The notes under the pieces were generated by a model that did no database searches, was not told where the DNA came from, and was given only the letters and a program-made list of their open reading frames with translations. A DNA stretch of 60,856 bases, filler included, from Collodictyon triciliatum (taxonomy: Eukaryota): the NCBI GenBank assembly GCA_043381765.1. It is 5 parts of 5 records of this genome, joined end to end, with 100 filler letters (N's around TTAATTAATTAA, not from the genome) between each part and the next. Parts side by side here need not be neighbours in the genome. Positions count along the whole stretch, not along the records: positions 7,728 to 22,515 come from JBHJMP010001773.1; 4 more parts are not named here. The stretch is one strand, 5' to 3'. A program made the position numbers and the translations under genes. Of this stretch, positions 1 to 60,856 are shown one piece after another (the first letter of the stretch is position 1; each line of letters starts with the position of its first letter).

Positions 1-317
1 AAAAAAAAAAAAGAGATAGAAAAAGAAAAAAAAAAAAAAAAAAAAAAAAAATTGCTCGGAAAGAAAAAAAAAAAAAAAAAAAAAAAAGACCCTACCAACA
101 AACAACTGGGATGTTTTCAACATATTCACTCATTATATATTATGCATGCTGTCAAATCGAATAAAGGGAAAGATACATATCACATATACTGTCTCGCAGT
201 TTTTGTATATTGTGTTGTTTATGGAGTTGCCGTCTTCATTTGCTGTGTTTGTGGCTGAGAATAGGTGACAGGGTAGCCAAGGCAAAAGAACATCAGAGAA
301 AACGAAGGGTCTCGATA

Positions 318-3300
318 TTAATAACGCTGCGGTTCATCGTATGGACTCAAGGCTATTCCATAAATCGATTGCGAGCGTAGTTCTTCCCTGCGTTGTTTGC
401 CCGTGGCTGAGTGACTGCTCGCCGTCACCAAATCTCGTTGTCTTTGCTGAATAAACAAGTGGTGGAAGGGAATATCGACCCCGCTTATAGTCACCCCTGT
501 CAACCTGGATAGCAACGAATCAGGTATCTTCGATATTGGATTGTTGTTCAAATTGATGCTTTTAAGAGCAGTGAGTCTGGTGATATCCTCTGGTAGCTCT
601 GATATTTGATTAGATGAAATGTCTAAGCTGATTAAAAAAGCTTGCAGCAGCGCCAGCGAGTCGGGCAGTGATTCAAGTGACATACCTACCAGGTGCGCTG
701 TCGTCTGTTTCGTATTAAATAATTGCAAGATATTTTCCTCGACTTGACTCAATGGATTCATATCCAACGAAACATTTCTTAGTTTTGGTAGGTAAAATAG
801 TGAGGCCGGTATTTTTGAAAACATATTTGATGTCAGGGTGATTGATTGTAGATTGGTCAAAAGGGAACAACAGTCTGGTAAGTCCCAAAGCGCATTGTTT
901 GATAGGTCGATATGGCTTACTCTTGTTAATTGTAATATGTGGTGGTGCTCCAGGCGAGGGAGGCGGTTCTTTGTGTGAATAAACTCATCTGATTGTAGAC
1001 CTGTGCATAACTCTATACTTATATCAAGGCAAAATATCGGATTATCAGCAATATTTAGGTATGTCAACTCCTTCGTCTTTGGTAACCAAGCCGATGAAAA
1101 AGTCATCAACCTGTTTGATTGCAACGATAACTTGCGTAATGAACCCAAGTACGTGAACGTGGCTGGTAATGTACTGATCATATTCGAAGAAATACCCAAA
1201 TCTTCCAAGAACTTGATTGCCGAGATTCCTTCAGGAATTTCATCCAACAGGTTAAGTGATAAATCCAGCTTTTTTATAGTGGTAATCTCAAGCAAAGACT
1301 TTGGTAAGTTTTCCAATAAATTGTGAGACAGATTCACCACAAGTAATGACTGGAGCAACGAAAACGAAGAAGGTAGGCATCGAAGTAGGTTGTTGGACAA
1401 GTCAATCATTTTCATTTTTTCCCAGAATTCTGAGATGTATGGTATATGTGTGATGCGATTGTTATGCAAAGATAGGCATTCTACCTCGGAAAAACGATGC
1501 AACGTATGTGGGACACTACTCAAGTGTAAACTTTGAAAGCAAAAAATATTACAGTCTCTCTCTGCAGTTTTCATGCATTCTGAAAGAGTTATGTTGCTTT
1601 CTACATATCCTCGAATTTGCGTATCTTCAAGTGCTGCTGTCGAGTCAACGATAGTATCCATTCTCCAGTTGGGCCATGCCTTGAGAATGTCCATTTTCTC
1701 AAACAAACCTATATTCTCATCCGATGAAACAAGCCTATTTCCATACATCTCAACGGCACGGAGCTTGTTCATTTTGCCCATTGCAAATTTTGGGATACTT
1801 CTGAAATAATTGTAGCTAATAAAGAGCATTTCCAATCTTGTTGCATGACAAAGAGACTCTGGGAGCTCAGACACGTAGTTTTTTCGTATATTTAGAATTT
1901 TCAACTCTCCCAAATCAAACAACTCTTTTGGGATATTAACGAGAAAGTTTTTCTCCAGACTAAGAGAGCTCAAAAGTGTCCATTTCGCTACGGTGGGTGC
2001 TAAAATTCTTATTTTGTTGTCTTGTAAACTTAAAGATTGCAGCTTGACGAAAGGAATTTGTTCTTCCCATTCAGACTCTAGCCCAATATTATTCTTTGAT
2101 AGGTTTAAAGACTCAATATTGGTAAGAGTTGAAAATCCTATTGGTAAGCGGCTGATATAGTTGCTTGACAGATTCAAGCGCTTCATCCCGACACAATTAA
2201 GTATAGATTCAGGAATATCATAAATATGATGGCTTGAAAAATCGGCCATAACAAGTTGAGTCAAGATTCCGATGCCGTTGGGTATGGTCATGGGATAATT
2301 CAACTGAGGGATTTTCCATATGCTTTTCTTTTTTTCGTACATTTCCATCAAGTAGCGGTGTCCTGTTGATATTGGGTTGTTTTCAACTATAATTTGAATT
2401 CCAAATGAATTCGAGGCAAATTTGTCTGGGATATCGCTCAGCCGATTTTTGGTTGCATTAAGCATGGTAAGTTCTTTCATGAATGCAATAGATGAGGGAA
2501 TCGATGTTATCTCATTATGGGATACATTCAAATTATTTAGAGCTTGCATTTGTTCCCAATTATTTGGCAGCTCTGAAATTTTATTATGAGATATTGACAA
2601 AGTTACCAACGAAGTGTACCCCAGTATAGAACCAGGGAATAATTTGAATTTGTTTTGAGAAATGTTCAGATGCTTTAAGTAAGGCAAATTTACCGAATCA
2701 ATGGCAAAATCTTCTAATGAATTATGTTGAATGTTTAATACTTCCAAAACCGAAAATGATGTGGAGGAGAGGGTCTGGTGTAATACATTGATATTTCCAT
2801 GGGTGATGTGAAATTGCAATAAATTAGGTAGTTTAAGCATGAAGGAGAAATCTCCTATAATTGATTTCGAAATACTCAGGCACGTCAAATGGGATGGAAG
2901 CCAGTTCAAGTATGCAAACGACTCAGGAGGCGAAGCTATGTGATGTATAAATGAGCTTTCCATATTTAATATACACCTGGACACATTCAGTTCTATGCCA
3001 TCAAATAAGTTATTATTAATGCATAACATTTTCAAATTTGACATGGATGTTATTTCCGTAGGTAAGTGACGCAATTTATTATTGTCCAAATTCAAAAACT
3101 GCAGCTCTTTTAATAAATGTATTCCAGGAGGTAAAGCCCTGAGGATGTTGTCAGATAGGTTAAGTTTTAACAAATTAGTTAGATTCCATAAAGAACTGGA
3201 AATATCAACTAGATAGTTTCCAGACAAATTGAGACTGAGGAGATTTGTGAGACATGATATCTCTTCGGGTAGTACAACAACAGAACCTTGCACGTCGAGT

Positions 3301-4648
3301 CGCAGTAAATTTTGACACTCAAATATCTCTTTGGGGATGTAATCCTGATGACCGATGTCAACAACGAGAATCTTGATATTACTCGGAGACATTTTTGAAA
3401 ACACTTGACAGATGAGGATATCCAAGTTGGCATTTATTGCTCGCGGAGAATCACGAGACAGGAAATCATCTTTATAGAATAGTAGTCAGTTTTCTTTTTT
3501 TTCTTCAAAAATGAATTTATATTTTAAATGAATTTTGACTAGTTTTCAATAAGTTTAGTCCACTTACTAGAGCTGAACAATGGGATTTTAGGTCCACGCC
3601 AAAATGATATCAATTGTGATGAGAAATCATCAGATAAACTGGAAGCATTTTGTAGTTCTTGCGGTATGTGTGAAGGACTTCGGCCATAATCATCGTATAG
3701 GGGTGTATGAAAATCATGAAACGGGTTCTGTTTTGTTGTAGAATTTGGACAGTGGTATAAAATAAAATTATCATGTGATTTTGTGGGCACTTTCCCAATT
3801 ATAAGCGACATTATATCGATGTTATCTTGAATTAGAGGTTTTTCTACACCCAAAGAATGGTCTTGATTGCTTTCTGGGTTGTGTGCAGATGTTTCTATGC
3901 CATCGTATCCATTATCATAACCATCATAGTCATAGTCATCATAGCCGTCATCATCGTCATCATTGTAATCATTATGACTGTCATAATTGTAATATCCGCC
4001 ATGATACCCACCTCGATACCCACCACGATATCCACCACGATATCCACCACGATATCCACCACGATATCCACCTCGGGGCCCTCTGAGTGCCCCGCGAAAT
4101 TCACTTTCAAGCCTGTATTCACGCGGTTTGATATGACCCGATTGAATAAAACAGTTGTAATTGATTGACAGTTCACTGGTCAATTTCAAAAATTCTTCTT
4201 GATTTGTGTCTCTGTCAACGTCCATATAAACCTGATTAGGGTTACTATGATGACCAAAGGAATCAAGGTAACTTCGACCGATATAGTTGGCCTCAGCCTG
4301 ATAAGGAGCCCCACCAAATCGGAACGATTCGGGATAGTGCACGGATGTTTGAGATTTTTTCCTGAGGAATGAAATTCTTGCTACTGTCATGGTTTCACTG
4401 CGCCTGGAGGATGACCCGTGATAAGGAGATGCGTCTTCCGATGACTCCGGGGTCTCCGGGATGGGCACTTTGTCGCGTACCCTTCCAAAAGTAATGATGT
4501 GATGTGCCTCACTGAAACTGTTCCAATGGTGATGCGCCCAGTCGCGTGAAATAAACATTGTGCTTTTCTTATCCACGGAGAAATCTGCAGAGAAAAAGTG
4601 AGTGTCATTTAGTTTCTCAGACTGCCCTAACGCTCCTTTTGACGTCAT
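318..4648 (-). CDS. Large leucine-rich-repeat protein (~1410 aa) with an RGG/acidic low-complexity N-terminus; 2 exons (4648-3568, 3469-318)
   Basis: ORF 318-3425 consists of dozens of LxxLxLxxNxL repeats. ORF 3539-4648 joins it in frame through a GTAAGT...CTGAC...AAAG intron at 3567-3470 (FSS-N-DFLSRDSPRAINANLDILIC). Confidence 0.85.
3990..4076 (-). repeat. Coding 12-bp tandem repeat encoding (RGGY)n
   Basis: CCACCACGATAT units on +; translation RGGYRGGYRGGYRGGYRGGYRGGYHGGYY. Confidence 0.9.
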
Positions 4649-4703
4649 ATATTAATATGTCACCTTTGCTATTGCGCGTGCTTTTGGACGAAGAAAACAG
4701 ACA

Positions 4704-4800
<97 letters not shown>
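4704..4800. repeat. (AAT)n microsatellite
   Basis: Seen directly. Confidence 0.95.
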
Positions 4801-4801
<1 letters not shown>

Positions 4802-5412
4802 AAATAATAAATAAATAAGAACAAGAACAAGAAGAACGATGTCGGACCGTTAATGAATGGTGAATGTTTATGTGTAGCGCCGTGGGAGGGGTGAGACCCA
4901 AAGGCAGCGAAGAGAAAATGAGTTGGAGAGTGAACAGAATAACAATGATCAAACGGTGTTGGCATTGATTGTTGTTTAGATTTCCAGATTAAGAATAAAC
5001 ATTGAGAGGTACCTACAATCTATCACATTGTACCTATTATCTAATTTAGTATCCTGCCACACATCTTGACTGCAAGAAATATATCTATATATCAAATTCA
5101 GAAGGTGGGCAATAGCAGCCGGCCTGATTCAATCACCCCAGCGAACAACCACCAGCTGATGGACTTCCGCCACGAATCTGCCCAGGGCGAAGTTGGCCAT
5201 ATGCAAAAACATTTCACACAACTATATAGCAACAAAAGGTACCGTCCAGAAAACTCCACGCATTACTCTGGGCTTGAACGAGCTTTCCATCAGCCCAAAC
5301 TATGCTCAGCGATCGAGTGGTTATTGACTTGGGTGCTGGTCAGCTAGTCTTTATTTCTCTATTTTCTTCATTTCCAAATTATGTTTTTCTTTCCTTTTCG
5401 ATTGAGCTCTGC

Positions 5413-5635
<223 letters not shown>

Positions 5636-5695
5636 CGAGCAAGTTGCTAAGCAGCCGATCGTATTGAATACTTTTACTCGATAGCGGGGGAAGAA

Positions 5696-6990
5696 ATGGC
5701 CACTCCGGCTGGATCTTTCGTCTACAGGCAGGCTCACGCACGCGACATCCCATCGTTGAAATTACTTCATAATGCTCTTTTCCCCATAGAGTAAATTCTC
5801 CTCTCAATTGTGTATTGCTCTTTTATCCTGGCCTCATGGCATCTTCATCATTTATTTTCGTGCTTACCATTCTTTGAAAATAAGAAAGACTATTTTGAGT
5901 GTATGATTCATAGTCATTAATATTGGGATTTCTATTTTCTTTAATATTTCATCAAAGATACGACGAGAATTTCTATGAGAAAATCGCATCTGGTTCGTTC
6001 TATTCATTTCTTGCGTTTGACGAGAATGCACCCAGAGATGAGTGTCTGATCGGATTTATTACAATCGACTTCAAAGTAAAGGAAAGTGCAGAGGTACGTC
6101 TTATTCAACCTTCATATTTATTTAGTGATTGTTACATTTTCCTTCGATTTATTTTAGATAAGGAACGAATTTCATCTTTTCTTTTCTTTTTATTCTTTTT
6201 TGTTTTTTTTTGTTTTTTTTGTTAACGCATATCTCAAATGGTTGGTTGATAGGACGGTGATATTTTGGGAGACTCAAACGCAGATGCTCTGATGGCATAC
6301 ATTATGACCATCGGGGTACGCAAATCTCACCAGAAGCGAGGAATAGGTCGGCATACTTTCAAATAGATACTTGTCATGCAATCTCAGCGCTAATTATTTA
6401 GTTTCCAGTTTTTTTTTTTGCCTCGCGGCTGAATAAAACGGACTTTTTTTGTAACTTAAATAAATTCGGTATCAGCAAAGCGATTGTTAAGGCACGGAAT
6501 CGAATATAGCGCATCGTATTCAAACTGCAAAGGTATGCTGGTAAACGCTTGCCACCTTGCTTTCACAATCCACTTAATCATATAAAATTAATTTCGTTTA
6601 TTTTTTATTTTCTCTATTCAGCTAATTCGTCAAATTTATATAGTTATATTTCTTCATGTTATATTGCACAACGATATCGCTATAAGATTCTATGAAAAGA
6701 GTGGATTCCAAAGATGCAAGTACCATACGAACTACTATATTATAAATGCATCATTCTACAATGCATATACCTATGGTTATTTCATCAATGGTGGAAAACG
6801 GAATCAACCAGAACAATCGTGAGTATCTTCTTTTCCTTTTTGGATAAACTAACACTTATATTGATGTAATTGAACAGTAGGGTAAAGTGAAGAAGTAAAA
6901 TAGGAATGTGACAAAAATCTACTATTATTCAGGCTTAGCTGGTATGGATACCTCAAGCACGTCATACGCAAGCTCTTTGACTGGTTTTGA
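5696..6990 (+). CDS. NAA60: N-alpha-acetyltransferase 60 (NatF, GNAT fold), multi-exon
   Basis: Spliced translation includes LHNALFPIEYDENFY, AYIMTIGVRKSHQKRGI (acetyl-CoA motif A) and VIFLHVILHNDIAIRFYEKSGF...YYIIN...AYTYGYFINGG. It ends in an amphipathic WYGYLKHVIRKLFDWF* tail. GT-AG introns keep the frame. Confidence 0.85.
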
Positions 6991-7627
6991 ATTATTTCCT
7001 GACTATTTGGCTCCTCTTATTCCGAGGTACCAAAATGTATTGTATTAGAGCTTGACCAACCAATCACAACCAGCGTTGCACCCAAAATATTTTCCTTATC
7101 TGTGTTCAACATGTGGTTTTTTCATTGAACTTTTCTTTATTTTTACAATACTTTTAATTCATATTCTATTTAATATATTCATTATCACAAATATTATTGG
7201 AGGTTCTTTTGAATAAAATTATACTATCCTTTTCTGAATTGCATGGATGGAAAAGTAATATTCTTGCGCTACCGTATCTAACGAAAATACCATAAATAGC
7301 AAATAATTGACCGCTAGTCTTTTCCGTGCCACTTTTCTCTTTTTCCCTTTTTCCCCCTTTTTTCCCCCTTTTTTTCCCCCTTTTTTCCCCCTTTTTTCCC
7401 CCTTTTTTCCCCCTTTTTTCCTTTTTTCATTCGAGCATAGAGATCTGTAATTAAAAAGTGGAGAATTTCTGTATTTTGAATTGATTTATGTACTTTTTTT
7501 TATCCCTGTAGCCAGCAGAAATAAATATAATCATGCCCCTGCCGCTATACCTGTTGCAGCCAGATTATATTTTTTTATTTAATATTTCTTCTTTTTTTTT
7601 TCTTTTTTTTTTTTTAAGCTCTTTATT

Positions 7628-7727
7628 NNNNNNNNNNNNNNNNNNNNNNNNNNNNNNNNNNNNNNNNNNNNTTAATTAATTAANNNNNNNNNNNNNNNNN
7701 NNNNNNNNNNNNNNNNNNNNNNNNNNN
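7628..7727. other. Artificial scaffold linker
   Basis: N44-TTAATTAATTAA-N44 (stops in all six frames); identical at four places. Confidence 0.97.
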
Positions 7728-7787
7728 TCGACTTTTCCACCCTACTGTTATTATACAATTTGCGACCAACCATGTTTACTTTGTCCC

Positions 7788-7839
<52 letters not shown>

Positions 7840-8523
7840 CAAAATTATAAAGGATATTGGCAATCTTAGAGGCAGAAAATACGGCGAGATGGCTTTCAAC
7901 AGGTGTATCAGAATAGTCATGCCCCTGTAAGTCCAGATGAAATCCGATAGCTTTCCACTATTATCTGGATTGACGAAAGCAGGAGCTTTGATGAATCCAA
8001 GAAACAACCTGAATGATATAATAGTATGATTAGCAATATACTAAGTTTAAAAAACTTAATAATAATCATTCTATTCCTATAATCAATTTATATTTTTTTC
8101 GTTTATGTAATATTATTTCAAAAATGACAAATAAGCCCTTGCCTTGTCCCAGACAGAACCCACCCTATTAACCTGCCACCAAACATGCATTTCAAAAAAG
8201 CACACTATCCACACTTGCGGCGGTAATCATGTTGTTTGAGGCCGATATGTTGACTTTCGGTCGCAATGGCTATACGGCCGTCCTTTCGAACCCGCCGAAT
8301 CAGCTCTCAGCGTTTTGTCTCAAATCACTTATAAAAAACTTTATGTGTTTGTTTGCCACAATGCGCATATTATGAAAGCCTCGGTAGGTGCTTAATTTTA
8401 CCTGAATTGATTTTATGCAGTTTTTTTCTTTTTTTATTATTAAATTGACTAATTGATTAATGTTTTATTAAAATTGAAACTTCGGTAGTTTTCTAAAGGA
8501 AATAGTAAAACCAAGACTTTCAG

Positions 8524-10400
8524 ATGAATAAAAGAAAACGCCTTGAGTCTGAGAATCTGAAGTCTGTAAAACCAGACTATCGAAATCTGAAAACATCTCA
8601 AAAGTCGATTGTAAAGAATCCGGATGACTATGACAAAATCAACGATACGGTTTTATTGTGTCATAATTTGGTTACCGACACTTATCTGTTTGTAAGATGT
8701 TGCATATTGAAATCACAACAACACCCAACAATCGATGAAAAGTTTTTGTACGCTTTAAAGACAGTCGGGGTTGTTTCACAAGATAGAACCACAAGTTTTT
8801 TTTAAAACATCCAGATGAGTTAAGATATGATGAATTTTTATCTCAATGATTTTCGATTCCTTTTGTCCCAAGAAGAACGCTTTCCGTTGTTTGGATTGTC
8901 TCATATATTATGGTACCTGGCGAAGCAAATGTTAACAGCTTATCATAATAACACCAAGGACATTTTGTAAAGAGGCTACTGCGCTTTATAAATCAAACAG
9001 TTCCTAAATATGAGAGTATTACGAAAGTTATTAAAAAGGCAGACTTACAGAATTTTAAAAAAAAAAGCCATCTTCATGAAACCCGAAATACCGGAACAAT
9101 ATAAAGGATGGGCTGCAATACATTTGCATCATATCATTCCCAGCGATATTGTAAATGGTATCGAATATGACATCAAAGTCAATACAAATAAGTATATTCC
9201 ATGTATGATTCACATGAATCGCATTTTTTGAGGGCATTGGAACCAAACCGTTTCAACCATTCTCTATAAGAACTAACAATACACCATGCCATATTAGCCT
9301 AGATGCTGCATGCTTGATAGATCTATTAGTATTATCTGGAAAAACAAAATTATTGGATAATATATCAAGATGCAAAGAGACCCTATGGGATAAGTTCTTT
9401 GAAATGAAGAAGAGGGTCTTTCATCAAAGAGTCTACAATTTTAAATACATGATACAAACAGACAGCTTGGCGGTGTCATTATTGTTTGAAGAGAATGGGT
9501 TTTCAAATTCAAAATTCAAATATGATCAAAAACAAAGAATATGTCTATATAGATGAGTTTTCCGAAGAGCAGCTATCTTTGTTAGGGATAATAATAACAG
9601 TTGGAGTGGACGCAGGCAAGTTTAATTCGGTTTACATGGTGGATGAGACAGGCAAGAAATTACGTTGCACGGCACACCAAAGAAGACATGATAGCAAATC
9701 TCTTGAAAATCACAAAATACTCTTGCGCGAGAAAGAAAAGTGCAATCCTTTTCGGATACGCATGGCGACAGATTTACAAATTGTTGTTTCTTTTGGTCCC
9801 AAAACTTTTGAAGAGAATCAGCAGTTTGAGACATTAAGAATATCTTTAATCGATTTAGAGACACAACTGAAACGTAATTCATGCACGGTCGATTATGAAA
9901 AATTTCGGGGATATGTATCTATGAAATCAAGATACCACATAGTATTTTCCGGATTTTATGAACACGTAACTTTTCGTAAGATGAAATGGAGACAGTATGT
10001 TAATACAAAAAGAAGTGAACAATTGTTTATGGACCGAATCGAAAAGACATTTGGCAAGGATGTTGTACTGGCGTATGGAGACTAGAGCAGAAAATCTCCG
10101 ATGAAACATTTTATGCCAACAAATGGAAGAGGATTACGAAAAATATTATCCAAACGTTTTGAAACAGTTAGTGTAGATGAATTTAGAACCTCCAAGATGT
10201 GATGCAACTGCGAAAAAGAGCTGGAATATGTAGCACTGAAAGGAAATACAAAAAAGTATATATGTCTCATATGTAAAGAATGCAATCGCTCAGAAAGCAA
10301 AGAAACTGTATTCTTGACAAGGGACTTAGCAGCACTAATAATATACTCAAGAAAATTCTTTAATCCTTCAAAATATTCATACACCTTCCTCTTTTAAAAA
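8524..10400 (+). pseudogene. Fanzor1: Fanzor1 (TnpB-like RNA-guided RuvC endonuclease), disrupted by frameshifts and stops
   Basis: Motifs: YMIQTDSLAVSLLF; RuvC-I VGVDAG (Asp 9609-9611); YGD[W>TAG]S; RuvC-II VDEFRTSK (Glu 10179-10181, the rearranged position typical of Fanzor); zinc finger CNC...CKEC; RuvC-III TRD (Asp 10323-10325). Confidence 0.9.
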
Positions 10401-10404
10401 GAAA

Positions 10405-10495
10405 AAGGCTGTTAGGTCTTTCCCTGGCAGCCTTCACCACTACACAACCTTTGTGAAAAAAGTGGTGAGGCCTTGGATACTGGCGACCAGGTTTA
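10405..10495 (+). ncRNA. Putative omegaRNA scaffold of Fanzor copy 1
   Basis: Three adjacent hairpins at the ORF 3' end: 10407-10416/10423-10432; 10434-10441/10461-10468 with inner CACAA/TTGTG; 10469-10476/10487-10493. Conserved in copy 2. Confidence 0.65.
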
Positions 10496-11094
10496 ACGAA
10501 TCGAAAGATGGTATACTCCTAGTAAATAAAACAGATGACAACAAATTAGGGCAATCTTGTTTTGCAAACAAATGAAGCGTGTAGGATATCCCTCCTGTGA
10601 CAAGCCCTTCCAGTTTTCCGTGTCTTTTATCTCAGATACATATTGTCCAATCCTTATGCGATGGATAATGTAGCCACCTTGCATAAGCCAACAAGTATAG
10701 CCAAAAAAATAAATAAAGATTTAACTTTCAAAAGTCATGGGCTGATTGGTAAACATGAGGAGGCAGACAGAAAAACATTTACAAGCCTGTAGGCTACAGA
10801 TACATGAGTTTTCTCGAAGTAGATTGATAAAGATTTTTACACATGGTCGATGATGTTTATAGGAAGTTTGGGGATTGGGTATGGCCAGAAATTGAAACTC
10901 AGGATAAAAAAATGGACGCAAGGAACGGGAGATAAGCAAAATGCGTGCTAGTATTTCAGCTCAGGAAGTGACCCAACTCGATGAAAGTTAGGTTGGTTGG
11001 GGCCAGGTGGATGTGTGAACTCAGGTGATAAAATGAATGGAGCGGATGGCGATGCGGGAGGAGACTGTCATGAGACGGTTTCCAAAGTCGAGCC

Positions 11095-12366
<1,272 letters not shown>

Positions 12367-13784
12367 GGTGTATTAGCCCTTGGTAACTTTTGATGCTTTT
12401 GCAAAATGGTGGTCTTTCGAAGCCTCGCCTGCGGATTCCAACCTCCGGTTTATCCTTTCTTCAAGCTACAGTAATGCTCCGGTCAGCGAGATATTGCAAT
12501 TAAAGATAAAATAAACGAGGTTATAAGCTGAATAACCACCAAGTAAGAAAAGAAGGCACTCGCTTTTCCAGGAGGGAAAAAAAAATAAAAGAGGCTCTAG
12601 ATTTGTGGTGAGTTTTAGAGTAGGCAGAGTACAAGCTCGGCGACAGACTTGGTGGAGTCTGTGGAAACTCTTTATAGGTGGATAGAGGAAGGAGATTCGG
12701 CCGTCCTTTGCCACTGCGTCAGCGTGTTAGGAAGTAGTCGCTCATGTTCTTGACTGTGTTCGAGTGCGCAACTTGCAGCCCTTCGCACGGAAATCAGACT
12801 GGTGATCTGGTGGATTGATTCGTCTGTCGTTATTTTCCTGCCCATGTTTGGGTTTGCCGTTACGATTCGTCCTTTTTAGATTTCCACATTTGTGTACCGT
12901 TGATGTTCGTTTGATGCGCTCCGAACGGCTACATCGCCCGTTCAATTTTATAAGTAGATAAATATATTAACAATTGTTATAATATATATAAATATCCAGG
13001 TGCAATCAATATAATATTGTATATGAATTACTCATGTATTTCCCACAATTAGAAAAAAGTCTGGCCTCCTGCTTTTTTACACCCGAACATACCCATCGCG
13101 GGTAATGTTTGCGGAATGTGTCGCTGTGTCTGTATCAATATGGAAACTATACCACCATTGATTCTGACCGATGTATCCGGTTCAAGTGTCGAGGTTGTGT
13201 GACATAAAAAATGCCGCAGAGTCATCCGGTGATTGGTTGATTGATTCCAAGGTCATTATCGTGTGGTTTGCAGCTGGAGCGTTTTTGGTGGAATGCTGAG
13301 TCGTGATGACGACACCCGCTGCTGGCGCACACGAAATGTGACGCCTTTTGTTGTCACAGAGCTAAACGCGGCGCAAGCACATCCACCAAAAGCATATTCC
13401 ATACTGAATCTCGAGACACCAGCCGCGAAATAGCAAGTGGTTTCTAATTGCAATATGATTTATTTATTCGCTTCTTTAGTTTTCCTCCCATCGGATAAAG
13501 TGAATTGTAGTATGATTTCTCTGGTGGTGGGTGTCGGTATTATTGGCTTTGGCAGAGGCCGAACCGAAATAACACAGCCAAAACCAACATGACCACAAAG
13601 GCCGACTTATAAACGGGGACTCATAAAAAATGATACAACAAGCTCATATTACAAGTGTTGCGCACCAAACAATACAACACAACACAGCAAAGCAATATAT
13701 CACACAGTATTCCAACTTATCAAATAACATAACATAACATAACATAACACAGCAATCAAAGCAAACATCAATTCGCAAGCTAAG

Positions 13785-16700
13785 ATGCCTCGAGGAAGCC
13801 CCCAAACCAAAAAAGATATCGCCCTGTTGTCCCTGAACGAGGCACAAATTCAAAATCGAGCTACTGGAAACGATTCCATCATTCTTGCGCCAGACAGCGA
13901 CCCGCTCCGCCAGTTTTCTCCTAAGCATTCCACACTCGCAGTTTTGCCCGTGGATGAGAAAAAACCCTTGCATCTCCAGCACCCGCACCACCATGAGTCC
14001 CACTTGCATCTTCCTGTCATGGAAGACCCGGTTGCCATAGAATACGAAGGAAAGACCGTCTCAAATTACGTCGAATGTACGTTTCCCTATTTTCCTCCTC
14101 ATCCGGTCTGACATCCTCAACTCATACCTCCAAAGCACTTGATTCCACATTTTCCTGTCACGAGCTTCATGGTATTATCGCCATACGTCCACTTAGCCAC
14201 ATACTGAGTAGAAAAACATCACATACAGACTGCTACGGCTTGAACGGTGTCATCGGTGTCGGTGTTTTGAGCATCCCCTGGGCTTTCTATCAAGCGGGCT
14301 TTGCTTTGTCCTTAATCACACTGTTTCTCGTTACTATCTGCTGCATCATATCGACAAACTGGCTTCTAGAGGCAAGTTGTGCATTATGCTTATGCTTCAA
14401 AACATAAATATTTTACACCTTGTTGTATTCTGTCAATCTCATTCTCATGCTTGTCCAACCATCGAGCCACATCGACATTTTGACAGTGTGAATGGTTGCG
14501 ATATGACGGTTGCGGCTGTTTTGAAATCTGTGTGATGAATGTAGGTTTTTTGTCGTGCGACTGCTATCGAGCATGTAGAAAGAATGGAAGAAGAGTCGGA
14601 ACAAGAAATGAGTGAGGCACCGCAGCCTGTTTACGAAATCACAACAAAGAAGTTTGAGCTGACGGAGTTGTGTGGCGTCTTTCTCGGACCCACATTCAGA
14701 AAGGTACGTATTGGCGCTCACCAAGAACGATAGACAATAGGATAAGCACCATAGGCAGACCATTCATCATACATTTGTTGGGCTATTGATGGAATCATGG
14801 AGAAGCTTACAAAAATACACACCATAGAGCTACGAAGCGATGTTCATCCTGTATTCCCTAGGAGCACTGTAGGCTCATTATGTCCTCTCTGTTTGACATG
14901 ATTCCTGTCATAGCAACAAAACAACATCTTTAAAGGAAAATAATAAAACATAAATCATTTCTCTGTTATGTACCGTAGGTGGGGATTTGCAATCATTTTT
15001 TCAAAGTCTATGTGTAAGTATGAGATTACGTGTATGCGCCAACTATAGAAGCGGCACATATCTATTTATAGACATAACACAAGTACATCTCACAACATTA
15101 CGTCTTCAATAATAGCATCGTACCTCCCAGTCCCGTTCCTCAATAATGGAGAAACATGGTGAATATGAATATGAATATGAATATGTATATGTATATTTAT
15201 ATAATGGCAAATGAACAATGACAAATGGACTATCGACCGCATAGCTTTCCAAACATAGTGGACATTACTTCCTAGCTTTATGATTTCCTTTATTCGATTC
15301 AAAGACTCCATAGCTTTATGATAGAAAGTAAGTGTACTCTTGGGACTAATTGAAGCACATACTTCTACATTGTAGTGAATCGTGCAACTCGCTGTACATT
15401 TTCTACCTAGCTCTGTATGCGGGGTTCGTTGTCCCGTTATCATTCTTGAATCTCGGCAGTCAGGTAATAAATTATCAGATAAGATGGCATGGAGAGAGCT
15501 TCGAAAGTGCTTGCAGAAACAACCGATGTGTTTTGAGATAACGCAATAATAGACATTAGTAAGACTATAAGACGTCATCATGGAACAGGATTTCTTGCTA
15601 ACTTTCGCTGATAAATCCCTCACAAAAGAAATACCTCCAAATTGTGATGACTGGAATTCGCATTGCTTCTTTGACTCTGATGATAATCAGCTCTGCATAT
15701 GGATTGGTGAACGGAATCGAGCCTGTATGTTTATAACATCTGATATTGTCTATGACTCCAAGATATCCATACACCGACATATTTGTATTTTAGCTTTTCT
15801 TTTTTTTTTTTCGGTGAAATTATGAAAGATTGAAAGGCTGTTTGATAAGTCAAGTGAGCCCGACCGTTTAATTTTTCGCGGGTCTTTGCTACCGTTTGTA
15901 GGTTGGTGATGAGTCTGATACGATAACGTCTGATGAATCCGATTTCCCTATGTTCCAAATCTTTGGGTTCGGGGCGATGTTCCCTATTGTAGTATTCTCA
16001 AACATCGCACACTCCAATTTACCAACGATGGTTCAGCCCGTTGATGACCATAGCAAGGTATGTATATATCTATGCATTCAATTTGCTTAGAGATAATCAC
16101 CCAATAATGGTAAAAAAAAACAATATAGCAAAGAAAAAGAATATTGAAAGAATATTGAAAGAAAATTGAAAGGTTACTTCTATGTTTGGCTAAAAATCTC
16201 ATATACGCCCAACATCCAACATTCACCATCTTTTCTACAAGATGGGAGAAGTACCACAGAAATTAAATATGCCATCGGAACCGTCACACAATAAACTATA
16301 ATAGCTTCGAAAGACATGGACAGCTATCATGGCGACAACTTTTGTATTGTACTCCAGCCTTTCCACCATCGTGATGGCATACTATGGACCAAAGCTGAAG
16401 GCCCCTTGCTCTCTTAACTGGGTTGACTACGACTACAGACACGACCAAAGCGGGTACGTCCTATTTTTAATGGAAAGGCGTAAAGCTTACACCTCAAACA
16501 AGTCTCTGAGTTTGACGGGCTTACCCATTACGTTTTGGAGACAGACCCCGACCAGCACTAGCTACACTCATATCCATGGTCGTAGTGCTTTCACCAGCTG
16601 TCAACACACTGTCTGGATATGCACTGGGATGTAAGGATGCTTTCTTTGTCTTTTCTCTTTCTTTCCTTTATGTGTGTGTGTTGGATTCAAAAGACGTGAT

Positions 16701-17624
16701 GATGTGATTATTTGTGTTTGTTTGTCTCGGTATTGCCAACACGTTGTGTAGACTGGATGCTGACATAGCGATTTCCCCTTCTCTTTCCTGCCTATGCATG
16801 TATATGGGCCTAAGCAATCACTGCCTCTGGGAATATCATCAGTGGCTTTAACCATTCCGGGCAAGAGTCCGGCGGCCTGTCTATGAGTATGCAGCGATTG
16901 ATTCGTATCGCCGTCGCCGTCATACCGATGTAAGGAACCATTGAAATATATCCTACAATACCCCATGTTTCAAAAAGAGAGAAAAGTAAATATTGGACGT
17001 ATAGCTGTCCAGTAAGAAAAAGTAAAGCGTATTTTCTTTCAACATAGTGGGGGAGCCATGGTTCTGAGTGACATCAGCGCTAGTAGGATACAAGATTATT
17101 GATGAATCAAAATGACACAAGAATCATCGTTAAGAACAAAAAAATTACTCAATCATAATAATCACAATAATCACAATAATCACAATGATAATCCAAGATA
17201 AAAAAGGATATCTTCATCATTATAGTGATTATTGAATGACAACCCTTCATGTATTCAGTATCGTTCTACTTGTTCCCTGTCCTCACATATTTATGGTGTT
17301 ATGTGCACCAGTTTACAGCTTTACTGGGCTTCTAAGCTTTGTTATTGCATTCCTTGTTCCCGCCATTCTTCAGGTGAGTCAGTCTTTTCTGTGTGTAAAA
17401 TGTATGTATGGACGAAGTGATTTTCAGGCCACAGGAGACGAGCAACGATTTGATTTACACAGGTTCGGTCTCGGGCCATCTGCGAAAAAATATGGGGCAG
17501 GGAGCACAAGGACACGATGTTTACGTGCTGGATGAGCCAGCGGTGGGTGATTTACTCGATAGTGGGATTTTCAGTGATTGGTATGGTCACCACTGTAGCG
17601 GAAAGGGCTGTTGCGTCGATGTAG
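13785..17624 (+). CDS. Amino-acid transporter of the AAAP/SLC38 (Aa_trans) family, TMEM104-like, many short exons
   Basis: NGVIGVGVLSIPWAFYQAG...TNWLLE/VFCRA..., YEITTKKFELTELCGVFLG, CSLNWVDY, FTGLLSFVIAFLVPAILQ, hydrophobic C-terminus ending VAERAVASM*. Confidence 0.8.
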
Positions 17625-17966
17625 AAGCCGAGATGAGGAGAATAAAATAAAACGAAATCACATATAGACACATAATCATATCGTTCCCTAGCTTGTATCT
17701 AAGACATTAATAAAAGTTTTCAAGAGTCAAAGTTGTTTGTATGGTCACAAACACGCCCTAGAAAAATAATCTGCTCCAAATCCAAAGCTCAATCTTTCGC
17801 CATGTCTTTGCTACAGAGTAAAACTATGCGAATACGCAAATAATATCTGCATGAATCCGTTTTTTACAAATCAACACCGTGGAGAAATTATATATGTACT
17901 CTTCACGAAAAAGAATACGGTGTCTTTTTTTTTTCTGCCCTTCGGGTCATTGTTTATATGATAGCT

Positions 17967-19370
17967 TTAGGGAGTATGGTCCCTCTCTATCTCCTCGTAT
18001 TGAGATTTATCTAAAAGAATACTGTGACTATCCGAGTATAGTACGTAATGTTGAATAATGAAAAACAAATCGAAGAAGATAGTCTCGATGCTGAGGATTA
18101 GTTTCGGGATGTTGCTTGTAAGCTCAGAGTAATCGTCTGTATCATTTACAATCAGCTGAATGAAATATGTTTGGGAAGAATAATTCATACTCTTGGCACG
18201 CATGATTATACGAGACTGCACATTAAAATATTCATATTAGGTTATACCCGAAAAATGATGAAGTGATTTTGAACAGATTGGGACATTAATATATAAATGA
18301 AGACAGTGTGACCTTCGATTTCGGCATCAATAAGTAGTTGGAAAAAGGACAGCACACCCCCAACAATATCCAGTATGATGTTATGAATACTCCAGCCTGC
18401 CGTACTTTTTCGATTATAGTTTATGTACGCCTGTTGAGAAAAATGAGAAAGTATCACCATTTTTATATTCAGCAGTGTTGATCAATTTCTTTTTGAACGT
18501 AAGCTCCCTCTTCATTCATATGCGGTTATATAGTTTTAAGTTTTATGAGTTGTGTACAAATAGAAATTATGAGCCTAAATGAAGGGTTGGATATACCTGA
18601 GGCACGTATTTCACAAACGAAACTGCTGTCTTCACATACCCATATATATCAATTGATGTACCCCATTCCACAGAACTTGTACCACCCAAGATAAGTGCCA
18701 GAATCATCGTGAGTACAAAAGACAATGAAACGCCGCAACAAATTCTCGAAGGTCTTTGTCCGTTATTCTAAATAAAAGATAATCTTTTTAAGAAGGCAGA
18801 TAAACTAGATTATGAGGTCAATTGCTTGATTATTGCGGCTAGAAACCATTATAAATGCTTTTCATCGGGTCAGATAACATGGCCATCAGTCTCGCTATTA
18901 ATGAATGGATGAAATACTGGGACAAATGTTTGCACCAATCGAAGAAAATTTGCTGACCGACCTCATATATTGCGCATTGGCCCACGGTGAAAAGAGTCAA
19001 AACCAACGCGTGAATGGAAAAAAATACGTCGTTTGCTTTGATGCTGTCTTTCTTTTCCCCATATGAATAGTATATGTTGCATACTGAATATGCAAAGAAT
19101 CCGATGGCGTTGTACAGAAGAAAGTCAAACGACAATCCAACCACACTAGAGTGATATCAAGAATAGAACGCATGAGGAAATGCTGCATGGCCACCTTAAG
19201 CCCAATTATTACGAATGAAAAGTACATCCTCGTTTAATGAATATGTGAGTCAAGAACCTTTTTCGTTGGTAGTTCAGAATTACTTGTGTATAAAAGGATA
19301 CACTCCATGATGTAAAGTATATCCATCCAATCACCTCGGACAAGATTTCGAGGTTATCGGTTGTCGTCAT
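17967..19370 (-). CDS. CTNS: Cystinosin (PQ-loop lysosomal cystine transporter), multi-exon
   Basis: [98 protein letters not shown] sorting-like motif near the C-terminus. Confidence 0.93.
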
Positions 19371-20366
19371 CTTATGCTTTGAATCAAACCTAGGTTCAGA
19401 GAGAAGAGGAAGGAAAAAGGAAAAGACACCGCGACAAGAAGAAAAAGGAGAGAGAGAGATAGAAAAAGGAAAGAGAATGTGTGACATTAGAACCACAGAA
19501 TCACATGTCAATAAGCTTTGAACCTTCGATTTATCCAGCACAACCCGCTTGACATAGTTGTGGTGTGAGGCCGAATAGAATGAATTTTTAGTCATCAGTA
19601 AAGCTCTCTTCGTTTTATTATTTCTTAGACATTTGTTTGTTTTTCTTTTCCCAACTCCAATCCCAACCATTCGAAGCAAACCTCGGAAAAGCGCATGGGA
19701 TGCAAATGCTAGCGGGTCGTTTTTTTGCACCATTCTGTGCCCAATGTACATCTTGCTGGTTCATATGAGCAAGTAAAGGAGGGAAAGAAAGAAGAAGAAA
19801 ATACGAAGCAGAATAAATCCCAGTATATTTTAATTGTGCTGATTGAGTGCACCGGTCAAGCTTCGTGCTTCATATTTTTAACCTCCACCTGTTGGTCTAC
19901 TCATGGCTTGTCTTCTGCTCCCATGTCCGACGCGGTAACTCCTATGGATATGAGCTTATCCTTGTTCAACGCGCTTTTGCTTCGCAATTTCCAAATAACC
20001 AGCGCGTCGATTAAATTACACTGCTAGCGTTTGTTTCAAGTTCAAGGGTTGTTTGAAAATAATATAACAACAATTAGATAATATATCCAGGTGTGTATTC
20101 ACGAAATATGGAGTTGCGAATGGTGTTTGGTTCTGGGCAAGCGCGGGCAATCGGGAAGGTTGAATCTCATCTAATCAAGATGATAGAATTTGTTTGTGTG
20201 TGTGTTTTTCTCCTCTGAATATATTCAAGCGTTGGAAACGAATACGGAAGCTGGTGGGGAAAAGAGCATTTTATTTCTTCTGTGATTTCCTGTGTGGGTA
20301 TCCCCATTCATGTGCCTTTTGTTTGCAGAGCCCATATCAGCTTTGTTCCATTTGCAGAACAAAGAG

Positions 20367-20532
20367 TTAGAGTGAAGGAACCAGTGTGACCAGTTCCTCA
20401 CCAGCAGTTGGGTGAATGGCGACAGTGTCATCCAAGTTGGCCTTTGTGGCGCCCATTTTCACTAATGTTACAAAAGGATTTTATCATGATAAACGAGACA
20501 AGGTCTCTTCACTTGACGTAAATACAAAGTGA

Positions 20533-20630
<98 letters not shown>

Positions 20631-22340
20631 GTAATAATAATAAATGAAAATAGAACTTATCACGGAATATAGAAATAAGTAACGAAAGATAATTAGACAG
20701 GATAGGAACGGCGAATCAAATTAATGCCATCATGAGAGCACCCGTTATATAAGTATCTTCATTCGAACCTGCAACGGCAAATCCTTGGATAATTTCGTCC
20801 GACGCAATACCGATTATGTGAATCCCAACAACCTTCTCCTCAGGCCCGATACAGACAACCTATATGAGAGTCAATTAGTAGCGCATTCTTAATAGTAATT
20901 TGTCAATATGATGGGTGCACTTTCTGTAATCATGGTACGCATTGACAGTGACCTTGTAGAACGTCTTTGTCTTGCGCTCGGTCATGGAGTGGTACATGTT
21001 TGTAAAGTTTGTCTTGTAAATGCGAACAGCTTCGCGTCCGAACCGAGTGACTGCTTCTGCCTCAGATATTCCAACAGTCCCGATGGGTGGATGGCTTTGT
21101 GGTGTTCAAATTAAACAATAATTGTACTCGCTTATATGGCGGAAACTCAGTAAGAAGCCATACTAAACGATAAAAATCCGCAACTTTCTTCATTCCTTTA
21201 TTTTATCCCCTTTGAATCACGTATGTATATTTCCTATTCAGAAAAAAAAAGATAAAAGAATTACCTGAAAATAACGGTAGGGATGTTTTCGTAGCTGAGT
21301 TTCAAGCCTGCTTTGCCGTTAAACAGTCGGTCGACGAGGCGGCGACCTGCGGCTATCGCGACCGGGGTCAGTTCAACCCTCCCAGTAACATCACCAACTG
21401 CATACAGATTCTTTACGCTGTAATAAATATTTACAGGTCAATTCGGGCAGATGGTGTGTTCCAATTGGAATAAACAGAGATGAATGCAGTCAATTTATTT
21501 CAAGGCAGTATCATTTGAATATATCATGTAGAAGAAATGACATTTTCATGGACAATCATCAAACCTAGTTTCTTGCCATTCGTCTGTGACGATGTACCCC
21601 CTTTCGTTAACCTTTGCACCTGCCTTGTCCAGGTCGATGTTGTCCGAGTTTGGGCTTCTACCGATTGCCCAGATTACCTTCTCAAAGGCTTATTTGAAAA
21701 GGTATGGAATAATATTCATGAGATACCATCGCTTTTTTTCTTTGGAGGATGGGAGGTACATCCCTGGTCGCACGCCATCGAAATTAACATTGAGAATAGT
21801 ACGATATCATCTCGCAAAAATAATGTAAACGGAATATGTACCTCCTATGGCTCCGCTAGCAGACTCCAGCACGATGGAACCTTCCTCTGTGCGACGAGCA
21901 GCCGAGACGACGGTATTTTGGACTATGGTAATGCCACTATGTTTCATCTAGAATCAGATAATTAAAAGAAGATCAGGACCAATGATGGGGGTGCTTTTTT
22001 TATACGTTGAGGTATTCTTAATACCTCGTCCATTAAGACGTTGATCACATCTTCTTCAAAGTTGCGGAGAGCTCGCTCGTGTCGGATAATAAGCGAAACC
22101 TGTCCGACATAGGTAAGTAATGTAAAAATATATGAAGATGAAGAGATAATATGCTGATATTCAATATGAAATGCACCCAAACATTAAATGATGGGAGTTA
22201 TGTATGTGTTGGATTATATCAGAGTGAGATAGACATGGGTAAATTGGGCAGCTAATTTACCTTGCTTCCAAGAGATTGAAGGATTCCGGCCATTTCAACA
22301 GCGATATATCCAGCACCAACGACAGCCACACTTTTTGGGA
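20367..22340 (-). CDS. GSR: Glutathione-disulfide reductase, 5'-partial (cut by scaffold end)
   Basis: [80 protein letters not shown]...[13 protein letters not shown]. Confidence 0.93.
20534..20643. repeat. (AAT)n microsatellite in a GSR intron
   Basis: Seen directly. Confidence 0.95.
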
Positions 22341-22515
22341 CTATGAGGGTATATGGTTAAAATGAGTCCCAAAAAAAATAGAAGAATAATGGAAGAAATT
22401 CCCCCCCCCCCCCCCCCCCCCCCCAAGGGGAGAAAAAAAAAAAAACAATATGGCCAGGTTTCTTTTTTTTTTTTCCAAAACCAGAAAAAAAAAAAAACCC
22501 TAACCACAACAATGA

Positions 22516-22615
22516 NNNNNNNNNNNNNNNNNNNNNNNNNNNNNNNNNNNNNNNNNNNNTTAATTAATTAANNNNNNNNNNNNNNNNNNNNNNNNNNNNN
22601 NNNNNNNNNNNNNNN
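22516..22615. other. Artificial scaffold linker
   Basis: N44-TTAATTAATTAA-N44. Confidence 0.97.
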
Positions 22616-22713
<98 letters not shown>

Positions 22714-22714
22714 G
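22616..22714. repeat. (ATATGT)n microsatellite
   Basis: Seen directly. Confidence 0.95.
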
Positions 22715-22858
22715 CATATAAAGCAGCCCGTGTTGCGAGGTCTCAGCTCACAAGAGAAAAAAAAGCTGCCCATAAATGAAAGCGAACATGAAAACAAGGA
22801 AAGAAGTATTTGAAAGGCCTCTTTGAATGTGAAGGCATATAGTTGAAAGAAAGGATAC

Positions 22859-22966
22859 CACGAGAAGATTGGTCTCTTCATCCACATAGACCCCGACAGT
22901 CCAGTCAGAGGACGTGGGAGTTGACGGAGGAGGCCGCTTCCCAAAGAGCCTCGAGATCCACTCCAT
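22859..22966 (-). CDS. Probable first coding exon of an unidentified gene running off the scaffold
   Basis: MEWISRLFGKRPPPSTPTSSDWTVGVYVDEETNLLV (36 codons), followed immediately by a U12-type donor GTATCCTTTC. Confidence 0.45.
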
Positions 22967-23667
22967 ACGATGTCCTGAAGCAGAAAGTTAAGCAAAGTTC
23001 TTTCTTTCTTTGTGTTTGTTTTGTGTTGTTTTCTTCGTTTTTTTGGTTTTGTTATCTTTTCTTTTTGGTTTTCGTTTTTCAGCTTGTCATTTTTTGATCA
23101 CACGGTGTATCCGCGGAATCTGCGCGCGACATTTTTCTTTTTGCTGGTTTCGCTTCGATCGCAATTCCAGTTTTGGCTCAAAAAAATGTGATGGTTTGTG
23201 ATGGCAAAAGAAAGGCGAGCGGCGGTGAGATGCCAAAAAAAGAAGAAGAAAAAATGAAAAGGGCAGTGCGGATTAATCAATGATTGTGAAGCCTGTCCAA
23301 CTCATGTGACTTCTATCCGTGTCACTCATGTTTGTTGAAATCAGCATCAGCAGCATAGTCACAGCCACAGCCACAAAAGACCTAGTCACATAACAAAGCT
23401 TGCGTCCCATCACAACATCATATATCATGCAAATGTAATGAACTTGATATTAGTATTTAAAAAAAATCGCCATTTACGAGGGGATACTATCATTTGCAGT
23501 TTGGTGGATAAAAGGGGTCGGCAAACCAGCTTATTTCTTTGGCAACCATCAAGAATCATGAACACTACTAAATGGGCGCCTCTCAATAGGTATTTGATTC
23601 CATCACTTTTGTTTTGCTTTATAATCCTTTCATGGCATTCACTTACGAATGACCACTTTTGGCTCCT

Positions 23668-26600
23668 TTAGGACAACAGAAAGTTTCCTTGCCCTTCACG
23701 CATAGACAGAAAGAGCTTTTCGCGCAGTATTTGCTATGTGATATGTATTTTTCAGTATGAATTTTCTTTCACTAACACAACTTTTTTCTTGTTTCTTTTA
23801 AAAAAAATATTCATAAAGTGTTTCAGATTTCAATGATAATGTGGTATTATTACCTATATATTATAGAGGTGATAATACCACAGATAAAACAATTTTTGAA
23901 AAAAAAATTATTTGACAAAAGCCATGCAATCCTAGAACCTTGCTCGAATACTCGGGAAGCTTCAGATAGTAGAAGCATGTGGACACAGAGGGAAGCACGT
24001 GGTCCGGCTCGTATCCATCTGGTGGTGCCTTTCGTACAATCGTCAGGTGTGGATGAAGCGCCGCGATTCCTGTACATTCGGTCGTAACAAAAACAAAAAA
24101 AAACCACATTTCGTACTTTAACATGGTGCACATCGTAATATTAAGGGAGTAAATGATGAGAAGCTGTGAATAATAAATCGTTTAGAAAAATACAAAGGAG
24201 AAATCAATATAGAGTGGGTCGAATTCTCCTTTTGATATCTTGTATGAATAGACAAACCTCCCACTGGCAATTTTGGGCTCCCAGTTATGAATAGAATGAA
24301 TTCGCGCTGCTCCTCTGGATTCATTTCAACCATCACCTCCAACAGAAACTTTACAGTATTACTGTCGTGGGTAAATCCGTGGTCACATTTTGTGCTATCC
24401 AGCAGAGTTTGCATGTCCCACCTTTCCATCGATCTGCATTTGAATGAACATTAATGCATAAACTCAGTGGCATACCGGAAAAACTGTAAGTTGAAAGAGA
24501 CAATGTATAAGCAGATTAAATGAGTTTTATCTAGAAATAAGATGGAACAGGGGATATATAAAGACACAGGATACATTTTCTTCAAAAAAAATTGATTTAT
24601 CGGCGAAATAACTTTAAACCAACTATAATAATGTGATTAGGTGGCAAATATTGCAAAGATGCTTACCCATTGATTAGTGTGTCTATCTCATTCGATATAA
24701 ATGTATTCAGATGTTCCAAAGGGAAGACGGAGTTAAATCCGGATTCAAAAGCCTCTACTTGTCTTATGATTCCATCTCCAAAGAGAATTCGAAGAATATT
24801 GTTGTAGTAATCAGGTATGCTGGTAGTAGTGACATCAATAGACGCCCCGTTTGGCTGAATGACATTATTATTTTTCAATTTTGTGTAATGAAGGAGAGAA
24901 AAAAAACATTTGTTAGGTTGTGTCTTGAACATATCTATATGAGGTGGTTTAATTTTTCCTTTAAAATTCCCAAAAAAAATAAAAATAAATTAGAATGGTT
25001 TGTTTTAGAAATGCACCGGGTACAAAAGTAAACAAAGGGGAAAAAATTAGACCTTCAGCTCAACGTCCGACAAGCCAGGGAATGTAAAATCGAGACCCAG
25101 AGATTCGACCATATCTCCGTACAATCGAAGTCCAGAAAGCATCTTCTGCTTCATTGGTATCGTCTGTATCATAAAGATTTTTTACATAATTAATATATAT
25201 ATAAATCAATATTGATAATTATACAATACTTTTCCACGAGTATCTGTAATTGTTGAGCATGATATATGTATTTTAGCCAGATTTAAGGAAACAATCAGTT
25301 AGGTGTACCAAGTCCTTGTTCTGCTGTATTGATCTAAGTTGTATGCAGAATTTGTCGATTTCACCAAGGTTACGATATAAATCTTCGTCGATCAATTCGA
25401 CATCGAAAAGAGAAAGGTGTTTTCCAAGAACAATTTTATAAAAGGGCTCTGCTATTGTAATGTCAAGTATTCGGCCTAGTGAATTAATGGCTTAAGTAAT
25501 TTGCAGGAACAGACATATCAGATTACATTTATAAGCTATTAGAACAAAGGGGAAAGTTGAAAAAAAGGAAGGTAAATACCATCCATGAGAGCCTTTGCTA
25601 TTAACTGCCCAAGGCATCTAAAGTATGGAAGTACTTTGTCTATATTTTCGCTGGTGATTTTTGTATTAGTATTGAGGGTTTCCAATAAATTTTCCAGAAA
25701 AAAATTGCTATATAACAATCCATTTTATGCGTTCAGCTAAACCTGGCTGCAAATGGTCGGGGGAAAAGACCTTTGGTGGTCGTCACATATGTACTCTGCA
25801 TGAAAATTAGTTAGGTGGCACTTTTCTTCTTCTTTTTATTTATCTCAGATACGTTCGAAACTGTTGTATAATCAAATATGATAAATAATTGAGCAAATTA
25901 ACAAACGTCTGGTTGATGGCCGAATTCCATCCAAATATTCAAGTCGCGTCTTTGTAATTCCCTCGATGACAGGGTGTAAAACTCCAAGGTCGGGCCCTTT
26001 AAACATATACTTATTATTTTTTTCGTTTTTATTCACGATACCCTTGGCTGTTGGCCCTGTGCCAACAATCTTATTTGTTGATTTCTTTATCGCAAATAAT
26101 ATCGTTTTAAAATTAAATATTGAGAACTCCCCTTCCGTTGAAATTCAACGTATACAAATCCGTAGTAATAATCATAAAAAAGTATCCGAGATTAGCGCAA
26201 TGATATATATATATATACCAATCCTGTTCCAATTTCATCGAAATACTCGACTTCGAGAACTGATTTTCCAGAGGAGTACAAGTTCATAACCCTCATGGTG
26301 GATTGCAGGATTTTATCACGAGCTATTCGGACCTGGAGCATAATTTCTTCAATTTTTATAATGTGTGAGAAAATTTTGGTTTAGTTACGAAATATGGGTT
26401 GTATCTGACCTTTTGCCTTGAAATTCTGCCAATTTTGAAATCCTGTTTATCAGATATGCCGTTTTCCTGAGTCTTTTGTTGCAATCGCTTTGCACAGATT
26501 AAATCGTTATTATAAATTATCTTCTATAGAGAAAAATAGAAAACTGCGCAATCGAATGTGCACAGATAAAATGAGATGCCTTAAAAAAAAAAAACCTGTA

Positions 26601-29600
26601 ACCCTCTTGCTACTCCAAATGATGTGGAAAAGAAAAAGTATTCCCTAGTGCTGTAAGAAAATAGAAATCCGAATTTTTGACAGAGAACCTTACACCAATC
26701 GGCCAGAGTCCCTCCACAGATGACGAGCGGGTCCTATAAGGATAATCATTTAAACCAAATAGGAATGAAGAGGAAACAGCGCTTCACATTTGCTTCCTTT
26801 TTGCTCCAAATATAGGCTACAAACCTGTAATTGCCTGTTCATCTTTGAGGTAATCAATTGGTTGTGAAGTTCAGATGATTGGACAAGTGTCCCAGAACCA
26901 AAGTTAAATGCAGTGGAAGTATCAAATATTTTGTTCCAGTGATTGTTCAAGAGATTGAATATAGATAGCAATATTAATGCGATTTGGATGTTTTCCGGAA
27001 AGATTTGTGAGGCAAGTTCAGCCTCTCTTATGGTAAATAGGTATAGTTTCTGGAACCAGGATTGTTGGTCTTTCTCAACTGTACAGAAAAAAATCTCAAA
27101 ATTGGCTACCTTTTTTTTATAAAAATAAATAATTCAAAGTAGAATATATATACAACGTACCAATATCACCTCCAAGCTTTACACTATTAGAGAATAGCTT
27201 TGATGGTGATGTCGCACCTGTATAATTTAATTATGGCTGTTAGTACAGTCGTTACCTTCGACACTTGCGCACTCTATTTTATCACACTAGAGTCTTGATG
27301 AGGGAAAACATATATAACCAAAATTATGGATGTACATGGACAATTTTATCATAATCGCATAAATAGAAACGCCATTACATTCTTCTGTTTCGCTGGTTGA
27401 GCGATATACAATCGTGTGAGTATCCGTCCATAACTTTGATGGATGAAATGGTTCTTCACGGTTGCGCGCTATCAGGTCGCCTGATAACAAATGGATGTTA
27501 ACTGATCAATCAATTGAATTATATGAATTTATATATAGTTTATTCCGTTTCCTTATCAGAGCGTATGTTTGTTTGTTTGTTTGTTTGTTTGTTTGTTTGT
27601 TTGTTTGTTTGTTTGTTTGTTTGTTTGTTTGTTTGTTTGTTTGTTTGTTTGTTTGTTTGTTTGTTTGTTTCTAATACATAATCCATAAGCGATTGGTGGA
27701 AAAGTAAAGAATTAACATGATAATCATATAATCAAATTCATTGATAAGTCTGGGTAACCAACCTGACATTCGATGTGCTTGTTGTATGCAGTGGAAAATA
27801 CTAGATTGTAAGGAAGATAGAGGAAATAATGCCGAACGCTCTTCATCGATCGGCATCATGTAGCACATCACGAGTTTACGTGGGTTGATTTCTGTTTGAA
27901 AGAATTAAGAATAACTTGAAACTTGAGGCTACTAAATAGATTTCATAAAGTTGCAAGCGCTAGTATCAAAAACCGTTTCAATATTAGGGGGAAAAAACAA
28001 CTTTTCCTTATGGACGACGAAGGCGATGACGGCGACTTTGGTCCTGCAACATCAATTATTAACCAATATATAGTATTTCTCCATAAATATGGGAATCGTA
28101 AGATAATACCGTCACTTAAACTTAAGTCAGCCACTTTTTCTGGCGTCTCTTTCTCTTGAGATAAAATTCCTTGGAATCAAACAAACGTATTTATAAACAA
28201 TATAGCCGCATATTTCTTTCTAGATTGGTTTCTTGGTTAAATTGTTCACAGGATAAAATATAAACGATTGAGGATGTATCTCAATAGTATTGCATATTCT
28301 AGAAGTCCACCAACATACCATCATTCCATAGCTCGTCGAGTCGAGAAGAACTTCCCTCGTCAAGCCCTGAGGTCTGACCTGGCAATCCAACCATATGGTC
28401 CGTCGGACGACGACCACTAGGACTTGCAGATTGCCCTGGTTTCTGTTTTAGCAAGTTATTGTTAAAAAAGAAGAAAAGAATAAAAGAATCGGTATGATAT
28501 TGAAGCAAAACTCCCGATAATATACAATATACCCCAAATTAATGGAGGTCATCCAAAGAATAACTGTTTTTTATTCGATTCAAATCCATTCAAAAAATAA
28601 ATATAACAAGGTGTATGTATTTTAAAGAAATTTAGATGGTACCCATGGAGACGAGTCCCTGGATTAATTAAATTATGGCGAAAGACGGAAAGCATACATA
28701 TCATTTTAATGGTTAGTATAATAAAATGATTAATGCAGGATTGTACGCCCTGGTATCATTTGAATGGAACAATATATTATTGCCTTTTCCTTTGTGACGT
28801 TCGGGAACTAGGGGTTGCAAGCTGAGGCACCTGAATATTGTATCGGTTGAGTAAGTCTAAATAAGGAGAGACCTTGCTGAATCTTAGTTTCCTTTCCTCC
28901 CCTCTTAAAAGAGTAATACCAAATCTTATGATTACCGAGCAATTCAAAATATGAGGTATTGCCAAATAAAACGCTAAAAGACATACATGTGGTTCACTTC
29001 GAACTTTGCTCCATAAGAAATCCTCTAAAGCTTGCACTGTTACCAATGGTTCAATATGTACAACATTATTGGGGTATTCTTTCAATAAACTTTCCCCTTC
29101 AGCTATGTCATTTCAGTGAATTTAACGGTGTTAGTATTATGTATCTCATAGTATTTTATTTACTCATCAATTATATTACAACCAAGTATGTCCATATTAT
29201 TTTGTACTTATTCTTATTTAAATATGCATAGGCAGTTATTGTATTGAGTATAATCTCTTGCATTTTGGAAGGATATATTCATCAGAATAAATCAGATTAT
29301 CATGTGCATCGATATTCGAAAAGAGTAGCACATTTCATGTACCTTTTTTGAGTTTGATTTTGAATGGCTGTGTAAGGTATTTGAGTCCAAAATTTCTTCC
29401 TGAATAATCCCCACTTTGTGATGGAAAGGAATCGGTCTATCGGTGATAAGAAAGGGAAATGATATTGACAGCATCAGTCCGGTGATTTTTGGAAGAAATC
29501 TAGGAAAGAGAAAAAAACATCAATGCACCTCATATGAATGAATTATGTTGAGTTACCTTATTCATCACATCTTGTATTTTAGACAGAATTATAGAAAACA

Positions 29601-32600
29601 TAGGAGCCTAGGTATATGGTTAGTTCGTAAAATTGCTACAAAAATTTAAAAAATCGCAGTTCATTTCATGTTTCAATCAGTCTAATATCAATTACCCTAT
29701 TGACGGGTGTTTCTGCTTTGCTCCCACTTCCCTCTATTTGGTACTCAAGAACCCAAGAGACAAATTTTCTGATTCGATTGAATAGAACTCGAGTTTCGTC
29801 TTGTGAATCTAATGTGATTGTTACAATAAAACGTTAATAGATGGTTGCTTTTTCAAAAGGATTTGTACCGTTAGTATGAAATCATTCATTTAACCTGATT
29901 TGGTGTAAGTCAAAAACTTAAGGAGGGCTCCGAAAAATCCGCTTGTAAGAAGCTCGAAGGACGAAACTTTGAGAGAGGGAGAGAATATTTCGCTCATCAT
30001 TTCAAAGATCTTTGGACCTTGGATTTTTGCAAAAAGGATTTTAACAAAGAAAGAACATAATTGAGAAAAATTCACACAAAATTACTCATATTATATTTAA
30101 AATTTTAAAAATTACTTGAATGTGTATGTTCGGCTGATTCTGTTAATATTTGAGTACAACTTCGAAGCTTGTTGATGATATGTTCTGCTTCTTGTGAATA
30201 TGCGATAGTTTCCTGTAATTGATCAGCTTAACACAATGTCTTCGACAATAAAATTTCAGGAAGATATTAAAATAACAAAGTATAGTAATGAGCAGCAGCA
30301 TCAAAGTAGGAAAAAGATACCGGGTTTTGTTCAGAGAAATATATGTCCTTGATATTCTTTGCTTTTTCCAAGGCCCAGTTTTTTATTTCGCTAATTTTTG
30401 GTCCGCCTAAAGAGGAGTATTTAACTTAAAGTTAAAATTCATCATTCTTGATAGATATGGTATTTTAGTATTGTAGGTAGAGGTTTAGATATGAGTCATG
30501 AAATATAATGCCAAATACTTGATGGGCCAGCACTAGACGATTCATTGTCAGATCCGTTCTTATTTTAAAAAGTGATGCAAATATTTGTCAACGAGATGCT
30601 TAATTTTCGAAATGAATATTATTTACTCATATTGCACTGTAAATAGAGTTTAATAGAAAATATACCGAGCGTCCTCTATTCCCATTGGTCTTATTTCCCG
30701 TTGCGAACCTCCTTTTACTTGCCCCAGAGTCGTCATCTTCAAAGAGACTGTCACTATTTAACTGAATGAGCCTGTCAATCTCATTTAACACACCCTCGCG
30801 TCGAAATTCAAGAGAAAATATTTTCGGAATCTTTCGCAGCATAACTTCAGTGATTTGGATGGTAATTGCAATTAATGTCCAGTCTCGGAGAGATAAGAGC
30901 GAAGTGATGAAGGATGATATAGGCACCTTCTATGCAATTTAATATATGCTTAGATCTCTTTTATTTATGTACAAAGCGGGATTGCAAGTTAGTGTCGTAA
31001 ATGCATCAAATATGAAATACTGAAGACTTACACGAACAAAAGCAATCATGGTAGTTGGAGGTGCATGGTAAAATGCACGATTAATAATCGCAAGAGATTT
31101 CAATCGAATAGAGGAATTTGCATTCACTTCAAAAATGTGCAGCAACAGTGGAAGGATTAACTTTTATAATACCGTTTGTCAGTAAAAGTAGTGGCCAAAT
31201 TATGCTTATTAAAATAAAATAAAAAACACATACAAAGTAGTGAATATATGATTTGATTTTAAGGTATATAATGAATCAACCTCTCCAAATTGTAATAATA
31301 TCTCAGGGCTCTGTTCAAGCAGCTTTAATCTTATTGTGGTTTCTTTGTCCATGACAATATCTGGCGTCTCACTGCTACTCATTCCATTAAATTAGAAAAA
31401 AAAAAAAGTAAACCAATTACTTGAAGATGACATACACACATTTCTTTCGTTATGCATACAATGCATCATATAAAAAATAAATGAACTAGACCTTGTTCTT
31501 CTATTTCTTCTTCTAGCAAATAATTTTGATATCTGTCTTTGAAATATCGCAAACGGATTATTCGCAGCTATGTTTATTTAACGACATTAAATGCAAGTCC
31601 TAACGGGGAAAAAAATTATTCAAAATTTACGAAGCATCATATGTTCACTTATGAACGTGTTGCTCACGTGTTGGTATGACGGGTAGTAGTTCGTAACACA
31701 GTGTTAAAAGCTCAAATATGCTGTCATTCGATTTCAACAAACTGGACGGCGCTGGTGAAGAGTTGATGATGGAAACAGTGTTTTAAATATGTGTCATCTG
31801 TTGGTCTGGTAAAAAAAGAGAAAGAAAGGAGATAATTTGACGAAATGTCTTCACATACAGCCCAGCGAATTTGTGAGTATCTGATGGGTCATGGTCACTA
31901 CTCCTTGCTTCATAAAGTGAATGCTGAGCATTGGAGATCCGTGCGCACAAACAGCGAAAAAGTGTGTTACATAGGAATGAGCTATGGGCCTTTTTGAAGA
32001 GAATAAAACAAAATGAATTAATTCGTCATGTACGATTTGAATAAGATTATACGAATTTAACATTTTTGCCGTGAATTCTTATCGAGTAAATAATATAAAG
32101 TGTACAAACGGTTTGCATAAAATATACTGACGTTAGGGTGGTCATATTCGTAACCGGAGAGGAGAATATGGACACAAATTTGTCAATTATTGATATACTG
32201 GCGAGGGCTTGGAGTTTGGAGTCGCTTTCTATGAAAGATTCTGCCAATCTTGCATAACAAAGGCACGCACTTTCCATGACTGTTATTCAACAATTAGATT
32301 AGTTTGCTTTAAATTACATACATATGATATATGCATTTTATTACTAACATTGAAATTGAATTTCATTGAATTAGATGATGAGTATAAACTAATTTTTTAA
32401 GAAGCTCTAAAATGTAACATTTGGTAAGTATGCTTTTTCTTTTTCGATTTTTAAATGTCAATATCAAACTTTTTGAATCTGCTGAATCGAGGAGGTTTGT
32501 TATCATTTGCAAGCCCTCTGATAGTGACTGCAGTGTATCGCTAGGAGCCTAAGAGGGTATTTAAATCATTTAGATATATAAACATATCTAATTTTTTGGG

Positions 32601-35423
32601 GAGGGGGATGGGCCATGATATGGTATGAGAATATGAATAAGAAAAAAAAAGAAAAAGGCGTAATCCTCTTTTAATAGGATATATTTGGATTTTCTCCAAC
32701 CTGACGGCACATGTTCGCTGCTGTCACTGCTGCTGTACGCTGTACACTGATTGGAAAGAAGTCGATAAATGTCAAACACGCTGCAAGTCCTCCACTTTTC
32801 AGGACTACTTGAGGGTGGTCGATGGATATTTTTTCAATTGCCTGATATAAAATTTCATGATAAGAGATTTACTAAAAACATATATGTAAGATATAAATTG
32901 TGGGTGGATTTCTATTGATGAATAAATTGTGTATTAAACCTGAAGAGACTGCTCAGCGAGGTCGATGTATTCCACATTCATCAGTTTTGAGCATAATACA
33001 GGCGTTGCGCCATAGTTGACCACAATACTTGCAGATGTAGGCACCAATTCCATAAAAGTGGTCAGAGTTCTTGCGGCGATGACTTTAATAAATTAAGGGA
33101 AATATGATATTTGTAATATTCATAGGGCATATGATTGATTTTTTAATGACACTTTCTTTTAAATAAGAAAAGTGTAGATTAATACTTGGATTTATGAATT
33201 AATTTTTGCTATTTTTTCATTATGCGGTGAAACATTAGAAATTATATAATTTGGAATCAGGCTGGTAAAAAAGAAAAAAAGAAGGTAATATTCAACCATA
33301 AAACTGCATGTGAACTCTTTTATGCTCAATATTTTTGAAAAGGATACGCATGGTATTTGGATCTCCATCAGTACTCAGTATATTCACAATGGGAGGTATG
33401 AATATTTCTGGATTGAAAAACATAACACTTTCATCTGGCGACATTGCCATTATACTAGACATTTCAGTCAAAGCCTGGAGTTGTGCCGCACCATCTCCAT
33501 CAGAATGAAGCCCGTGTAGAATTCGAGAAATGGATATGCCTTAAAAAAAAAAAGGGAAAGGATTTAGCAATAGGATGTTTCGTGTATGCAGTATGCTAAA
33601 ATTATAACATTTTTTATAAAATAATAATCATAATCATAATCATAATCATAATCATAATCATAATCATAATCATAATCATAATCATAATCATAATCATAAT
33701 CATAATCATAATCATAAACATAAACATAATCATAAACATAAACATAAACATAAACATAAACATAAACATAAACATAATCATAATCATAATCATAATCATA
33801 ATCATAATCATAATCATAATCATAATCATAATCATAATCATAATCATAATCATAATCATAATCATAATCATAATCATAATCATAATAATCACAATCATAA
33901 TTATAATAATAATAATAATAATAAAGAGGTAAACATATATATCACCTGCATGGGACGGGCCGGATAAGTCCAGCCCATTCCCTATTCGTCGAATGGCTCC
34001 ATTTATTGCCATTGAATGGTGAGCACGTCTTTGCATCCTCGTGGCAAATATTTCGTCTTCGTCTGTGTCGTCGTCGCTAAACGTGTCTCTTCTAATAATA
34101 TTCAAATTTAATCTTCAGGACAAATCTTCCTTGAATTTTGTGGCACCGTACCATATTTCGATTACAAAGAGATTTGACGAAAAGAGTGTACATTCATTTT
34201 CTCTTTGTTCTGAATAAGATATCCATTGAATAAATTATCCATTCAACGTTAATTATTGGTTTCTACCTGCGCCCTGACATTTCTGTGTTTACTTCTAGTC
34301 CAATTGATGAAGAAATATATACCGGTAAATCAAAACCAAGTCCTAATCGGTGATGACTAAGACAGTTTTAGAAAATCGGCTAAAGAATGCATATGAAATG
34401 AATTATCATTTCTCTGTTGCTTCCCTATGTAACCGAATTATTTACTTACAACAGTGATTCAGCAGAACTTGGATCGAGTTGCCAAGGTCGAGGGCTGAAT
34501 TTGAAAAGAGTCATTATGGTTTATATATAGATAGAGCGAGAAAGAAAGAGAGGGAAAGGGGAACTGAATCAAATGCATATAATACAAAAATCATTGGGTT
34601 GCATGCAAAATTCGAATATTCATTCGAGATAAAGTCACATCCAAGTGGTAAGTTGAGTATTACATCGAGCTTCTGTCAAACAAAGAATGGATTTGTCGGT
34701 TGAAAGAGTGCCTATGGAAATCAGTTGTGTGGGTTTCTGGTCTGGTAGAATGGTGTTCAGAGGCACTGTCGAAAGCACTGAAATGGGTATCCCGCTTGTG
34801 TGAAAGGATTGAATTTTGTCGGTCCGGATTAATATCCCTGTCTTTCTCTCTGCTAGATCGTCTCTTTGATGGAGTGGGAGTTGAATTGGGGGATACGGTC
34901 GAGATCGAAGCTGGTGTCGTTCTGCGACTGCGAGGTTTCTTTGGAGTGCTTTCCTCTTTTTCTTTTGGATGATATCAAACATGATTATGAACGGAGACAC
35001 GTCTTTTATTTCATAGCACCCGCGTAAATAAACCTTTTATACGGTATAGTCCTTATGATATAGACAATCTTAAATAATGTAGTTTGTGTTACCAGATTTA
35101 CCGCCCCTGGTTGATGATTCTAGGCCGGATACAGGAATATGAGTCGCAGAGTTTCCTCTCTTTTCTGGCCTCTTTTCTGGCCTCTTTTCTGGTGAAGTTA
35201 GTGGTACAGACTCGTCTTTTTTGCTGGACTCGGCAAATACTTGACTCTTTCGGCGGGTCCTGGTGCTGATTGTGCCCGGCGGGTTAAGCGCTTCCTCAGT
35301 TGTACTTTTTGGATCTTCTGACGTATTTAATGTTTTTGAATGGCTTGTGTCTGATGAGCGATTTCGGCTGCGAAGATTCCTTTGTTCCATAAGGCAGAGC
35401 CTGTTGAAAGTATTGTTATTCAT
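23668..35423 (-). CDS. TRIP12: HECT E3 ubiquitin ligase of the TRIP12/UPL3/Ufd4 type (ARM repeats plus HECT), many exons
   Basis: [103 protein letters not shown] (catalytic Cys), EGQGNFLLS*. Start codon uncertain (35423 or 35390). Confidence 0.9.
27566..27670. repeat. (GTTT)n microsatellite, intronic
   Basis: Seen directly. Confidence 0.95.
33083..33347 (-). other. U12-type (minor) GT-AG intron in the TRIP12-like gene
   Basis: Donor GTATCCTTTT; branch site TCCCTTAAT ~9 nt before AG; splicing gives DPNTM|LIAARTLT in frame. Confidence 0.85.
33621..33923. repeat. Compound (ATAATC)n/(ATAAAC)n microsatellite, intronic
   Basis: Seen directly. Confidence 0.95.
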
Positions 35424-37393
35424 CCATCCAAAGAGTTCATTTAATTATTATTATTTTTTTTAGAAAATATGCCAATAATAGAACAGGGAAACTATGACAT
35501 AAAAAGAATCAAAGGAACTGGAAGAAGCCAATTTTTTTTCCTTTATTCGATTCAGCTAGAAGAAGCCAAATAATAAAACGTGGAGACGGACCTTATGATG
35601 AAAGAAGGAAAAGTAGGGAAAGGTGGTATGTATCTTTCCCTTTTGATCGTAGGTCTCTTCTGTTACAAATATGATCCTTCGATGCTGAATGTTCAGAAAG
35701 GATTTTCCTCCGAGTTTAGCCCTAATGACCTGGTTGTTACCTTGAAAACTGAAATGAAACAAACATACGCATCATTCACATCCGACTGGAAGATATGATC
35801 TATTTTGTGTCTTCTGCTAATCTTTTCCTTCCATTTTTTTTTCTCTCTTGTTCTCTTTTGCTTTTGGTTATCTGTTTTTAGATCTATTACGAGGCTTCGC
35901 AAACCCATTCCATATGACAAAGAAAAGGAGTAATAAAGACCACTTGGAGAATCGTGCTTGGGGTGATCTATTTCCAAGCCATATCGCCCCCCAACTCGAG
36001 TCATGCGAGAACAACTTCAAAGCAACCATCCGCCTTCTCTCCTCCATCCCTTCTTTTGCCCCTTCTTTTGGGATTCAAAACTTTCTAGAGAGAGTGTGAT
36101 GCCTTACTAATAGATCTTATCTTAGCCTTCTCAATACCTCACAGCTCAGCTTGTTGCTATATACTCGCACGCACCCATACCCCACACACTCACTTCTCCC
36201 TTGGTAAAAGGCACACGAAGGAACGAGTTGCGATCGAATAACTGTAAAAGGAAATAAGATCAATGAGCTATCTTTGCTGAACATGATTCCGTGAACATAG
36301 TAACGCGCATAAAAGTGTCGCAGAAACAGGCTGGGGTGCCAACTTCATATCTTTTGAAAAAGTGATTTCTGGTGGGGTGTCCTGTCAGCACAGCACTATC
36401 ATGGCAACACAGCGGTGCACTCTTATCAATTATTTTTCTTTCCCCCTGTCGAGGCAATCTAGGAATCGATTTGTATACAGAAACATACAACATGCAGCCA
36501 ATTCTCGCAACGGCCTAAGTAGAAATACTTCAAAAGTAACAAAAAAAAATCCAGAAAAAAATATGGCCCATAATTTTAAGCTAGGAATTGTATACGTAAT
36601 TTTTTTTTTCCAGACATTCTTTTGTGCATTAGATATTTACACAGTAAGAATTCAAGCACTCGAGCATTAAATAATTGAATACGTCAGTGTCGGTATTATT
36701 GTTTTGGCGATTATCTTGATTTTGAAGAATTAAATTCCTCCATCCAGTCCAAAAAGAGCAGGGCGTATAGAGGCCCACCAAACCGCATTTGTGGAACCAC
36801 CCACGTAGTGATGCTGCGGACCATGTGTCCATCGCAGCCATTTGCCCCTTAGCAACACTCCACAACCAGTCCAGACCAACCCCACCCACAATGGAACGCT
36901 CCTCTCACAGCGCCATCAAAGCCGAAAACCACCCTGAGAAACACAAACACAAACACACGCACCAAAGTGGAAAGCCACGGAAACCAAGGAGTTGGCGCCC
37001 ACAGACGCCACGCCAACAGAGGAGGCGCCAGCGGCGGCAAAGGAGCAACAAGCAAGAAGGAGAAGAGGAAGAGGAAGAAGAGCAGGACAAGGAGGCTGCG
37101 GCACACATGCACACAAGAAGAGTGCAGAGGCGCGGGGCGTATGTGAGCATGGCGCATTGCCCAACCTGCCCCAGACATGCTGAATCTTCGTCTCTGAGCA
37201 GCCCTCCCACGCCTCCATCTCACATTTTTTTTTCTTTCTACTCACGCATTCTATCCACAGCGCGTTTTCCCTTCATCTGCTCCACAAATGGAAGCCCGAC
37301 GCGCAACAGACAGACCGCGGCAGGGCGTGCATGTATGTGTGTGTATTGCGTGATGTGTTGTATTATGTTGTGTTGTGGTATGTATACGGGGGG

Positions 37394-37493
37394 NNNNNNN
37401 NNNNNNNNNNNNNNNNNNNNNNNNNNNNNNNNNNNNNTTAATTAATTAANNNNNNNNNNNNNNNNNNNNNNNNNNNNNNNNNNNNNNNNNNNN
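37394..37493. other. Artificial scaffold linker
   Basis: N44-TTAATTAATTAA-N44. Confidence 0.97.
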
Positions 37494-37594
37494 AGTGAGT
37501 GAGTGAGTGAGTGAGTGAGTGAGTGAGTGAGTGAGTGAGTGAGTGAGTGAGTGAGTGAGTGAGTGAGTGAGTGAGTGAGTGAGTGAGTGAGTGA
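37494..37594. repeat. (AGTG)n microsatellite
   Basis: Seen directly. Confidence 0.95.
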
Positions 37595-37612
37595 TATACT
37601 AATTTTGTGCAG

Positions 37613-40600
37613 GAGCGAATGGGAAGTCAGTTGACGAAAGAGTACGAAGTGGGAAGTGTCATTGCTTCGGGTGGCCCGGGCTGCTCTTGGTTTGTTCTCG
37701 CAGCTTCCTTTTCCTTTTCCTTTTCATTTATATTCTTTTCTATTTTTGTCGCTGTTTTGCCCTTTCTCTTCATTTTCTTTTTGCAGCTATTTTTTTCCAG
37801 CATGTTTTTCGTTCAGATTCATGAGTAAACGAGTGTTAACACCAACCTTTGGATAATTAGATTTGTTAATAAACATTTGAGTTCAAAAGGCTACCTGAGA
37901 GGATGAATGAATATACTCGATGGTTATTTATGTTTGGCCTAACAACCTTTTCTAGGAGAATACATTCTGCAACGAAAAGAGGGACACATGAGAGAGTCTC
38001 TATCTTCATATCCTTTTCTCACTTTTCATACTTTTCTATTATTCTTTTATAAAGGGATTACGCCATGTTATAAGCCGTATTCAAATCCAGATCCAAATCG
38101 AAGATTTTGTTGAACTAGTTTATTTATCTGGATTATTTCAATTATCTATATTGCGGTGTATTAACTCTGTCTCCCTTAACCATCCCGATTTACTTATTTG
38201 AGAAAAAGAATTATGAGCGATATCCAAAAGTTGTCCTCGATTTGATTCTGGAAAGGATGAAAAAGGAGGTATGATGATTAGGTTTTGTGCCCCTCAGACA
38301 GCACATGCGATGCTCTGTTCCATTTCTTCATGAGATTGGCAAAAGGCCATAATTCTAATATCATTACAAGGCTACGCAACTTTCCAGACTTCGCCATCCC
38401 GTGGTTCTTCGAGTGTTGAAAACACTAGATGATGGAAAAGGAGAAATAGCCATAGTCACAGAACCTATCATCTGCAGGTGTGGTCTAGCTAAATGTATTG
38501 AAATTATGCAATTACGCATACTTTTTTAATCTTAAGAGTACTTTTGTCTCAGTTTATCAAACTCTTTGATGAAGAACTTCAGTCAAATTTCCTATATACC
38601 TGAAGAACTTCGTAACTACCAGTTTGACGATGCAGAGGTGAATAAGTCTTGATTTTATATGCAGATCAAAAGATATGATTTTTCTTTTTTTTTTTTTAAA
38701 AAAAAATCCTTAAAATAAACGAAACGTAGAGTCTGAAATAAAACACCAAGCAGTCTTTGTTGTAATACCAAAGTCACCAAAATGACAACATACTGTAGAT
38801 ACGCATGGGTGTTCTACAGTTATCCAATCTTCTCTCGTTCTTTCATAATGATGCTAAGCTGATTCATGGCAATTTAGCTCCAGAATCCATCTTCATAACA
38901 GAGTCGGTATGAAAGTATTCATCATCAGATAGTCTTTAGCAGCAATATTGAAACATACGGTTAAGTCACGAATCATTCAAATATTGCGCTTCAGGGCATA
39001 TGGAAGGTTGCTGGCTTTGCCTTTTCTCAAGCTTTTGATCCAATGAGTCTACTGAAATGCCCCCAAGATTATCAAGTTGGATTATAATTTTATTATTTTT
39101 GCACTAATTTTATTATTACAATATCTTTCTCGATTCAGTGCTTTCACCGAAAATTACATACATGAATCATGATAAAATAAGCAAGCCTACTAGCCTTCTC
39201 TGTACTTATTGTATATACTAGAAAAAGGGGCTGTTATTTTGATGAGCTCAGTTTTCATAATAATGTTGTAGGTCATCGACAACTTACCGACATCTTGCTT
39301 CATTAGACCAAACCCATCCTTCATGGGTCTTTTTTATACACCTTTTTTTTTTTTTTTAGGTTGCTTATGTTTTTGTTTACAACTTTTCTTTAATCATATA
39401 CAACTATTTTGACTCTCAATGAAGTTCGAAAGTAGATGAACTTTGAAATACTCTCACCCACTCGATACCAATCAAAAATTAATATCGTAGCACCTGAGCT
39501 TATATGCTCTCAGACCTATGACTCTCGGGTGGATATGTATTCACTCGGATGTTTGATCTATTCGGCCTACAATAATGGCGGTTGGTGCCATATTTAGTGA
39601 TCCATTTTACATCGATAGAAATGAAATATGATATCTTTGAATGTATTATGCAGATTTATTTCGATGTTGATATCCCCGACTAATTATTTTTTTTTTTTTT
39701 TTTTTGTAATTGCTATAGTACCCAAAAGTAATTTTTCTTTAATATCCCTCTTTCTCATATACTTTAATACACCCATCAAAGAATCTTTCGTGCCTGCATA
39801 TTCTTCCCTAAGTCAATATCAGCAAATCCTTCCATCATTGTCAAGTACAAATTTTAAGTCGGTTCCTCCAGCGATGCAAGGTGCATATTGTAAACAGAAG
39901 CTGAAATTTTAATTTTAAACTAAAAAGTATCTTCATGTAAAGTTCGTTACGTATAAACATGAAACAATCGACTTAATTTGTTTATATAATCAAATATGTC
40001 GAAAAATTACGATTAGGACTACTGAAAGACCTGCTTTCAGTCGACCCTCGAGCCAGACAGAGTCCTAAAGACATGGAACGACATCCATCCTTGAAGTTTT
40101 TGTTTATTATGTTCCTCAGTGATGCATCATATTTATATGCCTCTTTTTGATAGTTAAATTTTGGTTTCTCATAATTGACTTTACCGCAAAGTGATTTTGT
40201 AGTCAAGGTTCTCGTCTTTTTGGACGAGTTTTCCGCGAAGCAAGACAAAGACAAGGCCCAGTTCCTGAAGGGCCTTTTACAAGTATTTCTTTTTCTTCTT
40301 TCTGGACATTTTCTTTTTCTTCATATAATTTTACTAACTGATTCATGGTGATTTAATAGAACCTTGAACAAATTCCCAAAAAAACACTGGAACGCCGGGT
40401 ATGTTTCCTCTTTTATTCTACCTATTTAATTGGCTTCTCATCGTGTCATAGGTAATGGTATTGTTTTTTCAACTTCATCTGCCTGATTTTTGAAACCTCA
40501 GATTCTCATCCAATTGTTAAATGAATTATCCAACGCACCCCTCGTCCCTCTTCTTCTCTCAAACATAATGGAAATAGCCAAGAAACAATCGAAAGAGGAT

Positions 40601-43600
40601 TTCTCGAAGGTAATACTTTCATTTAAGCCATGATGCACTATCACCTGACAATAATAACCCAGAACTGCTTTGATTTTTTTGGAAAAAAAAAGCTGTAGAA
40701 AAATTGTTTGGATTATCCAGAAGTAATATAGTGGTCACTTTTTTTATATCTATTAGAGCAGGACCCTTTTATTTTCTTTTGCGGTTGTGTAACGAAATTG
40801 TGCTCTTTATTGCAGATTACTTTCCCCCGTTTGATTCCACTTATGAGTGTGACCGACTCTCCTCAAACACAAGTACTACTTCTGCAAAATATGCCTCTCT
40901 TCGTGGAGCATGCATCAAAAGAGCAATCATACAATTGTATTTTTTGACTCAATTTATCTATTTATTCTTATTTGATATTATTATTTATTATGCATTCTGT
41001 ATTGTTATCATTTGTTAGACTAGATTTGGTAATTTTTTTTAATCCTGACGCTACTTAAGAAGCAAAGCATCGCTTGATTGATTCTTTATGTATAGATCTT
41101 TTGCCGTTGCTCTTAAATGCAATAGTAGATCCCAAGGAAATTGTTCAAGAGGAGGTTATATATATCTTCCAGTTGTTTTTCTAATGATTCATGAAAATAG
41201 CTCAATACAATCGATAATTTTGTTTTCTTGCACAGGCACTCAAGAATTTCTACGAAATTTCAAAATTCTTTGACAAAGAGACACTAAAGAAACATATCGT
41301 TCCAAAGCTTATGGTGATTATGTCACTTTTTCTTTTAAAAAAAATTAATAGGTCAATTTTTTTCACTCTTATTTGTTTAAGCTGGAATACAAGGTTCGAA
41401 TATTCAAAATTATGTCTCGATATGTCACTTACAAATAAAATTTCAATTTGGTGTAATTCAGGCATTATTTGGGTCTCAAACGTCTTTATCCATCAAAGTT
41501 TTGCTTCTTGTTTCATGGTCAAAAATAATTCCATCCTTGGATGCGGTATTTCTATCTTAAAAATAATTAACTTTGACCTGTTTGTTTGTTTGTTTGTTTG
41601 TTTGTTTGTTTGTTTGTTTGTTTGTTTGTTTGTTTGTTTGTTTGTTTGTTTGTTTGTTTGTTTGTTTGTTTGTTTGCATATGTTATATTTAAAATAAATA
41701 TTCAGAAATATGCGAACAACATGTTGTTGTGTGTCCATAAGCATTATCATTCATTTTTCTGCACGCTTAATTGTTCGAGGTTGAATCTAGCATCATCTAA
41801 TAAACTCCTTTTTTCTTCTTTTTGGATGAGTTTAGGCTACCGTTGAACAAACCATTCTTCCAGCATGCGATAATTGGGCCAAAACGCTCATCCCAGATGT
41901 TAAAAATCCTGGTGCACCAGACAAACCTGTATTTTTATCGTGCTATCAATAAAAATAATTATAATTATAATTTTTAACCATAGAAGTAAATCAAAAAAAG
42001 ATGCATCAATATTGATGCTGCCCAGCATCCCAACACATTCGCCCATCAATTATCAATAACCCCACTTTCTCCTGTTTCCCTCTAGCTATTTTACTCGCTT
42101 TTGGTACATATACTCTCTTCAAACTCATCACAGTGCCCATAATTCAAGCTGAATACCCATCCCACTAGAATCCCTACACTGTTTCTCCAGCCCTATTGAT
42201 GGGTATTCTGAGCGTTTATGAGTCGATATATCCCATGGTCGAATATCCCACCATCGCTCTTCGTTTGATTCCTATGGTGTCCAAACTCAGCATCCATCCG
42301 GCGCTAGCTCTTCCTCAGGTGTGTGAAACCGCGAATTATCTTCACAAATGCGAATACATTTGTCAAAATGCATGCACGCTATCCAGGGGAACCCCATATA
42401 ACAATAATAATAATAATAATAATAATAACAATAATAATAACAATAATAATAACAATAATATTAATAATAATAATAAAATACTGCTCTATTCTTGGCGCAT
42501 GCAATGACTGTTAATTCAAAAAATCTATATAATTATATATGCTCATGTATAACTACACCAGTTTGAGACATTTTCTGCATGCCTGAAAGCGATGCAGCTG
42601 AAAGTTGAAGAAGTTCGTCGTAAGGAACTTGGAAGCCGACGTGATTTTGATGCCTCCAAACAACTATCTACCGATGCCACTTCCTGTATGGCCTCTGAAG
42701 TAGAACCAAAAAAGGAGAAAAGAAAAGGAGCATATCTTGATATATATTTAAACCAATGTTTTACCGTTCTCCTAGTATTGATATGCGCATTCAAATCCCT
42801 TCCTCAATCCTAATATCGCGATTCATCAGAGTAATCAAGATGTACAAATCAATTTCTCTTAGCTGCTGACACAGGCGACGCCTTCAAGACCCTTATCTCG
42901 GGCCCGTCTCTGCTGTCTTCAGTCACATCACACGCGCCTTCTCGAAGCCAGTCTGTCTCCTCCCGCGATGAAGTCGCCTCCATCTTTTCTGGACAATCAA
43001 CCGCGCCCGCGAGCATTCAATCCGCACAGAAGCCCCCAAGCGCAGACCCGTTTTCTTCCATCAAGCCCACGCCCCAAGTAGCGCCTTTCCCTATGGGCTC
43101 CTTCTCGTCCACGGACCCGATTTCCTCTCCGCCATCTGCAGACCTATCAGGGCCATCCTTTTTGTTCAGCTCTCAAGCGCGAGCCCAGCCGTCTGCAATA
43201 CCCACATCTCCAGCATCCTCGGCTGTCCATTCAGCGGGATATACCTCCTATGTGGACCAAATTGTGTCAGTTCGACGAGAGCCGCCCCCACCACCATCAC
43301 AAGCGGCATCATCCTCGCTATTCATGCCCGCTTCAACCCCAGTAAACCCAGCCACAACGTACAGAGGGTCGTTCTCTGCACCGGCAAAGCAACCATACGA
43401 GAGTACTCGTGAGTTAGAGGATTTCCTTGGCCCGCCAGCGGCTTCGGTTGTGCCAAATCCGCAGGTAACTTCGACGCATCAAACGGCAATGCCGGATGCG
43501 TCGTCTCTCGACTCGCTTTTTGGGCCTGTGCAAAGAAGTGTGCCACCACAGTATGAGACTGTAGCGCCAACTTTCTCTAATTCAGGAGAGTATCCGCGTG

Positions 43601-43899
43601 TTCCTTCATGGGTATGAGTCTTGTGGAAGAGTGTTTATCTATGCATGCTTCCTTGTTTAACCTTTTATGTTCAGCCTATCTGAGTATTCAAAATGTGCTT
43701 TTGATATTGTGCAACACAACGAGGGAAAATATTTGCGTCCTTTATTCCATAGCAAATCAAATATTAAATTGTATTTTAGTCTTACGGCTCGATGCAACCT
43801 ATGCAGCCTATGCAGCCTATGCAGCCTATGCAACCAGCAGTTCAAAGTACAAATCTTCTGGATGACTTCTTCGGTGCACCCACACAACCTGCAACCAGC
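37613..43899 (+). CDS. SCYL2: SCY1-like pseudokinase 2 (CVAK104); probably partial at both ends, 3' end lies in gap 43925-44304
   Basis: EYEVGSVIASGGPGCSW/RIHSA, LSRLRHPVVL, VTEPII, LIHGNLAPESIFIT, WKVAGFAF, APELI...DMYSLGCLIY, FLDEFSAKQDKDKAQFLKGL, HEAT-like region, and a Pro/Ser tail with DPF and LLDDFF motifs. Confidence 0.88.
38008..38193 (+). other. U12-type AT-AC intron in SCYL2
   Basis: Donor ATATCCTTTT; branch site TCCCTTAAC at 38172-38180; terminal AC at 38192-38193; splicing gives ERVSIF|LFEKKNY in frame. Confidence 0.92.
41579..41676. repeat. (TTTG)n microsatellite, intronic
   Basis: Seen directly. Confidence 0.95.
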
Positions 43900-44539
43900 G
43901 TATGTTTTTTTCACTTGCTTTCGTNNNNNNNNNNNNNNNNNNNNNNNNNNNNNNNNNNNNNNNNNNNNNNNNNNNNNNNNNNNNNNNNNNNNNNNNNNNN
44001 NNNNNNNNNNNNNNNNNNNNNNNNNNNNNNNNNNNNNNNNNNNNNNNNNNNNNNNNNNNNNNNNNNNNNNNNNNNNNNNNNNNNNNNNNNNNNNNNNNNN
44101 NNNNNNNNNNNNNNNNNNNNNNNNNNNNNNNNNNNNNNNNNNNNNNNNNNNNNNNNNNNNNNNNNNNNNNNNNNNNNNNNNNNNNNNNNNNNNNNNNNNN
44201 NNNNNNNNNNNNNNNNNNNNNNNNNNNNNNNNNNNNNNNNNNNNNNNNNNNNNNNNNNNNNNNNNNNNNNNNNNNNNNNNNNNNNNNNNNNNNNNNNNNN
44301 NNNNAAAATGAAGGCATTTTGAAGGAAAAAAAAAGTACCAACCTGCGCTCCCACTGTCAACGTCATTCAGAACGTACTCGGACAGTCCAGCAGCCAGTAA
44401 CATTACTATGTCATATTAGAAGAGCCCTTTTCCACGCCGAAGAAAAGGGGACAATGAGTTTTTTTTTTATTGTTGTTTTTCACAACCTTTCAATCCTTAC
44501 CTTGGTGAGTCTAGGAGGGATGTCGCAGACAATAGGATG

Positions 44540-45500
44540 AGGAGGTGGTCAATCTTGCCGAGGTCAAGAAAAAGACAGAGTATTTCAAACTCTCCAATCC
44601 CAGCAAATGTTGTGGCTTTTTCATAGGCGCGGAGAAGCTTGAGTATATCCTTATCTTGGGTGTGACCAGGGAGCCTTGATAGAGTGGTGCATTCGTTTCT
44701 CGTGTGTTCGACTGTCTTTGTCTCCAGAAGGCAGTGTTTTATGTGTCGGGCATCTGGTTATATGGGGTATGAACTGATGCTGCTTCTTAGCCTTGACAAG
44801 AGTGAATCTCTTGCGAGCTTGCTACTCAAATAATTTGCTGTCGTTGGGAGTTATCTGGCTTCAATTCGCATATGGTAAAGAGAATACCGGTTGTGGTTAT
44901 ATGTTCCAGAGATGGGAAGTACTTAGGTGTCGATTGTTTTCGACGCTGGTCGTCAGCTTGGTCGTGTTGCTCAGTAACAAAGCGTTATTGTTCTTGGTGT
45001 CTCAGCTTGTGATTCTGGTCTCCATTTATTCAACTAAAGACAAGAGGAATGAGCATACAGGTGCATAATCTCTTTCTAGGTCATTGGTTACACGAACCAA
45101 ACATCTATATCTATCGACCAAATTCTTGTGCTTTGCAAATCCCCCGACAAAGTCAACCAGTCGAGTAGAACATCCTCTCATCATCGACCCGTTCATGCAG
45201 GCTTTCCTTGACGGGTTAAGAAGGGTAGGCGGGTGTGAGAGCGGCGTTGTGGAGTTCATCGGATGGCTCCGGCACTCCTCGCAGCGTACATCTTTCTTAT
45301 CTTGGGATGGCCGAGGCTTGTAGCGCTCCACAGTTGGAGCCTGTCCTCACTGAGAACTGAACCACTAAAGGGGTAACTACACAAACTGGTGGGGTATTTT
45401 CCAACGGTTATACGCGGTGCCGTATCCCGACTCGGTGGGGAGCAGCCCCGTGGCTTCAGCAAGGCTCCTGACAGAAGTGCCCATTGTGGGAAACATCATC
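44540..45500 (-). mobile_element. Possible degenerate non-LTR retrotransposon 3' fragment
   Basis: Intronless and relatively GC-rich. Broken translation has AARSAGAIR*TP (post-RT-like GAxRxTP) and LLSRLRSS...HCLLETKTVEHTRNEC (C-terminal zinc-knuckle-like ExVEHxxxEC). Confidence 0.4.
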
Positions 45501-45739
45501 CCTCAAATTCCTTGCTTTTTTTTTTTTAATGCAAACAAGGCATGCAGTACCCTCACATCTGATAAAATAAAATATATATAAAAAATAGTTATCAATAGAA
45601 AGTTAATGACATTGTCCATGAAAGCGCAACGAAGACACACAACGACAGAATATACTTATTTCGTGCTATTATCACCATATTATTTCTATAATGTGGAATT
45701 TATTGGATTTATGATATATGTATTATTTACTAGAAGGGG

Positions 45740-45830
45740 TAAACCTGGTCGCAAGTATCCAAGGTCTCGCCACTTTTTTCACAAAGATTGTGCAGTGGTG
45801 AAGGCTGCCAGGAAAGACCCAACAACATGT
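45740..45830 (-). ncRNA. Putative omegaRNA scaffold of Fanzor copy 2
   Basis: Same three hairpins as copy 1; substitutions in stem 1 give G-U pairs. Confidence 0.6.
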
Positions 45831-47714
45831 TTTTTAGAGGAAGGTGTATGCATTTTTTGAAGGATTAAAGGAACTTTGTTGAGTATATTATTAGCGCTGT
45901 TAGAGTCCCTTGTCGAAAATACACTTTGTTTGCTTTCTGAGCGATTGCATTCTTTACACATGAGACATCTATACACTTTTTTTTTGAATTTCCTTTACGG
46001 TTTCATATATTCCAGTTCTTATTCGCAGTTGTAGCACACCTTGAAGGTTCTAAATTCATTTAAAATAAACGTTTCAACGTTTGGATAGTTTTTTTTCGTA
46101 ATCCTCTTCCGATTGTTGGCATAAAATGTTTCATCGGAGATTTTCTGCTCCAGTCTCCATACGCCAGTACAACATCCTTGCCAATTATCTTTTCGATGCT
46201 GTCCATAAACAATTGTTCACTTCTTTTTGTGTTAACATACTGCCTCCATCTCACCTTTCGAAAAGTTACTTATTCATAAAATCCGGAAAGTTCTAACCGG
46301 AATCTTGATTTCATAGATACATCCGAAACTATTCATAATCGACCGTGCATGAATTATATTTACTCAATTCTGTCTCTAAATCGATTAAATATGCTCTTAA
46401 TGTCTCAAACTGCCGATTCTCTTCAAAAGTCCTGAAACCAAAAGAAATAGCACTTTGTAAACATGTTGCCATGCATATCCCTGAAGCATTGTACTTTTTT
46501 TTTCTCGCGCAAGAGTATTTTGTGATTTTTAAGAGGTTTGCTATCATGTCTTATTTGATGTGTCGTGTAACGTAATTTCTTACCTGCCTCATCCACCATG
46601 TAAACCAAATCAAACTTGCTTGCATCCACTCCAACTATTTTTTTGTCGCTAATAAAGATAACTGCTCTTCGGTAAGTTCATCTATATAGACATATTCTTG
46701 GTTTTTTTGATTATATTTGGATTTCGAATTTGAAATACCTTTCTTTTCAAACAATAATGACACCGCCAAGTCGTCTGTTTGTATCATGTATTTAAAATTG
46801 TAGTCTCTTTGATGAAAGACCCTCTTCTTCATTTCAAAGAAATTATCTCATAGTCTCTTTGCATCCTGACATATTATTATTTAATATTGTTTCTCCAGAT
46901 AAAAAATACAAATCTATCAAACGTGCAGCATCCAGAGTAATATGACATGGTATATTGTTAGTTCTTATAGAGACTGGTTGAAACTGTTTGGCTCCAATGT
47001 CCTCAAAAATGCAATTCATGTAAATCAGACATGGAATGTACTTATTTGGATTGACTTTGACGACATATTCGATAGCTTTTACAATATCGCTGGGAATCAT
47101 ATAATGCAAATGTGTTGTAGCCCATTCTTTATATTGTTCCGGTATTTCGAGATTCTTAAGATGGCCTTTTTTTAACTTTCGTAACTCTACCTTTTTAATA
47201 GCTTCCGTAATATTCTCGTCTTTAGGAACTGTTTGGTTTATAAAGTACACTAACCTCTTTACAAAATGCTCCTTAATGTTATTATGATAAGCTGTGAAGA
47301 TTTGCTTCGCCAAGTATGGTAATACATGACACAGCCTAACCAACGGAAAGCGTTCATATCGGGACTAAAGGAATCGAAAATCATTGAGATAAAAAGTCAT
47401 CATGTCTTCACTCATATCTGGTTTTTTTTTTTTAATCTTGTGTGTCTATCTTGTGAAATTATTCCGAATGTCTTTAAAGCGTACAAAAAAAAACCATTTC
47501 ATCGATTGTTGGGAGCTGTTGTGATTTCAATATGTAACATCCTGCTAACAGATAAGTGTCGGTAACCGAATTATGACACAATAAACCCGTATCGTTGATT
47601 GTGTTATAGTCATCCGCATTCTTTACAATCGACTTTAGGGATGCTTTCACATTTTGATAGTCTGATTTTACAGACTTTATATTCTCAGACTCAAGACGTT
47701 TTTTTTTTTTTCAT
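45779..47714 (-). pseudogene. Fanzor1: Fanzor1, disrupted
   Basis: YLAKQIFTAYHNNIKEHFVKRL, YMIQTDDLAVSLLF, IVGVDASKF (RuvC-I), YGDWSRKSPMKHFMPT, NEFRT (RuvC-II), CYNC...CKEC, TRDSNSANNIL (RuvC-III). Confidence 0.9.
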
Positions 47715-48242
47715 ATGGAGTCTTTGTTTTACTTTTTCCTTTGAAAACTACCGAGTTTTCAATTTTAATAAAACTTAAGGCAATCAGTCAATTTAATTTA
47801 AAAAAACTGCGCAAAATCAATATATGTAAAACTAAGCATCTACCAAGACTCTCAAAATGTGCACATTGTGGCAAACAAACACACACAAAGTTTTTTACAA
47901 GTGATTTGAGACAAAACGCTAAGAGCCGATTTGGCGAGTTTGAAAGGATGGCCTTATAGCCATGGCGACAGAAAGTCAAGATATCGGCCCCAAACAACAT
48001 GATTACCGCCGCAAGTGTGGATAGTATGCTTTTTTGGAATGCATGTTTGACGGCAGGTTTATAGCGCGGGTTCTTTCTGAGTCAAGGCAAGGACTTGCTT
48101 TCCATTCTTTAATTTTAATGATAATGTCACAAAATGGAAAATAAAATATAAATTGATTATAGGAATAGAATGATATTATAAAGTATTTTTAGCCTTATTA
48201 TACATACTAGTTATACTATTATATTATTCAGGTTGTTTAATA

Positions 48243-49882
48243 GCAAATGGACAAGCCTGGTTGAGGACATCAAGTCGAAAATATCAGTGTGGAGCAACTT
48301 TCATCTCTCGGACGTGGGGAAATAAGGTTGTGGAATCAAGTGATGCTGTCGACCCTTATCTAAAACATGAAAGGCACTTTGCTGAATCCCCAAAGGCTGA
48401 AGGAGCTGGAAGAAATCTGCCGCGACTTCATCACTACGAATAATCAATATATAAAATCAAGACGCTCTCTAAGCCACCTACAGAGGGAGGACTGGGACTC
48501 ATAACGCCTGGCATTGCATGGACATCGCTCACGACGAGATGGTGGACAGATATGCTTACCCATCCGAAAGGATTTTGGCAGTGTGGAATGTGGCATCTCA
48601 TCCATCGCATATGCCCGAACTTTAAGGCACAGCTCTGTGAGAGCAGAATCCCATCACCCCCGCCAAACACGCCCGAGCCGCTATTAGCGCGGTGGAAGGT
48701 TCTGTATGAAAACTGTGAAATGTGTGAGTTTACCCAGCTACATGCTGGTACAGGCCAACTTTGCTGAGATAGAGCAAAAGGCTTCTGTATCATCAAGTCG
48801 AGAGAAGGAAACAGCTCCTTCATCCTGCAACAAGTCACATTCCAAAAGGATGGGAGCTTTGCATCGTCGAAAAATGCAACGATATTTCACTATTCGAATG
48901 CAACCCCAACCACAGCCGTCCTGAATAACAAAGGAAAGTGGCGCTCGCGCAGACCAATCTCATACGACATCCTGTCGCCATTCATTTTTCGCCTCAAGAA
49001 CGAACGCTCGTCTAACGGTGCACAGTCTATGCTGTTCTCGATGGCTATGACCTGCTCCAAATTCTTTCGATACAAAATATCGCCGCCGACACCCTACAAA
49101 AAGTCAAAAAATCAACGGTGGGGAGAAACACTAGGCATCACCCACAACCCGCTCACCGCGAGCTGGAGACAAGCACGAAACCCGCTAGTCATCCCAAATC
49201 ACCGCTCTCTAACGCTTAATATCACCAACAGGGAGCTATGGATAGGCACACGCGCGGCAAAAGCTGGCAAAGTCTCCCAACAATGCATATTTTTTAGCAT
49301 CGGTGATGAATCCATTGAGCATACATTAGTGCAATGATCCTTCGCTCAAAACCTGTGCGAAACAGCCGGTGAGATTCATCGACTGACGCTCAAGACGGCT
49401 GCGGTTTTTGTCCAATCCAGGCAATATTTGGGTCTCTACAACAGCTGCGTCCAGATGAAAAAAACATTCTGGACAATGACGCGTGGCCATTTGCTGTGGG
49501 CTATGTGAGTAACACGCACATACTCACGCAAAGCAAGACTCAACAACCAGCCACCCATTCCTGATAACAGGCTGAATGACATCATACAAATGTCTTTCCT
49601 CAATAGCTTTCCTCGCCACCTGCACGTTCTCTACTACTCCGACCCCGTGAGAAGAGACACGTGGAAGAAGCTGAGAAAGATATTAAACTTCGCCTTGTCT
49701 CTCTCATGCAAGCACAAGACCCAGGCTACAGGCCAAACCGCAGGATGCGATACCTGATTACCGACTACTTCTCCGCCACCCGGCCAGCAAGTAGCGTCCA
49801 TGCAAACGATGGCTAGCGAACCAAAGCCAACATCTCCACCATTCTGCACAATTATGAAAGGAAGAATAAAGAAGAGTCTATC
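48243..49882 (+). mobile_element. 5'-truncated, decayed L1/Tx1-clade non-LTR retrotransposon (post-RT region and zf-RVT)
   Basis: KWTSLVEDIKSKISVWSNFHLS, LKELEEICRDFI, TLSKPPTEGGLGLI, QCIFFSIGDESIEHTLVQ* (degenerate CCHC), LLWAM*VTR; several frameshifts; AATAAA at ~49866. Confidence 0.8.
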
Positions 49883-50275
49883 TGCTGCATTATATATTGG
49901 AAGTTTTCAGTGACGTCATGACGCAGTAACGTGAAAACAAAGCTATTTTCTCAGTATAATTTATTCAAAATACAAGAATATCCGAAAATCTATTTTTCAA
50001 TAATTCACATTTTGAAAATTTAAAGGATTGTTTTCATAGTACCTCAGCGAAGGAGTGAACGACTGCATTATATTGATCAATACTGTGATTCTTATTGGGC
50101 ATTTTTTTCGGACAATATTTTTAGGAAATGGAATAAGCAACATGTACATTCTGCGTTTCATGTAGAATTCCGCGTATTCTTCATTCAACCAAATTGCTAT
50201 TATTTAGGAAGCAGCAGACAACACAATTTGCAGCTGACTCTAGGGATGATAAAAATTAGCACTAAGGATTTTATA

Positions 50276-51407
50276 ATGCCGAATAAGTTATTTTTGGTTG
50301 TTGCGTTTTTTGTAGCAGCAATATGTTATTTAACACTGTGGAATCAGGTAGATTTGAGTTCTTCATACATTTCGTGGAACCATTTTGATATCAGGCAAAG
50401 GAAAATATTGCAAACACCGGTGACTCAGTACAGCAGTGAAAGTCAGATAGGGCAGAAAGATTCATATCAAGATGAGATGTATTCACAGTATGTTGGCCAA
50501 CATGGAGCAGTTGTAATTTCTGTTTGTAACACGGTAAAACATAGGTTTTGTGATTTCGTTAAGTCTTCGAATTGGAACGGTGCCATGTTACATATCATAG
50601 GTTTTGGAGCTCAATGGAACAGAAATGTTAATAAACTGTTTGCGTTGAGGAACGAAATAAAAAATTATGATAATGGAACAGTAATAATTTTTTGTGATTG
50701 TATGGATGTCGTTATCAATGAAAGATTCGCAGATATTGTTAAAAAATTAAAGAAAAGAGGGTTGACATGATAGTTTCAGTCGAATACAACTGCTGGCCTG
50801 ATGATGTGATAACGAGGCTCAACCCTTCCATCACGGAGACCACTAATGGATGTGTTAGAGCCTACGACATGGTCGGGTCACACAACACTTGCTTCAAAAA
50901 CGGATTTGCCAATATTTTTTCAGGACATAAACTCGTCTTTTACTAAATATTTTTGATTTAAAAAATATTAGACCCCGATACATCAACTCCGGGACTTATA
51001 TCGCATTTGCTGGAAAGCTCAAGGAGTTCCTTGCTGAAGCTTGCGATGAAGTTGAGAGGAAGAGATACAAAGGTCTAAGTGATCAGAAGTATTTCCACGA
51101 GGCATATCTAAGCGGAATGAAAGGTATTGAGTTGGACTACTTTGTAGAATTTTTTATGGCCATGCTCTTTATTGAGACTGCATGTTACAAATCCTGTCCG
51201 TGGGCCAAAAGAAATTACGACCACATGGTTTTCACACCGACCGGACGCAGGCCCTCTTTCATTCATTTTCAGTACAATACCAAGACAATTCTATATGAAA
51301 AATATATCAATTCCACGATGGTTGAGAAGCCAGCAAAGAATGGTTATCATACCCCTATGTTTTGGGTAAATGGATATCCTAGAGATATCAATAGTGTGTG
51401 TCCGTGA
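50276..51407 (+). pseudogene. PLOD/LH3-glycosyltransferase-like (GT-A) type II membrane protein with one apparent frameshift at ~50748
   Basis: N-terminal TM segment, IIFCDCMDV (DxD-like), then in the next frame VSVEYNCWP. After a probable intron (~50876-50971): RYINSGTYIA, SDQKYF, IELDY, PSFIHF. Confidence 0.65.
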
Positions 51408-51719
51408 TGAGTAGGCTGCCAGTTTATCCGCCTTTCTGGGGAAATTTCACTTCCGACTGTACAAAGAGATCAATAGTAGTTGTAGATCTTCACAATGAAG
51501 AACTATCCTCGACCCCTACGTGTGCATGTTGATGAATCCAAATTTCCATTGTTTCACAGGCTGACCTGCTACGGAACCCAATCAAGCTCACGCTATTCAA
51601 TCATGGCTCGTCGTCTGCATCAGACAACCTCAGAATTATAAAACCCTCCTCCCACTCAATAAGATGATGTTATTATCAATCTATTACCTTCACCTGATTT
51701 TCAATCAAGCTTCCCGCGC

Positions 51720-52278
51720 CTGATGGAAAACACGAGCCGAGATGGGGAGAAGACACAAGTCGCGACCCGTCAAAGGCTTTGCAAGTTGCAGCCGGTTCTT
51801 CTGGTTCCAACACTGGCGCGGAAAAACCCCGAGTTGCACGAAAGTCTAGGAAGACCCGTGCAAGGAAGCCGCCTGCAAGTCTGTCTGAGCGGACAGTATT
51901 TTTGCACGTTGTCGAGCAAGTCGTTTACAACAAGAACAAGGCCCGCAGACTCACAGATGCGCTCGCCTCCTTCTTGAAAGCGAACAAACTTTGGGAAGAG
52001 TCCATACAATTGCGCTTACCGGACAGCGAAGGCCTTTGCCTGATCGCCTTCCGCACTGCAGAAAACGCCCGAAAACTTCTGGAGCTGAAGCAGGTAAGTT
52101 TGATCGATATTACGATCAGCTTCAGCAGAAGTAAACCAACAGAGACCTCGGTGATGCTCTACCAACTACCGCTGGACGTGTGGCCGCAACTCCTTCGTGA
52201 GGAGCTGAAGCCGTTCAGACCGACCCACGTGGAGATCAAAAAGGACAAAGGCTTCTTCACAGACACGGCCGTGGTGAA
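51720..52278 (+). mobile_element. Probable ORF1 (RRM/gag-like) of a non-LTR retrotransposon, cut by scaffold end
   Basis: Intronless GC-rich ORF with a basic N-terminus, LIAFRTAENARKLL and VMLYQLPL...LREELKPF...GFFTDTAVV, resembling L1/Tx1 ORF1 RRM regions. Confidence 0.55.
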
Positions 52279-52378
52279 NNNNNNNNNNNNNNNNNNNNNN
52301 NNNNNNNNNNNNNNNNNNNNNNTTAATTAATTAANNNNNNNNNNNNNNNNNNNNNNNNNNNNNNNNNNNNNNNNNNNN
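52279..52378. other. Artificial scaffold linker
   Basis: N44-TTAATTAATTAA-N44. Confidence 0.97.
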
Positions 52379-52448
<70 letters not shown>

Positions 52449-52818
52449 GTATATTGCTACTTTTGTCTTCATCGTTTGGTTGTCGAGCCCTGAAGCCCTA
52501 CCAAGATTAGAAAAAACAGTGTATTAGAGTGATGTGAAAGGTTCATTGGGGTGATGAAGGTCGGGATGAGCGTTTTTCTGTTGTTTCAAGGAGCACATAT
52601 ATTTTCCGAGTGTGGAAACAGGGTGCTGCTGGCACAGAGAGGCACGGTGGCGCAGTAGGTATTATCTTTGTTTAAATGCTGGGATTTACAGTGTTCGAAC
52701 CTCATTCGATGGAGATACATGTCCCGTCCTTTCCTTACTGGGAATTTATTCTGCATTTCTGCGTTTCTGGTATCAGGGATTCGTTTCTATATGTTTTTAT
52801 TATCATAACCTTGCAAAT

Positions 52819-55430
52819 TTATTGTATAGATCCTCCATGATAGTCTGGTAGGAACGATTTGACTTTAAGGCGGAGCTGCTGCCTCCGGTTTTCTCTTTCT
52901 TTCTCTTCTTTTTCAAGGACTGTAAACATTTTCCACCTTTTGAGATAGTGCTTTGCGACAATTCTACATCAGTATGTGTGTCAAATAAAGACAAAGACAA
53001 ATAGTAAGGCGATTTATTTATGGTTGAATATTTTAAAGGGATTAAAGAGATATAAATTGATGAGCACATATTTTTTTAATTTCGGTCTGGGAAAAATAAT
53101 AACAAGGCTACTCACTCACTCACTCACTCACTCACTCACTCACTCACTCACTCACTCACTCACTCACTCACTCACTCACTCACTCACTCACTCACTCACT
53201 CACTCTTTCACTCTCCATGTTTACCTTCTTGAGATTAAGGCGGCACCCTCCAATGCCTGAATTTCCTTTAGGGCTTTGGACTCAAGAATGCTGCGTGTCT
53301 GATTCAACCACAGAACCCAATGACGTTGGGTAATATTAGTGTTTACCAATCTGATAGCACATGATGCACGGTTACTGGTGTCTTCAGAGGCCTATATTGG
53401 TGGCAAGAAATGCAGGATAAATATTAAGAGATACATTTATTTTGATAGATATCATTATAGGGTTATATGGCACCCATTTCAATGGTCGCACACGGTATCC
53501 TTCAAAAAAAAATTGAACCTTTTTGATTGAAAAGAATATCTTTCGTATCAATCTCATTCTACGGAATGTCAGAGCCATTTCTGTCTGCACGAACTCCTTC
53601 TTCAAAGCGTGTGATCTTTCTTGAATCCAGTAGAATTTCCAGATAGAAAACATACGCTTCCTTAATGCCCTCTGAAACCAAAGGTCCATCATATTGCACT
53701 TATCCTTCTGGTATTCGTGGAATTTCTTCCATTTCATCCAGCATGATTTTATCAAACTTATGTTATAGTGCACCGCTGCCAACTTCACATTATGATGCAT
53801 TATTTCCTTCAGTAATTCCTGATCGGCCTTCACCTGTATAAAATCATGAGGACAATGGAGTGAATTCAGTCATCTCTGAGGCGTAAATTCCTCGGTTAAT
53901 GACATATCGAATTCACCTGTTCTTCGAGTTTTCTTTGTTCTTCCTGTTCTTGTAATCTACGGTGTTTTTCTAAAATGACTTCAAGCCTTCTCTCCTCTTT
54001 CTCTTTTTCCATTCGTTGCTTATGGAATTGTATTCAATTCTTTAATCATATTATATTCCAAACCATTAATTTAATGCAGAAAAATAAAAATCCAGTAGAT
54101 AAAACAATACAAAATGGAAGAGAAAAATAAAAGAGAATAATGGAATAAACAACACAATAAGACAGGGAAATGTCATTTTTTAAGAAAAAGAAATACAAGA
54201 AAAATGTGAAAACAATGTTACCAATAAAAAAAAAATCACCTGCTTCTCCAGTTCAGCAAGTTCATATTTTTTCTTTAAATCGTTTCTCTTCATTTCCCTT
54301 TCTTTCCTTCGTTCTTCCATGGATGCAACTGCTGCCCGACTCCTCTCTTCGTATTATTGTTTTAACCAAGTGATGATATCCGAGAATGGATATGATGTAA
54401 ACCAGGATGCGGTTTTATGTCCATCAATAATTTTTTTATTACTTGATTTATGTTTAATAATATCATGTAAAAGAAACAGGTAATCAACAAAATAAAAAAG
54501 ACCAAAAAAAAACTTAAAAAAGGCCTTCGAATATTCCATATCACTTTTCTTACCAAAGTTCGGATCCGGAGAGAACTGAAGCCGCTCTTTCACAACTTTT
54601 ACAGGTTGTGGAGCACGTTGGATGTGCTCGGTGCGGTGAATGTCTGCTCGGCTGCTGGAAATCAAACGTGGCGAAGGCGATATAGAACGGGGTGGGAAGT
54701 ATGCCCTTTGTTGGCTTGCGGGTGTGGTTGGAGTCACAGACACTCGTCTTGGAGTTCGATTAGATTGAATTAGAGTAGAATCTTGCGATGTTGTTTGAAC
54801 CCTATTCGAGGCTGGGCTTTGATTCAGGGCACCTTTTGCCTGGATAGCCAAAGCATGAACTAATTGATCCATCTTCGACTTCCTGTCCTGATGTTGCTTG
54901 TCAATCAGCTTCTCTTGCTCTATCGATGATAAATGAATAAATATAAATTAATTGAAAGGGAATACATGAATTTATATTAGGACATTACAATAACTTGTCC
55001 AATTAAGAAATAAATCATTTTAAAAAATATGCATTCCTAGGATAAACCATCTCTGCAAGAATGTGCTGAAAAATCAAGTAATTTGAAATAAACGATAAGT
55101 GAGACGGCGAACTTTCTGTCCGAACAAATGTAATCCATTTAATCCAGCTCCTCGATAGGGCTTGTTTCTTGTAAAAATGATAAGCTCGAAGGGCTTTTTG
55201 CTGTTCTTGTTTAATCTCTCTTTCCCTCAAAATAGTCTCTCTTGAAAAAATTAAATATATATTTTAGGGCAAGAGTATGTTTATCTGAAAGTCAATCTTT
55301 CACAAAGGGTTTCCAGTGAAGTTAGGTGCCAATATATCTTAATACCTCTCTGCGATAAGTCGGCGTGTGGCAAATAGCCAGCCATGGAAGGACCTGTGGA
55401 GAACCCTTGTCTGAAAAAAGACCTACGAGC

Positions 55431-55524
<94 letters not shown>

Positions 55525-57740
55525 GAAAAATAAAATCAAGATGAAAAATTATGGACCAGAGTCTAGTTCAATAAGTCTTTGTGTAAATACATACACATGC
55601 TTTGTGGCCTTGTTGGCGGGCATTTTCTGAAAAATGTAGAAGGGTTGTGAATGCTATCTAATGACGAAGAGAAGAATGTCATAAGTAATGTTTTTGCAAT
55701 CATTGCAATCATGCTTTTCTCAATAGAGAATATATTTCAATTCCGTTATCTTTTAGCTATTTGTTTCCGTATATACAGTCTATGAAAAAAATACACTTAA
55801 AAGCACGCACATTTGAGCATCATATAATACATACGCGCAAAATTCTAGAATGGATTCGTTTTTCTCGTCTACATGCTTCTTCACGACCCTTTTGAAGCAA
55901 GAGCTCATTTTTTTGTCTTCTATCTTCATCCAGCCGTCTTTTCTTTTGCTCCTCTTCTTCTTGGCTGTAAGGACGAGAAAAATTGTTCGATATTCAAAAT
56001 ATGTCTAATACTCACAAACTCTCCAATAACTCAAAAAAATGTCATCTCGGAACACCATTTATCTAACAATATTGTTAGTGGCATATTCTAGTTGTTAATA
56101 AAAAAAATATATAATATAGTGATAGGTGCACATGCAATAATACATTTTGAGTCTTGCTAGGCGTAATCTCTCTGTTTCTTTTCTGATTTCCTCTTGAGCA
56201 GCAAGAAGCAAAGCGGCTTCCTCCTTTTTATTTTGGCAAATATACAGGTGAAAAACATTATTATTTTTTTCCAGGAATTATACATTGGGTACACTGATAG
56301 CCTTACGTTTTCTTTAAATAAATGGGGTGTTCAGGTAATAAGATGTATTTCATCCATATTTTTCTGGTCGCAAGCCGAGACAACGTGTACATATTAGGGT
56401 CATACCCGTGCGCGAGCGATATCTTCTAGAGCATCAATTTCCTCTTGTAGTGCTTTTTTCTCCAATTCAAGTAGTTCTTTTCTGACATAAAATAATAAAA
56501 TTTAGACATTCAATTCTGAAATGATATGTGTTCTTTGACTGTATCAATAATCCAAATAGGTTCATGCTGTATCAGAAGACAAGGAATATCATATTCGGTG
56601 AATTCCAACTATTAATATTGATATCCATTCATAAGAAAATGTCGTAGTTGAAACTGCATCGATCGATAAAAGAAAACTGTTCATAAGCCTTTCTCTTTTC
56701 TTCCTCTTTCAATCGTCTTAAATCTTGCTCTTTTCTAAGCTGGATCAACCGATTTTCTTCCATTTGCTGCTCTCGGTGCATTCTCTTCTGCCTAACAGCT
56801 TCTTGTCGCTGCTCCATAGCCACACGTGGGTCATAGTCTAGCGGGACTTTAATTCTATCATGAATCTACCATAAAATATCGTCAATAAAGTAAGTGACAG
56901 AGGTTCGCATTTATAAGTATATGGAAACATAACGATAAAAATAAAAATAAAAATAAAATAAAACTGAATTAAAATAAGATAAAATAAAAATATAATTAGA
57001 ATGACAATGAGAACACGAACACAAATTCGAATAAGGGTAGTCAGATGGATTACTTGAGAGTTATGTGGGAGGTCTTTGGGCACCGTCACTTTTCGATTAA
57101 AGAATTTACGGGCGGCGTCCGATCTAAAATAGATTCAAAGTAGAAAAAGAAGGTATGCAATAAAAGAAATGAACAGAATATTATATTGAATTTTACGGTG
57201 GTGATCTCTATTAGATGGATACAAAACAATTTGAAAATGTGTAATTATAATAACGAACAAATAAAAAATCATAATTTAGTTTCAAGTTTTACTTCCAATA
57301 CAACAACAGACAAAAAAAAATTGACGAGAAACGAAAATAGAACATTACTTCCATTCATGATCCAAACTGATGGGTGCTTTGCTCTTTTCATTCAACTTTT
57401 CCACCCAACTCTTCAGAATGGACTTTGCTGTACATAATTACATAAATAAATAAAATAAAATAACAATCATAATCATAATCACCGATGGAAAAATCATGGG
57501 GAAACGCATTTCCAAAACTCAAATAGAAACGTGTTTTTGTTTGAAATTAATACCTTCTGATTGGTTATGTGGGTCAAGGTCACTGTCATCACTATTATTA
57601 CCCTCATCAAATGATTGGCGTTTAGCCCAATTCTCTGATAGATCAGATTCTTCTTCAGGTAAACTCCAAGGATAAATTTTTACATTCTTACCACCATCAT
57701 CCTTTGAAGCATCTTCCCTCACCAAATGTTCAAAAACACC
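52819..57740 (-). CDS. CCDC191: Coiled-coil domain-containing protein 191-like (Sfi1-like W-repeats), 5'-partial
   Basis: DPRVAMEQRQEAVR, periodic 'WxxW' repeats (SFHGWL, RSWIKWI, SCWMKWK, MFSIWK), C-terminus ERENRRQQLRLKVKSFLPDY. Confidence 0.72.
53111..53205. repeat. (ACTC)n microsatellite, intronic
   Basis: Seen directly. Confidence 0.95.
55431..55523. repeat. (AAT)n microsatellite, intronic
   Basis: Seen directly. Confidence 0.95.
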
Positions 57741-58878
57741 TACATCAATGGATGAGTTCTATATAACCTCAACTTTTTATCCTCGGGCGCTTATAGGCAT
57801 ATCAAGAGACACATATATTATAAAATCAATTCCAAAAAAATCAAATAATCCTAGTGCGAATATAAAATGTCAAAGGTTTGATCGTATAGATAGTTACTAA
57901 AATTAAGCGTGATGAGTCGATATAGAAAATAATAAAACAAAAATAAACAAAAAATAAACAAAAAATNNNNNNNNNNNNNNNNNNNNNNNNNNNNNNNNNN
58001 NNNNNNNNNNNNNNNNNNNNNNNNNNNNNNNNNNNNNNNNNNNNNNNNNNNNNNNNNNNNNNNNNNNNNNNNNNNNNNNNNNNNNNNNNNNNNNNNNNNN
58101 NNNNNNNNNNNNNNNNNNNNNNNNNNNNNNNNNNNNNNNNNNNNNNNNNNNNNNNNNNNNNNNNNNNNNNNNNNNNNNNNNNNNNNNNNNNNNNNNNNNN
58201 NNNNNNNNNNNNNNNNNNNNNNNNNNNNNNNNNNNNNNNNNNNNNNNNNNNNNNNNNNNNNNNNNNNNNNNNNNNNNNNNNNNNNNNNNNNNNNNNNNNN
58301 NNNNNNNNNNNNNNNNNNNNNNNNNNNNNNNNNNNNNNNNNNNNNNNNNNNNNNNNNNNNNNNNNNNNNNNNNNNNNNNNNNNNNNNNNNNNNNNNNNNN
58401 NNNNNNNNNNNNNNNNNNNNNNNNNNNNNNNNNNNNNNNNNNNNNNNNNNNNNNNNNNNNNNNNNNNNNNNNNNNNNNNNNNNNNNNNNNNNNNNNNNNN
58501 NNNNNNNNNNNNNNNNNNNNNNNNNNNNNNNNNNNNNNNNNNNNNNNNNNNNNNNNNNNNNNNNNNNNNNNNNNNNNNNNNNNNNNNNNNNNNNNNNNNN
58601 NNNNNNNNNNNNNNNNNNNNNNNNNNNNNNNNNNNNNNNNNNNNNNNNNNNNNNNNNNNNNNNNNNNNNNNNNNNNNNNNNNNNNNNNNNNNNNNNNNNN
58701 NNNNNNNNNNNNNNNNNNNNNNNNNNNNNNNNNNNNNNNNNNNNNNNNNNNNNNNNNNNNNNNNNNNNNNNNNNNNNNNNNNNNNNNNNNNNNNNNNNNN
58801 NNNNNNNNNNNNNNNNNNNNNNNNNNNNNNNNNNNNNGGGTTTCATGGCAATATGAACAATTAATTTTTCTTTATCAG

Positions 58879-59966
58879 AGGACATCATCTGAACCCAATG
58901 TCTAATGAGAAGCTCAAGCCGTTTATTGCTCGAGCGAGAGGAACATTACTTATAACAACGTGTTTTTTCATCCTTGCAATCGATTTTCCATTAACACCAA
59001 GAATTCATGCAAAATGTGAAACTTACGGAAAATCACTGGTAATGACACCAAGTTAGAAACAAAATACCATGAAATATGTAAGAGCAATAAAAGTAAAATA
59101 AAAGGATCTGAAATATACACCTTTAAGCCCTGTTCACTCATAATGAACCATTCTATCTAAACTAAGCAGCTAGGAATCTCTCTTTGCAATTTTTTAAATG
59201 ACTTGAATTTCATTTCAGATGGATGTGGGAGTAGGATTATTCGTCACATCGAATGGAATTGTTGATCGACGAGAGGATTATGCCAAGAATGCGGAATCGT
59301 TGGTTCAAAGAATCGTTGGGTCGGTGCGTTCCTCTGCGGTTTTAATACTTCTCGGATTTATTCGATTGCTTTCAATTAAATCAATTAATTACCAAGTATG
59401 TTTGTAATTTCATTATTTCGTTGATTGTGAAACATGTTGCATATTTATTCATAATTATGAAAAACAGAAATTTTATTGAATTTAGAATCTAATGGATGTT
59501 ACTAAGCCTATATATTTTTGCCATATCAACATTTCATACATCAGGAACATGTATCTGAGTATGGAGTACATTGGAACTTTTTCTTTACTCTCGCCTTGTT
59601 GAATTTGTATTCATCCTCTACTCGAACAAAACCGTCATATGCTGGCATCTTCGGCGTTCTGCTAATTGTTGGTAGGCAAGATATATTTTTCGAGAATTAT
59701 GGTGATTTTCTTAATGATTTTTAAAAGAATTATTATTGTTATTGTAATAAGAATAATAATAAGAATAAGAATAATAATAAGAATAATAATAAGAAGAATA
59801 ATAAGAAGAATAATAAGAAGAATAATAAGAAGAATAATAAGAAGAATAATAAGAAGAATAATAAGAAGAATAATAAGAAGAATAATAAGAATAATAATAA
59901 GAATAATAAGAATAATAATAAGAATAATAAGAATAATAATAAGAATAAGAATAATAATAAGAATAA

Positions 59967-60024
<58 letters not shown>

Positions 60025-60718
60025 GAAAATAATAATGAAAATTCATCCAGCACTCATTAATTCGATCTATCCCCACTTTAGTGCACCAGATATTATTGAG
60101 CTCTGGATTATCTGACTATGTTGCAACATCGAAGCGTGACAACATCTTTTCAATGAATAAGGAAGGAATTGTCTCACTTACAGGTTCTGCTATTATTTCT
60201 TTATTACATTTTCCTCTTTCATTAATAATTGTAGCACTCTTATCACAAAGCATTGTACTGAATGACGACAGCCATGACCCTCTTTGGGTTAACTTAGGTT
60301 ATATCGGACTTTATGAACTATCGGTTTTTTTCGGGTCCAAATTTCGCCAAAGACACCCGCCTACAAGCTATGCTTCCTTCCTGGCCCAGATGATAGGAAT
60401 TGGACTATCATTCTTTTTTGTGGCTGTACTCATTGAATCATATGTTGAGCCTGTTTCAAGGAAAACGGTTTAATTACATTCTTGAAAATGAAATTCTATC
60501 GTAATTAATGACTTTGTTAGGATATTTTGCATCCATCTCATGGAATTACAGTCTCAACCATACAAATATAATAGATGAATGCTCCTTACGTTTGTGCGAT
60601 ACTATGCTTCCAAATAATACAGCTTTCAATGAACGCACTGGATGACTTATTCGTGCCCCGTAAAAATGAAAGTGTGATACCTTTGTTGGGCAGAAACCAG
60701 TTGGTTCTATTTCTTTTG
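58879..60718 (+). CDS. PIGW: GPI inositol acyltransferase PIG-W/GWT1, partial at both ends
   Basis: ILAIDFP...[61 protein letters not shown]. Confidence 0.93.
59746..60023. repeat. Compound (AAT/AAG) microsatellite in a PIGW intron
   Basis: Seen directly. Confidence 0.93.
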
Positions 60719-60856
60719 GTGAGTATGATAACTTATTTTTGTAATCACCTTCTTTCAACACCCCCCCCCCCCCCCCCCCCCCCCTCTCCATTATCACTCT
60801 AACGACCCCACTAACAATACCCTTCCACCTCTCGCTTACTTTATCTACTTTTTTTT

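Follow-up and report, generated by a model that had tools for sequence, protein, structure and literature searches.

Introduction

Fanzor1 proteins are eukaryotic relatives of TnpB and act as omegaRNA-guided RuvC nucleases. The TnpB proteins of IS200/IS605 elements, such as ISDra2, follow the same logic, pairing a RuvC nuclease with a guide RNA from the right end of the element. To our knowledge Fanzors are the only RNA-guided DNA nucleases native to eukaryotes and, since they are also under development as compact genome editors, a new family is a possible source of enzymes.

The prototype Fanzor1, SpuFz1 of the SPu-1 element from Spizellomyces punctatus (PDB 8gkh), is the product of one intronless ORF, about 630-650 aa long. 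The tail between its stop codon and the right end is about 80 nt (PMC10432273), and SPu-1 has TIRs of about 30 nt and TA at its edges (PMC3627910), as do the viral relatives. GtFz1 of Guillardia theta and PpFz1 of Parasitella parasitica are represented by PDB entries 9cer and 9cf0. The omegaRNA of GtFz1 overlaps the coding end (17 aa; PMC10432273) and its third catalytic position is Asn (PMC11423790), while PpFz1 contains an inserted FRI domain. Published work (PMC3627910; 10.1101/2024.09.03.611062) describes Fanzor1 genes from metazoans as well as from giant-virus Mariner/Tc1 elements, among them PGv-1 and HMa-1 (Bao and Jurka, 2013) and families A-C of a Chlamydomonas endogenous giant virus (10.1101/2024.09.03.611062).

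The family described here, from Collodictyon triciliatum, shares with SpuFz1 the single intronless ORF of this length and a short tail, of 39 nt here and 70-99 nt in most viral relatives. The two copies differ from SPu-1 in being pseudogenes without left end or TIR and in having a longer upstream block of at least 520 nt. Protein identity to SpuFz1 is low, with similarity at profile level only, and the omegaRNA is a candidate. The Mariner/Tc1-Fanzor1 arrangement of PGv-1, HMa-1 and families A-C resembles that of the clade surrounding the family, although, as far as their available descriptions allow comparison, the host here is not an alga and at least tens of diverged copies lie in a cellular genome. 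Taken as a whole, the data are best explained by two independently inserted, long-dead copies of a Fanzor1-carrying DNA transposon, a reading held with good confidence.

Results

Extent of the two copies

The window, the whole 60,856 nt stretch of DNA that was analyzed, consists of five parts joined by 44N-12nt-44N filler at 7628-7727, 22516-22615, 37394-37493 and 52279-52378, which places the two copies on different contigs. Self-BLASTN of the window gave one match only, colinear between 8002-10495 (+) and 48238-45740 (-) with 84.99% identity over 2532 columns, and no third copy of the element was found within the window. Global alignment of the two copies gave 2140 matches, 323 mismatches and 67 gap columns, with an identity per 100 columns of 69-93 throughout and 80-93 over most of the length. 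In the alignments homology broke off within a few bases at both ends, beginning at AAACAACCTGAAT and ending at GCGACCAGGTTTA, and the flanks were unrelated. Both copies terminate in ...GCGACCAGGTTTA, 39 nt past a common TGA stop; the right-end sequence type of the family is ...CCAGGTTTA, its terminal letters are ...GCGACCAGGTT, and the right edge of both copies reads ...GGTTTA, giving TA at the right. The following segments were delimited:

7963-8001, plus strand: family sequence, 39 nt extra in copy 1 and absent from copy 2, from contigs of other runs; copy 1 leaves the family beyond 7963
8002-10495, plus strand: copy 1, part of the Fanzor1 element common with copy 2 (self-BLASTN, end alignments)
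8002-8523, plus strand: non-coding block upstream of the copy 1 ORF, with 431 matches and 81 mismatches when aligned to copy 2
45740-48238, minus strand: copy 2, Fanzor1 element (self-BLASTN)
47714-48238, minus strand: copy 2 upstream non-coding block; homology with copy 1 stops at 48238

A preliminary description had reported colinear homologs with unrelated outer flanks and about 11 differences over about 160 nt near the YGDW motif. The first point was confirmed by the 85% match over 2.5 kb with its sharp ends, and the second held on recounting, at 10, 11 or 14 mismatches according to where the frame is set. The spans of the copies also stood, apart from the right ends, which lie at 10495 and 45740 and not at 10522 and 45730.

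A search of the whole window with Rfam at gathering scores, including the upstream block of copy 1, gave no matches. In the relatives the position of this block is occupied by the spacer to a divergent transposase or by the left TIR. The block was also considered as an exon and rejected, as nearly every nucleotide change alters a residue in its sole long frame and no family was matched.

Assignment to Fanzor1

In the PDB the 210-aa ORF at 9453-10085 had two matches and no others, each of them to a Fanzor1. P0001, an intact relative of 648 aa with about 60% identity to the window family, matched GtFz1, PpFz1 and SpuFz1 with E values of 2.1e-28, 2.7e-24 and 3.7e-23 respectively, and a profile of 52 family sequences (A4) matched PpFz1 at 1.1e-91, SpuFz1 at 1e-86 and GtFz1 at 4.9e-64. 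GtFz1 and PpFz1 were thus the best single-sequence and profile matches, respectively. The alignment of the profile with SpuFz1 ran end to end (profile positions 3-611 of 617) and that with PpFz1 was split at the FRI domain, which has no counterpart in the family profile. The next-best PDB matches of the profile were two LaTranC entries at 0.06 and 0.066. Sequence comparison thus assigns the window gene to the Fanzor1 family, as the preliminary description had proposed; it had suggested comparison of a family protein with SpuFz1 and TnpB, and no TnpB appeared at E ≤ 1.

The order of motifs, D...E...C4...RD, is common to Fanzor1, Fanzor2 and TnpB (PMC3627910) and would also fit a Fanzor2 or a TnpB derived from bacteria. 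The probability of such an origin is negligible: searches of the PDB sequences with P0001 and with the profile recovered no Fanzor2 and no TnpB at E < 1, as against three Fanzor1 entries at 1e-91 to 5e-64, and the N-terminal WED/REC half of both P0001 and the family profile also aligned to Fanzor1. In the relatives of this Fanzor1 gene, moreover, the TIRs are of eukaryotic type, the edges are TA, and the transposase is a DDE enzyme and not TnpA.

Pfam searches were less informative, giving chance-level matches only on seven ORF fragments of the window and PF07282 alone, below threshold (E 0.11), on P0001; PF26935 is listed for 100 of the 104 homologs in the protein collection. Phylogenetic analysis grouped the window copies with P0001 in a clade (support 1.0) inside a clade of 124 members (0.996) that contains all 80 IMG/VR loci, a nesting that is partly by construction because these loci were chosen by likeness to the query.

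Catalytic motifs

The codons of the catalytic motifs were located in both copies as follows:

9609-9611, plus strand: copy 1 RuvC-I Asp codon (family D364, VGVDAG), aligned through the family profile to SpuFz1 iDPNK
46624-46626, minus strand: copy 2 RuvC-I Asp codon (VGVDAS), by codon alignment
10179-10181, plus strand: copy 1 catalytic Glu codon (family E555, DEFRTS), aligned to SpuFz1 dEYKTS
46055-46057, minus strand: copy 2 catalytic Glu codon (NEFRTF); the next, family-invariant Ser is Phe (S559F)
10200-10283, plus strand: copy 1 C4 zinc-finger (TNB) region; a stop replaces C562, while the codons for C565, C587 and C590 remain
45947-46036, minus strand: C4 zinc-finger region of copy 2, which retains its four Cys codons
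10320-10325, plus strand: copy 1 RuvC-III Arg-Asp codons (family R603-D604), with a frameshift immediately after
45905-45910, minus strand: copy 2 RuvC-III Arg-Asp codons (STRDSNSANNIL), by codon alignment

The catalytic Asp, Glu and Asp codons are kept in both copies. In the family profile D364, E555 and D604 align to the DPN, EYKTS and RD motifs of SpuFz1, D604 corresponding to chain residue 1000, which is D606. The family thus keeps Asp at the third catalytic position, where GtFz1 has Asn. Among the 52 family members D364, G521, E555, R603 and D604 are invariant. P0001 matches the motif of Bao and Jurka, D-X(125,275)-[TS][TS]-X-X-[C4 zinc finger]-X(5,50)-RD, with D364, 193 residues, T558-S559, 2 residues, C562/C565/C587/C590, 12 residues and R603-D604. 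The YGDW Gly and the E-x-x-T-S Glu (G500 and E536 of SPu-1-1p) are described as additional Fanzor1-conserved residues (PMC3627910); on our reading of section 6 of that paper they correspond to G521 and E555, both of which are kept in the two copies.

Of the motifs previously ascribed to both copies, GVD, (D/N)EFRT and RD are present, while YGDW is YGD followed by a stop in copy 1, where the first zinc-finger Cys is also a stop. The Glu beside the zinc finger had been taken as a Fanzor1 signature. It is not confined to Fanzor1, since Jiang et al. (2023, PMC10530073) report this relocated Glu for all Fanzors and for a subset of TnpB; it is one difference from the TnpB of IS200/IS605 elements such as ISDra2.

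Decay of the reading frames

When aligned to P0001, the two ORFs were covered almost completely:

8524-10456, plus strand: copy 1 Fanzor1 ORF remnant (pseudogene), to the common TGA stop; aa 1-642 of P0001, 386 of 632 codons identical
45779-47713, minus strand: copy 2 Fanzor1 ORF remnant (pseudogene); aa 2-640 of P0001, 369 of 629 codons identical

Copy 1 is interrupted by five in-frame stops (8803, 8821, 10083, 10200 and 10361) and five frameshifts (8959, 9039, 9226, 9527 and 10326). Copy 2, which ends with TGA at 45779-45781, has six in-frame stops (47367, 46850, 46331, 46272, 46021 and 45997) and seven frameshifts (47494, 47432, 46869, 46652, 46503, 46325 and 46080). No lesion is common to both. 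Over 621 shared codons the differences between the copies were distributed 111/97/92 by codon position, with a dN/dS of 0.87 and a K2P distance of 0.145. Each copy was inserted with an open reading frame and afterwards decayed neutrally. Neither is now able to make a Fanzor1 protein, and both are relics of members of the family, not working members. The label full-length given to them earlier holds for ORF coverage (aa 1-642 and 2-640 of 648), but neither is a complete element and the ORFs are broken by 10 and 13 lesions.

Copy number and ends of the family

Nine sequencing runs, none of them an RNA run, matched the element, each containing only 0.05-0.07 of the words sampled from it. Two of these, X1 and X3, contain only 7% of the sampled words and may derive from related species and not the host; in them 444 and 411 contigs respectively matched the element at 80-100% likeness, covering 28 of 30 bins with up to 26 distinct contigs at one place. 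The cover from other runs fell to about zero beyond 10515. The Fanzor1 family is multi-copy, with a family-wide right end at 39 nt past the stop codon. The earlier claim of high copy number is supported indirectly, through runs X1 and X3 of the possible host or close kin. The same claim had included intact members elsewhere; the protein searches found no intact protein more than 60% identical to the window family.

On the left, matches of the other runs' contigs to copy 1 extend as far as about 7963, where these contigs enter a common sequence absent from both window copies. Contigs of X1 and X3 cover bin 7897-7993, and loose ends to the left of 7963/7966 share a consensus (6+2 contigs in X1, 4+1 in X3), as read from 30-nt consensus lines of loose ends in a single contig-placement analysis; the loose parts are up to 255 nt long. 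Both window copies lack the left part of the family and neither is a complete element; they match the published derivative form consisting of the Fanzor gene plus right end only.

With only two copies in the window, on different contigs, the two stretches could be regarded as a segmental duplication of a host region holding one Fanzor gene. This is very improbable, as similarity is lost over a few bases at either end, the flanks are unrelated, and hundreds of diverged contigs elsewhere cover the same unit and stop at the same right end. The sharp ends, the flanks and these contigs instead support transposition, as originally suggested.

Relatives in giant viruses

A relative is encoded by 526 of 598 pattern-matched IMG/VR stretches. 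All 86 fetched loci contained an open Fanzor frame, of which 85 read 540-659 aa and one about 780 aa, and in 1382 of 1981 pairs the matches among the loci ended 70-99 nt past the stop. TIRs in the relatives measure about 28-30 nt, match at 26-28 of 28 positions and have TA on the outside at each end. An upstream DDE_3 transposase is encoded in 28 of the 86 loci, on the opposite strand in 27 of these. It lies within 314-402 nt in all 8 members of the subgroup closest to the window, several of them being the same contig fetched twice. In four loci (L082, L081, L002 and L001) the transposase lies inside the same TIR pair as the Fanzor.

The closest relatives for which DNA context is available share only 40-47% protein identity with the window family. 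Searching viral contigs with P0001 alone gave 36 pattern matches and no relatives, while a search for the window's own family in metagenome contigs (alignment A5) gave 97 pattern matches, among them six relatives at a best identity of 47% and none of the own family. The viral origin of the relatives' contigs was checked on one contig, that of L082, which encodes a capping enzyme/methyltransferase fusion, helicases and a weak Rpb7-like match.

The 3' structure of the relatives was 85.4% paired, compared with 47.5-53.1% when the partners were slid, and double-sided changes were found in 16 of 29 pairs. None of 500 shuffles reached the observed value on four of five measures, and 2 of 500 did so for further pair types. 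It is well supported by these alignments that the giant-virus clade has a covarying 3' RNA, a candidate omegaRNA, which ends sharply at the right end.

Right end of the window copies

The right ends of both copies were examined by folding:

10406-10495, plus strand: copy 1 right-end tail, two hairpins (10406-10468) overlapping the ORF end, candidate omegaRNA scaffold
45740-45830, minus strand: copy 2 right-end tail, with a weaker version of both hairpins

The fold of the copy 1 tail had an energy of -40.4 kcal/mol (z -3.17, 1 of 200 shuffles as good) and that of copy 2 an energy of -24.6 kcal/mol (z +0.48, 136 of 200 as good). As in GtFz1, the candidate omegaRNA must overlap the coding end. 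A covariance model of the viral 3' RNA run against the window with filters off gave 29 matches, all at E ≥ 0.23 and none at 10350-10495 or 45740-45885.

Mode of mobilization

By analogy with the giant-virus relatives, the complete element would have been a TA-flanked, TIR-bounded transposon of the Tc1/mariner type, moved by a DDE_3 transposase that was either divergently encoded upstream or supplied in trans. The last 90-130 nt or so, comprising the ORF end and the tail, may have been transcribed as an omegaRNA scaffold reading into the flank as guide, and the complex of Fanzor1 and omegaRNA would then cut TAM-adjacent sites matching this guide. Meers and colleagues are said to have concluded in 2023 that such cutting in TnpB systems helps the element to persist or spread.

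No transposase remnant was detected in the window by tblastn (best E = 4.3) or by a six-frame search with an HMM of 22 viral DDE_3 proteins (best sequence E = 2.1, domain 0.97), and the mariner-type mechanism is therefore borrowed from the relatives. A repeat search found no terminal repeat pair in the window. The right end had no inverted partner there, its reverse complement matching only the two right ends themselves. As the family left end is missing from both copies, the absence of a TIR concerns these copies and not the family, and a TA target-site duplication is unreadable in them.

The family could instead have moved as a solo Fanzor unit without a mariner-type transposase, through a Helitron, hAT or IS607-like partner or by 5'-truncating copying. 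The lack of TIR and transposase in the window is compatible with this, as are the differing left ends (7963 and 8002), and 5'-truncating copying would account for the missing left ends. Jiang et al. (2023, PMC10530073) also tie Fanzor1 clades to hAT, LINE, CMC and Helitron elements besides Mariner/Tc1. Against this, the surrounding clade has TA-flanked TIRs and often a DDE_3 gene wherever its DNA context is seen, and both window copies end in TA at the right, so that a solo route is considered unlikely, though it keeps some weight beside mariner-type movement.

Genomic neighborhood

The ORFs on the contigs carrying the two copies include, by Pfam, PLOD GT, CFA20, LRR and PQ-loop domains, and a CFA20-domain exon lies 460 nt from the end of copy 1. 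No viral hallmark or virus-type gene was detected beside the Fanzor copies when the remaining long ORFs of the window were scanned with Pfam, and ORFs adjoining the truncated side of copy 2 gave no Pfam match. An impression of a LINE remnant beside that side was unsupported and was dropped.

The nearest relatives of known context lie on giant-virus contigs, and the Hydra Fanzor1 element HMa-1 was judged to lie in virus-derived DNA (Bao and Jurka, 2013, PMC3627910), which raises the prospect that the copies are endogenized giant-virus pieces, or viral or protist contamination. The CFA20 exon near copy 1, the PQ-loop and PLOD GT ORFs that these contigs also carry and the lack of viral-type genes by Pfam among the other long ORFs all argue for a resident transposon, as do the age and neutral decay of both pseudogenes and the dispersed repeat nature of the unit. 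A viral-piece or contaminant origin is accordingly judged improbable.

Discussion

The two Collodictyon copies are most readily understood as dead copies of a transposon that is an ordinary member of an already described Fanzor1 type, tied to Mariner/Tc1 elements and giant viruses. The family had been thought probably uncharacterized, but Fanzor1 in Mariner/Tc1 elements of giant viruses is already in print (PMC3627910; 10.1101/2024.09.03.611062). One by-product of the analysis is the covarying 3' RNA, a candidate omegaRNA, for an abundant giant-virus clade.

The lead that emerges is a large, old expansion, in one genome, of a Fanzor1 lineage most closely related to elements of giant viruses; it is relevant to the crossing of such elements between virus and host. 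A tentative and rather doubtful scenario is that a Mariner-type Fanzor1 transposon reached the host lineage from giant viruses, or is common to both, and that tens or hundreds of chromosomal copies then arose. If this is true, other parts of the genome, or close relatives, may still contain a few intact, active copies whose omegaRNA differs from that of the viral clade.

A pair of related elements

Self-comparison of the window gave one strong repeat, in which positions 8002-10495 (+; copy 1) match 48238-45740 (-; copy 2) at 85.0% identity over 2532 columns. The self-comparison gave no third copy in the window and, together with a search using the right end, no further pieces of the element there, including the 'ghost' remnants raised in the preliminary description. 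Alignment of both ends showed that the homology starts with AAACAACCTGAAT and stops with GCGACCAGGTTTA and that the sequence outside is unrelated, bearing out the earlier claim of two colinear copies with unrelated flanks; the pairing of the repeats stood as described, and the right ends were corrected from 10522 and 45730 to 10495 and 45740. Global alignment of the copies gave 2140 matches, 323 mismatches and 67 gap columns representing 26 indel events, with a transition:transversion ratio of 185:138 and a K2P distance of 0.145. Identity was fairly even along the element, at 69-93 per 100 columns and mostly 80-93. The copies lie in separate contigs of the window, which strings together at least five contigs with the following interruptions.

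7628-7727, 22516-22615, 37394-37493 and 52279-52378: contig joints, each a 44N-12nt-44N spacer
43925-44304 and 57967-58837: two larger N gaps

Copy 1 starts only 235 nt from the start of its contig, and a position this near a contig edge is typical of assembly-breaking repeats. Long T/A homopolymer-like tracts at 7789-7837 and 1-90 match each other at low complexity, one of them lying directly left of copy 1.

The copies were aligned by frameshift-aware alignment to P0001, an intact protein relative of 648 aa. Copy 1 corresponds to residues 1-642 at 8524-10442 (386 of 632 codons identical) and copy 2 to residues 2-640 at 47710-45799 (369 of 629). The reading frame of copy 1 is broken by stops at 8803, 8821, 10083, 10200 and 10361 and by frameshifts at 8959, 9039, 9226, 9527 and 10326, that of copy 2 by six stops and seven frameshifts, and no lesion in this alignment is common to both. 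Over 621 shared codons the codon-position differences between the copies were 111/97/92, with a dN/dS of 0.87 and 426 identical residues, and the upstream non-coding block differed at 81 of 512 aligned sites, similar to the coding part. We interpret both copies as having had an open frame on insertion and as having decayed neutrally afterwards. The catalytic codons are kept in both copies; in copy 1 two of the stops replace the Trp of YGDW and the first Cys of the zinc finger, and copy 2 carries S559F. Neither copy is able to make the nuclease. Both also share E391D and the following change, each at a position invariant in an alignment of 52 family members.

9612-9614 and 46621-46623: P365A, giving GVDAG rather than GVDPG

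These shared substitutions are either traits of the master copy of the subfamily or signs that the master was already impaired.

Identity of the encoded protein

A Pfam search of the window ORF fragments gave no match. The longest fragment (9453-10085, 210 aa) had exactly two matches in the PDB set, GtFz1 (E 0.0044) and SpuFz1 (E 0.14), both of them Fanzor1 proteins. P0001, the single close intact relative in the protein collection, is 60% identical to this fragment and matches GtFz1 (2.1e-28), PpFz1 (2.7e-24) and SpuFz1 (3.7e-23) over nearly its whole length. A profile of the 52 family members matched the same three proteins at 4.9e-64, 1.1e-91 and 1e-86 respectively, upholding the Fanzor1 assignment of the preliminary description, and the SpuFz1 match spanned profile positions 3-611 of 617. 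After these came two LaTranC entries (0.06 and 0.066); the profile matched none of the Fanzor2 or TnpB entries of the PDB set at E ≤ 1. In the profile alignment the invariant family residues D364, E555 and R603-D604 (P0001 numbering) align with the DPN, EYKTS and RD of SpuFz1. The SpuFz1 Asp of this last motif is chain residue 1000, which after subtraction of a tag of approximately 394 residues corresponds to D606, mutated in the work of Xu et al. (PMC11423790). The motif of Bao & Jurka (PMC3627910 section 6), D-X(125,275)-[TS][TS]-X-X-C4-X(5,50)-RD, is present, and its two spacers are 193 and 12 residues long. The Glu beside the zinc finger had been taken as a Fanzor1 signature; it is not a mark of Fanzor1 only, because it is common to all Fanzors and a subset of TnpB proteins (PMC10530073). 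Leaving the position of this Glu aside, the whole-length similarity of the predicted product identifies the window gene as Fanzor1. The K/R-rich N-terminus (MNKRKR...) looks like a nuclear localisation signal, and such a putative signal would be in line with Jiang 2023.

Extent of the family

In public sequencing runs at most 7% of the sampled words of the element occurred in any run; by our own estimate, 7% of exact 31-mers is about that expected for a copy approximately 7% from consensus compared with consensus-like repeats. Contigs of four runs were placed on the element at ≥80% likeness. Two small runs, X1 and X3, gave 444 contigs (52 at ≥99%, 115 at 95-99%, 151 at 90-95% and 126 under 90%) and 411 contigs (33, 104, 148 and 126 in the same classes), covering 28 of 30 bins with up to 26 distinct contigs at a single place, while two freshwater metagenomes, X2 and X5, gave 24 and 148. 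Joints in the placed contigs reveal internally deleted variants of the element. The X2 and X5 contigs are short and 80-99% like the element (placed on 7800-10700), so that sequences of this kind occur in freshwater and subsurface metagenomes; the host or its kin may be a freshwater organism. Cover falls to approximately zero beyond 10515, and the right end is therefore family-wide. Leftward, cover extends to the 7897-7993 bin, and loose contig ends were found before 7963 and 7966 (6+2 contigs in X1, 4+1 in X3) with an agreement of 0.74-1, the loose parts being up to 255 nt long and their consensus absent from both window copies. This common consensus indicates that the family extends leftwards and that both window copies are incomplete, with break-offs at 7963 and 8002. 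No intact protein closer than P0001 was found in a collection where 50% clustering could hide some; the closest representatives are fragments of 68-84 aa at 61-86% identity, which probably come from genes called on further decayed copies.

Relatives in giant viruses

Among 8000 candidates scored, 104 were homologs at E ≤ 0.001. PF26935 is listed for 100 of them, and, P0001 apart, the closest is 46% identical. Full-text search gave no paper on DUF8286 or PF26935; the supplementary tables of Jiang 2023 or Bao & Jurka 2013 might list the family or its host. The nearest Atlas clusters by features are 92-100% viral, mostly Nucleocytoviricota. Relatives are encoded in 526 of the 598 stretches that matched the pattern in IMG/VR; of these the best 80, many from giant-virus bins, were kept, and a metagenome scan added six loci, none close. 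The Fanzor frame is open in all 86 loci, 85 at 540-659 aa (62 at 620-639 aa) and one at approximately 780 aa. Genes that fit a giant-virus genome surround one locus, L082: a fused capping enzyme and cap methyltransferase, helicases of the SNF2 and DEAD types, and a gene with a weak Rpb7-like match.

In a midpoint-rooted tree of 181 sequences, with the window copies read through with X at each lesion, these copies and P0001 formed one group (support 1.0) within a 35-member clade (0.954), itself within a 124-member clade (0.996) containing all 80 IMG/VR loci, which were chosen by likeness to the query. Because of this choice, and because most of the proteins are without a known host, the tree gives kinship and no direction of transfer.

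Inverted repeats of approximately 28-30 nt occur in the relative loci, each with TA at its outer edge; in the main group the left repeat is approximately 410-450 nt upstream of the ATG. An upstream HTH and DDE_3 transposase of the Tc1/mariner-IS630 type was found in 28 of the 86 loci, on the opposite strand in 27 of the 28. For the subgroup nearest P0001, the distance between the transposase and the Fanzor ATG is 314-402 nt in 8/8 loci, which represent only about five distinct contigs (L003 and L082 share one contig, and L001 is identical there). In elements of 3.28-3.32 kb the transposase and Fanzor genes lie together within a single TIR pair, whose repeats match at 26-28 of 28 positions.

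L082:6629-9947: composite element of ~3.3 kb with TIRs of ~28 nt and TA edges, divergent HTH+DDE_3 transposase and Fanzor1; likewise in L001, L081 and L002, all giant-virus contigs

Three further loci (L004, L083 and L084) are derivatives of 2.7-2.8 kb retaining only part of the transposase.

A conserved 3' RNA

When the loci were matched pairwise at the DNA level, similarity running across the stop ended 70-99 nt past it in 1382 of 1981 pairs. In the alignment of the tails, conservation extends to ...AAAGGTGTAA(A), and the sequences beyond are unrelated.

~50 nt before to ~90 nt after the Fanzor stop, L001-L086: conserved 3' RNA (e.g. L007:7771-7916)

Its structure has four parts: one hairpin lies within the end of the ORF, and there are a further hairpin and a long terminal stem with a third hairpin inside it. 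This structure, derived from one of the sequences on which it was tested, was 85.4% paired compared to 47.5-53.1% with partners slid. Double-sided changes were found in 16 of 29 pairs, with 80 cells compared to 15-54 for the slid versions, and none of 500 shuffles reached the observed value on four of five measures; on the fifth, further pair types, 2/500 did so. Alignment is poor at the third hairpin (48-54% paired). Rfam, run on the window alone, gave no match at gathering scores. The layout matches that of SpuFz1, where approximately 80 nt separate the stop from the right repeat, with a scaffold of 75 nt and a guide of 14-15 nt (PMC10432273 section 7). Ending exactly at the right end (...AAAGGTGTAA), the viral-clade 3' RNA is a strong omegaRNA candidate, and the viral Fanzor1 clade carrying it is very abundant. 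Some viral copies (L018:3752-3931 and L021:7578-7757) contain GC-rich palindromic insertions within the 3' RNA, in a hairpin loop or the terminal stem, which look like small secondary insertions.

These features of the relatives apply to the window family in part only. Its right end lies 39 nt past the shared TGA stop and terminates in TA. Its last ~90 nt fold into two hairpins in both copies, where two one-sided changes keep pairing via G-U; against shuffles, copy 1 gave z -3.17 (1/200 as good) and copy 2 z +0.48 (136/200). The covariance model of the viral RNA had no match at either window right end, and the window contained no inverted partner of the right end and no transposase remnant detectable by tblastn or an HMM of 22 viral transposases. 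By analogy we infer an omegaRNA, a TA target and a mariner-type partner for the window family, all of which would be consistent with the missing left part.

Host context and significance

Four ORFs had recognised domains, the first three on contigs with the copies and the last on another contig.

10956-11468 (-): CFA20-domain exon, Pfam E 1.5e-36, 460 nt downstream of the copy 1 right end
19209-19760 (-): PQ-loop repeat ORF, E 1.1e-05
50024-50770 (+): PLOD glycosyltransferase-domain ORF, E 7e-07
318-3485 (-): LRR ORF, 1055 aa uninterrupted, LRR_8 E 8.7e-60, almost wholly leucine-rich repeats

These genes speak against the contigs being viral or contaminant, and their predicted domains point to an animal host.

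Fanzor1 has been described in the metazoans Mayetiola and Hydra (PMC3627910 section 5), in arthropods (PMC10432273) and across metazoans broadly at up to 122 copies per genome (PMC10530073). It has also been found inside TA-flanked Mariner elements, including those of giant viruses and one in a Hydra contig that probably derives from a virus (PMC3627910 section 7), and a Chlamydomonas preprint describes giant-virus Fanzor1 families whose full-length form has an IS630-Tc1-Mariner transposase (10.1101/2024.09.03.611062). The occurrence of Fanzor1 in metazoans, in Mariner elements and in giant viruses is thus already in print. The family in the window is a real Fanzor1 family, correctly recognised and represented there by two incomplete pseudogene copies. 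Its weight would grow if the host genome has intact copies, or if the kinship with giant viruses reflects transfer into an animal.

Follow-up and report, generated by a model that had tools for sequence, protein, structure and literature searches.

A stretch of ~89 nt at the 3' end of a broken Fanzor1 gene of Collodictyon triciliatum, from about 10407 to 10495 (+) of the 60,856-nucleotide stretch of DNA analyzed here (the window), is probably, by descent, the omegaRNA scaffold of a Fanzor1 transposon, which survives as a relic in two decayed copies. We favor this reading because the position, strand, size, and conserved fold of the stretch fit the published omegaRNA design; the window scaffold is a further example of that design and not a new kind of system. 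The first-pass annotation had reached the same inference from differences between the two copies that are compatible with G-U pairing in the sense strand. The inference is supported on other grounds: decisive support comes from a cross-family covariance-model test and not from the two-copy G-U argument, which carries no statistical weight.

The element and its two copies

Comparing the window with itself (blastn) gave one long repeat, 8002-10495 (+) against 48238-45740 (-), with 85.0% identity over 2532 columns. Its two members, copy 1 (8002-10495, +) and copy 2 (45740-48238, -, delimited by the self-match and by reading of the sequence), each correspond to a Fanzor1-only element of ~2.5 kb. 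The likeness ends at 10495 in copy 1 and at 45740 in copy 2, right after ...CCAGGTTTA, which is where the first-pass annotation had placed the stop in identity, and the bases beyond differ. The final element bases are TTA (10493-10495, +), as judged from the end of identity between the copies and from the viral relatives described below, and the last TA may have arisen by target-site duplication. With the element delimited as AAC...GTT, TA stands at both sides of copy 2 (TA...TA), and the flanks of copy 1 are GA (left) and TA (right), a comparison of two loci only. No terminal inverted repeat above random was detected in the window element, the left end scoring 14 and 16 against the reverse-complemented right end, compared with 18.3 ± 3.5 for shuffles. 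Just upstream of the left end of copy 1 are two N runs around TTAATTAATTAA and a 49-base poly-T (7628-7727, 7789-7837), so that this flank is poorly assembled. Between the left end and the Fanzor1 start codon, ~520 bp of non-coding sequence is conserved in both copies (8002-8520 and 48238-47715 (-)) and may be a promoter or 5' UTR.

The broken Fanzor1 gene of copy 1 was traced by three-frame translation from an ATG at 8524 to a TGA at 10454-10456 (8524-10456, +), in a frame that is open in copy 2. It is interrupted by TAG at 10086-10088, by TGA at 10200-10202, and by several frame shifts; the copy 2 gene is likewise fragmented by stops and frame shifts, its parts belonging to a single long reading frame. 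Because the ORF in the copy 2 frame ends at a TGA equivalent to 10454-10456, the stretch at 10405-10495 runs in the same direction as the Fanzor1 gene and takes in its last ~16 codons. Readable motifs include VGVDAG, VDEFRTSK, CxxC...CxxC, and TRD, which we take to be RuvC I, RuvC II, the zinc ribbon, and RuvC III, respectively. A search with P0001, a read-through of 9504-10397 with X placed at two stops, returned six longer proteins (627-712 aa), none of them more than 62% identical. The best match is P0002, an intact protein of 648 aa that aligns with 91% of P0001 at 62% identity; by eye, its N terminus resembles the ORF at 8524-8805. P0002 in turn matches the solved Fanzor1 chains from Guillardia theta (9cer, 2e-28), Parasitella parasitica (9cf0, 3e-24), and Spizellomyces punctatus (8gkh, 4e-23), and this match identifies the element, of which the window has two copies, as a decayed transposon with Fanzor1 as its only gene. 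Pfam gave no useful match on single ORF pieces of the gene, a weak Cas12f1-like_TNB match on the P0001 read-through (E = 0.18), and matches to the same domain on the relatives P0003-P0005 with E values of 3e-5 to 4e-4. RuvC D-E-D motifs, a zinc-ribbon TNB insert, a size of ~600-700 aa, and solved homologues are all found, for a gene that is not intact. Because both Fanzor1 genes in the window are dead, the two loci could act only with protein made elsewhere; that is, each is a relic unless an intact copy serves it in trans.

A search of public runs for the stretch returned none with the whole stretch and none of RNA. Two runs whose type was guessed to be RNA but may be DNA (X2 and X8) hold 419 and 388 contigs over the element at 80%-99% likeness, and the presence of ~400 contigs in each indicates that this Fanzor1 element family is abundant in related organisms. 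Contig cover is absent at 10524-10814 in X2/X8, as would be expected if the element ended near 10495, although this does not count as evidence for such an end. Position 10414 is G, the same state as in copy 2, in three contigs of X2 and two of X8; the X2/X8 contig table holds few differences within 10405-10495, too few for a covariation count. A 151-nt contig in a further run, X1, is identical over 10374-10524. At 10815-10900 the summed contig depth is high in X2 (134) and X8 (128), and a loose poly-T immediately precedes 10834; the sequence here belongs to a different repeat family, which adjoins the element and lies outside it.

Anatomy and folding of the 3' stretch

Stem 1 (10407-10432, +), recognized from the sequence, from RNAfold, and from stem A of the closest relatives, has 10 bp and a 6-nt loop; its arms are GGCTGTTAGG (10407-10416) and CCTGGCAGCC (10423-10432), and it includes two U-G pairs, T10412-G10427 and T10413-G10426, all in exact agreement with the first-pass coordinates. 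Stem 2 (10434-10468, +) comprises an outer helix (10434-10441/10461-10468) and an inner hairpin (10443-10447/10451-10455), separated by an A-rich 1 x 5 internal loop. Stem 3 (10470-10492, +; 10470-10476/10487-10492), drawn from the two-copy comparison, uses the last bases of the element and has, as had been claimed, 6 bp with one bulged T (T10473). The copy 2 scaffold occupies 45740-45827 (-), with stem 1 at 45827-45803, stem 2 at 45801-45767, and stem 3 at 45765-45743. The stretch thus lies at the 3' end of Fanzor1 on the same strand, runs to the right end of the element, and is followed by a locus-specific flank, with a boundary that is uncertain by 2 nt. The candidate guides are the copy-specific flanks at 10496-10511 (+) for copy 1, which is unlike copy 2 from 10496 onward, and at 45724-45739 (-) for copy 2. 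The first-pass annotation had these guides begin with ACGAATCGAAAGATGG (copy 1) and CCCCTTCTAGTAAATA (copy 2); these are indeed the bases that follow the end, but if, by analogy with the viral relatives, the last TA is target-derived, the guide may start 2 nt earlier.

The differences between the copies were as annotated, with one addition. In stem 1 of copy 2, a C>T and an A>G change convert a C-G and an A-U pair to U-G and G-U, and a third change that had gone unmentioned, G>T, breaks the first pair. Stem 2 with its nested hairpin likewise agrees with the earlier description, its single mismatch in copy 2 being an A-C at the site of T10466. In stem 3 the change G10470>A turns a G-U into an A-U pair, and all 12 cells are paired. 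Over the three stems of both copies, 56 of 58 cells are paired, with three one-sided compatible changes, two breaks, and no double change. The weight that had been placed on this pattern did not survive a count of expectations: of the transitions that could occur at paired sites, ~55% would leave a standard pair, so that the observed three of four are expected by chance (P for at least three of four, 0.39). Moreover, both copies are pseudogenes, and the differences between them are mostly neutral decay after insertion; two such copies therefore cannot test selection on the RNA, and we discarded their G-U pattern as proof, taken alone, of strand-specific RNA selection.

RNAfold reproduced stems 1 and 2 in both copies. 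The copy 1 fold (-36.4 kcal/mol, z = -3.37) was not equaled by any of 200 shuffles and is stronger than its antisense counterpart (-31.1 kcal/mol). The copy 2 fold (-24.6 kcal/mol, z = -0.76) was equaled by 43 of 200 shuffles and by its own antisense strand (-24.9 kcal/mol), and this lack of excess stability counts against the scaffold reading. Stem 3 appears in the centroid structures; in the minimum free energy structure of copy 1 its place is taken by a 4-bp hairpin, one that is unable to form in copy 2. The relatives gave no comparative support for stem 3, which is backed by the two copies only. Over 10200-10700, Rfam returned nothing near threshold (best E = 0.2, unrelated). A descriptor of the A-rich 1 x 5 internal loop was tried as a specific motif and rejected, since the window yielded seven matches and shuffles 4.2 ± 1.9; copy 2 does not satisfy this descriptor because its bulged base is G.

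Base pairing in giant-virus and metagenome Fanzor1 loci

We used an alignment (A1) of P0002-P0007 to scan metagenome contigs and viral contigs, the latter including many giant-virus bins, and retained 160 loci (L001-L160), namely the best 80 of 526 confirmed metagenome stretches and the best 80 of 335 confirmed viral stretches. Their proteins are 37%-47% identical to P0002, the C-terminal 75 residues are present in all 160, and they provide 120 distinct full-length 3' segments. In 110 of these 120 segments, drawn from the best 80 plus best 80 loci, a conserved region overlaps the end of the ORF; it stops sharply at ...TTTAAATG....AAGGTGTA, and the flanks beyond are unrelated. Among 16 loci examined, 11 carry a perfect inverted repeat of their final 20 nt farther upstream, and TA borders the element on the outer side of each end; of the remaining five, one has a copy with a single mismatch and four have no copy in the fetched DNA. 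The inverted 20-nt ends and outer TA indicate that these relatives are mariner-like elements, of 2.4-4.8 kb, as described by Bao and Jurka for viral Fanzor1 elements (PMC3627910). The viral relatives end in ...GGTG + TA, with TA at the left end too. Examples with perfect terminal repeats of at least 20 nt are L002 1639-4950 and L007 2588-4946. The base that precedes the left TA is T in all 12 loci for which the left end was found, which may reflect a TAM or a target preference.

For the pairing analysis of the relatives themselves, we assembled an alignment (A2) of 56 sequences, that is, 55 of 56 representatives (<90% identity; L094 was left out owing to a long insertion) plus L006. An outer helix, a lone C-G pair, and a hairpin (hairpin B) are together 98.1% paired in this alignment, and 9 of 12 pairs have changed on both sides; none of 500 shuffles reaches this level of pairing, slid controls give 36%-53%, and hairpin B covaries strongly among the 56 relatives. 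A further stem, stem A, was found in all seven of the closest of the 160 loci (L001-L006 and L083), where it has 10-13 bp and ends 1-9 nt before a conserved TTCAC; its sequence is quite different across L001-L003, L004, L005, L006, and L083. A MAFFT alignment of these seven (A3) set stem A out of register, so no model was built from it. Lineage-specific insertions occur in hairpin B and other 3' hairpins (L094 3761-3950, L043, L095, L126, L139, L153), the L094 insertion being a long GC-rich extension inserted in AT-rich genomes, and the 3' hairpin loops of the relatives appear to tolerate expansion. The right-end motif AAAGGTGTAAA occurs twice, 8 nt apart, in L013 (about 4571-4610), and may be a footprint or a tandem end.

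A covariance model built from the 56 relatives, most of which belong to the AT-rich viral group (R1), found neither copy in the window; its 10 matches, all with E values of at least 2.1, lay elsewhere. We also built a model (R2) from the two window copies only, with all three stems, stem 3 being one column out of register. Within the window, R2 found only the two copies (next best E = 0.68), with a score of 114.8 bits for copy 2 that is high by construction. Searched with default filters against 100 of the 160 loci, its top match was L001 4791-4889 (+) with E = 7.5e-4, followed by L083 (+) with E = 0.68 and by an unrelated match on the minus strand with E = 4.9; no AT-rich locus was found at E up to 10 among these 100. 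With filters off, against the nine closest of the 160 loci, the best match lay at the 3' end of Fanzor1 on the plus strand in eight of nine, with E values of 1.1e-5 (L082 and L084), 1.3e-5 (L003), 5.8e-5 (L001), 0.0016 (L002), 0.052 (L083), 0.28 (L005), and 0.63 (L006); L004 gave no match up to E = 10, and an unrelated match at L005 48-153 (E = 0.5) outranks that of L006. The R2 alignments share one register, in which stem 1 aligns with stem A, the stem 2 outer helix with that of the relatives, the bulged A with the A of TTCAC, the five-A run with AGAAA/AAAAA, and the inner hairpin with hairpin B. A sequence-only control made from the same two-copy alignment (R3) reached at best 2.3 bits (E = 8.1, at L001). 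Since R3 fails where R2 matches, the likeness lies in base pairing and not in shared letters.

We then counted pairs in a joint alignment (A5) of eight rows, made up of the two window copies and L082, L003, L001, L002, L083, and L005; L084 (identical to L082 here), L004 (no match), and L006 (above the cut-off) were left out, and the count covered helices 1-3 only, with stem 3 (helix 4) excluded. In A5, 93.4% of cells are paired, against 44%-49% when the alignment is slid, and none of 500 shuffles reaches this value; both members have changed in 16 of 23 pairs (stem 1, 9 of 10; outer helix, 3 of 8; inner hairpin, 4 of 5), although these pair counts are inflated by the fitting of A5 to the model, and the close kinship of L001, L082, L003, and L002 reduces the rows to about four independent lineages. 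Stems 1 and 2 therefore show the covariation looked for in a Fanzor1 omegaRNA.

Alternative readings and relation to known Fanzor systems

The hairpins might instead be a cis-acting element of the transposon end or of the mRNA 3' end, such as a DNA or single-strand structure for transposition or a transcript stabilizer or terminator, and not a guide-RNA scaffold. We consider this unlikely, while granting it a real if small chance. The conserved 3' region of the viral relatives closes with a perfect terminal inverted repeat of at least 20 nt (11 of 16 loci, plus one with a single mismatch), so that part of the conservation near the end is due to transposase binding, and in the window stem 3 is built from terminal bases. 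Stems 1 and 2, however, are located within coding sequence at a distance of 27-89 nt from the end, clear of the relatives' inverted repeat, and they have been kept by compensatory change although the encoded amino acids differ. The matches are moreover strand-specific, with G-U pairs that become A-C on the other strand, the window element is without an inverted repeat above random, and the position, size, and adjoining variable flank of the stretch match the published omegaRNA design.

That the hairpins are chance products of a decaying repeat and were never functional is, in our view, very improbable. Such an origin would account for a copy 2 fold that is no better than those of shuffles (equaled by 43 of 200), for a two-copy substitution pattern within chance (P = 0.39), and for an A-rich 1 x 5 loop descriptor that is common in this AT-rich window (7 versus 4.2 ± 1.9). 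It does not account for the z score of copy 1 (-3.37), for covariation in A5 far above the slid controls, or for a two-copy model that matches the homologous place in eight of nine relatives with E values down to 1e-5 when the sequence-only model does not.

In the scaffold reading, sense transcription of an intact element would run through the end of the Fanzor1 gene, across the right end, and into the flank. The ~89 nt from about 10407 to 10495 would form three helical parts, namely stem 1, then stem 2, which is long and has an A-rich internal loop, and finally stem 3 at the terminus; Fanzor1 would bind this folded scaffold, and the next ~15-20 nt of flank would form the guide. Through the guide, the RuvC nuclease would be brought to DNA in which a matching sequence adjoins a short motif (TAM), as at a target site that the element does not yet occupy. 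Of this account, what we observe is the anatomy, a gene of Fanzor1 identity, the placement and strand of the stretch, and compensatory conservation of stems 1 and 2 among distant relatives; what we infer is that the RNA is transcribed, processed, bound by the protein, and used as a guide, and where precisely the scaffold starts and stops.

The TnpB omegaRNA (or reRNA) of IS200/IS605 elements has the same design, overlapping the 3' end of the nuclease gene and the right end of the element and taking its guide from the flank; these systems are prokaryotic, and their protein size and scaffold differ from those of the window element. Like the window element, the viral relatives have stem A, the outer helix, and hairpin B where their Fanzor1 gene ends, and both kinds terminate in GGT-N-TA, copy 2 also having TA on both sides; the left flank of copy 1 is GA, not TA. 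The viral relatives differ in possessing extra hairpins and perfect inverted repeats of at least 20 nt at their termini, neither of which the window element has, and the conserved 3' region spans ~120-190 nt in the former against 89 nt in the window, where 27 nt are left after stem 2. The giant-virus Fanzor1 elements PGv-1, PUl-4, and their relatives have been classified as Mariner/Tc1-type (Bao and Jurka 2013, PMC3627910).

Among Fanzor1-only elements, a close counterpart in layout is Spu-1 of Spizellomyces punctatus (Saito 2023, PMC10432273). It too has a right-end scaffold, of ~75-90 nt, that uses the terminal bases and is followed by locus-specific sequence, and it too has loci without a working nuclease gene. 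The SpuFz1 RNA is given there as 88-90 nt long, spanning the right inverted repeat and running 14-15 nt into variable sequence, and "ghost" loci without the gene are stated still to give working scaffolds in S. punctatus (PMC10432273). Inverted repeats of 30 nt, of which none is detectable in the window element, are present in Spu-1, and the Spu-1 RNA is encoded 3' of the stop codon, whereas the window scaffold overlaps the last ~16 codons, the two being compared by layout only (PMC10432273). According to Xu 2024 (PMC11423790), the solved Fanzor1 omegaRNAs are 75, 90, and 150 nt long, so that the window scaffold, like those of GtFz1 and PpFz1, falls inside the 75-150 nt range and consists of a series of stem-loops 5' of the guide. 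The same source describes a first stem-loop that contacts the RuvC and TNB domains in three solved complexes and an omegaRNA region beyond it that varies between species, as in GtFz1 and PpFz1; that first stem-loop has 7 bp, unlike the 10 bp of window stem 1, a comparison of lengths alone (PMC11423790). For ApmFNuc and CrFNuc-1, Jiang 2023 (PMC10530073) reports a structured conserved 3' non-coding region that reaches into the coding sequence and extends up to the right end, and the fRNAs of both resemble the window scaffold in this respect. They differ from it in setting, ApmFNuc being a Fanzor2 in an IS607-type element and CrFNuc-1 lying in Helitron-like elements (PMC10530073).

The scaffold of a eukaryotic genomic Fanzor1 family is here linked to giant-virus Fanzor1 by structure and not by sequence, and this structural tie supports an exchange of Fanzor1 elements between giant viruses and their hosts. 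The comparison also points to parts of the scaffold that are dispensable, the middle hairpins and the inverted-repeat module having been lost and stem A, the outer helix, and hairpin B kept; a compact natural scaffold of this kind is of possible interest for shortening omegaRNAs for genome editing. The general understanding of Fanzor1/omegaRNA systems is unchanged. A bolder version, which we think quite doubtful, is that this is a naturally minimized ~89-nt scaffold and that numerous decayed copies, the two described here among them, still supply working "ghost" guides to a nuclease made from a few intact copies elsewhere in the genome; if so, the inverted-repeat module and two hairpins of the giant-virus kin would have been shed, and the dead elements would constitute a guide repertoire.

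The surroundings of the element are eukaryotic nuclear DNA with N runs and microsatellites. An uninterrupted ORF of 1035 aa encoding leucine-rich repeats occupies 318-3425 (-) (LRR_8, E = 7e-60). Beyond the right end of copy 1, at 11190-11414 (-), lies an exon for the C-terminal part of the domain of CFA20, a ciliary/flagellar protein (E = 1.3e-34), which indicates that the host builds cilia or flagella.

Follow-up and report, generated by a model that had tools for sequence, protein, structure and literature searches.

Fanzor1 proteins are characterized by the motif D-X(125,275)-[TS][TS]-X-X-C4 zinc finger-X(5,50)-RD, as given in the available text of Bao and Jurka 2013 (PMC3627910). In the case of SpuFz1, a region of approximately 80 nt from the stop codon to the right repeat gives the guide-RNA scaffold, the conserved scaffold stops where the element does, and the guide begins immediately thereafter (Saito 2023, PMC10432273, in the portion available). 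The elements CRe-1, CRe-2 and CRe-3 carry a conserved RNA within their 3' untranslated region (Bao and Jurka 2013; Jiang 2023, PMC10530073; available portions). Helitron2 elements are described as having asymmetric terminal inverted repeats (ATIRs) of 8-15 bp together with a 5' hairpin (Bao and Jurka 2013; Craig 2023), and the defining features of Helitrons used below were taken from the available parts of these two sources. Terminal inverted repeats are lacking in the Mucor Fanzor1 families MCi-5 (ATTTAT) and MCi-2, which have sequence-specific short flanking repeats according to section 12 of Bao and Jurka 2013, as far as that text is available. A pentanucleotide common to both termini is reported for CryptonS in the accessible part of a review (PMC13565253). 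The end of a Fanzor element decides what the guide RNA reads and, hence, what the nuclease would cut. To our knowledge, the mobilizing enzyme and the true termini of Fanzor1 families without inverted repeats are still unknown.

The window analyzed here (the whole stretch of DNA under study, 60,856 nt) is of eukaryotic origin. It has a G + C content of 36% and contains numerous microsatellites and host genes, including CFAP20, a leucine-rich-repeat protein and GWT1. It is made up of five parts of one genome, separated by filler at 7628-7727, 22516-22615, 37394-37493 and 52279-52378 (a spacing of ~14.9 kb), with each filler consisting of 44 N, TTAATTAATTAA and another 44 N and resembling a linker with stops in all six frames. 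Copy 1 of the repeat described below starts 275 nt inside its part, and copies 1 and 2 lie in separate parts, so that their genomic distance and relative orientation are not readable from window positions. Exons of the flagellar protein CFAP20 (10959-11468 and 11713-11901, both on the minus strand) converge on the right end of copy 1, which sits a few hundred bases past the CFAP20 stop codon. The leucine-rich-repeat open frame comprises 1055 codons (321-3485, minus strand). Long trinucleotide microsatellite arrays, alike across parts, occur at 5415-5636, 20534-20643, 33620-33924, 55431-55533 and 59745-60042.

A Fanzor1 gene in two broken copies

When the window was compared with itself by BLAST, one long pair was obtained, in which 8002-10495 matches 48238-45740 with 85.0% identity over 2532 alignment columns. 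A tblastn search with the full-length relative P0003 likewise found only two Fanzor copies in the window. Both are approximately 2.5 kb long, and the identity between them is even, at 86%, 86%, 87%, 87%, 90% and 90% across six consecutive segments. On the basis of self-BLAST and alignment, copy 1 is a decayed, non-autonomous Fanzor1 repeat unit at 8002-10536 on the plus strand, its right limit being the end of a block shared with the other copy. Copy 2, in which the Fanzor1 gene is broken as well, occupies 45716-48238 on the minus strand. The best explanation of both loci is that they are dead, non-autonomous Fanzor1 copies without terminal inverted repeats.

Three-frame translation, tblastn and matches to PDB entries place the broken coding region of copy 1, of ~620 codons, at 8524-10394 on the plus strand. 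It is disrupted by frame shifts, by a TAG (10083-10085) and by a TGA (10200-10202), and its stop codon lies at 10392-10394. By three-frame translation and tblastn, an intact open reading frame is absent from both copies, each of which has frame shifts and stops. A query (P0001) was made from the 302 C-terminal residues of copy 1, with two stops read as X. Among solved Fanzor1 structures, it matched PpFz1 from Parasitella (E 9.5e-10), SpuFz1 from Spizellomyces (E 2.3e-6) and GtFz1 from Guillardia (E 4.9e-5), and it retrieved 1647 relatives at E <= 0.001 from a representative protein library. The Cas12f1-like_TNB domain was matched by 8 of 10 full-length relatives at E <= 0.01, one of which exceeds the Pfam cut-off. 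P0003 aligned with SpuFz1 (8gkh) over its whole length (E 9e-37), and in tblastn its residues 2-582 cover copy 1 at 8530-10328. With the breaks read as X, the Fanzor1 motif is present as VGVDAG, DEFRTSK, CxxC...CxxC and TRD; the codon for the first zinc-finger cysteine is TGA in copy 1 and Cys in copy 2. The predicted protein is thus a Fanzor1 by homology to solved Fanzor1 proteins.

The nearest full-length protein, P0157, is 62% identical to the window protein and comes from a 2.6-kb metagenome contig. The P0003 group is 45-52% identical and occurs in giant-virus contigs, where loci encode proteins 80-88% identical to P0003. Since the P0003 group sits in IS630/Tc1-mariner-type elements, we place the window protein, by sequence relationship, in the SpuFz1-like, mariner-associated branch; its own element would have lost such ends or never had them.

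Relatives of the element were also found in sequencing runs, for which the run search gave small shares only (0.05-0.07). In four of these runs (X1-X4), 9, 24, 150 and 81 short contigs, respectively, are 80-99% like 7997-10518. Position 10084 is a G, giving a Trp codon, in 19 of 19 covering metagenome contigs (5 from X2, 11 from X3 and 3 from X4), which makes the TAG stop private to copy 1. Freshwater and subsurface metagenome contigs agree together against copy 1 at this position and at 39 other places listed. The element family is abundant, and possibly intact, in related organisms of those samples.

Two scans with short probes gave matches that were rejected as chance: a conserved-hairpin 19-mer hit four metagenome loci that share only 19-23 nt with the element, and a right-end 20-mer hit one bacterial coding region in prokaryote genomes. 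In viral contigs there were 0 matches for the right-end pattern, and neither P0001 nor P0157 had a relative there. A search for proteins predicted in other frames that span the right end, which would have revealed the tails of other copies, yielded no candidates.

The junction behind the folded region

The ~100 nt behind the stop codon (10395-10495, plus strand) are predicted to fold into hairpins at 10406-10433 and 10434-10468, followed by a short stem, CCTTGG...CCAGG, directly before TTTA. RNA folding of 10395-10536 in copy 1 gave -40.5 kcal/mol (z -3.39; equalled by 1 of 200 shuffles). The fold of copy 2 is weaker (z -0.42), and 86 of 96 positions in the folded region are identical between the copies. 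An Rfam search returned no match below E 0.67. Judged by its fold and by the identity of the copies, the region resembles the SpuFz1 scaffold and is a candidate guide-RNA (omega RNA) scaffold.

Immediately behind this region the two copies differ. In copy 1 (plus strand), CCAGGTTTA at 10487-10495 is followed by 23 nt at 10496-10518 and then by CTAGTAAATAAAACAGAT at 10519-10536. In copy 2 (minus strand), CCAGGTTTA at 45748-45740 is followed by CCCCTT at 45739-45734 and CTAGTAAATAATACATAT at 45733-45716. CTAGTAAATAAAACAGAT and CTAGTAAATAATACATAT agree at 16 of 18 positions. Reading both strands therefore confirmed the copy sequences reported in the initial annotation, along with the unlike segment of 23 or 6 nt and the match that resumes behind it. 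The best local alignment of the 150-nt stretches past GGTTTA joins 10516-10536 to 45736-45716 with 18 of 21 positions identical. This alignment leaves 20 nt unlike in copy 1 (10496-10515, the 23-nt segment minus CTC) against CCC in copy 2 (45739-45737), a length difference of 17 nt that we read as an indel. The shared tail block of copy 1, CTCCTAGTAAATAAAACAGAT (10516-10536, plus strand), holds AATAAA at 10525-10530 and AAACA at 10529-10533.

Identity within the block is 86%, compared with 86-90% for the element segments, and past 10536 it is 30 of 63 aligned positions (48%), which is the noise level. Because the block shares the identity of the element, it behaves as a piece of the repeat unit of the same age and not as host DNA. 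In the window, the block pattern occurs without mismatch at these two places only, with one more occurrence at three mismatches; 0.47 matches are expected, and 0 of 100 shuffles gave three. With 45-nt flanks, 4 of 4000 random window pairs scored 27 or more, as did 0 of 4000 pairings of flank 1 with random sequence and 3 of 4000 such pairings of flank 2; with 150-nt flanks, the same score control gave 30, 15 and 0 of 4000, respectively. The match thus exceeds chance (random rates of roughly 0.001 to 0.008) but is not overwhelming, because both flanks are AT-rich and it was noticed after the fact. Such rates leave some room for a chance resemblance of two AT-rich flanks. They are nevertheless low; in each copy the block sits close to the junction (within 3-20 nt), and it is as similar between the copies as the element itself. 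We consider a chance origin highly improbable. These comparisons support the conclusion that homology of the copies does not stop at GGTTTA and that the unlike segment lies between two shared blocks.

In the sequencing runs, 10519-10615 is uncovered by contigs of X2, X3 and X4. This gap carries no weight, since local alignments would in any case break off at the unlike segment; among the 24 of 182 loose ends listed, none lay at ~10495. One X1 contig, identical to copy 1, reaches 10524.

The reading that we favor, and to which we give about an even chance, is that the repeat unit runs to ~10533-10536 and that the so-called variable segment reflects an indel within an unstructured tail that follows the folded, guide-RNA-like region. 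The repeat unit would extend past CCAGGTTTA through a short, AT-rich tail and would end at ~45719-45716 in copy 2. The variable segment would then consist of a 17-nt insertion or deletion plus two or three substitutions within that tail, whichever copy is taken to have the ancestral length. The true terminus would be situated ~40 nt past GGTTTA. In copy 1, the tail would carry the poly(A)-signal-like AATAAA, and it would end in AAACA, the pentanucleotide with which the element also begins on the left. A guide, if one was ever used, would be found beyond the tail end, as in other Fanzor1 elements. The CCC of copy 2 counts against an indel, as it fits copy 1 at 1 of 3 positions at best where 85% identity would be expected. 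A tail of 24-41 nt without structure between the folded region and the terminus would also depart from the SpuFz1 layout. The indel reading draws on the sequences of two copies only.

The initial annotation had offered a different account, in which the segment between the scaffold and a fixed terminal block is a guide inside the element that is exchanged between copies. The segment does directly follow the predicted scaffold, and the 20-23 nt found in copy 1 are a typical guide length. Copy 2, however, has only 3-6 nt at this position, which is too short for a guide, and both copies are dead genes. The annotation had also proposed to search for the variable segments; the 23-mer was run, and it matched nowhere else in the window with up to three mismatches allowed and had 0 exact matches in viral contigs, which leaves the supposed guide without a target in either. 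In the available literature on Fanzor and Helitron, no description was found of a guide held between two fixed blocks. The pair is 15% diverged and its alignment also has indels of 5-9 nt elsewhere, which makes a 17-nt indel simpler than a guide cassette. We know of no mechanism for exchanging an internal guide. Nothing positive speaks for the exchangeable cassette, and we regard it as the least probable of all the explanations considered. Templated filler insertion was also tried as a source of the 23-mer and was rejected: it shares 10 nt with 10035-10044, a length equalled by 608 of 1500 random 23-mers and by 528 of 1500 shuffles.

Ends of the element

Terminal inverted repeats were absent from the longest 25 of 98 inverted pairs, from alignments of the right end against 670-860 nt of the left side, from a focused test of the termini, and from positions further out in the left flanks. 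An asymmetric repeat between AAAC..CCTG on the left and CCAGGTTTA on the right was rejected, as it comes down to a match of 6 nt, which 891 of 2000 and 1047 of 2000 shuffles also attained. A transposase-like domain, the RepHel type included, was found in none of the 24 open frames scanned among 106 long open frames of the window.

A TSD scan of both copies covered duplications of 4-12 nt at 26 left by 51 right boundary positions. At the sole candidate situated at both similarity limits (8002-8006 and 10529-10533), copy 1 reads AAACA/AAACA and copy 2 reads AAACA/ATACA; the other hit of the scan was an internal AATGA/AATAA. On the left, similarity begins exactly at AAACA (8002-8006, plus strand), with G or T as the preceding base, and the pentanucleotide there could represent a target motif or a direct repeat of the termini. 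From the presence of AAACA at both limits, we infer a short direct repeat as the boundary of the element, which may be a duplicated or recombined target motif. The repeat is short, A-rich and seen in two copies, and is therefore a lead only; the probability of a chance coincidence at both limits is roughly estimated at a few percent.

The break between the copies falls exactly at the end of the folded region, which would also be expected of a true element end at GGTT(TA). According to this canonical Fanzor layout, the element would end as ...CCAGGTT(TA), and all that follows would be host DNA serving as guide. The similar flanks would come from target preference or from RNA-guided choice of look-alike sites, and 17 nt would have been gained in copy 1. 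The point at which the folded 3' region stops, ~100 nt from the stop codon, is comparable to the 80-nt region described in the available text on SpuFz1; GGTT is followed by TA in both copies, and TA also stands before AACAACC in copy 2; and the closest intact relatives, among those with DNA examined, are IS630/Tc1-mariner-type elements. On the other hand, there are no inverted repeats at all, copy 1 has GA and not TA on the left, and the offsets of the shared block differ (20 vs 3 nt), so that an additional insertion is still needed. The block also has the identity of the element itself, and no other copy of it occurs in the 60 kb. We consider an end at GGTT(TA) unlikely. That a guide is carried inside the element between scaffold and terminal block, or that the right flanks record an RNA-guided choice of look-alike sites, is very improbable as a whole. 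If it were true, this Fanzor family would link its guide to its landing site in a manner undescribed for TnpB or Fanzor.

The annotation had also hypothesized that a Helitron-type element ends at CTAG (10522) and that both copies integrated at A^T in a similar site, AAACAA^TAAATAAWACAKAT, which would imply sequence-preferred insertion. Several features are compatible with such an end. CTAG is followed by T in both copies (CTAG at 10519-10522 and 45733-45730), which fits the 3' CTRR of Helitrons, and there is neither a TIR nor a TSD. Where a Helitron1 hairpin would lie ~10-12 nt upstream of the 3' end, the CCTTGG..CCAGG stem, interrupted and of 5 bp, ends 10 nt before CTAG in copy 2, compared with 27 nt in copy 1. 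The statement that Fanzor1 is known as Helitron cargo is borne out by Helitron2 in Chlamydomonas, in the available portions of Bao and Jurka 2013 (PMC3627910) and Jiang 2023 (PMC10530073). Other parts of a Helitron end were, for the most part, not recovered. The left end that the copies share is AAACAACCTGAAT, which shows no TC at the limit or close to it and no 5' T, and there is no ATIR, the best left/right match being the 6 nt noted above. Folding predicts a 5' hairpin for copy 1 but not for copy 2 (z -2.99 vs 0.49), and the DNA of the 3' end folds no better than shuffles (z -0.64 and -0.65), which leaves no convincing hairpin. Helitron1 copies, inserted between A and T of varied sites, would be expected to diverge straight after the terminus; the identity of 12 of 14 positions past CTAG is at the level of the element itself and would demand an unusually strict target. 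The 24 of 106 long open frames scanned gave no RepHel-type domain, and the exact empty-site motif is missing from the window, where three matches with one mismatch were found against 0.79 expected. With only the 3' CTAG and its T present among the Helitron features tested, a Helitron end at CTAG is quite improbable.

The element among described Fanzor1 families

The favored reading, in which the unit continues through a tail to ~10533-10536, can be set against four kinds of described elements. The first is SPu-1/SpuFz1 of Spizellomyces punctatus (available parts of PMC3627910 and PMC10432273), which, like the element described here, has a single Fanzor1 gene, a length of ~2.1-2.5 kb and a homologous protein. 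SPu-1 has inverted repeats of 30-33 bp and TA duplications, whereas inverted repeats are absent here. The SPu-1 guide starts right after the conserved region, whereas a shared tail stands behind the folded region in the present pair.

The second kind consists of the IS630/Tc1-mariner-type Fanzor1 elements of giant viruses (L006 and L008; PGv-1-like), which are the closest among intact relatives with DNA examined. They differ in their length of 3.3 kb, in their inverted repeats of 32-33 bp, in having a DDE_3 transposase gene, and in having the right repeat within 20 nt of the stop codon. The two elements (L006, 1637-4952; L008, 1630-4952) each have the DDE_3 gene on the minus strand and an intact Fanzor1 gene of 634 aa. 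The loci L007, L008 and L009 are identical over their common length though they come from three different contigs.

The third kind is represented by CRe-1, CRe-2 and CRe-3, the Helitron2 elements of Chlamydomonas (Bao and Jurka 2013; PMC10530073; available portions). As is the case here, they are non-autonomous and have no classic inverted repeats. They differ in that their terminal inverted repeats are asymmetric, that each end bears a hairpin, and that they have duplications of variable length (7-19 bp); none of these features was found in the present element.

At present, the result amounts to a minor point in the annotation of two dead copies, and its weight would grow only with a cassette that truly varies, between fixed blocks, among many copies. 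The pair would illustrate that the limit of a folded RNA need not equal the limit of the element, and it offers AAACA as a candidate target motif. Five motifs of the element are absent from three text supplements of Bao and Jurka 2013, a search in which line-split motifs would be missed.

The fourth kind comprises MCi-5, MCi-2 and CryptonS, which, in the available descriptions, have no inverted repeats and carry, in all copies, one short sequence repeated at the two ends (ATTTAT, ATAATTNNNN and TATGG), to be compared with AAACA here. They differ in carrying remnants of Harbinger or Crypton genes, of which none were seen here, and the AAACA repeat is drawn from two copies only. By analogy, the simplest account is that the element would group with the Fanzor1 families that lack terminal inverted repeats and have the same short sequence at both ends, as MCi-5 and MCi-2 do.
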